This document shows, piece by piece, positions 1-64,000 of a stretch of DNA of 64,000 bases. The notes under the pieces were generated by a model. It was given only the letters and a program-made list of their open reading frames with translations. It had not been told where the DNA came from and ran no database searches. Each line of letters opens with the position of its first letter. Position 1 is the first letter of the stretch. The position numbers and the translations under genes were made by a program. This DNA is from Eledone cirrhosa (Eukaryota): positions 337,776,001 through 337,840,000 of the forward strand of contig OZ024740.1 in assembly GCA_964016885.1 (NCBI GenBank). Direction: 5' to 3'.

Positions 1-690
1 TAGGAACAGGTTTAATCTGCAGCTAAACAACAAGAGTCACAAGAATTTTTATTTATGCTAATGATTTTTCATTTCATTTTTTATGCAATTTTTATTGATA
101 AAACATAATTTTGGCCAATTACATTATGTTAGTCCTCCACCTCACTTAACTGTATTTATTTTATTATAATGTATGTGGCTGAGTATTACACATACATATG
201 TGCCTTTAACATATAAGGCAAACTGGAGAGATGCTGTGCTGAAAAGGACACATCCAACCTATTCAAGCATAGAAAAGCAGACTTAGATGATGATACTGAT
301 ACACACACACACACACACATATATATATATTTATTGATATGGCAATGGGTAAAGACCCTCTTCGGTCATGAATGACCATGAGATTTTCATCTAGGAGGTT
401 CCCCCTCCGAGGCACAAATTCAGGCAAGATTGTTTATGGAAGACCAGCAGTCTCCCATGCATACCAGTCTCCCCTCTCTATGACAGCTTGGCACTAGTGA
501 CATTGCAGCTCATTTCTACAGCTGAGTAAACTGGAGCAATGTGAAGGACACAATGCATCTCCTGCTCTTTGAATCAAACTCACAACCTCACAATTACAAG
601 CCCAACTTTCTAACAACTAAGCCATGTTCCTTCACTTATATATATATATATTCCTCAATCTTTCTATTTCTTCTTTAATTTTTCATTCTC

Positions 691-726
691 TCTTCTGATG
701 AAGGACTATCATCTGAAATGTTAAGA
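691..726 (+). ncRNA. Degenerate minimal type I hammerhead ribozyme motif
   Basis: tctt CTGATGA aggactatcatct GAAA tg tt aaga. Stem I is tctt/aaga; stems II and III are decayed. Lies between TA tracts at ~638 and ~840. Confidence 0.45.
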
Positions 727-1279
727 CATTCTTCCTGCTATTTCAAGCATTAAACTAATATATTCCTTCCGTTTACTGTGCTATTTGTTTTGTTAGTTTG
801 TTATTTATGTTTACCATCTACACACACACACACACATATATATATATACTTATATATAAGATGAGCTTATACACAGATTTTGTTTACCAAATTTCAGTAA
901 CAAAACTATGATTGACCTTAGGCTCTAGTAGAAGCCTGTGAGGTGTCACATAGTGATGTTTAACTGGGAAGCACATGCTTACAAAGTGAATTTAATCACA
1001 TAGCATAGTTGAAGTTAATTAAGTAAAGAGGATCAACTGCTGAAACGTTGAACCTAAAATATCCCTGTCATTATCATTAACCTACCAGCCCTTTAAGGAA
1101 AGCTGTACTACCTTATCTCTATACCCCTTGCCTTATTCACGTCACCTCTACCTACTACTCTACACTAATTTTGACATGAGACAAGACATAGCTTGCAGCA
1201 GACTAATGCATTCAGCTCTGATTGCAACAAAACTGCATGTTAGTCAGAAACAACAATGAAGTAACGGAAATGCATCATT

Positions 1280-2522
1280 GATAGTGGTGGTTTGATGGTG
1301 GTAGTGTGATGGTGATGCTGTTGGCAGTGATGATGTTGTTAGCGATGATGTGATTGGTGTTGCTGGTAATGCTTTTGGATTTGATGCTATTCGTGCTGCT
1401 GTAGTTGAGCCCAAGGTCTATTTTCATTGAACAGATCTATGATCAAAGCTATTCTAACAGCCACCACACTGTCTTTCTCCTTTATGTGGGGAACTTAATT
1501 TCACATTTTCTAAGACAGGGGGGATTATATTGATACCCCCCCCCCCTTCTTCTTGGCTTCATTTCTCCCTCGTAGTATTGGTTGTAGTAATGGCAGTGGT
1601 GATGATGATGGGGTTGGTGAAATTGTTAGTGATGATGGTGATGGTAGTAGTGTTGGTAATTTTGATGTTAATGATTGTTGTGGCACTAAAGGTATTATGG
1701 TGTTGGCAGTGGCTGTGTTGCTGTTGGAGGTATGTGATGGTGTTGGTGTTAGTGTTAGTGCCAGTAATACTTATGTTGTTGGTGGTGGTTATGCTGGTGG
1801 TGGTGATAGGGGTGTAGGTATTGGTGGTGATGGTTGTGTTGGTTTTGTTGTTGGTTGTGGTGGTGTTGGTGATGGTAATGGTGTTGGCAGTGATTGTGTT
1901 GTAGTTATTGTTGTTGCTGAAGGTGGTGGTATTAGTATCAGTGTTGGTGGAGCTATTGGTAGTAGTAATGGTAATATTGAAGATAGTGGTGATTGTGATG
2001 GGCTGTGATGGTAGTGGTGGTGGTTGTGGTTGTGAACAAATCAAATAAACGTAGAACAAACAATCGATTTATTTGCAATCACATATTGGAGTTAATTTTA
2101 TTTCATGTCAGCCTCGGTTGGCTTCCCTCAATCTCAGTCATTATCATCACCATCATCATTATAATTACCATCACCACCATCATCTCCCTCATCATCATAA
2201 TTTATCATAATCACCATCATCACTCTCATTACATTACCACCATCCCCCTCATCATCATAATCATCATTATCACTATCATTACCATTACCACCATCCTCCT
2301 CATCACCATTATCACTATCTTTACCATTACCACCACCCTCCGCATCATCATAATCATCAACAATATCATTACTAGCAATATTGTCATTAACCACAATTAA
2401 CATCATCATCATCATTATAATTATCATCACTGTCTTCCCCTTCTTATCATCATAATCTTCATCATCTTTTCTTTCATAACCATCATCATCGTCCTTACAT
2501 TTCCTAATATCTTCAACATCAA

Positions 2523-2554
<32 letters not shown>

Positions 2555-2700
2555 TTGTTGTTGTTATCATAAACAATCTTCATTAATACTACCATTACCA
2601 TCATCATCATCATTGTTATCATTGTCAACATCACCCTCATCATTATCATCTCATCACCATCATCATTATCAACATTGTCACTGTCATGATGCTATGATGT
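1280..2700. repeat. Low-complexity trinucleotide region, (GGT/GAT/GTT)n then (CAT/CAC)n
   Basis: Degenerate triplet repeats are directly visible and account for the V/G/T/I/D-rich ORFs. Confidence 0.9.
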
Positions 2701-3119
2701 GATAACTGCAGTAAACTTGTAAAAGATTAGTAGCATGTCATTTCTGTCAGTAATTTTTCTAGAATGTTCCCTTAATTCCTTCCTGTTCTTGGACACCATT
2801 TACATCCGATTGCCTCTATTAAAACATATAAATACATGAAATATTGTGACATAGTTACATTGCTTCTTTCATTCTATAATTCTCTCTACAGTGTGTGTAA
2901 TAAGTCACATGATCTCTGCATCATTAGCATCCATAACCTGTTCAGCTTGTGCCATTAACCATTTTTATACCAAACCGCCTGAAACTGACCATGATTCTTT
3001 GATGCAAAAATATTTGTTTTAAAGTGTTTATGTTTATTTAAAAACCTCCCATCATAATTCTATGTAAGAATCATTGTTAAGTAATGTTCCAAATACTAGC
3101 TTATTAAGGATACTAATTT

Positions 3120-3552
3120 TAGCCCAAGGCCAGCAATTTAGAGGCAGGAAAAGTCAATGATATTGATTTCTACTGTAGGCACAAGGCCAACAATTTCGGG
3201 GGAAGGGAAAGTCGATTACATTGACCCCAGTGCTTTACTGGTGCTTTGTTTTATTTACCCTGTAAGGATGAAAAGCAAAGCTAGCCTCGGCAGGATTTGA
3301 ACTCAGAACGCAAAGGGCTGTAACTCTATGCCACAAAGCATGTTGTCTGGCGCTCAACCGATTAATGCCAATCCACCAAAAAGTCAATAATATTGATACC
3401 AGTACATTACTAGTACCTTATTTTATCAAACCTGAAAGAATGAAAGATAAAGTTGACTATATTGGGATTTGAACTCAGAATGTAGAAGGCATAACTAAAT
3501 ACTGCAAAGTGTTTTGTTTGATGCTCTAATGACACTGCCAATCCACTGCCCT
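3120..3552 (-). mobile_element. Cluster of SINE family A copies (tRNA-derived, ATT tail)
   Basis: Reverse complement of the family A consensus (ggatgaaaggcaaagttaacctcggcgggatttgaactcagaa...actgccaatccac) occurs twice, plus a partial copy. Confidence 0.85.
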
Positions 3553-3699
3553 CTACACCAGCTTTCTAATGAAAACGTTATTTATATTAATAAATTCATT
3601 AACATTATTGTTTGTTTTCTAAATTAATTAAAACTATGAGCAATGTTTTTCATTGGAATCATGTTAATGAAAGGGTTAACTATGTGATATTTTAAGTTG

Positions 3700-4205
3700 A
3701 GCATTTTGGTGTGTGATATTAGATGTGCTTGGAAGAGATTTTGGGAACTGAGTGGAGTGCTAATGAGAAGGAGTGTGTCATTGAAACTAAAGAGAAAGGT
3801 GTATGCTGTGTATGTGAAAAGAATGATAATTTATGGGAGCAAGACATGGGTGGTGAACATGGAGCATCAGAGAAGGCAGGAAAAGAATGGAAATTAGAAT
3901 GGTTTGGTGGATGAGTGAAGAAGATAAACAAAGGATGATGAGAATAGAGCCAGTGATGAATGTTGTAAAGAGAAATAGAATGGGATGGCTTAGCCATGTG
4001 TTGAGGAAGTGTGAAACTGAGAGGAATGAAGGAAGAAAAGGAAAATAAAGCCAAAAAAAGACATGGTTAAAGATGATGGAGGAGGAAATGAAAACCAGGG
4101 GATTAGTGAAGGGAATGTAGGCAATAAGGCAATATGGAGAAACTTGTCAATGGATCCACACAGCTAACCCCTACTTTAGCAGGGAAAATGGCCTGAAAAT
4201 GTTTG
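3700..4205 (+). pseudogene. RTE-clade LINE 3' fragment (post-RT region)
   Basis: IRCAWKRFWELSGVL...SLKLKRKVYAVYVKRMIIYGSKTW resembles the RTE C-terminal region; frame is broken. Confidence 0.65.
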
Positions 4206-4902
4206 TGTGTTGTTGGTGTGTGATATTAGCAGTGTGTGACATTAATTGTATCAATGGTCAGTATTGCAATTTGAGAATAGTCAATTAGTAGTATCTTTTT
4301 ACTGTTAGTCAGGGAGGGGAGGGCAGTATTCATGACACTTTTCAGGCCTTCCAAGACTCATATGCGAGAGGGAGAGAGGAGGTATAAGGTGTCCTTAAAC
4401 CAGAGATGTGATCTGAATGCTTGCTATAGTGTAATCTCCACCGAAATCATCTGATGGCCAGATAGAGGTGTTAAACAATGTCACAGATTAAGTCACCCAA
4501 CCAAGTAGACCCAAGTGGGATTTGAACTCAGAATGCATAGAACTAGAACATAAAACTTTTGCCAATTCTGGCTCTCTGCATTATGTGTTCAAATCCTGCT
4601 ATGGTCCTATTTGCCTTTCATCCTTCCAGGGTCAATAAATAAAATATCAATTCAATACTGGAGTTGATTCTTCCCCTATATTGCTTTCTCATTTCTCTCT
4701 AACACTATTTCTCTGGGAGAAATCGATTATGTTCTGACTTGGAGAGTGATGGGCTCTGCTAGGTTTAAAAGTGCCCCAGACACAAACTTCTACGACTACA
4801 CAAGGAGTTAATGATCCATGGTATGCATATATTAGCAGTATGACATTAGCTGTAGTCTTGTGAGATTGCTGATATTACAGTAGTGATGTATACTAAATTA
4901 CA

Positions 4903-5335
4903 GTATGTGTGTATGTGTGTGTATGTATGTATGTATGTATGTATGTATGTATGTATGTATGTATGTATGTATGTATGTATGTATGTATGTGTGTATGTGT
5001 GTGTGTGTATGTATGTATGTATGTATGTATGTATGTGTATGTGTGTATGTATGTATCTATGTATGTGTGTATGTGTGTGTGTGTATGTATGTATGTGTAT
5101 GTGTATGTATGTATGTGTGTATGTGTGTGTATGTATGTATGTGTGTGTATGTATGTATGTATGTGTGTATGTGTGTATGTGTGTGTATGTATGTATGTAT
5201 GTATGTATGTGTGTGTATGTATGTATGTATGTGTGTATGTGTGTGTGTATATGTATGTATGTGTATATGTATGTATGTATGCAAGTATGCATGCTTGTAT
5301 GTATGTATGTACGCATGTATGTATGCATGCATGCA
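4903..5335. repeat. (TATG)n/(TG)n compound microsatellite
   Basis: Directly visible. Confidence 0.97.
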
Positions 5336-5469
5336 TACTATAACTCCTGGTGGAGTCGTAGGGATGCCACAGTGACATGGCATTTCTTGGGCATTTTTAA
5401 AACCTGGTAGACCCTAACACTTCTCCAGGTTAACATAGATGATTTATTCCAGAGAAGGAGAGGGAGTGG

Positions 5470-5655
5470 TAGGGAGGAAGTGAGAAAGAGATATAGAGCA
5501 AGAATCGACTCCAGTACTGGTACTTTTTTATCAACTTCAAAAGGATGGAAGGCAAAATTAACCTCAGTGGGATTTGAAGTCAGTGCACAGAATTGAAACA
5601 AATACTTCAAAGCATTCTATCCAATCTTCTAATGACTCTGCTAATTCGGCACCTA
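5470..5655 (-). mobile_element. Diverged SINE family A copy
   Basis: ccagtactggtacttttttatc...aaggcaaaattaacctcagtgggatttgaag. Confidence 0.7.
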
Positions 5656-7344
5656 TATATTACAGAAGTGATGCATAAAAAATTGCAGTAGTGGTGTGAC
5701 AGTGCAGTATGTAACAGAAGTGGTGTGTCACAGTAATGGTATGTAAACATTAGCAATATGACGTTGCAGTGTTTCCCATTGCAGCGTGTGACATTAACTG
5801 TAATACAAAGGAATGCAGGTTTATGGTTAATCTTGCAATTGAAATATAAAGGATTACATTGTCTCCCTTTTTCACCAATCACTGACAGTGATTTAATCAC
5901 GGGGCTTTCAAAGTTACTTGAATGGGATGTGATGGGGAGGTAAAGATGTGAGGAAGTAGAGGTGGGAGTTGACGATGGAGAAGAATGGCGATGAAACAGA
6001 TTTAAACTAATGATGGGGAGATGTGGGTGTAGCAAAGATTATTCCAGTAAATCCAGAAATATAATCATTTTGTCATATTTTATTTCATGGGAAGTAAAAA
6101 AAAAGCGTATTTTTTTTATGAAAGCCAAGAATTGAAAAATATGAAGGCAGTGTGGTGTAGATGTTATGTGATGGCATTTCAGGTATAGTGTGTGGTATAG
6201 TAGTTGTCCGGTGAAATGTGGTATTGTAGTTATATGTAGTGTGATCTAGTGTCATATTGTTTAACCCCAAGGTAGCTCTGATTGAGCAGACTTATGAACA
6301 AAGACATTCCAGCTATGGTCATCCTGTATATTTTAATATATGCCATGAACACAGGACCACATTATTCAGCTTGTCCTTTTTTAAGAAGATAGCATTTGAT
6401 ATGAAGGTGATTTGGTTGTTATTTTGAAAGTTGAATGAACATGCAGAGGTGCACTCACTGGCTTATTGTGTTATGCAGTTGTTGGGATTGCTGTTGTGTG
6501 AGAATAATGTGGTAGTTGTTGTATAATGGCAATTAGTGCATTTTGCGATTTAGGTTTTGGTGTAGATGTGATGTGAATACAGTGTAAGATGTAGTGTTGT
6601 AATGTGACTGAGCTGTGCTACATAGTATAGTTGTGCTTGTTTTCTGATAGTTGTGTGATGTTACTATTGGATCATATATTCATGGGGCATAGCATTGTGG
6701 GGAAAACACTTGCTTCTTAATACTAAGAGCTTAATTTCATCCTCTGAAACCTAAAGAAAATGGCTTCAACCCAAAGACTCAGAATGACACAAGCTTGTGA
6801 AGGAATTTGGGTGACAGAAAAGATGCTGAAGCCATTTGGATAGATTGTACTTGTATAACCAAGTGGGTAGCTCATTATACAGTGTATATACATACACTAT
6901 ATACAAAGACATATCAGAAATATTAATGCAATGTATGTATGGATGTCTGCAGGGGCCTCGTTTACCTTAAAAATGTGAGGGAAACAAACCAATATTTGTT
7001 GATTCTTAAAGGAGCATATTAGTATTGTTTATGGTGCCTTTCCCGGACCCTATCACATAAGTAACATTTTATGCTAATTAAATTTTATATATTCAAATAA
7101 AGTTCAGATATAAAAAATAAAATAAGCTTAAAAAGAATTTATTATATCAAATATACAAAAAATAAAACAGACGTTTGAAAAAGTGTGTGTGTGTGGGGGG
7201 ACTTGTCCCCTGGTGTCCCCCTGAAACAAGGCCCTTGGATGTCTGAGTATATGTGTGTGTATGTAATGAGAACATGACAGAAGTAGATAGCCAGGAAAGA
7301 AAGAGAGACAAAGCAAGAGAGTATGTATGTGTATATATATATAT

Positions 7345-7566
7345 ATATCATCATCATCATCATCAACGTTTAACGTCCGTGTTCCACGCTTGCATGGGTT
7401 TGGACGGGGTTTTCCCACTTGAGGCAAGAGTGATTATCTTGCTCGCATAGGACTATCTGGCAGGTTTTCTACAGCTGGATGCCCTTCCTAACACCAACCA
7501 CATTTACAGTGTGGGGCTGGGAGGTTTTTACCGTGTTGCCTACACGGCCACATTTCAGCGTGGACT
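7345..7566 (-). mobile_element. SINE family B-related element with (GAT)n tail
   Basis: Near reverse complement of 23735-23960; shares ggttggtgttaggaagggcatccagctgtagaaa with family B. Confidence 0.8.
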
Positions 7567-7594
7567 ATGTATATATATATATATACACACATTT

Positions 7595-7735
7595 ATCTAA
7601 CCCTTATAGCTGAATCAATGGGACAATTAGAGAAGGAATTCCAAACCTGGAAGCATAGCTTGAAAGCAAAAGTTCTTAAAGTTAACTTGGCAAAGACTAA
7701 AGTCCTAGTAAGTAGAAAGGAAAACAAGGCAATAT
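7595..7735 (+). pseudogene. Short RTE-type RT fragment
   Basis: LTLIAESMGQLEKEFQTWKHSLKAKVLKVNLAKTKVLVS; paralogous to 21775-21900. Confidence 0.65.
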
Positions 7736-8149
7736 TTGCTTGTAATTTTTTCAAAATATTTATATCTGCGTCCAGCTTTGATATATCTCAGTTTCAAAAG
7801 ATCGACATAAGGAGAGAAATAGAAAATGTTTGCTTAAACTCTTAATCTATGCTAATAATAATAATAATATATATATATATATACATACATATATATATAT
7901 TGTGTGTGTCCTGTCTTTGTCTCTACCTGTTTTGTTACATCTCAATGTGTACTGAAATGAACTGTACCAAACTTAATATTCCTGAAACTGAAGTGATTTC
8001 CAGAGGGTCACTGAGGAGATGGGACTCTCTGCTTTTCCATTATTTTTTTTTCCATTAACTTTGTTCTGTGCACTCCACTGTTTTGAATTCATATTCTAAA
8101 GACTTCCCATTTAGCCATGCAGGCTTCTTTGGAAACTACTGTATATATA

Positions 8150-8846
8150 TATATGTAAGTATGTATAGGTACATACATATATGTATACAGACGTACAATA
8201 GTATGTATATACATACATACATGCACACATATATATATATGTACATATGGGTTTACCGAACATTTATTATAATGTTCGGTTTGTTTGTAAACAAACAGCA
8301 CAAATTAAGCCGTACAGTGTTCGGCAAGTATCGTTGCCCTTTTGTTCAACACTGACAAAGGAACGATGAACTAGTTTCTAGCTTATTAGCTGTTATCAGC
8401 ACCGTATACCTTCCTGTCAGTCTATTGAACGTTTGAAAGTATATACTTTCCTTATGCATATTAACGGCTGAGCAGCCTAATTTGCATATCGAGTGAGTTA
8501 GTCGGCCGGGCGTACTGAAAACGATAAATGGAAAAAATGAAATTTCATTTCTCACTCTTAGTACGGATGATACTTAAATGTAAGTATGTATACGTACATA
8601 CATATATGTATACAGACGTACAATAGTATGTATATACATACATGCACACATATATATATGTACATATAGGTTTACCGAACATTATAATAAATGTTTGGTA
8701 AACCCAAAACGTACATATATATATGTGTGCATGTATGTATATTCATACTATTGTACGTCTGTATACATATATGTATGTACGTATACATACTTACATTTAA
8801 GTATCAGCCGTACTAAGAGTGAGAAATGAAATTTCATTTTTTCCAC
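8150..8846. mobile_element. TA-bounded PLE-like mini-element with partial tandem duplication and a 320-bp palindrome (8528-8846)
   Basis: 8155-8275 is repeated at 8580-8690. The arms tggaaaaaatgaaatttcatttctcactcttagtacgg / ccgtactaagagtgagaaatgaaatttcattttttcca are inverted. Homologous to 31620-31945 in opposite orientation. Confidence 0.7.
8363..8405 (-). ncRNA. Minimal hammerhead motif, core G8->A
   Basis: Minus strand: acggtg CTGATAA cagctaataagcta GAAA ctag TT catcgt. Confidence 0.55.
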
Positions 8847-8869
8847 TATATATATATATATATATATAT

Positions 8870-9146
8870 ACGATATTAATAAATGGAAACTATATTTATA
8901 AAACCATATTTATTTCATTATATATATTTCAAGGATACCAAGTTACATTATGGTATGCCTTCATCAGACAAAATACAATATATAACAGTTTTATAAATAG
9001 ACATTGACGTACCCCTTTAAAAATTGACCGTTGTTTTTGGAGGCCGTCAGGATATATCGTATATCTACTCCAAATATTTGTCGAGTGCTTTATATCAGTT
9101 ATAAAAATATTTGCTTGTTGTATCCCAACAATTTAAATAAAACTTT

Positions 9147-9150
<4 letters not shown>
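8870..9150. mobile_element. TA-bounded PLE-like mini-element, family P1 (inverted pLTR piece joined to 3' end)
   Basis: Shares sequence with 15975-16250 and 34300-34772. Confidence 0.7.
8913..8973 (-). ncRNA. Type I minimal hammerhead ribozyme
   Basis: Minus strand: ttttgt CTGATGA aggcatacca-taatgtaact-tggtatcctt GAAA tatata TA atgaaa. Stem III is palindromic. Confidence 0.8.
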
Positions 9151-9191
<41 letters not shown>

Positions 9192-9267
9192 CAAAGGAAT
9201 TGTGGTAAGGAACCAAATGGACCATAACACACCAGAGTACTCAATACTTAGGGTAATAAAGTGGGAA

Positions 9268-9356
9268 ATAGGAAAGAGTATGACCCCAACGGCAGAGCTC
9301 AAGCCGTTTCGATGGCTAAACGGCTTGAGCTCTGCCGTCGGGGTCATACTTTTTCC

Positions 9357-9360
<4 letters not shown>
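9268..9360. repeat. TA-bounded fold-back containing the 3' half of a hammerhead (GAAA-stem III-GUC)
   Basis: taggaaagagtatgaccccaacggcagagctcaagccgttt...aaacggcttgagctctgccgtcggggtcatactttttccta; related copy at 30930-30982. Confidence 0.7.
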
Positions 9361-9389
<29 letters not shown>

Positions 9390-9725
9390 TCAGTATAACA
9401 AATTCTTTTTCAATCCCTGGCCACACGCTCGATGTGCTCGGTTGATCTCAGTATAAAGAATTTTTCGTTACAACCAATTATTTTTTATATTTCGTTATAA
9501 TGGAATTTTACTGTGTGTATATATATATATTCGGGTTTGAAGGTTCACCACTGGATAGAGCTGGTCAATTCCGTATGGTCAATCTTAATGTAATAATATG
9601 GAGAGTATTCAACGTAAAGCAGTTCAACCGTCTTCGTTTTTGTAGTTGGTGGTGCTAGTACGGAGTTAAATATTATAATAAAATGACAGGATGCTGGACT
9701 TGTGTAAATTCTTGAAAGGTTTATT

Positions 9726-9783
9726 ATACTATGATCATTTCAATGACCGGGTTCCGTATGAATCCGGTGATATCATCAGGTAT
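9726..9783 (-). ncRNA. Type I minimal hammerhead ribozyme
   Basis: Minus strand: atac CTGATGA tatcaccggattc-atacg-gaacccggtcatt GAAA tgatca TA gtat. Stem III is the palindrome ATGATCAT. Confidence 0.75.
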
Positions 9784-10414
9784 TGGAAATACAATAAATG
9801 AATGTAATAGGTAAAATCCATGGGGCTGAAAATCAAAGACAGGAGGATGACCGACCATCTAGCATCTTCCACTTTAGCCGGTCGCCCTCAAGTGTTGGCT
9901 ATTCGGTCTACTTGAGGCCATCTGGTGAGGGGGGGGGGGTAAAGCTTTTAGTGTGCTACTACTCTCCCGGTCAAATAGAAAGGGAGAGAAAGATAAGTCA
10001 GCGTTAATATCATGCTACACGAAAAAAGACAGAAAAAAGGGGGAAGAAAAGGAAGAAGAAGAAAAGTCAGCGTTAATGTTGAGCTACAAGAAGAATACAA
10101 GAGCCATAGAAATATGTATTGCATATTTATGCAACATTAAAGGAATATACTGGAATCCCGCCTTCTTTTCCACACACACATGATAAAGTTAGATCTGCAC
10201 ACATTTATATATACACATTTATATACACACACATTTATACATGTGTGTATGTATTCTGGGTTCAATCAGGGGATAAATAAGGTACTCAATACATATGTGT
10301 ATATATATATATATATATCATCATCATCATCAACATCATCATTTGACGTCCGCTTTTCATATATATATATATATATAATATAAGATCAAAAGATGGTTAA
10401 AGGAGTTCCATATA

Positions 10415-10481
10415 TTTTATTATGCGCATTTCAAAAACAAACATCATCAAGCAATAATATTTGTGTTTTCATCAGATAAAA
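10415..10481 (-). ncRNA. Type I minimal hammerhead ribozyme (left arm)
   Basis: Minus strand: ttttat CTGATGA aaacacaaatatt...gatgtttgttttt GAAA tgcgca TA ataaaa. Confidence 0.85.
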
Positions 10482-10892
10482 CAGGAGAACATGATATGAA
10501 GGCTAAAAAAACACTTGTGGATAGTGCAGTTTTAAATCAACATATGAAAAATGGTTTTAGATTGATGTGTGATATTGGGAAAAATATTTTATTTAGAGAG
10601 GGGGGGGGGAGGATGAAAGGGGAGGAGATGAGAGGGAGAGATGGGTGATAGAGAGAAAGAGATAGTTTTTATAACTGAGAGGAGATATATTTTTTACATA
10701 GAGAGGTTGAAAACCGTTGGAAGATACTGTATAAATTAAAAATTTTGAAAATTAACGAAGGGAGGATATGTGCGAGGAAAAATATTTTATTTAGGGAGGG
10801 GGGGGGGGTGGAAAGGATGAAAAAAAAAATCACTCATTAATAATCACTCATTAATAATCACTCATTAATAATCACTCATTAATAATCTCTCT

Positions 10893-11324
10893 AATTGCAA
10901 CTGCCGCATTAAAAATAAATGTCCTCTCAACAACCATTGCCTCGATAAAAACTTAATTTATGAATGTAAAATTATAACTAGCACCAATTCCTTCACCTAT
11001 TTTGGCTCCACTTCCACCTCTTTTAAAGCTCGTCTCTATAATCATCATTCATCTTTCAAATACAAACTTAAAAGAACTAACACTGCTCTCTCAGAACTCA
11101 TATGGTCCTTAAAAGACAAAAACATTAAATATACCATCTTTTGGAAGAAGATTTCTTCTGCATCCTCATACTTGAACAGCTCTCTATCTAAAATCTGTAA
11201 TCTCTGCCTAAATGAAAAATTAACCATTATCTCTAACCTAGATTCTATAATAAATAGACGCTCAGATTTGTTTTCTATCTGCCTGCATAAATTCCATAGA
11301 ACTTTTCACAAAGTATACAGTTAA
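10893..11324 (+). CDS. GIY-YIG endonuclease C-terminal part of a Naiad-type PLE ORF (5'-truncated, no ATG, uninterrupted frame)
   Basis: Manual translation: NCNCRIKNKCPLNNHCLDKNLIYECKII...TYFGSTSTSFKARLYNHHSSF...TALSELIWSLK...ICNLCLNEKLTII...INRRSDLFSICLHK...*. Confidence 0.85.
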   Translation, partial: NCNCRIKNKCPLNNHCLDKNLIYECKIITSTNSFTYFGSTSTSFKARLYNHHSSFKYKLKRTNTALSELIWSLKDKNIKYTIFWKKISSASSYLNSSLSKICNLCLNEKLTIISNLDSIINRRSDLFSICLHKFHRTFHKVYS

Positions 11325-12318
11325 TATTCAATTCTTTATCAATTTAGAATCTTTTCTCAAAGGCACATATACATACACCTCTTTAAAATATACCCATCTA
11401 CCTTACTTTAAAGGGCATTATACACTCTATAATACTCGTTTACTCATTACCCTCATTCTATCTTCTCGTAAAATCATAGCATTTGTTTTTGTCATTTGAA
11501 TATTCATCCGCAATCATTATTATTTTTTCTCTCTATCATAAATCTTTTTAATCTCAATTTCATCCTTAATTTATTATTATTTTTTTCTCCCCATCAACGA
11601 ACTCATTATTAATACATATTAACTCTTTATTCGCACATATCATATACAAACTTTAACTTCACATTATTTTTCTCAAATCCTTCTACACACATACCTTAAC
11701 AATTTTTCTCTTCGCTAATTTTGAAATTGCCACAATACATACATTTCTTCTTTTGACGTTAGAATATTCACCCACAATTATTATTTTTTTCTCTCTATCT
11801 TCATACATAATTTCCCTTCGTTAATTTTCAAATTCCTTTAATTTATACATTATCTTCCAACGGTTCCCAACCTCTCTATATTAAAACAATATATCTTTTT
11901 CTCAGTTATAAAAACTATCTCTTTCTCTCTATCACCCATCTCTCCCTCTCCACCTTCACTCTCATCTCCCCCCCCCCCTTTTTTCATCCTTTCCACCCCC
12001 CCCTCCCTAAATAAAATATTTTTCCTCGCACATATCCTCCCTTCGTTAATTTTCAAAATTTTTAATTTATACAGTATCTTCCAACGGTTTTCAACCTCTC
12101 TATGTAAAAAATATATCTCCTCTCAGTTATAAAAACTATCTCTTTCTCTCTATCACCCATCTCTCCCTCTCATCTCCTCCCCTTTCATCCTCCCCCCCCC
12201 TCTCTAAATAAAATATTTTTCCCAATATCACACATCAATCTAAAACCATTTTTCATATGTTGATTTAAAACTGCACTATCCACAAGTGTTTTTTTAGCCT
12301 TCATATCATGTTCTCCTG

Positions 12319-12385
12319 TTTTATCTGATGAAAACACAAATATTATTGCATGATGATGTTTGTTTTTGAAATGCGCATAATAAAA
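12319..12385 (+). ncRNA. Type I minimal hammerhead ribozyme (3' pLTR)
   Basis: ttttat CTGATGA aaacacaaatattattgcatgatgatgtttgttttt GAAA tgcgca TA ataaaa. Stem III is the palindrome ATGCGCAT. Confidence 0.85.
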
Positions 12386-12508
12386 TATATGGAACTCCTT
12401 TAACCATCTTTTGATCTTATATTATGCATACTCCAGTCCCACAAACTGTAGAGTGCTTCTTATCCGATATCTGCATTGCTTTATTGTACTACAATAAAAC
12501 TCACCTCC

Positions 12509-12598
<90 letters not shown>

Positions 12599-12605
12599 TA
12601 CATAA

Positions 12606-12656
12606 GCATCTGACGAAGTCACATGAATAACCATGTAACAGAAATATATATAATGT
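12606..12656 (+). ncRNA. Type I minimal hammerhead ribozyme
   Basis: gcat CTGACGA agtcacatg-aataac-catgtaaca GAAA tatata TA atgt; begins ~10 bp after a long (TA)n. Confidence 0.75.
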
Positions 12657-12716
12657 AATAAACAATTATGGTGATTTAATCCTGTCTTAACTACCATTAT
12701 TTGATATACATATTCG

Positions 12717-12908
12717 GGCGGTGGATTGGCAGTATCGGTAGAGGGTCGGACGCTATGCTTTGACGTATAGAGTTACGGCCCTTGCCATTCTGAGTTCAAA
12801 TCCCGCCGAGGTTAACTTTGCCTTTCATCCTTACGGGGTCGATAAAATAAAGTACCAGTAATGCTCTGGGTAATTTCTGGCCTTGTGCCAAACGTAGAAA
12901 CAATTATT
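12717..12908 (+). mobile_element. Full-length SINE family A
   Basis: A box tggcagtatcgg, B box gttcaaatcc, and tail ctggccttgtgccaaacgtagaaacaattatt. Confidence 0.9.
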
Positions 12909-12952
12909 TGATATACATATTATATATAGTATTGGTGCTCTGAAATAGTGAT

Positions 12953-13223
12953 ATATATATGAATGTATGTATAGTATATTTGGCAATATACTGTATGTTT
13001 AATTAAAAACATTTTGAAGACCATTTGCTATGAGTTTTAAAGTAGTGACTATATCAATTACTTATTCTCGGCAAAAACAACAGATCACTCTCTGTTGTTT
13101 TTGCCGAGAATAAGTAAGTGACATAGTCACTACTTTAAAACTCACAGCAAATGGTCTTCAAAATGTTTTTAATTAAACATACAGTATATTGCCAAATATA
13201 CTATACATACATTCATATATATA
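12953..13223. repeat. TA-bounded ~270-bp palindrome
   Basis: Arms run ...cttattctcggcaaaaacaacaga tcactc tctgttgtttttgccgagaataag... out to (TA)n at both ends. Confidence 0.9.
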
Positions 13224-14049
13224 TGTGCACATGGTGTGTGCACATGGGTATGTGTGCATGTATGAATGCACTTGTACTTGTGTGTGCCAGCTTGCACCTG
13301 TATGTGGTATGTGTGTATACTTTATCCACTCTTCTATGCAACTAGTGTACACAATTTACATATTTTACCCACTCATCTATCCATCTACTCATTATTTACT
13401 CTCTAAATTTTATTTTACTTCACTCCATTCCTGTCATCAAAGTATTAATTGATTTATGTATTCATGCATTTCAATGTAAAACCTTTTAAAACCTCTTAGT
13501 TTACCTGTGTGGGCTTGTGTGCATGCAGTAAGCATACATATAAGACACACACTTTATCACAAGTTACCATCCCATATTATCCACTTTATTATCTATTTTA
13601 AAAACCCTTAAATTTTACTTGATCTATTTTATGTTATCCTATTCACTCATCAACTTACTAATTTATTTAACCATTTGCTCATTTACTTTTATATAACCCA
13701 CTTTTTATTTTATTCTTTTCTTATAATCGCTCCTCCAGCTTCTAAGCCCTGTCCAAGTCCTGTATTCCAGTTAATTAATTAACGATATATGCCAAATTAT
13801 AGGTCAATCAAATAAAATTTAAAGGTTGCACACTTTCACATCCTTTTATTTATGACTATATTTTGGATCTAGCCTTTAGTATATTGTCCTTTCTGTTCAC
13901 TTTATTGAATCTAATGTGGAAACCACACGACAGAACACAAATGAAATGAAAATAAGCAGGAGAAATATGTTCTAAATAAACAATAATATTGGGATTAAAT
14001 AGAGAAACATTTTTTATGAATGAAATTTATAACCAGAAATGACTTTTTG

Positions 14050-14700
14050 TAGATCTCTTGACTTACAATGTGTAAGCTTAAGTTGTTCATTGAACAGAAC
14101 TATCTTGATCACATATATGGCTTTAGCTATCCAATGAGTCTAGTAGTAAGCTCCTGGAACTGAGGAGAACTGGAGTGATGGCCAACCACCAAGATAGTAA
14201 TAGAAGAGATTTATGAATTCGGCATAGTCTTCTGAGGAATGCTCTCTAGAAAGTAGTACAGTCAGTAGATATTCAACCATCTCCTCCCTCTTTTGCTTGT
14301 AAAAATCTTCCATGGGCTCATCATCATTCAGGATAGTTTGATAATGAGACTTATCAATGGAGTATCAGCATTCCTGGAACTTTTTGAACATTGGGATACT
14401 GGGAGCAGATGATGAAAAAAAGATCTTGAAGACTTTCTTCAAAACCAGTTCAAGAATATGATGGTGACAAGCCAGCCCCAAGAGGGATTTTTTCAGAGCT
14501 GCTTCAAAATCCGTATTAGCTCCTTGGTGGTTGCAGATGTTAAAGGTGGTAGTGTTGATGGACATAAAAATTATTCTATCCTCAATTTTGAGTCTTTGAA
14601 TTGCCTTCAAAACAACTTCAGTGACTTACCTGGTTCCATCTCTTGCAATTGGAACACAAGAGCTGCTCTTTTCCTTTCCCTGTAACTAAAACTGCAATCT
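14050..14700 (-). pseudogene. Decayed DDE DNA-transposase fragment (superfamily uncertain)
   Basis: MSINTTTFN...GAN...LLGLACHHHILELVL (CxxH motif), then PGAYY*THWIAKAIYVIK. Confidence 0.55.
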
Positions 14701-14977
14701 GATCTTCAGAATATAATAGGAAAAATTATAGAATGAGGAAAAAAAAAATTCCAGACATGTTTTCATCTTATTAGATCTTTTCAGAGAAGCATCTACTTCC
14801 CTATACATGATGAGGTAGTGATGATAGAATCCCTAAATAGACATATAATATTGTACATTGTTTGGAAACATAACTGTTAAGAGAATATAGGTCTCTTGGA
14901 TGATATCAGAATGTAAATATAATAGTTAAGTTAGTCTTAATATATTTAGTGTAAGGAATATGAGAAAGCTACCAAGA

Positions 14978-15255
14978 AATAATTGTTTCTACTTTAGGCA
15001 CAAGGCCAGCAATTACCCAGTACATTACTGGTACTTTATTTTATCGACCCCGTAAGGATGAAAGGCAAGAAATAATTGTTTCTACTTTAGGCACAAGGCC
15101 AGCAATTATCCAGTGCATTACTGGTACTTTATTTTACCGACCCCGTAAGGATGAAAGGCAAAGTGAACCTCGGCGGGATTTGAACTCAGATCGTAAAGGG
15201 ACGTAACTATGCTGGAAAGCATGGCGTCCGACTCTCTACTGATACTGCCAATCCA
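14978..15255 (-). mobile_element. SINE family A, one full copy plus a tandem 3'-half copy
   Basis: aataattgtttctactttaggcacaaggccagcaatta occurs twice, at 14978 and 15071. Confidence 0.9.
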
Positions 15256-15923
15256 AGAAATAATATTAGCTAATAAGAAATATTGTTTTTATTCTTTAGG
15301 CAAGTATATAGACGTTTCAGAGGAAATTGGAATTGCTGTATATGTGTAAGGGAATGTGCTTGTATGTTTGTGTATGTGTTTTTTTGCATGTGTGTGTGAT
15401 GGGAGAAAATTGAGAGTTGGAGATTGTAGGGAATTAAGTAGAATTGAGAGGAGATACATGAGATTGATAGAAAGATAGGGAGAGAAAGAAAGAGAGAGAA
15501 TTAGAGATAGAGAGAGGAGAAAAGAAAAGGAAATGGAGGAGAGAACTATGACATATAAGAAATATTAATGCAGTGTGTATATGAATATGTGTGTGTGAGT
15601 GTGTGTGTGTGTGTGTGTGTGCTGCAAGTATGAATAAAGTAGATAGATAGAGAGAGAGAGAGCGAGAGAGGGGCAGAGTTTGTATATAATAGAAAAAAAT
15701 GACATAGAAATGTTTTACCAGAGACTAAACTCTAATAAATTCTTTCTATCATCCCCCTTACACACACACACGCAGACCCCACTTCTCTCTCTCACACACA
15801 AATTTATTTGTCTTTCTATTTATCTGCCTAATGTTTTGTCTCCCTCTCACTTTCTCTCTGTTTTTCTTTATTACATCTGTCTTTCTGTTGCTCTCTCTCT
15901 CATCCTATCTCTCTCACTCTCTC

Positions 15924-15958
<35 letters not shown>

Positions 15959-15967
15959 GTATATATA

Positions 15968-16026
15968 TATATATATATGTTTCAAGGGCAACCAAGCCTA
16001 TCTTGGCACGCTTTCATCAGATAAAA
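15968..16026 (-). ncRNA. Hammerhead motif in a family P1 mini-element (15975-16250)
   Basis: Minus strand: ttttat CTGATGA aagcgtgccaag-atagg-cttggttgccctt GAAA catata TA; the 3' strand of stem I runs into (TA)n. Confidence 0.65.
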
Positions 16027-16455
16027 TACAAAATTTGTTTTATAAATAGTGACATAACCATGGAAAACAACCTTGACGGTTGAAAATTCGGTGGATAGTA
16101 AAATAAAATAAAATAATTATGGTTTTTATAAATATAGTTTCCATTTATTAATATATTGAATATTTACTCCAGTTATCTGTTGAGTACTCTATATCAGTTA
16201 TAAACTTTTAAGTTTGTTGGAATCCCAACAAATTAAATATAACTTCTACATATATATATATGTATATACTTATTCAGTATGTCTTTCTCTATCTCTCTAT
16301 TCTCTCTATATACTACACAAACCACTATGTATTGCTTCTCTATATGTATATCTCATTTCATCTCTCTCCCTCTCTCTACTTTCTCAGTATGTCTTTATCT
16401 CTCTATATATTACACAAACCACTATCTATTGCTTCTCTATCTCTCATTCCTTTTT

Positions 16456-16496
<41 letters not shown>

Positions 16497-17071
16497 CTAT
16501 ATCCATCTCTCACTCTATCTCTCTTTCTAACCCCCCCCCCCCCGCTCGTTCAGTGTCACACAGCAACTCACATTTTTCCCTATCTGCCACACCACCCTCT
16601 ATTTATTATCTCTCTATCTCTCACTCTGTCTCTCTATTTACCACACAACTCAACATTCACAGAATCTACCAGAATATAAGACAAGAACAAAAACAAAAAA
16701 CAAAGTGAAAACATGAAAGTAAAAACTACTTGGAACCCTAACGCCCCTCCTCTCACCATTCAACCCACCTCCAGTCATGGAAGGTTTATGGGTTTGCAGG
16801 GAAGGGAAGGGAAATTACACAAGAAAATAATATGACAACTTTGAATTCTTCTTTAAAAGCCTATTGGCCCTATCTAAAAACTTAACCATTTCTTCAACCT
16901 TTTTCTCCGCAAGATTCAGCTTTTGTTTGGGACTTATGAAATCCCTAAATCCTTAAATATGTTTCAAAGTAAAAATAATCCCCCACCCCTGCCAAAATAA
17001 AACAAACATGACAACAACATTTTTGTCTATTTCTCCTTTGTTTCTATTTTGTTTTGTATTATATTTCCTCA

Positions 17072-17072
17072 G

Positions 17073-17117
<45 letters not shown>

Positions 17118-17512
17118 ATGTATGCATACATGTATGTATGCATGTCTATGTGTGTATTTATGTATGCATATATATACATATATATATATGCATATATATA
17201 TAGACATTTATACATATATATATACACATATATACACATATAAATATACATACACATATATAAATATATATACATTTATATATATATATACACATATATA
17301 CATATATATACATTTATATATATATATACACATATATACACATATACATATATATACATTTATATATATATACACATATATACATATATATATATATATA
17401 CTACTAACACATATATATCCTAGAAACGATCGTAAAATAATGAATTTTTTTAATATAAGGAACTGTTTCTTTGTTTATTCATTATTTTTTAATAATTTAT
17501 ATATATATATAT

Positions 17513-17557
<45 letters not shown>

Positions 17558-17744
17558 CACATATATACATATATATATACACATATATACATACACATAT
17601 ATACATATATATACATTTATATATATATATACTCATATATACATATATATACACATATATATACAGATATATACATATCATCATCATCATATATGCACAT
17701 ATATATATATTCACATATATATATACATATATATATATATTCAC

Positions 17745-17782
<38 letters not shown>

Positions 17783-17976
17783 ATATATATGTATATATTT
17801 GTATATATATGTATATATGTATGTATATATATATGTATATATGTATATACATATATATATATGTATATATATATGTGTATATATATATATGTATATGTAT
17901 ATATATATATATGTATATGTATATACATATATATATATATACATATATATATACATATACACATATATACATATAC

Positions 17977-18011
<35 letters not shown>

Positions 18012-18045
18012 CAAATATACACACACACACACATATATATATATG
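17072..18045. repeat. Large compound (TA)n/(CA)n microsatellite
   Basis: Directly visible; explains the Y/I/H/T-rich ORFs. Confidence 0.97.
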
Positions 18046-18944
18046 TTATTATTTTAGTTATGAAAGATTTTGTTGTCTCAGATGAAATAAATTTGACCTT
18101 TACTTATTGGTTAAAATGTCACATTCTCAACCTGTCAAAACTGATTCAAGTTCTTCTTCATTAAAAACACTTTCACAATCGATTTTCTGATGTCACTATC
18201 TTATATGAAAGTAAAGGCTTACGACTTCATTTTTTAAAGCTTTTCTCTTATTTTTTAAATAATTTTTTTACCTCCACTTTTATTTCTTCATGCGTTTATC
18301 TTTTATTTTGCTGGTATGTACTGAAATTATGACATAGATAGATATAAGCCCTTGGATTTATAGTATGTTTTATTGAAGATGGGATTGTGGTAGACATTTT
18401 GTTTTTGTTGTTACAGCTTACTTTTGTGTGGGTTTAGCAAGCTTCTTATATGGTGGAATCCCATATAATGTTTCTTGGGTGTTTTAATGATAGGGACTTC
18501 AGCCTTATCACGTCACCATTTTTGTATAGTGATAGGAGGTGAGGTTTGAACCTGGAATGCATAAAGCCACAACAGATTCTGAAAGACATCTTATTTGACA
18601 TTCTAACAATTCCACCAATCTACTGCTCAGATTAGTACTTTATTTATCGTCCCTAAATGAATGAAAGGCAAAGTTGACATTAGCAGGATTTGATGTTTAG
18701 AGAGCCATTACAAATACCACAAGGAATATTTTACTATTTTATAAATTTTCACCAATAGAGAGGGAGCCAGTTTCTAACATAGAAACAAGATTTTTCATTA
18801 TTGCCATCATTATCATTTAATACCTGTCTTCCCTTCTAGCCAGAGTCAGTACTGAAACAGAGTTACTGACCTCTTAGATGGGTCAGGGGCCTGTATCTTG
18901 CTTACATACATTACTATGTTCTACCAAGTATTTGGCCAAGCCTG

Positions 18945-19860
18945 ACTATTCAAGTTTCATTCCACATTGCTCAATGTATCTGTTCTTTTATAGCTATCAT
19001 TGTGGTCTTGCTCTCTTCCCTGTTAATAGAAGTACTAGACTTTGCAAGAAGTTTACCACAATCAGTGAACAACAAATGAATCTTATACATCACTCAAGAA
19101 AGTCCTCTCTATTCCATGATGACTTGCATTGGATAAGGAAACAAAATGATGACCCCTTTGAGATGATCAAAAGATCCTATTGCAGAGCAAAGATATAGGA
19201 ACTAGTAAGGTTTTATACACTAGATGAAATAAGTAATATATTCAATCATCCAATATAGTTGTTTACAAGGATGGTAGTTTTTCCAACTTCCAAAACATGG
19301 ATGGACAAAAATTGGACATATTTAGAAAAGACCTGGGATACTTCTTTAAAATGTTTGCTCTCAAAATAACCAAATGAACAAACCTATTCATAGTAAATTA
19401 TCTGGATATAACACTAAACCTGACTACAAGAAAATATTACCATTAGAGAAAACCTAATGAGGTTTCTCTAAATATAAGAATCAATCCCAGCCATCCACAA
19501 CCAACAAAGATAGCAGCCTGCAACAGTCAGCTGAAAATTTCATAGGCTGACTATAAAGGAGTGATGCTATAGCTGTGAAATATTGCATGCATTAATTTTG
19601 ACTCTTTCTTAATAACCGCATTCTTTCTTTTCAGGTACTATGTTGAAAAATAAACCTCATTTGGTTATTCGATGAGAGTGTCTGGGTCAGCCTATGAACT
19701 TTCCAGCTAACCTACATAAGTCAGACAATCTCTACAATATTATCTGGCAAAACGTATTTGACAAAGGAGCATATCTAAAAGTGAGCATATCTAACGAATT
19801 AAAATACACACCTAAGCTAATACAAAGGAAAAAAAAACAAAGAAACCCAGAAAGAGAAAA
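18945..19860 (+). pseudogene. Decayed Naiad-type PLE reverse transcriptase/thumb, interrupted by a MITE
   Basis: HSRKSSLFHDDLHWIRK, FEMIKRSYCRAKI*ELV, VNYLDITLNLTTRKYYH*RKPNE...PSHP resemble Naiad RT motifs. Confidence 0.6.
19525..19713. mobile_element. Tc1/mariner-type MITE
   Basis: Terminal inverted repeats agctgaaaatttcataggctgac / gtcagcctatgaactttccagct. Confidence 0.7.
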
Positions 19861-20177
19861 GCAGCTGACTCAACTTTAGTTTAAATGTGAAGGTGATGTA
19901 AACAGAATGTAAGACTTCCATGTGTGTAAATTATATTGGCAGTTGAATCAGTGGAAGAGGCTAGAAAAGTGAAATTGTCACCTATTGTAAATTTAAATGT
20001 ACAGCATTCATAAAAGGAATTTCATTATTCAAGTCAATGTAACTGTATTGAAATAAAGATAATTTGTTATTGCTAAAAGTAATATGTGTGTGTGGCATAG
20101 TTAAAATAGAATGAAATAAACGATGGAGTATAAAAATATTGAATAGAGATGAATAGATTAAGGTTATCATAGATAAA

Positions 20178-20372
20178 TAATAATTGTTTCTACCTTTGGC
20201 ACAAGGCCAGCAATTACCCAGTACATTACTGGTACTTTATTTTATCGACCCCGTAAGGATGAAAGGCAAAATTGACCTCAGCGGGATTTGAACTCAGAAT
20301 GGAAAGGGCCGTAATTCTATGCATCAAAGCATGACGTCCGACCCTCTACTGATACTGCCAATCCACCGCCCT
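20178..20372 (-). mobile_element. Full-length SINE family A
   Basis: Reverse complement of the consensus, flanked by repeated tcatagataaat. Confidence 0.9.
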
Positions 20373-21335
20373 TCATAGATAAATTATTATTTATCATAGA
20401 TAAATAATTATTATTATTTAAATAATTATTATTTATCATAGATAAATAATAATGGTAGAAAAAAATATGAGATAGAAACAATACAGGAGAGAGGTTTGGT
20501 CAGAAAGTGTGTATGTAGGGGGGAAAGGGGCGTTTGAAATGCCATTAGTTATTTTAATGGTTTAAAAAAAGGTAAAATAAGAAATGATAAAGCTAAGTCA
20601 CTGAATATCTAAACTTTCAGAAAATTCCTGTGGTAATTGGTAATGGATAAGTATAAAACTTATAAAGTATAAAACTTATAAAGCAAAATTCTAGAAATAT
20701 CAATTAGCTATAGAAAAACTTTATTTAAAATAATGTAATTTTTGTTATGTAGATGAACAAATAAAATTGATATTAAAGCTCCTATTTAATGTGAAAACAA
20801 GTTAGATTGAATTTAAAGAGTAATGGTATAAAGGTACTCAGAATACAGGGAATTGGATTAGAAGAGAAATAAATGCTTTTTTTTTCAAGGAGATCTAACA
20901 CACACACATATATATGATATTAATTAAAGGTTAATTAGTCTCTTATACTTAAACATCTCAATGAGAGAAATCTCTCAGAGAAGCAATATTATATATCAAA
21001 TTAAGTGAGAAAAAACACTAATTCTGGGAGTATAATCAAGATAGACAAAAAAGAGTATTTTATCTAAACTCACTTATATATAGATTTCCCTACCATGGTT
21101 TCATATGGGGAAGAATTCTTATTGGAACCACCAATAATTGAAGAATCTGCCATACCTTTTAGGAGAGTTTAATTCTTCAAGAGCTAAGAGAAACTGAACA
21201 AGATATAATATTGTTTCATTTGCCAAGGCAGCATGCTGGAATAAAAATACGCATAGTGTTTGTTATCAAAATCTCCTAGCATATTAGGACTACCTGACAG
21301 GCTTATAATGTCGCTAGAAATAGTAACCAAAAGAC

Positions 21336-21390
<55 letters not shown>

Positions 21391-21392
<2 letters not shown>

Positions 21393-21733
21393 AGGCACAT
21401 GGCTTAGTGGTTAGAGCATTGGCCTTGCAATCGAAAGGTTGTGAGTTCAATTCTCAGACCGGGTGGTGTGTTGTTTCCTTGAGCAAGACACTTTATTTCA
21501 AATTGCTCCAGTTTACTCAGCTGTAGAAATGAGATGATAGGGACTGAGGTCCCTATCATTCCACTGCAAAGTGGTCGTGTAGGTGCCACGGCAAAAAAGC
21601 ACCCAGCACTCACTGTAAATGAGGTTGGTGTTAGGAAGGGCATCCAGCTGTAGAAATCAAGCCAGAATCAGTTCCCGTCCCACCCTTGCAAGCAGGGAAA
21701 AGCGGACGTAAAATGAAATGATGATGATGATGA

Positions 21734-21737
<4 letters not shown>
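21391..21737 (+). mobile_element. Full-length SINE family B (tRNA-derived head, (GAT)n tail) inserted in (TA)n
   Basis: A box tggcttagtgg and B box gttcaattc; near-identical to 27138-27488 and to the reverse complement of 30557-30901. Confidence 0.9.
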
Positions 21738-21771
<34 letters not shown>

Positions 21772-21774
<3 letters not shown>

Positions 21775-22340
21775 ACCTTCATAGCTATGCTAGAATTAGC
21801 AGAGAAATTCCAAACCCAGAAGCATGGCCTAGAATCAAAAGGTCTTAAAGTTATCTTGTCAAAGGCTAAAGTCCTAGTATGTAGAAAGGAAAATAGGACT
21901 CAGATTCCCCCAGGGAAATAGCCTTGCTTAGTGTACAGGAAAGGAGTAGGTAGAAATAACATTCTATGTCCCAAATGCAAGCTATGGGTACATAAAAGAT
22001 CTAGTTGGATCACAGGGAGACTGTCAAAATTGTAGGTTTTATATGCACCTGATGCACAGGTGTAGTAAGTAGCGAGTGCCCACAGGATACTAGCTCCTTC
22101 AAATGCCTAGACAGTTCTGTAGAAATAGTCAACAGTTTATGTTACCTGGGGGACCAAATCAGCAGTGGAAGGTGTTCTGAAAGTACAGTAGCCATAGTAA
22201 GAACGGGATGGAGAAAGTTCAGGGAGTTACTACCCCTGCTAGCTTCAAAAGGTTTTTCCCTTAAAATGAAGGGCAGATTGTACGATGCTTGTATACAAAC
22301 AGCAATGTTACGTGGTAGTGAAACCAGGGCACTGGGATGA
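21772..22340 (+). pseudogene. RTE-clade LINE fragment (RT end with Cys-rich insertion)
   Basis: GLKVILSKAKVL...CPKCKLWVHKR...CYLGDQIS...VRTGWRKFRELLPLLASKGFSLKMKGRLYDACIQTAMLRGSET, with stops. Confidence 0.75.
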
Positions 22341-23632
22341 GGTGATAAAAGCTGACCTTGCACAATTGTAGCTCTCAAAGAATACGACATAGGATCGAGA
22401 TATTTGGCATTTTGCTGTAATACAGAAAACCTGCCTTCCCATGCACATGGACTGAAACAAACATCTAGTAGGTACCTCTTAACCACTATACCCCCTTCCA
22501 TACATCACCAATGCCTCAACACCCATCCACTTCTGTTCACATCACTCTTTCACTATGAAGTTGTAGTATTGGTATCACAACAACAAGCATCCAGTCTACA
22601 CTGTAAAGTGATCATGTAGGTGTCACAACAAAAAGCACCCAGCCCACACTGTAAAGTAATCATGTAAGAGTCATGACAAAAAGATCACAGCTCACACTGT
22701 AAAGTGGTTGGTGTTAGGAAAGGCATTCAGTGATAGACACCAAGCCTGAAACAGAAATCAAGCAAGACATGGTCACCCAACTTGCCTCAAATGTGACAAA
22801 CCCATCTAACCCATGCTAGTGTGGAAAATGGATATTAAATGATGGTGATAAGGAGGATAATGATGATGTATATATATATATACAAATGAATCTTTATGTG
22901 TGGACGAGATGGTAATAATGGTATGTGTATATACTGTGAATATGTGTGCATTCAAGCAAGTTTTCCTGTATATGAACATGCAGAAATATATGATTTGACA
23001 GTCCAGTTGATATGTGCATTTGGTTAGGAAGTGAGCTGGAAAGTGGTGAATGTATGTTGTTGATGTAACAACCCATGTAGCTTGTCCTGTTGGTCCTATG
23101 GATGACATTAAGTGTAGAAAGATCTGTAATTCAAGTAGCCACATACGTCAATGTTTGACAGAGCTGTTTGGCTGCTGAGCTGCGTCACTTTGACAGCTAT
23201 GTTTCCTAGCTGTGTGACTGTCTCTGCCATGATGACTAACCAAAAATTATCTATAAGCTAACTTTCTGCTTTGCTCTTGTTGGCTGAACTTAATAACTTA
23301 TATTTACAAATCATCATTTGTTCTATTTGTCTCCTAGATATTGTAGTTGTTTGTTTTGCCATTTCCAAAAGCATGGTACTTAGATCCTTGGTTTAGAGTG
23401 ATGATCATAGTATTAGTTATGAACAACCTTTACATTACAATAACACATTGAAGAAGCTGTTTAGTTTCTGCCTAAATAACACTATCATCATCATCATCAT
23501 CATCATCATCATCGTTTAACGTCCATATTCCACGCTCACATGGGTTTGGACGGGCGTGGAATAATGGACGTTAAACGAATTTCATTCTGGAGTTGAACAC
23601 ATGATGCAAAGGATTAATCTCATTATGCATTA

Positions 23633-23673
<41 letters not shown>

Positions 23674-23689
23674 TGGTGCCACACCATCC

Positions 23690-23959
23690 AGGCCGAAACA
23701 AATGAGATCGTGTAGGTGTCACGACAAAAAAACACACAGTCCACGCTGTAATGTGGCCGTGTAGGCAACACGGTAAAAACCTCCCAGACCCACACTGTAA
23801 ATGTGGTTGGTGTTAGGAAGGGCATCCAACTGTAGAAAACCTGCCAGACAGTCCTATGCGAGCAAGACAACCACTCTTGCCTCAAGTGGGACTACCCCCG
23901 TCCAAACCCATGTAAGCGTGGAACACGGACGTTAAACGTTGATGATGATGATGATGATG

Positions 23960-23960
<1 letters not shown>
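23690..23960 (+). mobile_element. SINE family B-related element with (GAT)n tail
   Basis: Matches the reverse complement of 7345-7566. Confidence 0.8.
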
Positions 23961-24004
<44 letters not shown>

Positions 24005-24010
24005 TGTATG

Positions 24011-24045
<35 letters not shown>

Positions 24046-25320
24046 GTCTGTATATATATATGTGTATATATATATATATGTGTGTATATATATATGTGTG
24101 TATATATATGTGTCTATATATATATGTGTATATATATGTGTGTGTATATATATGTGTGTGCGTGTGTATATATATATATATAACTTGGAAGGCACCTGAT
24201 ATTGTGCCTATTTAACATCTAAATTGTAGCCATTTACTGGATTGTACGCTGAATTCCATGCATTAAATCAGTAATTTTATAATGAATTGGAAATTTAATA
24301 ATTAACAGTTATTGTTGTAGTTTGACAAGGTCCCTCCTACTGCGTACCTAAACACCACATCTCATGTTATATCATCTGTGTCATCATCATCATCGTTTTA
24401 TGTCTGCTTTTCCACATACATATATACACACACACTCATTAAGCCTTTAGTTACCAATTGGCCAAAACCGACACTGGTTCTATGAAATATAACCTCTCAT
24501 TTTAAATGTTTCCAATTGAAATTGAAATCTTCAACCATAATTTTATATATGAACATTACATTAATTTACTATCTTAGTAATGAAATAATTAATAGTTTTA
24601 GTAAATCCCTTGAAATTCTTCATTAATTAATTAAAATAGAGTGTATTTCATTAGAAATGTCATCATGAATGGGTTAAGGTGGGATTGCAATTGTAATATC
24701 AGTTTGAAGAACTGTTCTGTTAATAAGATAAAATCGAGACAATATCACAATAAAAAATGGACAAGAAAATTTATGGGTGTCTTTTGATAAAAACAGAAAT
24801 AAGTGAACAAGTAAATATTGGAAAAATAGAAAAATTTAGACTTTCGTCAAAGGAATGTAGTTGATTAGTGGAACCTAAGAAAAATGGTTCTGTTACCAAA
24901 TATAAGGAATGAAAGAATGAGCAGAAGAAGAAGGGAATGAAAGATGAGCAGAAGAAGAAGGGAAGGAAGAGGATGAGAAAAGCAAGGAGAGAATGAAAGA
25001 GAGTAAAGGAGAGAGAGAGGGAGGTATAGCTAATTGGTCAATAGGTTTATTTTGCAGCCACAATGTCCCAGGTCCAATCCATCTCCATAACATCCTGGGC
25101 AATTGTCTTTATTACAGTCTGGGGTAACCCCAAGCCATATGAATTAAATTGGGTGGACAGAAACTGTGTGGAAAACCATCAGATATATTGTACCAGTAAT
25201 TCAAATGTCCTGTCTTGTCACATAATGTATCATACTCAACCACTTATACATTAATTCATGAACTAGATATCCATCTGATAAACAAGGGAATGTTCATTGT
25301 TGAAACCAATGCAAGACCAC

Positions 25321-25372
<52 letters not shown>

Positions 25373-25627
25373 TATATATTATATATATATATAAATGTAC
25401 GTAATGTTGATATATGTCATCGTCATCATCATCATCACCATCATCATCATCTGATATCATCATCATTTTGTGTTGACTTTTCCATGCTTGCATGGGACTT
25501 TTTGAGGCAAAGTTTTACAGCTGGATGCCCTTTGTAACCAACCCTTTTAGTCACTCCTTACGACATGCAGGCATGTGCTGTATTACTTAATTGAAACAAA
25601 ATACACATGTTGTATATATAAATATGC

Positions 25628-25663
<36 letters not shown>

Positions 25664-26023
25664 ATCAGAGAGGGAAAGAGAGAAAGGGAAGGGAAAGGAG
25701 AGAGAAAAAGAAAGGGATAGAGAGGGAGAAAGGTATTTTGATATAAACTGCGATAGATCTTTTCAAACAAAATCTAAAGAATATGTGGTTTAGCTCATCT
25801 GTGGAATATTTTGATGTGGAGCCCAGAAGGAAAGAATGGAAAAAAGAAAAGACCAGATTTAATTCCTAATAAAAAGTTATTTCTCCCATTATATTCAAGT
25901 TCCAGTGACTTTTATTTAACAAAAAAAAAAAAAGAACAAGACAGTAGAAAAGAAAGTGATGGAGGAGGAGGTGGAGAAGAAGAAGCAGCAGCAGCAGCAG
26001 CAGCAGCAGAAGAAAGGGTTTAA

Positions 26024-26064
<41 letters not shown>

Positions 26065-26386
26065 GAAGAAGAAGTAGAGGGAAGGAGAGGAGGTGGGTTT
26101 AAATTAATAAAAAGCTATATATACTGTTGAGATAGAAAAACAACTTTAAAAAGTTGTGGAATGGAAGAATGTGTGAGTTAGTGGAATCACTGATATTTTA
26201 AAATAAAATAGAAGCTAGACAGTGTAAGAAAGAGAGGGGGGGGGGGGAGAAAGGAGAAAGAAATGAAGGAATACTTTTGTCTTTTTACACTGCCTCTTTG
26301 ATGTAAAAATAAACATTTAACATAAAATACCTTCTTGAATATACAATGTAATTTCGTTGGTGCTATATCCAACAAGGCTACATTGT

Positions 26387-26420
26387 ATACTAGCTGCATT
26401 ACCTGGTGTTGCTCAGGTTC
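26387..26420 (-). mobile_element. Helitron-like 3' terminus (hairpin + CTAG)
   Basis: Minus strand: cctgagcaacaccagg taatgcag CTAG t. Confidence 0.45.
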
Positions 26421-27137
26421 TGAATATGTAAAAAGCTCTTCCTTATATTAAACCTAAATGACTTAATAGTTTTTTTATGATGTTCTTTATACACACACAG
26501 TTAGATATACAGGCATATACATGCACACACACATTCATTCATTCATTCATACACACATACATGATATGATGATGATGGCTGCAACTTGATTTGAAGTAAT
26601 ACCATTGCTTGATACTTAAGCATGAGCATCACTGATGTGTTTTTTTAGTTAAGCTAGGGACTTGCCTATGGCCAGCAATGCCATGCATTGTAAAAAATGT
26701 CACATATAAAGCGATGTCTGTGCTAGAAGCTTTTTCAAGTAAGGAAAGGCTTTGCACGGAGCCAATCCTACTCTCTGAACATCGAAAGCATTTACCCCAA
26801 AAGAAGAACTGGTCTACATCGTTGGATGCAAACAATGTCGTAGGTTTTATATCAGAGTGACCTTCTCTTAGAAATATGTCTTAATGAAGATTAGGAGTCT
26901 CTCACTCCACAAAAAAACAAAACAAAAAAGAACATACATATATACATACATACAGTCAGCTGGGCATTGGAGGATGAACATCAAAATCTGCCCAGTACAT
27001 ATCACACATTGAACAAAAGATTACACAGTAGTTGTCTGATGAGGTCATATCTATTACCAACAATAAAGTAATTAATAAAATGATGTAACACACCAACTTT
27101 ATTATTATTATTGTTATTATTATTATTGTTATTATAT

Positions 27138-27488
27138 GGAAGCACATGGCTTAGTGGTTAGAGCATTGGCCTTGCAATCAAAAGGTTGTGAGTTCAATTC
27201 TCAGACCGGGTGATGTGTTGTTTCCTTGAGCAAGACACTTTATTTCACATTGTTCCAGTTTACTCAGCTGTAGAAATGAGATGATAGGGACTGGGGTCCC
27301 TATCATTCCACTGCAAAGTGGTCGTGGAGGTGCCACGGCAAAAAAAGCACCCAGCACTCACTGTAAATGAGGTTGGTGTTAGGAAGGGCATCCAGCTGTA
27401 GAAATCAAGCCAGAATCAGTTCCCGTCCCACCCTTGCAAGCAGGGAAAAAGCGGACGTAAAATGAAATGATGATGATGATGATGATGA
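27138..27488 (+). mobile_element. Full-length SINE family B
   Basis: Near-identical to 21391-21737. Confidence 0.9.
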
Positions 27489-28564
27489 TTATTATTAATT
27501 ATCGGGGTCGATAGAATAAAGTACCAGTAATGCATTGGGTAATTGCTGGCCTTGTGCCAAAAGTAGAGACAATTATTATTATTAATTATATATATAATAA
27601 TAATAATAATCATCATCATCATCGTTTAACATCCATCTTCCACACTAGCATGGATTAGACGGGTTTGTCCCATTTAGAGGCAAGTTGGGTCGGGTGACCG
27701 TGTCTCGCTCATATAGGGCAGCTTCTGGCTGGTTTTTTTATGGCTGGATGTGTTTCCTAGCACCAACCACATTTACAGTGTGTGCTGGGAGCTTTTTGTC
27801 GTGAAACCTACACGACCCACTTACAGAGTGGGCTGGATGTTTTGTTGTACCAACGTAACATACACACACACATATATATATATAATTTATTTATGTTCAT
27901 ACATGAAACAAAAGCACTTCCTATGGTTTCAAGGCCCAATATTGACCATATCTCCAAAATCTAAGAGGGATCAAAATTGTGACCTAATCTTCAGGTTCTT
28001 ATACGAGTTTATAAAATATCGTTAAAAGTAATGCATGCTAAAAATGCTAGTTTATGAAAAACGTATCATAATAAATAGAAATATATATTTACTAGACAAA
28101 TCCAGTTCATCTCTTTTGGAGAATGCTTTCTGTAGTTGGCGATAGATAGATAGGAATACATAGAGACAAAAAGAGTAATATATAGATAGATATAAATTAA
28201 TGTGTGTGTATGTGTGTGTCCTAGAAGCTAGTGTTTTATTTCACTGTCATTTTTAGAAAGACAGGTTACCCAACATAGCTCTCTGTGCCATGTACAACAG
28301 ACAGGCACACAGACAAATCGATAAAGGGCCATCTGCAGGCCCTCTAAAAGATGCCCCCAGCATTGCTCAGAAATGAAAGTGTTCCTTATGTATTAGAAGA
28401 AGAAAGCAAAACAGGTTATTCTAAATTCCATTTATTTTTCAATTGAGGTACATGATGAAATCAATTCTGAATTCATAATACAGAAATTAATAAAAAATGA
28501 AAATACAAAATTTATCACTGTTATGAGGGGAGATAAATCTATCTCATGTGTTGAAGGAAATTAC

Positions 28565-30320
28565 TTAAGAACTTCTGGGTAAACAACATTCTTTGTTTTC
28601 TTGTTCGGGGTATAGAAAAATAAGTCTTGTAAACTACCCACCCTGGAGCAACAAACGTAAAGTTGACCATGAGAAAAGAAAGGCTAATTTAAGTGCAAGC
28701 CAGTAGATTTCAAAATCTGACCTCCAGCTTTATTGATAGACATTATGAAGCAAAGTGCACTGGGAATTGTATTTCAAATAGAATGTCCGTTGGTTTGATT
28801 GGAATTCTTGTAATGGAAATATCTTCCCCAGAGGTACATCCAGTGATGATGGTAGCTTCAATCACATTAGGTGATAATGTCTTCACAATCAACCTTGTCC
28901 CATTGCATGATTGAGAAGGATCTAAATTTCTTAGAAGCATTATTGGGACTCCAAACTTCAGTTAAAGTTTCTGTGAAGGAGTTCCAGGTGGCTAAAGAGT
29001 ATTACATACATATTTTCATAAAGGACTGAATCAACTGATTTGTACTCCTTAATTACTGTTGGAATCTTATTCATTAGCTCATGGTTAATCCTTGCTACTA
29101 TCTCATTTTTGTTTAGCAAGAATTGCCCTTTCACACAACCATTTGTGTGAATTATAATTATTACTTAAGTCTGGAAATACCCTGTTCTTCAATTCAGCTG
29201 GTGAATCTACAATGATGGCAATATGAGTCAAGTTGATATAACCATACCCATTAATTGTACTGCCCCATTTCCTAATTGAAGGTGTTGGGTTGAGAACTAT
29301 TCTGTACATTGGTCCTAGTGTAATAAAGCTCTCATGTTAGTATTGAAGCAGAAATTATTTACTTTATTCCATAGCTGCAAAGTCTTAATGCATGCTTTTA
29401 TTTCATCAGCTCTTGTTCCTCTTGAAATGACTGGTAATATCTGTCTGGAGTCTCATGATAAAACTAATGTAACTCCTCCCATAGATTTATTGTTGACTTT
29501 TATGTCCTGTAAAGTCTTATCAAGAGTTTCCATTGCACCTCTATGTGACATGGTGCATTCATCTCAAGGATCAGGTAGCATTGGCGCAACACTTCTGCTA
29601 AACCTGAGCCTTTGCTTCTGTTACAAATTGGACTGTCATTTGTGACCACGTTTAGCAGTAATTTAAAAGCAACATGAGCTGTTTGTCCTCCCGGAAGCAA
29701 TGCCGGACGATGCTACAGCAAGTGCAATTCTTTTTTGCCGCCTTACCTTGGAGGGAAGTAATGTTGTTACAAATACTTAACCTCTGCCACCTAGAGCATC
29801 ATCAAGAATAAAAATTCCTCTTGACTGACGAAATGATTTCATAATATACCCAGCGTTGTTCTGGAAGATGTTTAGGTTCATGTTCATTCACAAATGCAAC
29901 CAACTTTGTGATGTCATAATTTGTCTCTCTTGCAAACTCTTTTGAAGTTAAATCTTTTTGATTTTGGCAGTCGAGATTCTTGCAAATTCTTGCCTCCCAT
30001 GACCAAAATTGATCCTCAATTTCAATCAATGGTTGATTGAAAATTTCTTCACAGAACTGAATATTGATGCCTGGGTTTGCATTTTAACTGCATGCTTTAA
30101 GCCCCCAGCCTCTTGATGTTTCATCCAAAGTTGTTGGGGACTGCCAAATTGACACATGTTCAGCATAATGGCAAAAAGGTTACAGAGTTTCCTTGGAGAA
30201 TATGACACTGATGCTTCAGTTAATGCAAGGTCTTAATGATTATCAGTTTCTAACAAACCTTTTGATAACATGCTACCCTATATGTTTCACACATTTACTC
30301 TCTTCAAATCTTGGAATGTA
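28565..30320 (-). pseudogene. Helitron RepHel PIF1-helicase region, decayed
   Basis: Degenerate Walker A LDDALGGRG*VF, AVASSG, LPGGQTAH, ERAILA, MLLRNLDP..CNGTRL, QFP, FSHGQLYVCCSRV; many stops and frameshifts. Confidence 0.88.
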
Positions 30321-30434
30321 AGTAATTTTTCCTTATATATATATATATGTTTATCCCGGGTTCAATCAGGGGGTAACCACAGTAAGTAAGGTACTCATTG
30401 CATAGTAGAGTATATACAATATTTAATATAGAAA

Positions 30435-30540
30435 TGGCTTCTACAGGACTAGAACTGTTTCATTCGGGAGAAATCATTAGGAATCCCAGGCTTCCTGATG
30501 ATTTCTCCTGAATGAAACAGTTCTAGTCCTGTAGAAGCCA
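30435..30540. repeat. 106-bp palindrome with hammerhead-like core, ending in (TA)n
   Basis: tggcttctacaggactagaactgtttcattc...CTGATGAtttctcctgaatGAAAcagttctagtcctgtagaagcca; stem I is poor. Confidence 0.75.
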
Positions 30541-30556
30541 TATATATATATATATA

Positions 30557-30901
30557 TCATCATCATCATCATCATCATTTCACGTCCGCTTTTTCCATGC
30601 TTGCAAGGGTGGGACGGGAACTGATTCTGGCTTGATTTCTACAGCTGGATGCCCTTCCTAACACCAACCTCATTTACAGTGAGTGCTGGGTGCTTTTTTG
30701 CCGTGGCACCTGCACGACCACTTTACAGTGGAATGATATGGACCCCAGTCCCTAACATCTCATTTCTACAGCTGAGTAAACTGGAGCAATGTGAAATAAA
30801 GTGTCTTGCTCAAGGAAACAACACATCACCCGGTCTGAGAATTGAACTCACAACCTTTCGATTGCAAGGCCAATGCTCTAACCACTAAACCATGTGCCTC
30901 C
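30557..30901 (-). mobile_element. Full-length SINE family B
   Basis: Reverse complement of 21391-21737. Confidence 0.9.
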
Positions 30902-31222
30902 ATTCTTGATGCTCATTCTGGATTCAGAATTAGCCGTCGAAACGGCTTGAGCTCAGCCGTCGAGGTCCTACTCGTTCCTACATATATATATATATATATA
31001 TATTAAGGAACGATCGACTTTCGTCAAATCGGACCGAGGGAACAATGTTTCCGTTGGTCTTTCCAATTGCTAATACTATCTATCGGTCGCAACTCCAGGT
31101 AGAAGGAACAACGTGAAATAAAGTGTCTTGCTCAAGGACATAACGCATCGCCTGGTCCAGGAATCGAACTCACAACCTTACGATTGCGAATCCGATTCTC
31201 TAACCACTCAGCCACACGCCTT

Positions 31223-31291
<69 letters not shown>

Positions 31292-31604
31292 GAAAGAAGC
31301 AGCTTTCTTTCTCTTTTTCTGTCATTACTTACTCTCCTCTGCTCTCTCTCCTTCTCATTCAGTGTGTTTCTCTCTCTCTCTCACACACACGCACTCTCTC
31401 TCACCCTCTGTAACTCTTCCTCTCTTTTAGTCTCTATGTCTGTTTCTTTTACTCTCTCCCTTTCTAACTCACACACTCATTTATATGCTCTTTCCTGTAT
31501 ACACATATACATGTTTGCTTATGTATAGTCTATTGGGAGGATATATATAGTATATATATATATATATATATAAACGGAAAAAAAAAAATAATATATATAT
31601 AAAA

Positions 31605-31941
31605 CGGAAAAAATGAAACGAAATTTCATTTCCCACTCTTAGTACGGCTGTTAATATGCATAAGGCAAGTATATACGTTCAACAATCTGGCAGGAAGGTA
31701 TACGTTGTGAAGATAGCTAATAAGCTTGAAACTAGTACAGCGTTCCTTTGTGAGTGTTGAACACACGAGCAACGACGGTTGCTGGACACTACGGCTTAAA
31801 ACAAGATGTTTGTTTACAAACACACCGAGCATTATAATAAATGTTCGGTGAATCCATACGTACATATATATATGTGTGCATGTATGTATATATATATATA
31901 TATACATACTACTGTACATCTGTATACATATATGTATGTAC

Positions 31942-31945
<4 letters not shown>
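31605..31945 (+). mobile_element. TA-bounded mini-element homologous to 8150-8560; degenerate hammerhead at 31702-31743
   Basis: acgttg -TGAAGA tagctaataagctt GAAA ctag TA cagcgt (core C3 missing). Confidence 0.65.
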
Positions 31946-31975
<30 letters not shown>

Positions 31976-32082
31976 TACTGGGAGTATATATATATTCTTA
32001 TATATACAAACATATTGAATATATTATTTACATTATAATCGTTATATACACATGTATTTACATTTGAATTAATATCATTGTT

Positions 32083-32293
32083 ATTGGCAGTATCGGTAGA
32101 GGGTCGCACGCCATGCTTGGCAGCATAGAGTTACGGTCCTTTAGGGTCTGAATTCAAATCCCGCCGAGGTTAACTTTGTCTTTTATCCCTACGGGGTCGA
32201 TAAAATAAAGCACCAGTAACGTACTGGGGTCGATTTAATCAACTTTCCTCTTCCCCCAAATTACTGGCCTTGTACCAATACTAGAAATAATTA
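32083..32293 (+). mobile_element. SINE family A (long-tail variant)
   Basis: ttggcagtatcggtagagggtc...ctggccttgtaccaatactagaaataattat. Confidence 0.85.
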
Positions 32294-32788
32294 TATATAT
32301 GTGTGTATAAATTTAACCCACACCGATAAACTCACACAAATACACACATACAGACATACACTCACACACACATACATTCACAAACATACATTCACACAAA
32401 CACATACACTCACGCAGAGCGTGGAAAAATTTGGAAGTCTGTTTTTGCCGTAGTTTTCCCCCATCCCACTTCCTCCCTTTTACACAGAACTTTGTGTCAA
32501 AAGTTGAAACGGTGTTAGTTTTTTTTTTTTTGCCGTAGAATTTTCACTATCCCACCTCCACGTAGACTGAAACACGGACTAGCAGATTAAAGTTTAAGCA
32601 AAGAATCTGCGTTCACAGATTGATTTTTTTAGTTTCAGAAGATCTCATTAAGGGTGAAAGCAGAGATTCTTTGCTTAAACTTTAATCTGTTATTTTAATA
32701 AATATTTGCTCTAGGGTTCTTATATATTTGATATATATTTATCGTTATGGAGCCCTCTTTGGATTTTAGTCTTCAGATTTATTATTAT

Positions 32789-32843
<55 letters not shown>

Positions 32844-33114
32844 AAGTGATCTGTTTCGCCAGTAAGCTGTTGACAGAAATGAAATAACCCAGGTTCATCA
32901 GCGTGTGTAAGGCTATACATTTCAGACAACACTAAGAGAATTTTTAAAGCGACCGTCCAACTACACGTGGGAGAGAGAAGTCACAGCGTGTTTAAGGGCA
33001 GTGAACCAGTGGCCTCTGAGGGACGAGCTGCTAGAAAGGGCAGCCCAAAACCACTCAGAGAAGTGTGCTGAACCAAACAGAGAGAGAAAGAGGAAAGACT
33101 GTTATAAGGAGCTA

Positions 33115-34165
33115 AATATCACGAAACATTAACGGAGCCATAGACTCTCGCCGTTCCCTGTAAATAATGTGCTCAAAGGAGAGGAAATCCTGAGCACTTT
33201 AAAATACAATATGTTGAAAAGGTAACACACTAGAAAGAGATACAGTGCGCCATCAATAAAACAGGGAAAAACCACCAGTGTATGGAATCTATAACCTATG
33301 AAAGGCAGAATAGAGACACGATAATTAAAAATATAAATTAAAGCGTAAATAAATACCTCTGTACGTGTGTTATATAGTTATAGAGGTATTTATTTACACT
33401 TTAATTTATATTTTTAATTATCGTGTCTCTATTCTGCCTTTCATAGGTTATAGATTCCATACACTGGTGGTTTTTCCCTGTTTTATTGATGGCGCACTGT
33501 ATCTCTATCTAGTGTGTTACCTTTTCAACATATTGTATTTTAAAGTGCTCAGGATTTCCTCTGCTTTGAGCATGTAGTGACCTACATTCCGCGGGCTCAC
33601 ATGCATTCTCGGTGAGTGATTTGGCTCAGCTCAGCCAATCAGCGCCAGCAGAAGAGGATGTATCCCTACGCGTCCTGAGAGAGAAATTACCCGCGAAGAT
33701 TTGAAGAAAATCTCTCCCTCGCACCTTGGACTTCGAACCAGCAACACGTACATGTGACGGTGAGATTTTGCACCTTAACCTGCTGACTTTCCGGCGCAAT
33801 GACACATTCCCTTTTGTAACCTCATTTTTATGTGTAACTTCAACCAGACAAGTTAACCAACATTATTTGTGCTACAACAAAAATAAACATACATTTCATC
33901 TCTAATTTCTGCTGTTGACATCATTATTATGTTACTCGTGTCTCAATAACATTTAATTTACCATGCTGATTATTTGGCGACCGGCTCTCCGTCAGTTCAC
34001 TCACGAGTAAGTTTGTTAACCTTATTATATCTGTATCGAATTTAATTAGTGGTTGGCCTGCAGTGGCGTTTACCAAAGTAAATAACCCTGTGACCAATTC
34101 CCTAAAAGCACATTATTTACAGGGAACGGCGAGAGTCTATGGCTCCGTTAATGTATCGTGATATA
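33115..34165. repeat. ~250-bp-arm palindrome (centre ~33365) with right arm interrupted by a solo LTR
   Basis: 33115-33360 is the reverse complement of 33380-33572 joined to 34111-34165. Confidence 0.9.
33573..34106. mobile_element. Probable solo LTR (534 bp) with 4-bp TSD AGCA
   Basis: Starts TGTAGTGA and ends TCCCTAAA (imperfect inverse). AGCA is duplicated at 33569-72 and 34107-10, and the empty site is preserved in the other palindrome arm. Confidence 0.7.
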
Positions 34166-34177
34166 TATATATAACCC

Positions 34178-34245
34178 CTCTGTCTGATGAACGCACTAGA
34201 CGTATGTTAATATTGTCTAGGGTCTTGAAACCTTTGGTAATGGAG
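34178..34245 (+). ncRNA. Type I hammerhead ribozyme with monomer-competent stem III
   Basis: ctctgt CTGATGA acgcactagac...gtctagggtctt GAAA cc-ttt-gg TA atggag, in a ~110-bp unit between TA tracts. Confidence 0.8.
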
Positions 34246-34299
34246 TAGTTATATATTGTGTTGTTCACTTTCTAATTAAATATATATATATATATATAT

Positions 34300-34770
34300 G
34301 GAAAGTTATATTTAAGTTGTTGGGTTACAACTAGTAAATATTTATAACTGATATAAAAGCACTCAACAAGTATTTGGAGTATATTTACGATATTAAATAA
34401 ATGGAAACTATATTTATAAAACCATATTTATTTCATTATATATATTTCAGGGATATCATATTAACAATATGCTATGCCTTCCTCAGACAAAATACAATAT
34501 AGACAGTTTTATAGATAAATAGATTTGACATACCGTTCAACATCGACTTGTATTTGAAAAGTTGATTTGAAAAGTTGATTTGACACTGCCAAATCAACTT
34601 TTCAAATACAAGTCGATGTTGAACGGTATGTCAAATCTATTTATCTATAAAACTGTCTATATTGTATTTTGTCTGAGGAAGGCATAGCATATTGTTAATA
34701 TGATATCCCTGAAATATATATAATGAAATAAATATGGTTTTATAAATATAGTTTCCATTTATTTAATATC

Positions 34771-34772
<2 letters not shown>
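34300..34772. mobile_element. Family P1 PLE-like mini-element; palindrome 34387-34772 with two opposed hammerheads (34431-34492 -, 34667-34728 +)
   Basis: ttttgt CTGAGGA aggcatagcatat...atatgatatccct GAAA tatata TA atgaaa on both strands; (TA)n flanks. Confidence 0.85.
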
Positions 34773-34806
<34 letters not shown>

Positions 34807-34814
34807 ATATATAT

Positions 34815-34908
34815 ATATTGTTATACTTTGGGAGGGTCATGTATAACAATATCGGTTTCAGTACACGTTTTCAGATAAAGAATCTTGCTAAACAAATTCA
34901 GAGACGAT
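34815..34908. mobile_element. 95-bp terminal remnant of the 37.6-kb Penelope family
   Basis: attgttatactttgggagggtcatg plus the reverse complement of 37583-37650. Confidence 0.8.
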
Positions 34909-35359
34909 ATATATATATATATATATATATAATTTGAAATGATACAGACAATTTTCCACACAATATAATTAGTTAGCACACCGAACGTTTAATTAGGAAT
35001 ATACTCACTTATTTCCTAATGTTTGTTGAGTGAGTTGGGATTTGGACGGAGTATCGCTATTAGCTTTCTCCGATAATGTATTTATATGTATATATATATA
35101 TATATATATATTTATATACATATATATATACACGTGACGGTGAGTGAGAGGGTGATATTTGAAAGAGAAAGTGGGAGAGGAAGATAGAAAGTTTCAAGAG
35201 ATTGAAAGAGACGGGTCGCAGTTCTATTTAGAACAAAAAAAAAGCAGCATTCTATTTCATTCCTTTGTCTTATTTTGTGAAGATTCATTGAGAAATGGTG
35301 ACATTGTTTCAAGGGAAACATAAACTTTCATGTTTTTTCTGGATTATAGAAGGTGTTGT

Positions 35360-36487
35360 TATTGCCGAAGTCAACTTTGCATTTTATTTTTCCAGGTCCG
35401 TAAAATAAAGTACTAGTGCAGAACTGGGGTTGATATTATCAACTTCTCCCTCCTTAAACTGCTGGCCTCATGCCTAAATTAAAAAACCATTATTACTGAG
35501 GGCGGTGGATTGGCAGTATCGGTAGAAGGTCGGACGCCATGTTTTGACGCATAGAATTACTGCCCTCGCCATTCTGAGTTCAAATCCCGCCGAGGTTAAC
35601 TTTGCCTTTCATCGTTACGGGGTCTATAAAATAAAGTACCAGTAATGTACTGAGTAATCGCTGGCCTTGTGCCAAAAGTAGAAACAATTATTACCGAGGG
35701 CAGAATAAAAAGAAATGCTTTGCAGAATTTGTTCTAAGTTTTTAAGTTTTTAAGATTCAAATTTGACCAAGATTAACTTTCTCTTTCATCCTTCAGTGAC
35801 CAATAAAATAAAGTACCAGTTATGTACTTGGGTCAATTTTATCGACTTTTGCATGAGTTAGAAAGCACTATTATTATGGTCATTTAAGAGAGGGAAAAGT
35901 CGATTAAATCGATGCCAGTGCATTACTGGTACTTTATTTTATCAATCCCGTACGAACGAAAGGCAAAGCTAATCCTGCCAAGGTTAGCTTCACCTTTCAT
36001 CCTTACGGGGTCGATAAAATAAAGTACCAGTCACGCACTGGGTCGATTTAATCGACTCCCCCCCCCCAAAAAAAAAAATTGCTGGCCTTGTGCCTATATA
36101 AGAAACCATTTTGGCAGTGTTGGTAGAAGGTCGGACGCCATGCTTTGACGCATAGAGTTACGGCCCTTGCCATTCTATGTTCAAATCCCGCCGAGGTTAA
36201 CTTTGCCTTTCATCCTTATGGGTCGATAAAATAAAGTACCAGTAATGCACTGGGTAATTGCTGGCCTTGTGCCTAAAGTAGAAACAATTATTATGTGGAT
36301 TGGCAGTATCGGTAGAGGGTCGAACGCTATGCTTTGACGCGCAGAGTTACGGCCCTTGCCATTCTGAGTTCGAATCTCGCCGAGGTTAACTTTGCCTTTC
36401 ATCCTTACGGGGTCGATAAAATAAAGTACCAGTAATGCACTGGGTAATTGCTGGCCTTGTGCAAAAAAGTAGAAACAATTATTATTA
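35360..36487 (+). mobile_element. Tandem cluster of ~7 SINE family A copies/fragments (one inverted at 35888-35972)
   Basis: Repeated consensus units separated only by short ATT tails. Confidence 0.9.
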
Positions 36488-37795
36488 ATATGAAGTATTT
36501 TCTCTCTTTATAGTTCTCTAAAAAGTTCTAATTTTTTTTTAGCCATATTTATTAGCTTACACCATTTATTCCCTCGTCTTATCTCCCCCTATCACCCCAG
36601 CTTTCTCTCTGTAATTTGAAGTGTAGCATCTACTTAACATTTTATTACAGTTATTAATTGAAGAATTATCGTTGATTCCATTAACTTATACAGCTTTCTG
36701 TTCCACGAGTGTTTTACTTCCGTATTCTTCCTCTCCCTTTTATCACCTTTATGTTTAGTATTTTACGATCTTACACTGTTTTCTCTTCTCCTTTTCACTA
36801 TATGACTTCCTTTCCAATTTCTATCAGTTTTAAAAATAAAACCTGCTAAAACTTAAATAAAATGAGAAAAAATGTCTCTATTAGTAATTAATCTGTTGTG
36901 CTATTTTTTTCTTCTTATTTTTCAAACACACCCTCCACATTTTCCATAGAGAAACTATGTATTCTATAAAAAGAATGTTAGGTCGAAACATACTGAAGAT
37001 TGTAAATGAAACTGTAGAAGACCACGCCACCTAGCTTTGACTTTGGAGGCAGTCGATTAACTGCCCTTAGTTCTGACGTCAGTAGCTGAATACACACTCT
37101 TTTCAACATGGTGTGTTGAGGCGAGCAGACGCATTTCACTGGCGAAACAACGATATTGCACCATGCGGTCACGGGATATTTGAACACCGCCACTTAATGA
37201 TAATTACGAATTACCAAATCATGGAGCAACTGATATAACCTGTTTTGTTTATTGCTCTGATTAAAATGCTCATGTACATATAATCTCGAGGTATGTTCTT
37301 TTTGCTTAATTGTTTACCTACACCTAACAACAAATAGAAGAGATGTTCTACCAGCCAAGCTAGGGAAACGAACTCCCCTCGAAATCGTAACACAACACAG
37401 CGTTCTAAAATGGTGACCATCTCTCCTAAAAAACTATTCAGTAAATAAATATTTCTCACTTTTTAAATATCTTTAATCCTTTCCTTGACTGTCTAACTAT
37501 ATATAAACGTTTAAATTTGGTGGTTCACCACTGGGTAGAATTGGTCTTTCCTCATTTAACTCTATAATATATATATATATATTTCGTTTCTGAATTTGTT
37601 TAGCAAGATTCTTTATCTGAAATCGTGTGTTGAAACCGATATTGTTATACTTTGGGAGGGTCATGTTGCCAATAAGAAACACACGCACCAGTTGCTTTCA
37701 CTTCAATTTATTATAATAAATTTATAATAAATTTATAAATTTATAAATTTCTGGTTGGTTGGTTGGTTCCACAACCAGATAGTTGTTTATATATT

Positions 37796-37838
37796 GTCAT
37801 AGTTCTTTCGCCACACACTCTGTGACCTCTTCAGTGAC
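37796..37838 (-). ncRNA. Minimal hammerhead ribozyme (inverted pLTR)
   Basis: Minus strand: gtca CTGAAGA ggtcaca-gagtg-tgtggc GAAA gaac TA tgac. Confidence 0.8.
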
Positions 37839-37939
37839 TGGGGATTCCTTTCTTGGTTTCTGTGCCTCTCCTTTGTTCTGTCCTACGCCATTTTGTTTCT
37901 GTGTGTGTGTTGTGTGCTCAGTCTGCGCATGCGCCACCT

Positions 37940-39385
37940 ACCATTATCTCAATGGCCAAGAAAACCCACACAGATAGATGGAACGGGTGGACCAGAGCCA
38001 TACGGACACCCGAAAACCACGATGAACTGAAGAAAATGATTGCACATGCGGTAGGGGCCAGCATAAAACTAACCCTTAAGGAACATATGTTCAAATTTAA
38101 TGGAAAAACATATGCCCAGGAGGAAGGAGCAGCCATTGGTGTTAGCATTGCAGGCGACATAGCTAACTTATTCATGGTATGGTGGGACAGTAGACTTAAA
38201 CTTAAACTTAAAGAACAATTAGAAGACCCCTTAACCCTGATAATGTACTCCCGCTACGTTGATGATATAAACATCGTAGTTAAGACACCCCCACTAGAGA
38301 ACAGTCAGGAACTAGAGAAAAACACAATGGAAAGCATCCAGCAAATAGCTAACTCCATCCACCAGAGCATTAGAGTTACTATAGACTACCCAAGTAAACA
38401 CCCCAACCATCGATTACCTGTACTAGACACAGAGCTCTGGTTAGATACCATTAATAACAAAAAACAAAGCCTCCATTCCCATTATGCCAAACCCATGACT
38501 TCCAAACATCTGATCCACCGAAACTCGGCCGTTTCGGACCATACCAAAATCAACATACTGATTGCGGATTTGGTACGGGTGATGAGAAACGTGTCCCGCA
38601 TGTGCTACCCCGAAGAACTAGAGAGACACATACAACACTTCATCCACCGTATGCAGTTCTCTGGCTACAATCAGAGAGATAAAATCAGAGTGTATAGAGG
38701 AGCCAGAACCAAATGGGAAAAAATGGTAAATAATGACATAAATGGGACCTGCCCCTTGTATAGGAGCAAATTTTGGAATAGAATAGAAAGAACTAGGAAC
38801 AAGGCTAATAGAATAAACTCATGGTATGATAGCAATAAATACCAGAGTGTAATGTTCATCGATACAACCCCTAGAGGTGAATTAGCTTACAAATTTAGAA
38901 GGGCCCTAGATAAACATAAACTCAATATTAAGATAGTAGAAAGACCAGGTACCTCCGTAAAAACACTTATTAGCAAGACATACCCTTTTCAAAGACCCTC
39001 ATGTATAGATAAGAAATGTATAACCTGTAAAATAAGCCCCCATATTAACTGTAAAACTAGAAATGTAGTGTATAGCATAAGATGTACCGAAGGATAATGT
39101 AGAGACAAAAATATAGTGTACATAGGTGAGACAGCTCGTAGTGTAGGGGAACGGATAAATGAACACTGGCGAGACCTTCAAGATAGTAAAGAATCATCTG
39201 TACTCTACCAACATGCTAAAATAGAACACAAGGGTAAATTAGAGAACATAGAAATAAAAATAGAATCTACACACAGAAAAGACGCAATGTTTAGACAAAT
39301 CACAGAGGCAATAAACATAAAAGAATTACAACCAAAATTAAATAGAAAATATGAGTGGAACAGCAACATCACAATTTACAATTAA
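37940..39385 (+). pseudogene. PLE RT + Cys-rich linker + GIY-YIG endonuclease; single in-frame TAA at 39095-39097
   Basis: QEEGAAIG, YSRYVDDI, LPVLD, CIDKKCITC, CKTRNVVYSIRCTEG*CRDKNIVYIGETARSVGERINEH, EAINI...LNRKYEW. ORFs 37853-39097 and 39116-39385 are in the same frame. Confidence 0.92.
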
Positions 39386-39567
39386 GGACAAAATGAAAAC
39401 ACACACACACATAGAACAAACAACCAACCAGTAACATGTAAATAAACAAATAAATAAATGAACATAAACACACACAGACACCCGGATGTGGCGCATGCGC
39501 AGACTGAGCACACAACACACACAGAGAAACAAAATGGCGTAGGACAGAACAAAGAAAGGAATCCCCA

Positions 39568-39610
39568 GTCACTGAAGAGGTCACAGAGTGTGTGACGAAA
39601 GAACTATGAC
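39568..39610 (+). ncRNA. Minimal hammerhead ribozyme (3' pLTR)
   Basis: gtca CTGAAGA ggtcaca-gagtg-tgtgac GAAA gaac TA tgac. Confidence 0.85.
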
Positions 39611-39945
39611 AATATATAAACAACTATCTGGTTGTGGAACCAACCAACCAACCAGAAATTTATAAATTTATTATAAATTTATTATAATAAATTGAAGTGA
39701 AAGCAACTGGTGCGTGTGTTTCTTATTGGCAACATGACCCTCCCAAAGTATAACAATATATATATAGTGAAAAGATAAGATAACAAGGACGATTGGTATG
39801 TCCTTTAGGGAGGAAGTGTTGTAGAACAATTCCATGGTGTTCCAGGTAAGCGCTCGACTAAGTAAGGAGCTAAATATTGAGAAGTGAACCTAAACATCGA
39901 GTGCTCACCCGGGTGAACCTACAGTTACTCCAAGAATAGCGAGTT

Positions 39946-39991
39946 TTGTTACTCTAGAGTTTCGCTTATTTATCAGAGGGTCATCAGACAA
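39946..39991 (-). ncRNA. Hammerhead motif (weak stem II) in TA-bounded unit 39768-40105
   Basis: Minus strand: ttgt CTGATGA ccctctgataaataagc GAAA ctctagag TA acaa. Stem III is the palindrome ACTCTAGAGT. Confidence 0.6.
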
Positions 39992-41115
39992 GATTACAGT
40001 GTTATAAACACAAGCAAAACACCAGTGTAACAAGACTCCCTAGTCAGCCTAAAACTCTACTTTGGTATTGAGTACTCTTTTTTCAACCTTCCACCATATA
40101 CGGATATATATATATAATCTCGAAGATCGAGTTGGAGCACGAATGTATTAGAATTCGTAAAATAACGAGAAGAATTCAAAGCAAGGAAGCTGTTAAAATA
40201 GCAAAATGCTGTCAATGACAGCGTCGGGTAAAATTTACCTCAAAGGACAAAAATCTGCAGCTAGAAGTGTGTTGGCCCGCAGGAGTGTTAGGAAGAAAGG
40301 ATAAAAGGAATAAAATGAACGAGACAAGATCAAACAAACATTTTTATACCTCATCAGCTCTTAGACCGATTGTGGTTTCACTAAGAGTACCACGTAAAAT
40401 TGTCGAATTGTGCAACAAAAAAATTAATATTTGTTGGTATGATGTTCGCAAGAAAAACGAACATATTAGAGAGACAGACCGACATATCAGAGAGAAGTAA
40501 AATGCGTCCTCTCGAAACCAAGTCGCTGCTAGAAAGGACAACAAAAGCCTTGGCTTTGGAAGTGGTAGCAAGCGGGAGCGACAAGCAAGAGCGGTGGATA
40601 GGAAAAGAAGTAGTAAGAATGGAAAGGTGGGGGAGAGAGAAAATGAATGAAAAAAAGGGAAAAGGAAGAGGTCCTTGGTTATTCCTTTCCCTCTTCCTTT
40701 TCCCCTTTCGTTCTTTTTCTCTCTCTCCTTCTATGTAACAGTTTGGTAATGCGTAGGTGTATCTATGGATTTGTAACTCTTGATAGAGTTATAGATACCC
40801 ATGTGACATGTCTGACTGGTAGGAGCACTGAGACACAACTGCGTGACCTAGGTTTACTGTGTGTCATTTCGGGTCAAGTTTGGCGCCAAACGCGAGCTTT
40901 GGTGTGCAGACAACATCCTGAAAAAAATGTTCGGTTTTGGGGGCTTTTCGGTATCCAGATAAAAAGATTGTGAACCTGTATGTATATATATATAAGCAGT
41001 ATATATGAAAACTAGTATAAATAATATGAGGCATTGTGATATGTGTAATAATTCATTGATATATATATATATATATATATATAAAGGGTAAAGGATGACA
41101 AATCAAAAACAAAGA

Positions 41116-41307
41116 AAATAATTGTTTCTACTTTTGGCACAAGGCCATCAATTAACCAGTACATTACTGGTACTTTATTTTATCGACCCCGTAAGGATGA
41201 AAGGCAAAGTTAACCTCGGCGGGATTTGAACTCAGACCGTAAAGGGAGGACGTAACTATGCTGGAAAGCATGGCGTTCGACTCTCTACCGATACTGCCAA
41301 TCCACAC
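41116..41307 (-). mobile_element. SINE family A
   Basis: Reverse complement of the consensus. Confidence 0.9.
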
Positions 41308-41409
41308 CCACATAATATTTCGGGGTTAAATCCTCATTCCAAATGCAAAACAAAAACGATGTGTTCTTCCTTTGAGCAGTGAAGGACGAACACGTTGTTT
41401 GTTTTTGCT

Positions 41410-42058
41410 TTGAACCATTTATAAGCTGAGGCAGCTAATCAACACATTGTTTAGATGGCATGATTTTGAAATTCTCATTAGTATGAAATATATTTATGAA
41501 GTTTTAATATTTTAATGTTTAAAGTGTCATTTAGAATATAATTTTTGTTTCACAACTCCATTACGTAATGAGTTTCCATTACGTTAAGTTTCAATAAGTT
41601 TCTCGAATGTTTGTTTACTTCTGGCCACTCACAAGCTGGGAGTACTTTGAAAGCAAAATATCGAATAAGAGAACTTTGTATAGGGATTCCTAGAGTAGAA
41701 GAGGGATGGAGACACAGCGAGTGAGGGGGTGGGTGGGGTGGAGAGAAGAGAACAATAAAATAAAATCAGAAGTAAGATTGAAGGAAATAATGTTGTCAGA
41801 GAAAAACATGTATGTGTATGGGATATTTATGTATTAAAAAGTACAAATAAAACTTTGACGGAAATATTTTCAAAGTAGTGTATAAATAACATCCCCAACG
41901 GTGTAGTAAATGTTGAAAAAGTGTTTCATTGTAAAATAATCACTCCAGATATGTTAGCATCTTATTTACGTAAAATTTGAAGTTGGTGAAAATCGTCAGA
42001 ATACTGACCCAAATATAAACTGAATCCCCATTTTACCATCGATGTTTTGGTCACAGTC
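41410..42058 (+). mobile_element. Second, TIR-less copy of the 45.5-kb MITE
   Basis: Collinear similarity to 45525-46118 (tttataagc.gaggcagctaatca..., ggccactcaca, cattgtaaaataatca). Confidence 0.75.
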
Positions 42059-42519
42059 ATTGGCTTATTTTTTAGTATATATGTTAGGCATATGTTTTGT
42101 TTTTGCAGGCGGCGAATTGGCAGAGTCGTTAAAACTTCGGATAGAATGCTTTATAGAATTCGTTCTTTCATCCTTTCGATGTCGATAAAAAAAAAGTACC
42201 AGTCTATTATTGGATCGATCCTCCTCTATATCTCTTTCTCATTTCCCCTCTCTCACTTTCTATCTTTCTCTGGAAGAAATCTACTGTATTAAGGACTGAA
42301 AAGGGGTGGGCTCTGCCAGACTGAAAATGCCCAAGAAACGCCGTATGTTAATATGCCGCCCCTACGACTCTATCAGAGCTTACGGGACCATACATACATG
42401 TTTTATTTAAGCTGAAATTACAGTGATTGCAACTATTACTGTTCAAATGTTTGAGACCATGAATTAAAGAATTACATGACTACTCTATTTTCAGTTATTA
42501 GATATTTCAAACTACCCTA

Positions 42520-43300
42520 AAATATTTTGATTTATTACAAAATTATATCAGCACTGAACGAGTGTGAAAAATTGAATCTTTATCAAACATTGTATTAAAT
42601 TTCAATGATTCGCATATATCACATTTGTTGTTACCATGCTCAGGAGTTTTGTCAAACAATTTTATAGCTTCTAATATGCATTCTGACAAAGTTGTGTTCA
42701 AAAGATCTTTCCAGATTTCTCTAAGAAAGTTGACTCTGATTAAATCATTTCTTAAATTCATTTTCAGTTAACCTGTTATAATCTTTGGAAACTGAATCAT
42801 CAACTGTAAGTAGTTTTGCATAATAATCTATTGATTTCGAAAGATATGAATTATTTAATGGACAATTTACGGAGTTAAGACAGTTACATGAACAGGAAGT
42901 ACTAGATGTAGATAGGCAAAATTATGTGTACAGCTGAAGCTAAATTTAACATTATTTCTATCAAAAATGTTATAATATTTATGATTCTCCGGAAAGTGTT
43001 TATATAATAAGGAAAAGAAATGGTTAGCAATACGTCTACTTACATTGAAATTAAATGAAGCATTGGTGCAAATGATTTTGTTTTCTATTTTTATGTGTCT
43101 GAAAATTTATATTTCTATAACTAATTTTATCTTTGAGTCTGCATCGTTTTAACACTTTGTAATAAGGGACAACTGTGTTCAAGGAAGATCTATCGGATGA
43201 AATATTGAATACTAATATTTTTCACTAAATCATCCGTATTACCTCAGATATGACAAAATGCCTAGAGCAGGTATCATGATAAATGGACTCAGTAGTGCAT
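42520..43300 (-). pseudogene. Decayed Naiad-type PLE (linker + GIY-YIG)
   Basis: HFFSLLYKHFPENHK...IFDRNNVKFSFSCTHN, CNCLNSVNCPLNNSYLSKSIDYYA, LTENEFKK*F, TTLSECI, KCDICE. Confidence 0.7.
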
Positions 43301-43789
43301 GAGATCGTATGTAAACAAATTATGGGCCACTGGCCTATCTGAGAATTTGGTAGGGTGCAATAATGTATATAAGCAAGATGCAATCTCTTGGGTAACTATA
43401 GAGTTAGTACCTCCATTTTGAATACCAATCCAGTCTGCAGTAGACCCGTCCAACCCTTGCTAATAAGGAAAGTAGATGTTAAATAATGATAATTCATAAT
43501 GGAATATAGGTGATTTGGAGTTATATTTATATTTTGTAATTTTCGTTTATATGTTAAAAATTAACGATATATGAAATTGCTTCAAGCATAAATTTTAGGA
43601 TTCAAGTTTTGAATAATTCAGATAACTTTTCTGAATCTAACTTTTGGGCATACATATTCTGTGTAAAATGAATGGTTCAATGGCATTTTTGTGTATATTT
43701 CATAATACTAACATAGTACCTAATATTTGAAGCATCTATCTCTGTCAGGTCCCTAGCTATTATGTGGATACTTTATATATTTTACCCTT

Positions 43790-44245
43790 AAGTGCTGGTG
43801 TTATGAAAAATGCACCCAGTACACCCTGTAAAGGTTTTGGTGATAAGAAAGGCATCCAGCAGAGAAACCATGCCAAAACGTGTAGATAGAACACTTCAGT
43901 TGTGTCAATTGCATAACAACCTTTCTAATGCTGGTGACATGATGCAATGCACCAAGTACACTTTGTAAAGTGATTGTTGATAGAAAGAACATCTAGTCCT
44001 GGAACACGTGCCAAACAAAGGGTCAAGAAAACCCTTTGGTTTTGTAAATTGCTTGATAACTTCTCTAGTGTTGGTGACCTGATAAAAAGCACCCAATACA
44101 ATCTGTGAAGTAATTGGTGATAAGAAGGGCACCTAGATGTAGATAACTCATCAAACAAAGGGTCAAGAGGACTCTTGCATTGTGTCAAAGACATGACAAC
44201 ATTTGTAATGGTGGTGTTTTGATAAAATGCACCCAGTGCAACCTG
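43790..44245 (+). repeat. Degenerate tandem repeat (~135-140 bp, 3-4 units) of the SINE B central segment
   Basis: gcacccagtacac.ctgtaaag...ggtgataagaagggcatc.ag recurs at ~43810, 43950, 44090 and 44230. Confidence 0.65.
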
Positions 44246-44754
44246 TTGTATGCAGGAACATATGTAAGATGCAGCTCTTGGCTCATCTGTGAGGCCAGTA
44301 TCATTATATTAAGTACTGATTTAGTCTGTGACCAGCTGTTCAGCTCTTGCTAGCAAGGAAAACAGGTGTTAAATGATGATGAAGGTGAAGAGATCTTTGT
44401 GTTTTGTCTCGACCAAGAGCTGTTTGGTCTCAATATTGAATCTTGTGCTTCTGATAGCGATGTAATCCTTCTGTATCGATTTTCACTTTGTTTAGTCGTT
44501 TCAGGTATTAGCCATGTAAAATATTTTCTTGTTAATGTTTCAGCACGACTTGTAATCTACAATTTGATGGAATCAATATCCAAATGTAGACATATATCAC
44601 GCTTCAAAAGTTGTTGACCATCAAATTCATTTTATCCACCGTCTATAATAAATAGTGAGTCATACTACAGGCTAGTATACAAACATGGAACGCTTGTGAC
44701 CTAACATTATTCTAATGTTAATAATTAACATAACAATATACCAATAACATTATT

Positions 44755-44943
44755 GTGGATTGGTAGTATCGGTAGAGGGTCGGACACTATGCTTTGACGC
44801 ATAGAGTTACGACCCTTTCCATTCTGAGTTCAACTCCCGCCGAGGTTAACTTTGCCTTTCATCCTTACGGGGTCGGTAAAATAAAGTACCAGTAATGCAC
44901 TGGGTAATTGCTGGCCTTGTGCCAAAGGTAGAAACAATTATTA
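44755..44943 (+). mobile_element. SINE family A
   Basis: Consensus match. Confidence 0.9.
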
Positions 44944-45468
44944 CAATGCTACATTCTTAATTAAAGAATGAATGTTTAAACGAAATGTTAAAATGTTATT
45001 AATTCACAAATTTAAGTTATTAATTAATGATGTATAATAAAAAGTAAGGCTGGTATTACTATTAATTGGTGAGGGATTACAATTGTTTGTTAAAAGTGTA
45101 GTAGAATGATAATATGGTATGTTCCCACCATTCATTGTTTAAATAACACCACTATTGCTGATGTTATTGTCATTGTTGATGGTAATATCGATGCTCTATA
45201 GGTTGAATTTATTAAAGAGAGAGAATGACATTGTATAAAAGCTTGTGCAGTTGCTTTTCTTAAAGAAACTGTGAAAAGTTAACTCAAGGAGTACTGCCAA
45301 AATATAAATGATGCTCATTTTAATAATTGGGTTTGGTCCTACAATATCAAGTATCAGTCTCTGCTAAGGTTTTGTTGATATTATAAATTAGCCAGTTGTC
45401 ATTTTGATTAGGTAAAGCACATATATTACATGATCTAATTTCGTCTGTAGCATGTTTTCTGAATAGGA

Positions 45469-46148
45469 CTGTATATACTCAAATATAAGTCGACCCTTTA
45501 TATCTGAAAATGAGGAAAAATCCAAAGCCCGTTTATAAGCCGAGGCAGCTAATCAGCAGATTATGTTTAGATGGCGTGATTTCGAAATTCTCATGAATGG
45601 AGAATATATTTAAGAAGTTTTAATATTTAAAGTATTTTGAGTATCGTTTAGAGTATAGTTTTTGGTTCACAACTACATTACATAAGGATTTTGATCAGTT
45701 CATCTGGTTTAAAGTTCCAACAAGGTTCTCAAATTTTTGTTTACTTCCGGCCACTCACATGATAGGAGTAGTTGAAAGCAAGAAATCTAATAAGAGAAAA
45801 TTGTATAGGGAGGGATACATAGAGTAGAAAAGTGGGGGAGACAGCAAACAAGAGAAGAGAGAGCAATAAAATACAAGTCAGAAGTAAGATTTCAATCTTA
45901 CGTACGATTGAAAGAAAAAAGTATAATTAAGTCACAGAGAAAATCAGTCGACAAACTTGTATATGTTTGTGTGTAGCTATGTGTGTTTCATTGTAAAATA
46001 ATCATTCCAGATATTTTAGCACCTTATTTGCGTAAAATCTGAAGTTGGGGAAAATCAGCAAAATATTAACTTTGAATATAAGTTGATCCACATTTTAACA
46101 TCGAGTTTTTTGTCATACATTCCTCGACTTATATACGAGTATATACGG
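45469..46148. mobile_element. Tc1/mariner-superfamily (Tc2/pogo-like) non-autonomous DNA transposon
   Basis: TIRs ctgtatatactcaaatataagtcga / tcgacttatatacgagtatatacgg followed by TA. Confidence 0.8.
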
Positions 46149-48049
46149 TAAGTTCCATCTCTTCATGAATTTTTTTTTTAATCTGTATGTTCATCATTCA
46201 ACACAAATTCATCACCTGTAGCAATAGCAAAAAATTCTATTTAACACATAGCATCATATTAGCAAGATATTCTTGAAAAGTATGAAACATTGTTACAACT
46301 ACAAAACATTAACAATTGATACCTTTACTGCAAATGTTCCCAATGATCTGTCCACGAGTATAGACACAACAAATATTGGAATTAACAAACATATTAGATA
46401 TTTTCTAGTAAAAGAGTTAAAGAAACATTTGCAGCCAAATTCTCTTTTCACAGACAATATTGTATTTCATAGCAAAACTCTGAAAGATGTTGTCTTTAGT
46501 GACACAGTTTAGGATTTTAAATAGTAGATTCAAGTCGACTATGAAATAGGAAAGGCATTGTTAATCTCTAAAAAATTTAAGTTCTTTGTGGTAATAGATA
46601 ATACAGGAATTCTTTGATTATTTCAAAGGTTTCTAACCCTACAGCAAGCTATTAATTTTCAATATCATTAAATATCATTGCTGCCCATTTCACATTAAGA
46701 CAAAACTTATTGATGATATAGACATGTCTGTTTCAAGATTATGCAGTGAACCAGGTGTCAGAACAGATAATGAAGCTGTCACAAGATTGTTGTTCAGTTT
46801 CTTAATTGTATTAAGACCAATAATTATTTCTATTATAATAGAAAATGAGAATGCTGAAATTTCAGCAAAACATTTCTATCCATTTTGAATGATAGTAAGT
46901 AATTAACCCAATGAAACACTCAAGAAATTTAGAATTTTCAACCTCAAGAAAACCAAATGGTGGCTGATATCTGCAGTCTCTCAGGATCCAGCAACATCTT
47001 GCCTTCATTAAAACATTGACAGAGAAATGATAACTTAATCACATTGAATTTAGATTTGAGAAAAAACTTGAAAATTTTATTCCTTGATCCTTTTATTTTT
47101 TCCACATACTGCTGCATCATCAAAGTAATTAACTACCCCCTTTTAAGTCCTTAACACTTTCTCTCTTTACTTTGCTAAAACCTGGCACTCTATCTGTAAC
47201 TCTTAAAGGCAATTATGTAAATTGTATAATTCGTTATTTGCTTCAAAGTTTGCAAATATTGTTGCTGGGGAGACATGATCATTGATTATATGCTGAATAA
47301 AGATCAGTAGTATTGATATGAGGATTTCTATGAATTTGGCTTAAAACATCACTAATGAGAATGGCATGGGAGATGCATCTAGTTGTCTGTGTCTATTAAT
47401 AGTAGATATGTTCTCAATGACTAAATGCCTTTTGCCGTAACTTTTGTTGACCTACAACAATCTGAGAACACCATGGTGACTTTGCAAGTATAATTATTCT
47501 CTTAACCAGCAGTTTATTAATTTCAATGTTAATGATTTCCCTGTCTTCAAAGGAGCAATTTTAAGTGGAGTAACATGGATATCTTTTTACAGAAATTCCA
47601 AAACTTTACTCTGTAAATGTTCAAAGTTTTAAAGGCTTGTTAAATGTATTATTAAATTTCAGGTCAACACATGCATTAAATAGGTGGGAGTTTGTCATTA
47701 AATTCAATCTCAATTTAAAGATGACCCAGTTAGTAATTAATATAATATAATATTTTGCAGTTAGTAATTAATATAATATACAATAACCCCATGAGTTTAT
47801 GAACTATTTGGGGCTAGGTGAATGTGTTTGTTAATGTTGAAAGTCCATTCAATCAAAAGTGACTTAAGGGTTATTCTTATTGTTTTTAATACAATGTACA
47901 CATGTGTATAATGTAAAATTAATAAGGAAAAATTAATAACAATTTAAGTATTTTTTACCTATTTTATGGCAGTTTGTTGAAGAGTATTTTGCCATGACTG
48001 TAGTGGTACTATAGTAATGTACTGTTATTATTTGGTCCACTAAGTGCAG

Positions 48050-48482
48050 TGGGTTGAGGGTATTGGTACTGTCAGACACCCTGCTGCACGGCATATAGTT
48101 ACGACACTTTACATTCTGAGTTCAAATCCTGCCAAGGTTACCTTTGCCTTTCATCCTCATAGGGTCGATAAAATAAGGCACCAGTAATGCACTGGGGTTG
48201 ATTTAATCGACTTCCCCTCCCCAAAATTGTTGGCCTTGTGCCTAAATCAGAAACCGTTATTTGGTCCACTAAAATGGTGGTGGATTTGCAGAATTGTTAA
48301 AGCAGCAGACAAATGCTTAGAAGTATTTATTCTGGCTCTGTACATTCTCAGTTCAAATCCTGTTGATGTCAACTTTGCCTTTCATTCTTCTGGGGTTGAT
48401 AAAACAAAGTACCAGTCACATACTTGAATCGATGTAATCGACTTTCCTCCCCCTGCGAATTGCTAGCCTTGTGCCTAATTAT
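48050..48482 (+). mobile_element. Two tandem SINE family A-related copies
   Basis: Two B boxes (gttcaaatcc) and two gccttgtgcct tails. Confidence 0.8.
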
Positions 48483-50199
48483 TCTGTTTGTTCAATCAGA
48501 CCTCCGTTAAATCAGGGTGTTAAACCTAAGGTTTACTATAAGTATAGAATATCCAAAATTAAACTGAAATTTTTAATCCTATTTGCAGTTAATACATTAA
48601 AAAAATTATTCCTGTTGTTTTCCCATCTTCATCATACCTGTCTCTTACTTTAGCAATCTCTGGTTTGCATTGCTTGGCTTCTTTCAAAACTGAAAATAGT
48701 TATTTTTTATTCTTTCTTTACTTGATATTATTTTTGTAGTCATTACAGTAGATGATTTCTGGTTGCAGCAAAGTCACACCTCTATGTATTCATTGTAAAT
48801 ATAGAATTGATGTCTCAGCTTTTGAATAGTGGATTCTATTTACGATCATTAGTTTTCTTGTTTTCCAATCTAATATTGCTAATTCATTTAATTTATATTT
48901 GAGAATATTATAACTACAACTTGTTATTAGAACAGCTAGGGTAATGAAAGCTATTAAGTTGTTTTCAGTATAAGTAGACTTTTAAGTACTATTCTAATAC
49001 AACAATGATATTTCTTTCTTACATTTTTCATTAATGTTTTGTAATTCATTTATCTGGTCCATTAATTATAAAGTAGTATTTATAAGTCGGTGATTGATTT
49101 AATTTTCTTCTATCTGTTTCTTTACAAAACATGATATTAGGGGGTTTTATTTGTTTTACTCGTCTCAAGATTTGACTCTTTGACAGATTATTTTCTGGCT
49201 CGAATTATTTGGTAATTTTGTGTATTGTCTGTAGTAGTGTTTCTAGTTATTTATCATCCATATACAGAAAAAAAGTTGATTGGCTTCCCATATTATTTGT
49301 ATTTGAGTCAAGTCTGATTGAGGATGATGGTTGAATGTGTTAACACCAGGTGGGAAAAAAAGGAGTGAAGAGAAGGAATCCCCTTAGATTATATCAGTTC
49401 TATCAGAGATTGTTTCGTTTTTATGATTATCTTTATTATCTATGCCATGCTTGGACAATTCTCTCTCATTTAGTTATAACTTTGATGATCAGTAATGGAT
49501 CTTATATTTATATTAATTAGTATTTGGGATATCCAATTTTTTCTACCAGAACTATGGTGCAGTTTCATATTTTTGAGTTCTTGTGAAGATTATTATAGAC
49601 TGAAGATAAAATGCCATTTTTTCTTTGTTCAAAAACCTGTTACATTATATATAACATCATATTTATAACTATCTAATGAAAATCTTTTATCTTAGCCACT
49701 CTTTAGTTTTGATTTTAAGTTCTATTAAAATAGAAATAAAAATATTTCTGTTATAATCACATCATCTTGATTCTCATTGCTGATTTCATCAAAAGTTATG
49801 GATTTTTAATATTTTATTTTCTGTATATCTCTACAACTGTTTTCTATATTTAGATTTTCCTAGTCAAGAATCTCTAAGGTAGCAGTCCTTGTTCTGTATG
49901 ATTACTGCAGCTGTTACATGGATTATGTATTACTTAACCACAGGATGATCCTGATAGATTGGACCTATGACCAAAGGTTTTCCATCTGTTGAGGTGTATA
50001 TAGGAGTAGATTAAGAGAAGCTGCTAACATTTCAATGTAAAGGATCAATGACAAATGTGGATTGATCAGTGTTGAGTGCATAACATCTCCTACATTGTGG
50101 ATTATCCATTAAGGAAATGGAGTAGGATATTAAAGAAGGAAAAGGAGAAAAAAAACAATAAAACATGAACAACAATAACTATAATAATACTAATATTAA

Positions 50200-50420
50200 T
50201 AATGATCTCCCCTATAGGAACAAAGCCAGAAATTTTGAGGGAGGGGAAAGTCGATTAAATCGACCCCACTGCATTACTGGTGTTTTATTTTATCAACCCT
50301 GTAAGGATGAAAGGCAAAGCTAACCTCGGTGGGATTCGAACCCAGAACGTAAAGGGCCATAACTCTCTGCTGCAAAGCATAAGGTTATGGTATCTGATAC
50401 TCTACCAACACTGCCAATCT
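50200..50420 (-). mobile_element. SINE family A (long-tail variant)
   Basis: Reverse complement of the consensus. Confidence 0.8.
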
Positions 50421-50774
50421 AATAATATTCATAATAATAACAATAATCTATATTATAAAAGAGAAGCTGGTTCTCTGTCTTTCTGTCCAACATAACATAT
50501 ATGGAAGAAGAGGAGAAAAAGAAGTGAAAAGTCATTGTTGTCAAGAGAAACACACACACACATACACCCCCCCCCCCACATACACACAGAGAGGAGAAAG
50601 TGTGTGTGTGTGAAAGAGAGGTGACATCAGAATGATAGCGATAGTCTTTAAGACTGAAGTCCAAGTCGCTAACCGCTCTATCTATCTTTCACAAACTCTC
50701 TTAACAACAACAACGATTCACTCCTTCCCTTTTCCCCTTCTACATATATGTGTGAAAAGTTGTTGTTGAGAGAC

Positions 50775-51202
50775 AAATACAGTGTGAGATAGAGAAAATT
50801 TGTGAAAGATAGATAGGGTGGGAGAGTGTTGATTAATAAATATTTTACTGGAACATAGCCACGGACTTTTGCTAATAATAATTGTTTCTACTTTTGGCAC
50901 AAAGCCAGCAACTACTCCAGTGCATTACTGGTACTTTATTTCATTGACCCCGTAAGGAAGAAAGGCAAACTTAACCTTGGCGGGATTTGTTAACTTTGCT
51001 TTTCATCCTTCCGGGTGTCAATAAAATAAAGTACCAGTAATAAACTGGGATAATTGCTGGCCTTCTGTCAAAAGCAGAAACAATTATCATTATTAGCAAA
51101 AACCCGTGGCTACGATCCAGTAAAAATATTTGTTAATCAACATTTCCTCCATATCTATCTTTCACAGACTTTCTCTCTCTCTCTCTGTCTCACACTGTAT
51201 TA
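50775..51202. repeat. Diverged ~430-bp fold-back made of a SINE A 3' half plus ~100 bp of flank
   Basis: aatacagtgtgagatagaga...tagccacggacttttgctaataat mirrored by attattagcaaaaacccgtggcta...tctcacactgtatt; centre ~50985. Confidence 0.8.
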
Positions 51203-51423
51203 AATAATTCTTTCTGATTTAGGCACAAAGTCAACAATTTTGTGGGAGGGGAAAGTCATTTAAATCAACTCCAGTGCATTACTGGTACTTTATTTTATTG
51301 ACCCTGTAAAGATGAAAGGCAAAGTTAACTTCGGCAGGATTTGAACTCAGAATGTAAAGAGCCGAGCTCTATGCCAGAAAGCATGGTGTCCAATGCTCTA
51401 CCAATACTGCCAATCCACTACCC

Positions 51424-51424
<1 letters not shown>
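51203..51424 (-). mobile_element. SINE family A abutting the 3' end of Tx1 copy 1
   Basis: Consensus match; followed by (AAT)n. Confidence 0.88.
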
Positions 51425-51466
<42 letters not shown>

Positions 51467-51724
51467 TTCTTTATTAACCACAAGGGTTTACATAAAGTAG
51501 ACATTAAGGACAGTGCAGGACAATGCAGGACGGTACAAATGGGCATTTCTGCGTGTAAAAAACAAAAACAGAGGATGTAACAAAAATAACAATGAAAATA
51601 ACAATGAAAAATTCCCCAATAGGGGGGAGACTTCGGAGGGACATTTGTGGTGAAAGCCCAGTAAAAAGCCACAATGACCCTGACCACCAAGGCAAGTGCC
51701 CTCTCCCAGTTTTCCACCTTTAAT

Positions 51725-54700
51725 TTACAGATATATACTCAGAGTAGGCCCATTCACTCGGGCCATTCTTGCTTCTCTCACCCATCTTTCAACAAAAAGC
51801 TGGGAAGAGAGCACTTCCCTCTCTACTCTGATTTTCCTTTTCAAATGAAATTTGAAAAAGTCAATCAGAGCATCACCGAAGAGGTAAGTGCTCGTCTTCA
51901 GCCCTTTCAAACGTGTCCACCATACTATCTCTTTCACCATGGCCACCAGGCAGATAAAAACTGCCTGCCCTTCCCGGCTAAAGGAGGAGGGCGGGGCAAT
52001 CCTCACGATGGACTCAGATGATAGCCGGATCCGTCCTAAACGCGACAGCAGGTGTTCGACATAAACCCACAAGTCAGCAATTTTCGGACACTGGACGAGT
52101 GCGTGCAGGACGGTTTCGTCGCCCTGCGCGCATCTCGGACATGCCCGGCTGACGGCACCTCCATGCCTGTAGAGTTTATCCCGAACTGGCAAGGCTCCTC
52201 GGTAGCACTGCCAGGCCAGAGATTTCTGGAAGTTGTCCATTGGCCCTGGCCCGAAAGTTCTTCCGAAGAGATTGGCTAGTTGATTTTCGTCGACGCCTAG
52301 AGTTTCCCCAAGTACGTCATCGCTCTTCCCCTCCACTAATCCTCTATAGAACGCCGAGGTGGAGTTTCCACCGATCACATTGCCCGATTGGTCGAGGGCT
52401 GTGAGCGCCTGAAGACATTCCAGTCTCCAGGCGCTCCCTCTCGGTCTTCGCTTGACCCAGGACTGCAGCTCCGTCAAGGAAACGAGCTGGGGAAACACGC
52501 GCCTAGCAAACGGCGACCACACCTGATCACCGTCGAGGAAGAGGTGGAGATGTCGTAGCCTGAGCGCGTGCCTGCGCATCATCAGCCACGGCATGCCCAG
52601 CCCTCCACGTAGCGGGTGTTGACAACAGATGGACCGCCTGACCATCGGAGCGCGTCCCTTCCACAAAAAGCGAAAGAGCAAACGCTCCAGCGCAGTCAGG
52701 CGAGGCTTAGGACAAGGTACGACGGTCAGACGGTAGCAGATGACGGACGCGATGTACGCGTTAGCCACCTCCGCTCGACCTTTCAGGGATAGCTTCCTCT
52801 CCGCCCATTTCTGGGTGAGAGAAGCCACCCTGCTCGTCACCTCGTCCCAGTTTTTGTCCGTCTGGAGGTCCGGACCGAACCAGACCCCTAGCAATTTAAC
52901 CGGTCCGTCCGTCCAGCGTCCGACGACGCTGTTGGATGGCATGGACTTGCCTCTCCAGGTGCCGAGCTGCAGGCCCACTGACTTTTCCTGGTTGATCATT
53001 GCTCCTGTCACCGCTTCGTATTCTCTTAGTGTAGTGCCGATCGCCTCGATGTGTTTGGCGCTCGACACCACTACGGTGACATCGTCCGCATATGCTGACA
53101 CTGATCTTCCGCATCCTAGTTCGCGCGGGACTCCCCTCAACGTCTCCAGTTTGTGCAGTAATGGCTCGAGAGTCAATACGTACAAGAGGGACGAGAGGGG
53201 ACATCCTTGGCGGACCGAGCGCATGATGTTGAACGGTTCCGACAGGTGACCGTTCACTCTCACCACAGAGCAGATGTCGCTGTGCATGGCAGCGATCCAG
53301 CCTCTGAAGACGGGCCCAAAGCCAGCCGCCCTCAGGACTGCCGCTAGGTAACGATGGTCGACCCTATCGAAAGCTTTCGACTGATCTAAATTGATCAAGG
53401 ACCCACCCGTGCCAGGTTCCCTAGCTACCCTCTCTACGATGTATCGCATGAGGTGGAGGTTGTCGTGGATGGATCTGTCGGGAATGGCGCATGTCTGCGC
53501 CTCTCCCACCAGACCACCAACGACAAGCGCCAACCTCTTTGCTAGCACCTTGGCCAAAATCTTAAACTCTGTGTTTAGCAGAGTTATGGGCCGGAAATTG
53601 TCTATGTTATCCCCCTTGTTCGGATCCTTTCTCAGCAGTGCCACCGCTCCTCGGCTCACAGAACTGGGAATTCTCCCGTTCTGTTGCCAGTTGCAGTAGA
53701 CGTCCGCCAAGAGGCCTCCGAACAAGTCTGGCATCTGTACGTAAAGTTCATAGGGCAGACCATCCAAACCAGGCGATTTACCCCTTGTGCAGCCAGTCAT
53801 TGCCTCCCGTACTTCAGCGGCTGTTATCGGCTTTTCGCAACACCTCGCCTCAGTGGCCGAGAGCCGCGGCAGTCCGTCGAGGTAGACACTAAAGTCCATC
53901 CCTCTACCCGGCCCCCCGCTGCCCCCGAACAGCTGAGCGAAGTGTCGCTGAAAAGCTTCACACATTTGCCCGGGATCGAGTAGCATGCGCCCGTCGTGGT
54001 CCACCAAAGACCGGATCGTGGCTTTGTTGCCACGACGCGCCTCCGCCACTCGGGCCCATTGAACGGCTTTCGTCCCCTCGTGTCTGAGAGCACGCATCCT
54101 AGCTCTGACAACGCAGCCTTCGTGCTTTGCATTGAAGAATTGGTCAAGGGCCAATTTCGCCGCAAGCACGTCGGTCGCAATGCCTTTGCTAAGCGCCTCG
54201 TCTAATTTTCTAACTAGTCTTCCCTCTGCTCTATTTTTCTCTATTGCTAAAGCCTTACTAAACCTAATCGATTCTATTCTAATCGCTCTTTTCAGAGCAA
54301 ACCACCACTTGTTGTTGACGATGGCCCCCGTCAACGCCCGCTTAACTAGTTCGCTAATCCGGTCTCTGTAGGCCTTGCGCGCTGGTAAGGACGCGTTTAG
54401 CTTCCAGTAGCCGGGTCCTCGTCTATGAAGCCTATCTAAGTCAAGCACACAGGTCACGAATTTGTGGTCCGTGTAGCTGACTATCTTGAATTGTGGACAG
54501 CCTATGCTAGACCTATCTATTTCCCTACAAAATACTCTATCTAGATATGATCTGGATGACCCTATGTGGTTTGTCCAAGTCCACATTGGCACATTCGGGA
54601 AATCCAATCGGTACCTGTCAGACAGTTCAAAACGCCTGAGCAGGTTGGTGAGGCTCTTGCACCCTCCACCCCTATCCGCTAATCCCACACAGTCCCATCG

Positions 54701-55144
54701 TGCATCTAAGATCCCGTTCCAGTCGCCCACTAACACTAAAGAGCGGGACGTTCCAAGAAAGGTCTCCAGACGCCGGAAGAAATCAGGCCGCCCTGCTCCT
54801 GTCGGGGCATAGACGGCCACTAGCCTGAAAGCTTGCCCGTCTCCGCTGGTCACGTCCAGCACCACCAGCTTACCCTCTGGGTCCAGGAAGATGGCCCGTA
54901 TGGCGAGATCCAAACCTCTCCGAAAAAGCACAGCAACTCCTCCACCCGATCCCGGACGGCTGGGAGATGCGTACACATCGTAGCCGCCGAAGATCGGTGC
55001 GAAGGCCCGTGCTTCGGAGATTCTGGTCTCGCTGATGGCCACTACATCTATGTTTAGTGACCTGAGGTCGTTGAGCAGGTGACCCTGCTTCCATGACGAC
55101 CCCAAGCCACGCGCATTTATGCTGCCTATTCTGAGTGAGGTCAT
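51725..55144 (-). CDS. ORF2: APE endonuclease + reverse transcriptase + C-terminal Cys/His motif (1139 aa, intact)
   Basis: SINARGL, SET, VYAP, GDWN, YLDR, TDH; KSPGLDG, FRPITLLN, DQSKAFD, RQGCPLS, YADD; CPRC...ETVLHALVQC. Confidence 0.96.
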   Translation of the reverse strand: MTSLRIGSINARGLGSSWKQGHLLNDLRSLNIDVVAISETRISEARAFAPIFGGYDVYASPSRPGSGGGVAVLFRRGLDLAIRAIFLDPEGKLVVLDVTSGDGQAFRLVAVYAPTGAGRPDFFRRLETFLGTSRSLVLVGDWNGILDARWDCVGLADRGGGCKSLTNLLRRFELSDRYRLDFPNVPMWTWTNHIGSSRSYLDRVFCREIDRSSIGCPQFKIVSYTDHKFVTCVLDLDRLHRRGPGYWKLNASLPARKAYRDRISELVKRALTGAIVNNKWWFALKRAIRIESIRFSKALAIEKNRAEGRLVRKLDEALSKGIATDVLAAKLALDQFFNAKHEGCVVRARMRALRHEGTKAVQWARVAEARRGNKATIRSLVDHDGRMLLDPGQMCEAFQRHFAQLFGGSGGPGRGMDFSVYLDGLPRLSATEARCCEKPITAAEVREAMTGCTRGKSPGLDGLPYELYVQMPDLFGGLLADVYCNWQQNGRIPSSVSRGAVALLRKDPNKGDNIDNFRPITLLNTEFKILAKVLAKRLALVVGGLVGEAQTCAIPDRSIHDNLHLMRYIVERVAREPGTGGSLINLDQSKAFDRVDHRYLAAVLRAAGFGPVFRGWIAAMHSDICSVVRVNGHLSEPFNIMRSVRQGCPLSSLLYVLTLEPLLHKLETLRGVPRELGCGRSVSAYADDVTVVVSSAKHIEAIGTTLREYEAVTGAMINQEKSVGLQLGTWRGKSMPSNSVVGRWTDGPVKLLGVWFGPDLQTDKNWDEVTSRVASLTQKWAERKLSLKGRAEVANAYIASVICYRLTVVPCPKPRLTALERLLFRFLWKGRAPMVRRSICCQHPLRGGLGMPWLMMRRHALRLRHLHLFLDGDQVWSPFARRVFPQLVSLTELQSWVKRRPRGSAWRLECLQALTALDQSGNVIGGNSTSAFYRGLVEGKSDDVLGETLGVDENQLANLFGRTFGPGPMDNFQKSLAWQCYRGALPVRDKLYRHGGAVSRACPRCAQGDETVLHALVQCPKIADLWVYVEHLLSRLGRIRLSSESIVRIAPPSSFSREGQAVFICLVAMVKEIVWWTRLKGLKTSTYLFGDALIDFFKFHLKRKIRVEREVLSSQLFVERWVREARMARVNGPTLSIYL

Positions 55145-55179
55145 GTTTAAAATAGAGTGGAAAAGATGGGAAAGACCAC

Positions 55180-57280
55180 TTACCGTACTTTTGGTAGAGG
55201 AGGGATGGTTTTTACATCCCTTTTCACTTGATCGTCTGGTGAAGGGACCGTTGAATCGTCCCTTCGGCTGGTCGTCGGCTCTTCTAAGAGAATGTCTGAA
55301 TATACTCTTCGATTGATGGTTCCTCCTAGGTCCCTGAAATCACCAACTGCGTTGAGGAATTTCGTTTTAATGTTTGTGTATTGTTTCTGTGCTATTTTTA
55401 GCAGTCTTATGTTAGTTGGCGTTTTGATTGGTGCTGGTATTATGTAGTCCTGTTGTGAAATGTCTGTGTGTTCAATTATGTAAGTCATTAGTTTCTTGTT
55501 GTGTGTATTTATTGCCGTGCATTTGTTTTTCTGGGGGTGGGGCGTGGTTCTGCTATTTTCTTGTCGTTGTTGCTGGGTGTGTGTGTTTTGTTGTTGTGTT
55601 TGCGATGTTGGTGCTTGTGGTGGTGGTGTTGAAGGTGTTGTTGGCGGTGGGGTTGTCGCCGGTGGTGATGGTGGTGCTAGTGTGGGTGGTGATGGTGTTG
55701 GTGGTGTTGCTGCTGTGGGTCTCTTTGCAGTAGACTTTACCCTTTTCTCATTTCTTTCCTCCCTTTTCAAAGGCGACGATGCGCTGCTTCTGCGTTTGTG
55801 CCTTCTTACGACCTTTTGCCATCCCTCTCCCACCTCACACTCCATGTCTGATTCTGTGAGGTCGGGGAGGGGTACCAGCTCCACTCTTTCACTTGTTGTT
55901 GTTGGTGATGTTTGCACTGGAGTCTCTGTTGCAGCTGCATTTGGTATTGCTGTTGTTGTTAATATTTCCACTGCTGCTGCTGTTTTTGATTTCCGTGGAG
56001 TGGGTATGGGTGCTACGGACCTATCGTTCCTGGTTTCCGCTTGTCCTGTTGCTGGTAGCCGTGGAGCCGGATTCGGAAGGAGGGGGGTTTTCTCCTTTCT
56101 CAGGGTCTTCTCGTTGCAGAAGGCCCTGAGGTGAGTCTTCGATCCACAGCGAAAGCATTTCGGGCGTTTGCCCTCAACACTTATGGGCAGTTGAGTGCCG
56201 TTATCGAAGTCTATCACATCCGGGATAGCTTCGATGCACTCCTGGTTGGTTTGGATTAGCATCTCAATGGAGGTGCCGACCCAATCTTCTCTTACTTTTT
56301 TCTGTACTTGCAGTACAGTTGTTTTGTCCTCGATTCCGACGAGGACAGACGCGGCCAGGCAAGAAGCGGCCATTCGGGGGGGGGGGGGGGGAGTGGGTCA
56401 GTTTGACCCTCACACTTTTTTGCCCGCAGTAGGAGGGCACCAACACCATTTCCTTGCTCCTTAGGGTCACTACTGATTGGGCCTTTGCCTCCTGGGGTGT
56501 GGCAAAAAGTACGTCTACGGTGGCATATTTTTTTCCTCGGGTGATGTGCGTTTTCCGCTGCCACACAGACCCCAAGGCTTTTTGTATCTGAGCCTCTGTG
56601 GCTCTTTCCACCCTACGGGATTTTGTACTTACTGTACGGTACGTGACCGTACAGTGCTGTTGGGTTTCGAAAAATTTTTCCGCTGCCTTGCAGATTGCTC
56701 GGTGTCCATTCTTTGTCACCATCTTCTTCGCTTCCTCTAATTCCTCATTTGTTATGAGGATTGTTTCCAAGTTTTTCGCAATGCCTGCAAATGAGATTGG
56801 TTTTTCTTTGCTGCTATTGTTGTTGTTGTCGTCAGAGCTGCTGGTACTTTTGTTGTTGCTGCAGGTACTACGACTACTGCCTCCGCCGCTGTTGCTGTGG
56901 TTGTTGTTGGTGTTGCTGCTGCTAATGCTGTTGTTGTTTATGCTGCTGGTGATGCTGTTGCGGCTGCTACTGTTGTTTTCATTGTCACTGTTGCTGTTGT
57001 TATTACGGCTGCTACTGCTATTATTCCTGACGTCAGACGAATGAACTGGGTTTTCGTATTTCCCGCACACCTGTTTCGTCGCTGTCGTCGTGGAGAAACC
57101 TTGCACGCTTTGCACGAGATTTTTCTTTTCTGTCGTCACTTGCGAAAGAGAAGGGAGGGAGAGAGACACATTTAAAGAAGGGAGGAAGAGAGACAATCTT
57201 CTCTCTGCTGTAGTGATGATTGAGGAAGAAGAAGACGGAATGAGTGGGAGTGACGTATGAAATTTCTTTTTCGTAGCCAT
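55180..57280 (-). CDS. ORF1 (gag-like, CCHC knuckle), split by a frameshift at the G16 run 56376-56391
   Basis: ORFs 56264-57280 and 55180-56373 meet at the homopolymer; CFRCGSKTHLRAFC; N/S-rich and P/T-rich low-complexity tracts. Confidence 0.85.
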
Positions 57281-57495
57281 GTTGTTTTTTTGTTTAAAAT
57301 GAATATTGGGTACAAAACCCCAATAACTGGTTATTTAACCCCGAAGGGCCAAATAACGAACAGAAAGACCCCTCTCACTAGGAGGAGGGTGTCTTTATCA
57401 ACAATTTGGTTCAAGTTTTAAACAATTTACAATTGTTTTAACGGTTAAAAATTACTATACCTTACAGAGCCGAGCCTCCGTCAACCATGGCATTC

Positions 57496-57527
<32 letters not shown>

Positions 57528-57531
<4 letters not shown>

Positions 57532-57710
57532 TGTTTCTACTTTAGGCACAAGGCCAGCAAATTACTCAGTGCATTACTGGTACTTTATTTTATCGACCCC
57601 GTAAGGATGAAAGGCAAAGTCAACCTCGGCGGGATTTGAACTCAGATCGTAAATGGACGTAACTATGCTGGAAAGCATGGCGTCCGACCCTCTACCGATA
57701 CTGCCAATCC
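57528..57710 (-). mobile_element. SINE family A between Tx1 copies 1 and 2
   Basis: Consensus match with (AAT)n on both sides; nearly identical to 62978-63165. Confidence 0.92.
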
Positions 57711-57716
57711 ATAATA

Positions 57717-60700
57717 ATGATTTCATTTATTGGCCACAAGGGCCAACATATAGGGGACAATACAAAAGACTGGGACAGTGGGGTTTTACAGAAAAATCGA
57801 GTAAACAATATGAATAACAATAACAAAGTAACAATAACAAAGTAACAATAACAAAGTAACAATAACAAAGTAACAATAAAGTAACAATAAAATTACAAGA
57901 AAAAATTCCCCAATAGGGGGGATGACCACCTAGGGTTCGCTCAGGTACCCCACCAGTCCTCAACGACCCGACGCTTCGAGAGCACCCTGGAACAGCACCC
58001 CTCTCCTCCTCAAATTTACCTACCTACAGCCGCATGCCAGAGTAGGCCCACTCACACGGGCCATTCTCGCCACATTCACCCACCTTTCAGCAAATGTACT
58101 GGGGGGGGGGGGGGGGGGGGGGGGTCAGCACTTCTCTCTCCACCCTCACCTTCCTTTCCAAGTGAAACTTGAAAAAGTTGATGAGGGATTGGCCGAATAG
58201 AAAAGTGTCTGTCTTCAGTCCTTTCAACCACGTCCACCATAAACCTCTTTCGCTACTGCCACCAAACAGAGGAAAATTCCCTGCCCTTCCTGGCCAAAAG
58301 AAGGCGACGGGTCGATCTTTATTATGGACTCGGCCGATAGCCGGATCCGTTCTACACGCGACAACAGCTGTTCCACATAACTCCACAAGTCAGTAATGCA
58401 TGGACACTGGACGAGTGCATGCAGAACGGTTTCGTCGCTCTGCGTGCATCTCGGGCAGGTCCGTCTGACAGCACTTCCGTGCCTGTAGAGTTTATCTCGA
58501 ACCGGCAGTGCCCCCCGGTAGCACTGCCAAACGAGAAATTTTTGGAAATTATCCATCCCCGGCTCGAAAGTCCTCTGGTACAGACTGATTAGTTCGACTT
58601 CGTTGACTCCCAGAGCCTCTCCGAGTGCGTCGTCGCACTTGCCCACCACTAATCCTCTATAGAACTCGAGAGTGGAAGTCCCACTGACCGCATTGCCCGC
58701 TTGGTAGAGGGCAGTGAGTGCCTGGCAACATTCCAGATGCCAATCACCCAGTCTCGGTCTCTTCTTGACCCAGGACTGCAACTCAGTCAAAGAAACGAGC
58801 TGCGGAAAGTCCCGTCTGACAAACGGTGACCACACCTGTTCACCGTTTAGGCAGAATATCTAGATATACCGCATCCTAAGCGCGTGCCTGCGCATCATTA
58901 GCCACGGCATGCCCAGCCCTCCACGTAGAGGGTGCTGGCAGCAGATGGACCGCTTCACCAGCGGAACCTGACCCCTCCACAAGAATTTGAAGAGGAGCTG
59001 CTCCAACATGGCGAGGTGTGAACGGGGCAAGGGACGACAGTCAGATGGTAGTAGATGACGGACGCGATGTACGCGTTCGCCACCTCCACCCTACCTTTCA
59101 GTGATAGCTTCATCCCAGCACATTTCTGGGTGAGACTGACTACCCTGCCCGTCACCTCGTCCCAATTCTTATCCACCTGGAGGTCTGGCCCGAATCAGAC
59201 CCCTAGCAACTTTACCGGTCCGTCCGTCCAGCGCCTAACGATGCTGTTGGACGGCATGGACTTGCCTCTCCAGGTGCCGAGTTGCAAGCCCACTGACTTT
59301 TCCAGGTTAAGTTTCGCTGCCGTCAACCTTTCATATTCCTCCAATAAGTTGCCGACCACCTCGATTTCTGAGGTGTCCGACACCATCACTGTGATGTCGT
59401 CCGCATAAGCCGACACAGCCTTTCCGCGTCCCGGTTCGAGCAGGATGCCCTGCAACAGCTCCAGCTTCCGCAGTAAAGGCTCGAGAGTCAATACGTACAG
59501 AAGGGAGGAGAGAGGGCACCCTTGACGGACCGATCGGGAAACCTGAAACGGTTCCGAGAGGTGGCCATTAATTTTGACCATCGAGCAGGTGCCGCTGTGC
59601 ATTGCAGCGATCCAGCTTCTGAAGACGGGGCCGAAGCCAGCCGCCTTGAGGACAGCCTCCAGGTACCAATGGTCGACCCTATCGAATGCTTTCGATTGAT
59701 CTAAATTGATCAGAGCCCCACCGAAGCCAGGTTTATACCCTACTCTCTCTATGATGTATCGCATTAGGTGGAGGTTGTCGTGTATGGACCTGGTTGGGAT
59801 TGCGCAAGTTTGCGCCTCCCCAACCAAATTCCCGACGACAAGCGCCAACCTCTTCGCTAACACCCTGGCCAAAATCTTAAACTCTGTGTTGAGCAGAGTT
59901 ATGGGCCTGAAATTGCCTAATGTGTCCCTCTTGTTCTCGTCTTTCCTTATCAGCATTACTACGCCCGGCTCACAGAACTGGGAATACTCCCGTTTTGCTG
60001 CCAGTTGCAGCAGAGAACTTCGAGGAGATTGGAAAACAAGTCTGGCATATTTACGTAAAGCTCGTAGGGCAGACCATCCAAACCGGGTGACTTGCGCCTC
60101 ATGCAGCCGACAAGGGCATCCTGAATCTCGGCTGAAGTAATTGGCCTTTCGCAGCGCCCAGCGTCAGCCGTCGAGAGTTGCGGAAAGCCATCGAGGTAGG
60201 GACTGAAATCCGTCACCATCTCTGCCCCGCCACTTCCCCCAAAATGTTGGCGAAAGGCCTCACACATCTTCTTGGAATCGCTCAGCTCATGCCCGCCTCG
60301 GTCCGTCAAAGACCGAATCGTGGTTTTATTGCCACGCGGGCCCATCAAACAGCTTTGGTTCCTTCGTTTCTCAGAGCATGCGCCTTAGCTCTAACAATGC
60401 AACCTTTGTGTTTCGCATTGAAGAAATGGTCTAATGCCATTCTCGCCGCTAGCACGTTAGTTGCAATGCCACTACAAATAGCCTCGTCTAAGTTATCTAC
60501 CAACTCCCCCTCCTTTCTATTTTTCTCTAACGTAACTTCTTTGCTAAACTCTATCGACATTACTCTAATCTCTCTTTTGAGAGCCCCCCCCCCCCCCCCC
60601 ACCATCTATTGTTGACGACTCCTCCTGTCAACTTTTTCTTAACTAAATTGTTGACCTGGTCCCTGTAAGCCTTACGTGCCAGAAATGACGTGTTTAGCTT

Positions 60701-62942
60701 CCAGTAACCAGGTCCTAATCTACGCGTCTTATCTAGGTCGACCATACAGATCACAAACTTGTGATCTGAATAGGCGACCGTTTCAAAACGTGGACAGCTT
60801 ACATTATTTCAGTCTATTTTCCTAATGAATATCCTGTCTATATACGATCTAGATGACCCTATGCGGTTAGCCCAGGTCCACACTGGCGCATTAGGGAAAT
60901 CTAGTCGGTACCTGTCAGACAGTTGGAACTGGCTGATCAGGTTCATGAGGCTTTTGTACCCCCCGCTCCTATCAGATACTCCCACACAGTCCCAGCGTGC
61001 GTCTAAGATGCCGTTCCAGACCCCCGCTAACAGTAAAGGGCGAGACGTACCCAGAAAGGCTTCCAGGCGTCTAAAGAAGTCCGGCCCTCCTGCCCCAGTA
61101 GGAGCATAGACGGCCACCAGTCTAAAGGCACCATCTTCGTTATTGTTCACGTCCAGGACCACCAACTTCCCGTCCGGGTCCCGGAAGATCGACCTTACCT
61201 TGAGATCCAGGCCTTTCCTAAACAGCACTTCCACCCCGCCTCCCATTCCCGGCCGGCTAACAGATGCAAAGATCTGATAGTCGTCGAAAATGGGGGCTAG
61301 TGCGCGCGTGTCGGAAATCCTGGTCTCGCTGACGGCAATTACATCCATTTCTATAGACCTGAGGTCGTTGAGCAGGTGACCCTGCTTCCAGGACGATCCC
61401 AGGCCTCGAACATTTAAACATCCTACTCTTAATACGGCCATGTTGGCAGGTTAAATAGAGAGAGAAGAAGGTTTACTTACCTTCCGGGCTCTTGTGAAGG
61501 TCGGGTTGTTCGACCTCTATAGTTGGTAGGGTTTCTTTTGGGAACCCCTTTAAAAGTCTTGAAGTGGGTTTTACGTTCGGGGTTCACACGTCCCGAGGAA
61601 AGCTGTCTCGTATTTCTTTGAATATATCGAGCGACATTCACACAGAACTAAATCTTCCGGCACGCGAAATGTGCTCGATTTAAAAATTTCCCCCTCTTTT
61701 TGTATATTTTCACTTCGTGTTACGAGGGCCATCAGTTCCTTGTTGGCCCTCCTGACAAGCATGAAGTTTTGTATGTTTTGTTGGTGTGATTTTATTTGTT
61801 TGCGTGGCTGTGGTGGTGATGGTTTTGGTGGTGTTGTTTCGGTTGTATCTGTGTTTGTTGTGAGTGTGGTGTCTGTGGTTTCAGATGTTTGTGTGTATAT
61901 TTGTTCTTGCGTCTGTTTAGGTTGTTTGCGTTTGGAGGATTCTGGTGATGGTGATGGAGGTGTTGATGTTGGTGTTATTGGAGAGATGTTTGCGTGGGTG
62001 GTGTCTGCGTTTTTTATTGTGGGTGATTTTGTGCTTTATTGAGTTTTTTTTTTCTTTTTGTGTTTCCTTTTTTGTATTTTGGGGATTTTGGTTTTCCCTC
62101 ATCTTCACTACTGGTAGATGAGACGTCTGTGTCTGTAAGTGTGTCTGTATGTATGTTTATGGTTTTATTGGTGTGTATTTTGGGGGGAGGGGGAATTTGA
62201 CAGCTTTCCTCGTTTCCCCCCTGGGTGGTCAATGTTGGTGGTGGTCTTTCTATTTGTGTTGTTGTTGGTGGTTTTGCCGGTACTGGTGTTGCCGGTGCTG
62301 GTGTTTGTTTGAGAGGTCCATGTTGAAGCATGGCCTCTTTTTTGCTGCTGCCGCAGCGAAAGTGTTCTTCTTGTTTTCGTTGGAAGTGTTGTGGTCGTTG
62401 TTGTTGTTCTTGTTGGTGTTGTTGTTAGCACTGTCGCTGTTATCATTGTTGTCTTTGTTGCCACCGTTGTTCTCGGTGCAGTTGGTATTGTTGCTGTTGG
62501 TGTTGTCGCTATTTGTTTTCATGTTAATGGTGTTGATATTGTTGTTGTATTTGTGATTTTTTTTTTGTTATCTGTATTTTCCTTGTCGCTGTTATTGTAT
62601 TTTTTTCAAAATTAGAGTTCTCATTGGTATCATTTGTGTCTTTGTTTACATTGTTTGTGGTGGTGTTTGTGTTAATTTCGGTGTAGCGCTCCTCTCAACT
62701 TCCACGTTGTTGTCGCACGACAGCAGACATATCGCTGGGGGGCGTGGCTCAGCCATGTTTTTTTTTCTTCGTAAATGTTTTAACATGTAAAATATTTGGG
62801 CCAAATATTATACTTTCCTCTTCACAGGGCAAAGTCTAAGGGCTTATATCCCTTACACAACAAGAAATATTTAACAACAAATAATTTTAACAGGCAAATA
62901 AAGCGACTTACTGGGAGTGAGCAAAATACGTCCGCTTAGACC
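57717..62942 (-). mobile_element. Tx1-like retrotransposon copy 2 (diverged sister family, decayed)
   Basis: ORF2 pieces from 61441 to ~58025 are homologous to copy 1. ORF1 is shortened (start ~62756). (AAT)n flanks. Confidence 0.92.
58025..61441 (-). pseudogene. Fragmented ORF2 (APE-RT) of copy 2
   Basis: LNVRGLG, GPGYWKLN, KSPGLDG, YADD and CPRC spread across frameshifted ORFs. Confidence 0.92.
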
Positions 62943-62977
<35 letters not shown>

Positions 62978-62981
<4 letters not shown>

Positions 62982-63165
62982 TGTTTCTACTTTAGGCACA
63001 AGGCTAGCAATTACCCAGTGCATTACTGGTACTTTATTTTATCGACCCGTAAGGATGAAAGGCAAAGTCAACCTCGGCGGGATTTGAACTCAGATCGTAA
63101 AGGGACGTAACTATGCTGGAAAGCATGGCGTCCGACCCTCTACCGATACTGCCAATCCACCGTCC
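62978..63165 (-). mobile_element. SINE family A between Tx1 copies 2 and 3
   Basis: Consensus match with (AAT)n on both sides. Confidence 0.92.
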
Positions 63166-63179
63166 TAATAATAATAATA

Positions 63180-64000
63180 ATGCTTTCTTTATTAAGTACA
63201 CAAAGTAAAACATTAAGGACAATACAGGACAGTACAAATGGACATTTCTGCATGTAAACAAAACAAAAACAGAAGATGTAACAAAAACGAAACAATGAAA
63301 AAATTCCCCAATAGGGGGGAGACTTCCGAGGGACATTCGTGGAGAAAGCCCATTAAAAAAGACACGGTGACCCTGACCACCAGGGCAAGTGCCCCCTCCC
63401 AGTTTTCCACCTTCAATTTACAGGCACATACTGAGAGTAGGCCCGTTCACACGGGCCATTCTTGCCTCTCTCACCCATCTTTCAACAAAATGCTGGGAAG
63501 AGAACACTTCCCTCTCTACACTGATTTTCCTTTTCAAATGAAATTTGAAAAAGTTAATCAAGGCATCACCGAAGAGGTAAGTGCTCGTCTTCAGCCCTTT
63601 CAAGCACGTCCACCATACTATCTCTTTCGCCATGGCCACCAGACAGATAAAAACTGCCTGCCCTTCCCGACTAAAGGAAGAGGGAGAGGTAATCCTCACG
63701 ATGGACTCAGCTGATAGCTGGATCCGTCCTACACGCGGCAGCAGGTGTTCGACATAAACCCACAAGTCCGCAATGCTCGGACACTGGACGAGTGCATGCA
63801 GGACGGTTTCGTCGCCCTGCGCACATCTCGGACATGCCCGGCTGACGACACTTCCATGCCTGTAGAGTTTATCCCGAACTGGCAAAGCTCCTCCGTAGCA
63901 CTGCCAGGCCAGGGATTTTTGGAATTTGTTCATAGGCCCCGGCCCGAAAGTTCTTCCGAAGAGATTGGCTAGTTGATTTTAGTTGACGCCTAGAGTTTCC
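63180..64000 (-). mobile_element. Tx1-like retrotransposon copy 3, 3' end (same family as copy 1; continues beyond window)
   Basis: ORF 63418-63933 closely matches the copy 1 ORF2 C-terminus; 3'UTR is collinear with 51465-51720. Confidence 0.92.

Follow-up and report, generated by a model that had tools for sequence, protein, structure and literature searches.

Co-Oriented L1/Tx1-Group LINEs and tRNA-Type SINEs at ATT Repeats in Eledone cirrhosa, with a 3' End That Appears to Be Shared

Introduction

Microsatellite targeting, targets regenerated by an element's tail, and nested SINE/LINE stacks are each already known. The described systems closest to the array reported here are Kibi and Koshi (teleost Tx1, in (TC)n/(TTC)n) and crocodilian Tx1 (in (TTCC)n/(TTTC)n); like the array LINEs, these are presented as APE-type LINEs of the L1/Tx1 group with a microsatellite at both ends and a fixed orientation (PMC4494074, PMC3812793). 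Elements are termed microsatellite-specific when >20% of their genome-wide flanks lie in one microsatellite (PMC4494074). The array differs from these systems in that its unit is ATT/AAT, any strictness is putative, a sister lineage lacks a microsatellite target, and a SINE carries the common tail.

Dong belongs to the R4 clade and has a restriction-like endonuclease. Dong, DongAg, and DongBg share a (TAA)n target, the same microsatellite as in the array, according to a review that places Dong among APE types (PMC3812793), and Dong-R4 is described as active in Octopus vulgaris (PMC13282606). Unlike Dong, the array LINEs carry an N-terminal APE domain, and their nearest solved structure is human L1 ORF2p.

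Human L1/Alu pile-ups at A-rich linkers and tails resemble the array in that SINE and LINE have a tail repeat in common that pairs with the nicked target, nesting is in the sense orientation, and, with 15–16 nt between nicks, the target duplication is partly concealed in the repeat (PMC2836564). In contrast, the array tail consists of (ATT)n, not poly(A), and SINE and LINE share a structured 3' end, which points to RNA recognition of the stringent rather than the relaxed kind. SINEU of crocodilians, like the array SINE, is assigned to Tx1 machinery (Tx1-Mar) with a target preference in common, but the account in PMC4494074 describes snRNA heads and poly(A) tails and found no 3' end derived from a LINE, whereas the array SINE has a tRNA-type head and a LINE-shared 3' end. 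A common terminal hairpin with a conserved loop and a variable stem, as in the array, is described for UnaL2/UnaSINE, ZfL2, maize LINE1-1_ZM with ZmSINE2/3, and Chlamydomonas L1-1_CR with SINEX-3 (PMC4176376, PMC3472496). A 2012 survey attributes L1-clade tails to just three of 58 SINEs with a LINE-shared tail, all from plants or a green alga (PMC3472496); the pair described here would be an animal case. Finally, double-insertion tandems (Drosophila R1, P element, non-LTR) are reported as head-to-tail copies with a duplicated target in between and 5'-truncated members (PMC5932611). They closely match the arrays of the sister lineage, unlike the present array, which contains members of two LINE families and two SINE subfamilies and is not homogenised. 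In Octopus vulgaris, SINEs are reported to make up 11.6% of the assembly, alongside 13 recently active L1-Tx1 families; 80 L1-Tx1 families are catalogued for this species (PMC13282606).

Results

We analysed a window of 64,000 nt from Eledone cirrhosa (GCA_964016885.1, contig OZ024740.1, 337,776,001–337,840,000, forward strand). An array at 51203–64000 comprises six elements, three LINEs of the L1/Tx1 group and three SINEs of the tRNA type, all on the minus strand. Read directly from right to left, which is the sense of the elements, the order is LINE-3, SINE-3, LINE-2, SINE-2, LINE-1, SINE-1, with ATT repeats at every junction. This direct reading bears out the co-oriented, alternating array proposed in an initial annotation of the window. 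The alternation itself, which had been treated there as a meaningful feature, is incidental; 2 of the 20 possible orders of 3 + 3 elements alternate, which is not beyond chance.

All features listed below lie on the minus strand. LINE-3 (63182–64000, family A) is represented by its 3' end, the last ~820 bp being visible, and runs past 64000. It is followed by a 15-nt (ATT)5 spacer (63167–63181), as long as the target duplications typical of the array SINE, and by SINE-3 (62982–63166; A box 63143–63154, B box 63080–63089), a young-subfamily copy with a full head. Between the SINE-3 tail and the 5' end of LINE-2 lies (ATT)13 (62943–62981). LINE-2 (57719–62942, family B, 5.2 kb) has its 5' end present and a 3' hairpin (57728–57748; 8-bp stem, loop CTTGT, z −2.4) overlapping AATAAA at 57731–57726. 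The next spacer, ATTATTAT (57711–57718), is just 8 nt long and represents the LINE-2 tail or the 5' target copy of SINE-2. SINE-2 (57532–57710; A box 57695–57706, B box 57632–57641), also of the young subfamily, has a head ~7 nt short and a 3' hairpin, GGC-CTTGT-GCC (57555–57545), and its tail is separated from the LINE-1 5' end by (ATT)12 (57496–57531). LINE-1 (51464–57495, family A, 6.0 kb) is apparently full length, with an ORF1 (55180–57280) interrupted by a frame change in a C run near 56377–56392, an open ORF2 of 1139 aa encoding APE endonuclease, RT, and zf-RVT (51725–55144), and a 3' hairpin (51476–51488; 4-bp stem AACC/GGTT, loop CTTGT) followed by AATAAA (51475–51470). ATTATC(ATT)11 (51425–51463), the LINE-1 tail or spacer, leads to SINE-1 (51203–51424; A box 51401–51412, B box 51337–51346), an older-subfamily copy whose outer end is an ordinary 7-nt ATT tail. 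An inverted duplication at 50731–51254 was considered as an empty-site copy and found too decayed for use.

LINE-1 and LINE-3 are 90.6% identical across 795 bp, compared with 75.0% across 3454 bp for LINE-1 and LINE-2; LINE-2 therefore belongs to another family, as had been suggested initially. The ORF2 architecture of an N-terminal APE endonuclease, an RT, and a C-terminal zinc-binding motif (Pfam Exo_endo_phos, RVT_1, zf-RVT) is that of the L1 group (L1/Tx1). Human L1 ORF2p was the nearest solved structure (E 5e-52; R2, E 5e-22), and an atlas search with ORF2 matched solely RT/endonuclease clusters. LINE-2 ORF2 is in five pieces with four frame changes, and the visible ORF2 of LINE-3 contains one in-frame stop. 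An ORF1 with an RNA-binding core and a CCHC knuckle is a feature of the Tx1 clade. It is present in LINE-1 ORF1, whose RNA-binding-type core and CCHC knuckle are homologous to an intact sister ORF1 (E 4e-8) with a zf-CCHC score above cut-off, and missing from LINE-2 ORF1; in Pfam, LINE-1 ORF1 gave a sub-threshold MBD match alone. An RT tree of 32 rows without a labelled Tx1 reference, from which 2 short matches were omitted, placed the window elements and the protein P0001 on a 100/100 branch, nested in a 100/99 clade of unlabelled 1140–1150-aa proteins beside fish proteins. The ORF2 of locus L086 was 94% identical to P0040.

Nothing was found in viral contigs by alignment, protein, or SINE pattern, and no match to the 3' UTR pattern was found in prokaryote genomes. 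The 80 metagenome loci compared were only distantly similar (35% or less), with one (AAT)5 in total among them. Rfam returned nothing near gathering score in 48000–64000 or at four sister loci, and ARAGORN recognised no tRNA in the window, its SINE heads included, or in 12 loci; targeting of tRNA or snRNA genes is thus unsupported.

The window contains 28 SINE segments. All three array SINEs have an exact B box and an A box with one mismatch; the B box pattern gave 20 matches against 5.4 expected, and the A-box pattern by itself was not beyond chance. With A/B boxes, dispersed copies, and target duplications, the element has the hallmarks of a tRNA-derived SINE (SINE2), and its central region may resemble the 66-bp Meta domain that comes after the head in the MetaSINE superfamily. 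SINE-2 and SINE-3 are mutual best matches (176 identities, 3 mismatches, 2 gaps). A copy at 15071, unlinked to them, is almost as similar (173 identities, 6–7 mismatches), and SINE-1 is 85% identical to SINE-2/3 and carries an extra 29-nt segment with a pyrimidine tract. Outside the array, about 7 of 14 copies show target duplications of 11–19 nt, and the duplications begin with ATT/TTATT in about 7 of 14. Tails measure 4–10 nt in 15 of 17 window copies; the long ones (36 and 39 nt) belong exactly to the two copies situated before LINE 5' ends. The missing target duplication of SINE-1 was considered as proof of a LINE landing at a SINE 5' edge and discarded, about half of the other copies also being without one.

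Both visible LINE 5' ends adjoin 12–13 perfect ATT units, a tract class that makes up 0.08% of the window outside the array, and three of the four perfect (AAT)n tracts of ≥6 units in 64 kb fall within the array. The strand-specific tie of LINE ends to ATT repeats claimed in the initial annotation holds at this one locus for 2/2 visible 5' ends and 3/3 3' ends. SINE 5' flanks outside the array carry TTATT/ATTAT in sense in 9/14 copies and in antisense in 2/14, over a background of 8.9% (P 5e-7). Neighbouring SINE segments abut in 8 of 27 pairs, 6 of them co-oriented tail-to-head, compared with 0.48 expected; this level was reached in 0/20,000 random placements. Of these six abutments, one has a single target duplication common to both copies and hence represents one event, and another results from insertion inside a SINE.

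At the SINE motif preference, a 10-unit tract is expected to contain 0.3–0.85 SINEs, and occupation of both spacers by SINEs has a P of 0.07–0.33. The presence of both LINEs in long tracts has a P of 0.0008–0.0055 under a 5–6-mer preference, and so the LINE would be choosier than the SINE, and of 0.08 under a 9-mer preference; because just two LINE 5' junctions are visible, loose and strict LINE preferences are indistinguishable here. RAD reads from 4 of 24 runs were aligned on 57150–63550 (best rows; 57490–57542 and 62934–62992 outside coverage). From 57711 into a LINE-2-type 3' end, 8,047 reads continued into (AAT)n, not a SINE head, a weak signal (agreement 0.71) in which read identity is not established. 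Loose ends of RAD reads likewise showed, weakly, (AAT)n of ≥7 units behind LINE-type 3' ends.

The nearest lineage with readable flanks, here called the sister lineage, is 41% identical to the window LINEs at the aa level. Its members stand head to tail in arrays, each with its own spacers and none with (AAT)n. The lineage as a whole therefore does not target (AAT)n, and the conservation of the target expected of Kibi/Koshi-type elements was not found, with (ATT)3/(AAT)3 at 0 of 69 counted 3' ends. The spacers are of about eight unrelated types with no common target, continue into unique flank at 3/3 array ends, and recur upstream at 2/4 array starts. A target duplication of ~17 nt lies almost directly behind AATAAA, and 5'-truncated members are joined 17–19 nt behind it. 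Array units differ by 0–7 nt in 3.4 kb (4 pairs).

The 3' tail of the SINE appears to come from the lineage of the array LINEs, a link that appears new here. The tail of an old SINE matches a sister LINE terminus at 30/35 nt (E 6e-6). A profile built from nine sister LINE 3' ends alone gave 21 window matches at E ≤ 10, 19 of them in SINE tails (best E 1e-4; just 3 at E < 0.01), compared with one match (E 5.6) on the reversed window; it gave no match to the ends of LINE-1, -2, or -3. The SINE tail matches these three LINEs less well than it matches the sister terminus. When 943 anchored window positions were scored on a SINE-tail matrix, the LINE ends ranked within the top 3, 10, and 12. A hairpin with a CTNGT loop shows covariation among the SINE, the LINEs, and the sister lineage, with 82% of 85 cells paired and 11 two-sided changes, a level that was reached in 0/500 shuffles and exceeded all slid controls; the hairpin was picked by eye from the same sequences, and related rows inflate the pair counts. 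A common 3' end and a terminal stem-loop with compensatory changes, the marks of a stringent SINE/LINE pair, are both found, the structure being post hoc. Stems differ, with AACC/GGTT and GGCC/GGCC in the LINEs vs. GGC/GCC in the SINE, and LINE-3 lacks the CTTGT hairpin of LINE-1 at the aligned position; the actual carrier may therefore be another family of the lineage. Judged from the sequences, the SINE is most likely moved by some family of this LINE lineage, since its 3' tail would be taken from it. A second conserved 3' UTR hairpin near 51610/57910 was rejected, as its folding was no better than that of shuffles (z −0.5, +0.4).

Discussion

The array is probably a pile-up of independent insertions by one machinery, tail-primed at ATT motifs, in which each insertion rebuilds the target; LINEs and SINEs would be stacked head-to-tail because both end in ATT repeats and insert at ATT-rich spots. 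In the proposed mechanism, the RNA of this branch of the L1/Tx1 group would end in a small CTNGT-loop hairpin and AATAAA, with an (ATT)n tail in place of poly(A) in this genome. The endonuclease would nick the AAT-reading strand at ATT-rich motifs, and the AUU tail of the RNA would pair with the freed end and prime reverse transcription, which would fix the orientation of insertion. A target duplication would then arise, as observed for the SINE (11–19 nt) and the sister LINE (~17 nt). Tail and duplication would restore the motif on both sides, as they do at SINE copies elsewhere in the window, so that later copies could land beside earlier ones in the same direction; self-seeding in this sense, which had been put forward initially, is upheld. 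For L1, integration is described as possibly deviating from nicking preference, with RNA–target pairing named as a possible filter (PMC1950540).

The initial annotation had instead assumed that the endonuclease encodes a strict specificity for (AAT)n, as in Kibi/Koshi. On this reading the families would insert almost exclusively at long (AAT)n microsatellites, and the 3' (ATT)n would be partly or wholly target and not tail. The scarcity of the tract class at both LINE 5' ends, its use by two families 75% alike, the RAD loose ends with (AAT)n (weak), and the (TC)n, (TTC)n, (TTCC)n, and (TTTC)n targets described for Tx1 families (PMC4494074) are in agreement with this reading. Moreover, the ATT behind AATAAA could be target DNA, because the sister target duplication nearly adjoins AATAAA. 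The two junctions, however, come from one locus and are dependent once a pile-up begins, the SINE with the lineage tail enters unique DNA at short ATTAT/TTATT motifs, and the sister lineage builds head-to-tail arrays on about eight unrelated spacer types; we consider strict specificity unlikely. A quite improbable variant takes as target the module of hairpin and tail at the 3' end of lineage copies and of the mimicking SINE, or the copy's own target duplication; new copies would be steered to sites behind 3' ends already present, (ATT)n being just the local form of the spacer. Five of five internal junctions do join a 3' end to a 5' end, both LINE 5' ends come after a hairpin-bearing SINE tail, and the sister lineage has long arrays without a microsatellite and 5'-truncated members joined 17–19 nt behind AATAAA. 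Yet just 3 of 14 SINEs outside the array come directly behind a tail, the long SINE tails before LINEs are left unexplained, and the near-identity of sister units fits double insertion plus unequal exchange as described in PMC5932611.

That SINE-2 and SINE-3 flank LINE-2 as each other's best match, together with the captured snRNA heads described for Tx1 families (PMC4494074), could also suggest that SINE and LINE move as one unit by read-through out of or into the SINE, or that the two SINEs are a ~200-bp target duplication of LINE-2, which would make alternation obligatory. This is very unlikely given the nearly as close unlinked copy at 15071, the ~7 nt missing from the SINE-2 head, lineage target duplications of ~17 nt, and RAD reads that mostly leave LINE-type 3' ends into (AAT)n rather than a SINE head (weak); SINE-1 belongs to another subfamily, and LINE-1 therefore has no such duplication. 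An assembly artefact or chance juxtaposition is harder still to credit. No contig from the RAD reads of 4 runs bridges the stretch, whose repeat junctions lie outside coverage, and long G and C runs within the LINEs may be consensus errors, but the six elements are distinct in sequence (75–97% alike), the junctions are clean and biologically typical, and four runs each give coverage of the families in 29–30 of 30 bins along them.

A wider proposal, which we put forward as a tentative possibility, is that of an animal L1/Tx1-group lineage with hairpin RNA recognition, (ATT)n instead of poly(A) in octopods, and tail–target pairing at (AAT)n, serving as carrier of a SINE among the most abundant in octopuses, with LINE and SINE jointly seeding and colonising AAT microsatellites genome-wide. 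A full-text literature search found neither an (AAT)n-targeting Tx1 family nor a Tx1 partner described for an octopus SINE, and no paper giving targets of octopus SINEs or L1-Tx1 elements or pairing them; Repbase, Dfam, and SINEBase were outside its scope, and entries may exist there. If the link is true, a carrier lineage would be named for a dominant SINE, an animal example would join the very few SINEs whose 3' tail is of the L1 group, and AAT would join the microsatellites used by APE-type Tx1-like elements. The octopod branch with an ATT tail and the sister without one would also form a natural pair for the question of endonuclease vs. RNA–DNA pairing in target choice, a test that is practical because LINE-1 ORF2 is open.

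With regard to the order of events in the pile-up, long tracts would offer many registers and attract full-length LINEs, and the far more numerous SINEs could then enter the ~10-unit tracts between LINEs. Removal of SINE-2 and SINE-3 would leave LINE-(ATT)~10-LINE-(ATT)~10-LINE-(ATT)11 beside an old SINE. The simple order of a SINE entering a tract does not produce the arrangement at SINE-1, where a long tract lies 5' of the SINE and the tail is short.

Organization of the LINE-SINE Array

Direct reading of the sequence confirmed what the initial annotation had described at 51203..64000: LINEs and SINEs in turn, all on the minus strand, with ATT repeats at their junctions. The order on this strand is LINE-3 (3′ end only), (ATT)5, SINE-3, (ATT)13, LINE-2, ATTATTAT (the LINE-2 to SINE-2 spacer), SINE-2, (ATT)12, LINE-1, ATTATC(ATT)11, and SINE-1. 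The 1139-aa ORF2 of LINE-1 (57495-51464, minus strand) is open and carries APE, RT, and zf-RVT domains, and its ORF1 has one frame change; LINE-3 has a single stop within its visible part. LINE-2 (62942-57719, minus strand) has an ORF2 split into five pieces and an ORF1 that lacks the RNA-binding/CCHC core but keeps both low-complexity flanks (61440-62760), and is ~0.8 kb shorter than LINE-1. LINE-1 is 90.6% identical to LINE-3 (family A) and 75.0% to LINE-2 (family B). Long G or C runs in LINE coding sequence (56377-56392, 58098-58124, 60585-60601), where the other family is mixed, fall at frame changes and could be either genuine expansions or errors of the assembly. A 14-nt repeat that family A lacks occurs about five times in the LINE-2 3′ UTR (57808-57900).

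The array SINEs, which may be MetaSINEs, contain A and B boxes. SINE-2 and SINE-3 form a young subfamily (3 mismatches, 2 gaps between them), and SINE-1 belongs to an older one.

The LINEs are members of the L1 group and may belong to Tx1 proper. Their ORF2 falls in a 100/99-supported clade of unlabelled 1140-1150-aa proteins. P0061, a partial relative with 58% identity, comes from Argonauta hians; it puts the branch among the octopods, to which the genome of the window probably belongs.

Reads of 4 of 24 runs, aligned to 57150-63550 with both (AAT)n junctions excluded, covered 29-30 of the 30 length bins in both LINE families and the SINE, all of which are highly repeated. SINE head flanks in the reads were heterogeneous and A/T-rich (agreement 0.42-0.44). 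Aligned rightwards from 57711, 8,047 RAD reads continued leftwards into (AAT)n and then (AAC)n, not a SINE head (agreement 0.71). Since their depth is far above that of the LINE-2 3′ UTR, they may derive from simple repeats or from further families that share this end, and carry little weight.

SINE Insertion Preference and LINE Junctions

Outside the array, TTATT/ATTAT lies in sense ≤22 nt upstream of 9 of 14 SINE copies (background 8.9%, P = 5e-7) and in antisense in 2 of 14. Target duplications of 11-19 nt, visible in about 7 of the 14, start with this motif. Among 28 SINE segments, eight neighbouring pairs abut. Six of these run tail-to-head in one orientation (0.48 expected), although one such pair goes back to a single event and another to an insertion inside a SINE. 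At that motif preference 0.3-0.85 SINEs are expected per 10-unit tract, and the SINEs are present in the array because of their own ATT-motif insertion habit.

The array holds three of the window's four perfect (AAT)n tracts of at least 6 units. Long SINE tails (36 and 39 nt) occur only in the two copies preceding LINE 5′ ends, the other 15 of 17 near-full copies having tails of 4-10 nt. The probability that both LINE 5′ ends fall in long tracts is 0.0008-0.0055 under a 5-6-mer preference alone and 0.08 under a 9-mer preference. The LINE-tract association is thus genuine, though based on two junctions of one locus. The proposal of an (AAT)n-specific Tx1 family with a self-seeding target is partly supported; the strict alternation on which it drew is unremarkable, arising in 2 of the 20 possible orders of three LINEs and three SINEs.

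A 3′ Tail Shared by the SINE and the LINE Lineage

Over the ~35 nt that precede the ATT tail, SINE and LINE are alike: a CTTGT-loop hairpin is followed by an A-rich segment and GAAA. Scored with a matrix from 13 SINE tails, the three LINE ends come 3rd, 10th, and 12th among 943 anchored positions, which is only suggestive of a shared tail. The sister lineage gave independent support. One old SINE tail of the window matches a terminus of the sister lineage of related LINEs at 30 of 35 nt (E = 6e-6). A profile from nine sister ends alone gave 21 window matches (E ≤ 10), 19 of them in SINE tails (best E = 1e-4, three below 0.01), against one match (E = 5.6) in the reversed window. Pairing of the five-pair stem stands at 82% over 17 rows and includes 11 two-sided changes; this level was reached in 0 of 500 shuffles and by none of the slid controls, though the structure had been picked from these very sequences. 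The ends of LINE-1, -2, and -3 were not matched by the sister-end profile over the window, and LINE-3 has no hairpin; the SINE carrier is thus likely this LINE lineage and not necessarily the families of LINE-1 and LINE-2.

The Sister Lineage

An alignment of the clade's 1140-1150-aa proteins, used as query, retrieved 49 loci; 41 of these lie on eukaryotic contigs in a single bacterial MAG record (G001). The ORF2 of locus L086 is 94% identical to protein P0040 and 41% to LINE-1. Loci L081-L119, L122, L125, and L130-L139 represent at least 15 eukaryotic contigs of Tx1-like LINE arrays with open reading frames, near-identical units per array, no poly(A), and an array-specific ~17-nt spacer that acts as the founding target duplication. 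Two things are seen here at once: eukaryotic DNA contaminating a set of prokaryote genomes, and a LINE that is becoming a satellite.

Sister copies stand head-to-tail with a period of 6.4-6.85 kb, and all subfamilies share a terminus made up of a pyrimidine tract, AGGC-CTNGT-GCCT, another hairpin, and AATAAA. Neither (ATT)3, (AAT)3, nor poly(A) was found at the 69 counted 3′ ends (overlapping loci counted repeatedly), so that (AAT)n is no general target of the lineage. The 17-19 nt behind AATAAA vary between arrays. At all 3 array ends read they pass into unique flank, and at 2 of 4 array starts they are found again upstream; these spacers are target duplications. At the L137 array start (G001:C18) the spacer occurs twice upstream, about 450 nt apart, with identical preceding flank; the insertion site thus carries a small duplication. 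Pairs of neighbouring ORF2 units show 0, 1, 1, and 7 nt differences over 3.4 kb, which fits double insertion followed by expansion (PMC5932611). Two junctions (L087:1081 / L093 and L090:10126) enter 5′-truncated copies directly behind the spacer, one beginning in ORF1 and the other in ORF2; this pattern suggests that a single site was hit repeatedly. Stacking is thus habitual in the lineage, and only the octopod branch has an ATT tail or target.

Proposed Mechanism and Alternatives

We favor, with moderate confidence, a model built on the observed SINE orientation, motif bias, and duplications, the shared tail, and the sister duplications and stacking. The nick would fall on the AAT-reading strand at ATT-rich motifs, the AUU tail would prime reverse transcription by pairing, and an 11-19-nt duplication would form, regenerating the motif on both sides. 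Long tracts would draw LINEs, and SINEs mobilized in trans by machinery of the same kind would later fill the intervening tracts. With a 2-3-unit SINE tail and the duplicated portion taken out, ~10 units would remain between LINEs, the LINE-1 tail length.

Strict endonuclease specificity for (AAT)n would also place LINE 5′ ends in tracts, but we consider it rather unlikely. L1 endonucleases with grafted loops acquired new nick sites while integration stayed at T-tracts, and RNA-target pairing was named as a possible filter by those authors (PMC1950540); flanks alone therefore cannot assign specificity to the endonuclease. Guidance of new copies to existing 3′ ends is improbable. Movement of SINE and LINE as a unit, or a giant duplication, is less credible still, and an artefact is hardly to be entertained.

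Relation to Known Elements

The array LINEs sit in a microsatellite like Kibi/Koshi (PMC4494074, PMC3812793) and nest on their own tail repeat like L1/Alu (PMC2836564). Dong elements are known to target (TAA)n (PMC3812793). A structured tail common to SINE and LINE marks stringent pairs (PMC4176376). In a 2012 survey, L1-clade tails occur in 3 of 58 such SINEs, none animal (PMC3472496, PMC3747384). SINEU is linked to Tx1 through its target only (PMC4494074). MetaSINE partners were unknown as of 2016 (PMC4824008). No target or partner for octopus Tx1 is given in the available text of PMC13282606, PMC8967140, PMC4758252, and PMC5786205, and full-text literature searches, with Repbase and several supplements outside their coverage, brought up no report of Tx1 families that target (AAT)n, nor of octopus SINEs with a Tx1 partner. 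The chief value lies in the SINE-LINE tail link and in the ATT-tailed branch set against a tail-less sister, a contrast that allows endonuclease and pairing to be tested against each other.

Other Repeats in the Window

Seven SINE segments cluster within 1.1 kb at 35363-36478; three of their junctions are co-oriented and tail-to-head, and one is inverted. At 14977-15255 a full SINE and, behind it, a repeat of its 3′ half share one target duplication, the product of one insertion event in which reverse transcription restarted. An old inverted duplication (50731-51254, arms ~83% alike) has two 5′-truncated SINE halves head-to-head at its centre (50989), and one arm stops at the SINE-1 tail. Seven perfect (ATC)n tracts of at least 6 units occur in the window (e.g., 7347, 23484, 27467, 30556), several near B-box matches outside the array-type SINE (23589, 31160), and probably represent a second SINE family with ATG/CAT tails.

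Follow-up and report, generated by a model that had tools for sequence, protein, structure and literature searches.

SINE-LINE pairs that share their 3′ tails are already known as such. In the stringent L2-clade pairs ZfL2-1/ZfL2-2 and UnaL2/UnaSINE, there is a common 3′ end in which a stem-loop precedes a short repeat, the loop is kept and the stem is exchangeable (PMC4176376, PMC3747384), and these features recur at the locus described here. L1-group LINEs are named as the exception to tail sharing: of 58 pairs, 3 involve them, each from a plant or alga and none with Tx1 (PMC3472496, PMC3747384). The pairs ZmSINE2/3 with LINE1-1_ZM (maize/sorghum) and SINEX-3 with L1-1_CR (Chlamydomonas) resemble ours in that an L1-group LINE has a 3′ hairpin with variable stem and conserved loop that is common to the SINE, and their stringency was likewise inferred purely from sequence (PMC3472496, PMC3747384). 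Like our elements, Kibi at (TC)n, Koshi at (TTC)n and crocodilian Tx1 at (TTCC)n/(TTTC)n are APE-type and insert into simple repeats in a single orientation (PMC4494074, PMC3812793), and crocodilian SINEU was assigned to a Tx1 group via a target preference in common with Tx1-Mar (PMC4494074). The literature we searched yielded no Tx1 example of SINE-LINE tail sharing.

Here we analyse a 64,000-nucleotide stretch of the Eledone cirrhosa genome ("the window"), in which a SINE is interleaved with ATT-type Tx1 LINEs that are very probably its partner. A preliminary description had proposed this partnership, and it is supported by a 3′ end in the same register, a common ATT target, target duplications of L1-group size and the lack of a better-matching LINE among those sampled.

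Organization of the window

With every insertion a fresh ATT site arises at the 3′ end of the new element, and the outcome in the window is a LINE-SINE-LINE-SINE-LINE-SINE chain (Table 1), of which LINE3 extends ~1 kb past the window edge.

Table 1. Elements, terminal hairpins and ATT runs in the window
Feature	Positions	Strand	Remarks
SINE copy, dispersed	12715..12905	+	19-bp target duplication beginning ATTAT
SINE copies, head-to-tail	36111..36480	+	each at ATT end of previous one
SINE, older long subfamily	51209..51424	-	hairpin decayed to GAC-TTTGT-GCC
(ATT)n run	51426..51463	-	separates LINE1 tail from next SINE head
LINE1, young ATT-targeting Tx1-type LINE	51464..57495	-	full-length, ~6.0 kb
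LINE1 terminal hairpin	51476..51488	-	AACC-CTTGT-GGTT, then AATAAAGAAATC at 51464-51475
LINE1 ORF2 frame	51725..55339	-	1204 aa stop to stop, intact; APE endonuclease, RT, zf-RVT
LINE1 ORF1	55180..57334	-	broken across two frames in window copy
(ATT)n run	57496..57530	-	SINE tail and LINE1 landing site
SINE, short subfamily	57531..57712	-	within ATT tail of LINE2
SINE terminal hairpin	57545..57555	-	GGC-CTTGT-GCC, then TAAAGTAGAAACA
LINE2, older broken ATT-type Tx1 copy	57719..62942	-	ORF2 pieces 62-78% identical to LINE1
LINE2 terminal hairpin	57730..57746	-	(TT)GGCC-CTTGT-GGCC(AA)
(ATT)n run	62943..62981	-	SINE tail and LINE2 landing site
SINE, short subfamily	62982..63167	-	within ATT tail of LINE3; stem pair 3 is A-C
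LINE3, 3′ part of 5′-truncated ATT-type Tx1 copy	63182..64000	-	true terminal hairpin deleted

The LINE and the SINE

The window copy of LINE1, with ORF2 intact and ORF1 broken, represents its family rather than a demonstrated source element. Of the full-length relatives sampled, 20 of 20 start at its 5′ end, ORF1 measures 689-698 aa in 10 of these 20, and the two-ORF structure is of Tx1 type, with APE (PF03372), RT (PF00078) and a C-terminal zinc motif (PF13966) in ORF2. At equal search size, LINE1 ORF2 scored 378-466 bits against five U2-snRNA-associated elements (which, from their target, we take to be Keno-type) and 179 against human L1 ORF2p; the octopod LINE thus appears to lie nearer to Tx1 elements than to L1 itself. 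In an RT tree built without named L1 or Tx1 references, the octopod rows form their own branch inside an L1/Tx1 group lacking internal resolution, and a protein atlas search returned generic RT/EN clusters only. The CUUGU-loop hairpin was absent from the 3′ regions of the 14 examined among 80 distant metagenome relatives (25-40% identity).

The SINE is short (~185-215 bp), non-coding, present in high copy number (174 hits, 3.1% of the 864 kb sampled) and flanked by target duplications. Its head contains TGGCAGTATCGG and GAGTTCAAATCC, which by eye are candidate A and B boxes; ARAGORN and Rfam returned no tRNA and no RNA family for the element. Nearest-neighbour identity has a median of 92% and a best value of 97% (84 of 87 sampled copies), values not comparable with the 99-100% of the Tx1 top hits, which are genome-wide picks. 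MetaSINE identity (defined by a 66-bp Meta domain behind the head) is not supported, as by eye the SINE body is unlike BivaMeta and BivaMD in their published alignments (PMC4824008). Nor did comparison by eye with BivaCORE sequences give a clear likeness to the CORE domain of CORE-SINEs (OR1/OR2 type), and motif searches in two bivalve/gastropod supplements gave no match.

A shared 3′ end

LINE1, LINE2 and the SINE all end in a stem, a CUUGU loop and a GAAA motif, matched in register ahead of the tail, and the SINE has its last 25 bases in common with the ATT-type Tx1 LINEs. The sequence strings quoted in the preliminary description are all present at their coordinates on the minus strand, and the LINE1 hairpin stands as described. 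That of LINE2 also exists, but its 6-bp stem is a variant in few copies, the family form being a 4-bp stem (TCGGCC in 14 of 25 copies of the LINE2 cluster). Likewise, the SINE hairpin is real, but its supposed fourth pair is T-T in the copy cited, and across 101 copies this position reads TA in 47 and TT in 46. The LINE3 string TAC-TTTGT-GTA (63197-63207) had been offered as a further covarying example and is withdrawn: it is non-homologous, aligning to LINE1 sequence upstream of the hairpin (TACTTTATGTA), and reflects a private deletion of ~10 nt in which the true hairpin lay. Cluster-mates of LINE3 retain AACC-CTTGT-GGTT; the deleted, hairpin-less end is single-copy in the genome (3.0 Gb) and has not spread. 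As for the (ATT)n tail said to be kept by the SINE, ATT does come after the SINE end, but it is mostly the beginning of the SINE's own target-site duplication.

Scored against a profile built from 57 types of Tx1 end, 111 SINE ends reached a median of 2.7 bits versus a median of -33 for 1,621 other sites preceding ATTATT; seven of these control sites attained the SINE median and by eye resemble Tx1 or SINE ends. When the commonest SINE end was shuffled 20,000 times, 2 shuffles equalled its profile score (p 1.5e-4). Between the ATT and TATC lineages of Tx1, identity is 0.75 in the terminal 25 columns and 0.08-0.51 in the preceding non-coding UTR windows (9 family representatives). The SINE end differs from the LINE end in losing the AATAAA hexamer only, as would be expected if the hexamer were a Pol II poly(A) signal unneeded by the SINE. 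The match is short (local alignment scores 16-24), and every one of the 158 tails of SINE type within 1.68 Mb lies on a SINE body or a fragment of one, none on a LINE. Taken at the level of sequence, these comparisons indicate that the SINE 3′ end is homologous to that of the Tx1 LINEs.

Target sites

All 20 full-length LINE1 copies are preceded by (ATT)6 or more, and an ATT repeat stands at the 5′ junction of 14 of 22 5′-truncated ATT-type copies, while in a sister Tx1 lineage that ends in the same hairpin, 11 of 16 truncated copies come after TATC repeats. The octopod LINEs thus have a Tx1-type target-sequence preference. Target duplications of the SINE are 11-21 bp long (L1-group-sized) and at least 12 bp in 36 of 82 copies, as against 5% of shuffled flank pairs; 34 of the 38 resolved begin exactly ATTAT, a count whose first three bases are partly dictated by how the SINE end was located. 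The LINE occupies long ATT runs and the SINE mostly short ATTAT sites, which counts against the pairing; unique target duplications were resolved for 0 of 22 LINE copies. SINE tails followed by ATT gave 19,992 hits and SINE tails followed by TATC none.

In a de novo duplication scan of 814 kb, from which a 50-kb satellite block was left out, 12 of the 17 duplications that start with ATTAT flank a hairpin-ended insert. For nine other start words, each with 3-11 hits, hairpin ends numbered 0-1 per word, which places the five hairpin-less ATTAT duplications at background. Together, the common last 25 bases and the common ATTAT landing site make it likely that the SINE is copied in trans by the Tx1 ORF2 protein.

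Other LINE clades as possible partner

CR1, Dong-R4 and RTE ends fit the SINE tail worse, and no better match exists among the LINEs sampled. The ends of Dong-R4 ((AAT)n), RTE ((TA)n), Penelope and Hero-like elements were each tried and do not match the SINE end. An (ATT)n tail alone was discarded as evidence for Tx1, as one CR1 family also has it.

That young 945-aa CR1 family, or a second CR1-like family ending TGGCC-TGG-GCCAA...GAAACC, might itself be the partner, and bivalve SINEs are known to be partnered by CR1, CR1-Zenon, L2 and Nimb (PMC11481361). We regard this as very unlikely. Despite its (ATT)n, the first family is mismatched to the SINE end (profile score -16 bits; p 0.8-1.0 on alignment), and by eye no ATTAT duplication starts at any of the 5′ junctions listed for it. 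The tail of the second scores 12.5-19 locally against SINE ends, the 19 (p 0.004) being for one of four SINE variants; for the other three it falls below the Tx1 ends. Moreover, it ends (TATCAAAGT)n and folds into a different stem, and SINE tails followed by TATCAAAG number 0 in the DNA sampled.

The partner could also be a family outside our sample (L2, I/Nimb, Hero or another L1/Tx1 branch), the likeness to Tx1 being convergence or an old tail swap. LINE sampling comprised ~0.03% of the genome at random plus the top hits of three Pfam searches, and the match spans 25 nt of AT-rich sequence, both of which leave room for such a family. This reading is nonetheless slightly less probable even than a CR1 partner, given the shuffle probability of the register-matched motif (~1.5e-4), the 0 LINEs with a SINE-type tail in 1.68 Mb and the independent agreement of the target site.

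Hairpin conservation and proposed recognition

The covariation claimed for the stem holds in copies other than those first cited, with LINE3 removed and few independent events. Across 23 family representatives, 83 of 92 stem cells are paired (90.2% versus 72.1% in shuffles) and the covariation score is 0.495 versus 0.189 shuffled, with 0 of 500 shuffles as high and all slid controls lower; the rows are related and the structure model derives from the same sequences. Two of four covariation measures were no better than shuffles (337/500 and 163/500). RNAalifold recovers the same stem unprompted. At pair 2, all 18 LINE rows have C-G and all 5 SINE rows have G-C; pair 3 has gone from G-C to A-U on two branches of the tree, in one case next to a G-U sister; and 8 of the 23 rows, two multi-copy families among them, lack pairing at pair 4. 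The alignment therefore points to a conserved stem-loop with compensatory changes, of which 3 bp are constant.

Folding predictions differ with context. The closing pairs of the LINE1 hairpin have p ~0.8 in the folded 3′ UTR, and in full-length SINE RNA the median closing-pair probability is 0.05 (39 short copies) or 0.005 (9 long copies), with the hairpin 1.8 (short) and 3.2 (long) kcal/mol above the ensemble. Folded alone, the last 34 nt of the SINE give 0.97 (short) and 0.83 (long). The hairpin is thus predicted to be a minor state, not the dominant fold, of the whole SINE RNA.

We infer that the hairpin at the RNA end is probably read by ORF2p. The putatively tRNA-like head would drive Pol III transcription of the SINE; ORF2p would bind the CUUGU-loop hairpin, the loop serving for identity and the stem for shape (cf. 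the zebrafish L2s); the APE domain would nick the AAT strand; and the 3′ AUU end of the RNA would pair with the nicked strand and prime reverse transcription.

Alternatively, the ATT-type Tx1 might mobilise the SINE loosely, ORF2p needing just an RNA whose (AUU)n 3′ terminus can pair with the nicked target, and the hairpin being a leftover or having another job (3′-end processing, or RNA stability beside AATAAA). The minor predicted state of the hairpin and a stem with only 3 bp constant agree with this, as does a published Tx1-SINE link, in which SINEU and Tx1-Mar have poly(A) ends and no tail in common (PMC4494074). The SINE is also never on TATC although the TATC lineage has the same hairpin, which suggests that the repeat end, not the hairpin, selects the lineage. 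Yet the SINE has retained stem and loop although AATAAA was lost, both sides of pair 2 have been inverted, ATTAT duplications show no excess of passengers that lack the hairpin, the ATT-tailed CR1 copies lack ATT at their 5′ junctions and the hairpin-less LINE3 end is single-copy; loose recognition is, on balance, rather unlikely. Recognition of the hairpin by ORF2p can be combined with selection by the repeat end: the CUUGU hairpin would license the RNA, and repeat end and endonuclease would pick the microsatellite, so that sister lineages would occupy separate niches, ATT and TATC, only the first of which is used by the dominant octopod SINE. Whether stringent, hairpin-based RNA recognition together with a tail-sharing SINE is met here for the first time in an animal lineage of the L1 group is, in our judgement, evenly balanced.

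Comparison with known systems

A Tx1 case in an animal, if true, would support the idea that the poly(A)-type relaxed recognition of mammalian L1 is derived, and would allow the idea of an ancestrally stringent L1 to be put to the test in an animal whose family is young and intact. The machinery that moves a SINE covering ~3% of the sampled DNA would then have a name, the stacking of SINEs and LINEs into chains would have an explanation, and direct tests could draw on a 13-nt RNA handle and two sister enzymes that have different targets.

Compared with the L2-clade pairs, the partner here is a Tx1 (L1-group) element, the common part is ~25 nt, the stem has 3-4 bp and insertion is target-specific, the present pair being a candidate from its sequence. 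Compared with the plant and algal pairs, the host is an animal, the LINE belongs to the Tx1 branch, a microsatellite tail and target replace poly(A) and the loop is different. The octopus SINEs OK, OR1 and OR2 (Ohshima and Okada, 1994, cited in PMC4758252, PMC4824008) are tRNA-derived, as ours putatively is, and likewise abundant and octopod. SINEU has an snRNA head and a poly(A) end, and no LINE with the SINEU-1 3′ end is reported (PMC4494074), whereas our SINE has a putatively tRNA-like head and a 3′ end in common with its putative partner. Finally, in contrast to the targets of Kibi, Koshi and the crocodilian Tx1 elements, those found here are (ATT)n and, in the sister lineage, (TATC)n.

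Terminal hairpins of the LINEs and the SINE

LINE1 and LINE2 (ATT-type Tx1 copies) and the abundant SINE with a putatively tRNA-like head end in the same kind of hairpin, and the feature is real. Both LINEs close with stem-CTTGT-stem, AATAAA(T)GAAATC and ATT, and the SINE—in equal register—with GGC-CTTGT-GCC, (T/A)AAAGTAGAAACA and ATT. All terminal strings quoted in the preliminary description are present in the window, and its hairpin examples hold for these three elements; its third LINE example (TAC-TTTGT-GTA in LINE3, a further ATT-type copy) was dropped, being equivalent to LINE1 sequence directly upstream of the hairpin. Cluster-mates of LINE3 keep AACC-CTTGT-GGTT, and an exact pattern spanning the LINE3 deletion matches once in the whole genome (3.0 Gb).

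A profile of 57 Tx1 ends scored a median of 2.7 bits on 111 SINE ends vs −33 at 1,621 other sites preceding ATTATT, where the seven sites reaching the SINE median resemble Tx1 or SINE ends; the shuffle test of the SINE end against this profile gave p = 1.5e-4. Pairing was scored on 18 LINE rows (nine multi-copy clusters, 8 of 24 singletons picked as distinct/undecayed, and one extra copy of the sister TATC lineage) and 5 SINE rows. Across these 23 rows, 90.2% of cells are paired and the covariation score (0.495) is higher than in any of the 500 shuffles or any slid control, in an alignment biased toward pairing by the omission of decayed singletons; two count-based covariation measures did not rise above shuffles. 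Among all 116 copies, 12 have no readable stem, and the third base pair is standard in 97 of the remaining 104. On the tree this pair passes from G-C to A-U twice, while pair 2 is C-G in LINEs vs G-C in SINEs and two multi-copy families have no pairing at pair 4. What stays constant is thus a stem of 3 bp closing a Y-Y-N-R-U loop, CUUGU in most cases.

Folded with ViennaRNA, the hairpin has a closing-pair probability of 0.78–0.99 in the two LINE UTRs, and a median of 0.05 (39 short forms) or 0.005 (9 long forms) in full SINE copies, where it lies 1.8–3.2 kcal/mol uphill; it forms when the last 34 nt of the SINE are folded alone. The weak predicted folding in full copies counts against the hairpin reading; in the whole SINE RNA, protein binding or co-transcriptional folding would be needed to favour it.

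The Tx1 lineages and their targets

LINE1 ORF2 contains APE, RT and zf-RVT domains. Its scores are higher against five U2 snRNA-associated metagenome elements (378–466 bits) than against human L1 ORF2p (179 bits), favouring a Tx1 assignment. The RT tree contains no named reference and does not resolve the L1/Tx1 group. The closest named ORF2 relative is from Argonauta hians (73% identity over the searched part), which makes an octopod host probable. Sequence identity marks the LINE1 family as young: the 40 DNA matches scored are all 99–100% identical and the 150 scored protein matches all 98–100%, many with full frames. At least six ATT units precede each of 20 full-length copies chosen from these 150, and in 10 the run belongs to the tail of a different Tx1 element, a SINE or a CR1. 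ORF1, split in LINE1, is present at 689–698 aa in 10 of 20 relatives. No unique target duplication was resolved among 22 5′-truncated ATT-type copies.

The sister lineage, with an ORF2 69% identical to that of LINE1 (150 of 150 scored matches identical over 150 aa), has the same terminal hairpin but a (TATC)n tail, and TATC repeats precede 11 of its 16 truncated copies. Between the lineages, the final 25 columns are 0.75 identical; preceding non-coding windows reach 0.08–0.51.

SINE insertions and candidate partners

In 864 kb (the window, the adjoining 20 kb and 15 blocks placed regardless of content), the SINE profile found 174 matches, short and long, covering 3.1% of bases. The 3′ end was located in 82 of 87 full copies, and 36 of these 82 have a duplication of at least 12 bp vs 5% of shuffled flank pairs. 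Resolved target duplications (n = 38) measure 11–21 bp; 34 start exactly with ATTAT, the first three bases partly following from the end-location method. A de novo direct-repeat scan of 814 kb (one satellite block excluded) recovered 17 repeats starting ATTAT, 12 of them around a hairpin-ended insert, whereas nine other start words gave 3–11 repeats each, with a hairpin-type end in 0–1. Directly behind another SINE or Tx1 tail lie 21 of the 87 copies. Across the genome, ATT repeats follow the SINE tail 19,992 times; TATC repeats never do. Counting against a partnership, landing sites differ (long ATT runs for the LINE, mostly short ATTAT sites for the SINE) and the 22 truncated LINE copies gave no unique duplication.

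The comparison of LINE 3′ ends covered sampled copies of Dong-R4, RTE, Penelope and Hero-like elements, which showed no match to the SINE end, and CR1-type families reached through two Pfam searches. One CR1 family also has an (ATT)n tail, so the tail alone proves nothing about the partner; its 3′ end is mismatched to the SINE and its 5′ junctions are without ATT, and it is an improbable partner. A second, CR1-like family partly resembles the SINE end (local score 12.5–19 vs 16–24 for Tx1 ends) but has a (TATCAAAGT)n tail and a different fold, and is likewise improbable. In 1.68 Mb of fetched DNA, all 158 SINE-type tails lie on SINE bodies or fragments. We regard an ATT-type Tx1 as very probably the partner of the SINE.

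Another ATT-inserted Tx1 family bears a 5′-UTR hairpin with the stem polarity of the SINE, not of the LINE tail, and could be the source of the SINE stem form; at about the corresponding place, the 5′ UTR of LINE1 carries another loop.

Features in the window and in comparison material (L-numbers, DNA stretches fetched for comparison; P-numbers, protein relatives of LINE1 ORF2)
Feature	Location	Strand	Remarks
Element chain	window 51209-64000	−	LINE3 - (ATT)n - SINE - (ATT)n - LINE2 - ATT - SINE - (ATT)n - LINE1 - (ATT)n - SINE
Second SINE hairpin, CCAGT-n5-ACTGG	window 57564-57580	−	just upstream of terminal hairpin; stem constant, loop variable; most copies
Palindromes from inverted SINE-fragment pairs	window 50779-51190; 35890-36042		
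Penelope-like fragments, two families (GIY-YIG; RT)	window 10872-11324; 37838-39097	+	
TATC-lineage Tx1 ORF2	L068:2186-5635; lineage L171-L200	+	young; 1150 aa; loop mostly CCTGT; often inserted in own tails
5′-UTR hairpin, GGGC-CTTGT-GCCC (or loop CTTGA)	L011, L029, L050, L060, L004, L228		in first four, ~150 nt into element behind LINE1's tail
Large ORF2 group	P0003-P0080		~50% identity to LINE1; sister to octopod branch
Metagenome Tx1-type elements	L296, L306-L309, L311		beside/inside U2 snRNA genes; one adjoining 5S rRNA
CR1-like look-alike end, TGGCC-TGG-GCCAA...GAAACC + (TATCAAAGT)n	L415, L419, L421, L426		
Young CR1 families, (ATT)n tail	L141-L170; L417, L423, L424		3′ UTR tandemly repeated in some copies
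CR1 (ATT)n tails as Tx1 landing sites	L059, L250		
Dong-R4 LINEs ending (AAT)n	L012, L014, L019, L008, L018; L081-L082		meet Tx1 tails tail-to-tail in one microsatellite, opposite orientation
Long satellite array	L106-L110		units ~25-28 bp

Proposed mechanism

The most likely reading of the observed signatures, with each biochemical step taken from the L2 model and from knowledge of target-primed reverse transcription, is that the SINE would be transcribed by Pol III and its terminal hairpin bound by ORF2p of the ATT lineage; the ORF2p endonuclease would nick the AAT strand, the AUU end of the SINE RNA would anneal there and prime reverse transcription, and second-strand cleavage 11–21 bp away would yield the target duplication. 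In the L2 model, the loop is essential and the stem exchangeable provided it pairs (PMC4176376). Stringent recognition of the hairpin through putative ORF2p binding is, on sequence grounds, a reasonably probable component, and a two-key scheme of hairpin plus repeat fits the absence of SINEs on TATC. That absence is likewise compatible with a looser arrangement in which an ATT-type Tx1 mobilises the SINE through its (AUU)n end and the hairpin is not needed, which we consider unlikely.

Comparison with known systems

The accessible literature, figure alignments aside, yielded no Tx1–SINE pair with a shared tail, though an earlier description is possible. In the parts of the sources available, Ohshima's tally comprises 58 SINE–LINE pairs, three with L1-clade tails (PMC3472496), Table 1 of PMC3747384 contains no Tx1 partner and no mollusc, and PMC7245038 makes no mention of Tx1. 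Available passages give CR1, CR1-Zenon, L2 and Nimb as bivalve SINE partners (PMC11481361, PMC4758252, PMC4824008), and those of papers on octopus repeats report L1-Tx1 and abundant SINEs but do not link the two (PMC13282606, PMC8967140). Target choices of Kibi, Koshi and Dong are covered in excerpts of PMC4494074 and PMC3812793. The SINE described here differs from SINEU, which, in the accessible part of PMC4494074, was assigned to Tx1-Mar through its target and has poly(A) ends without a shared 3′ end.
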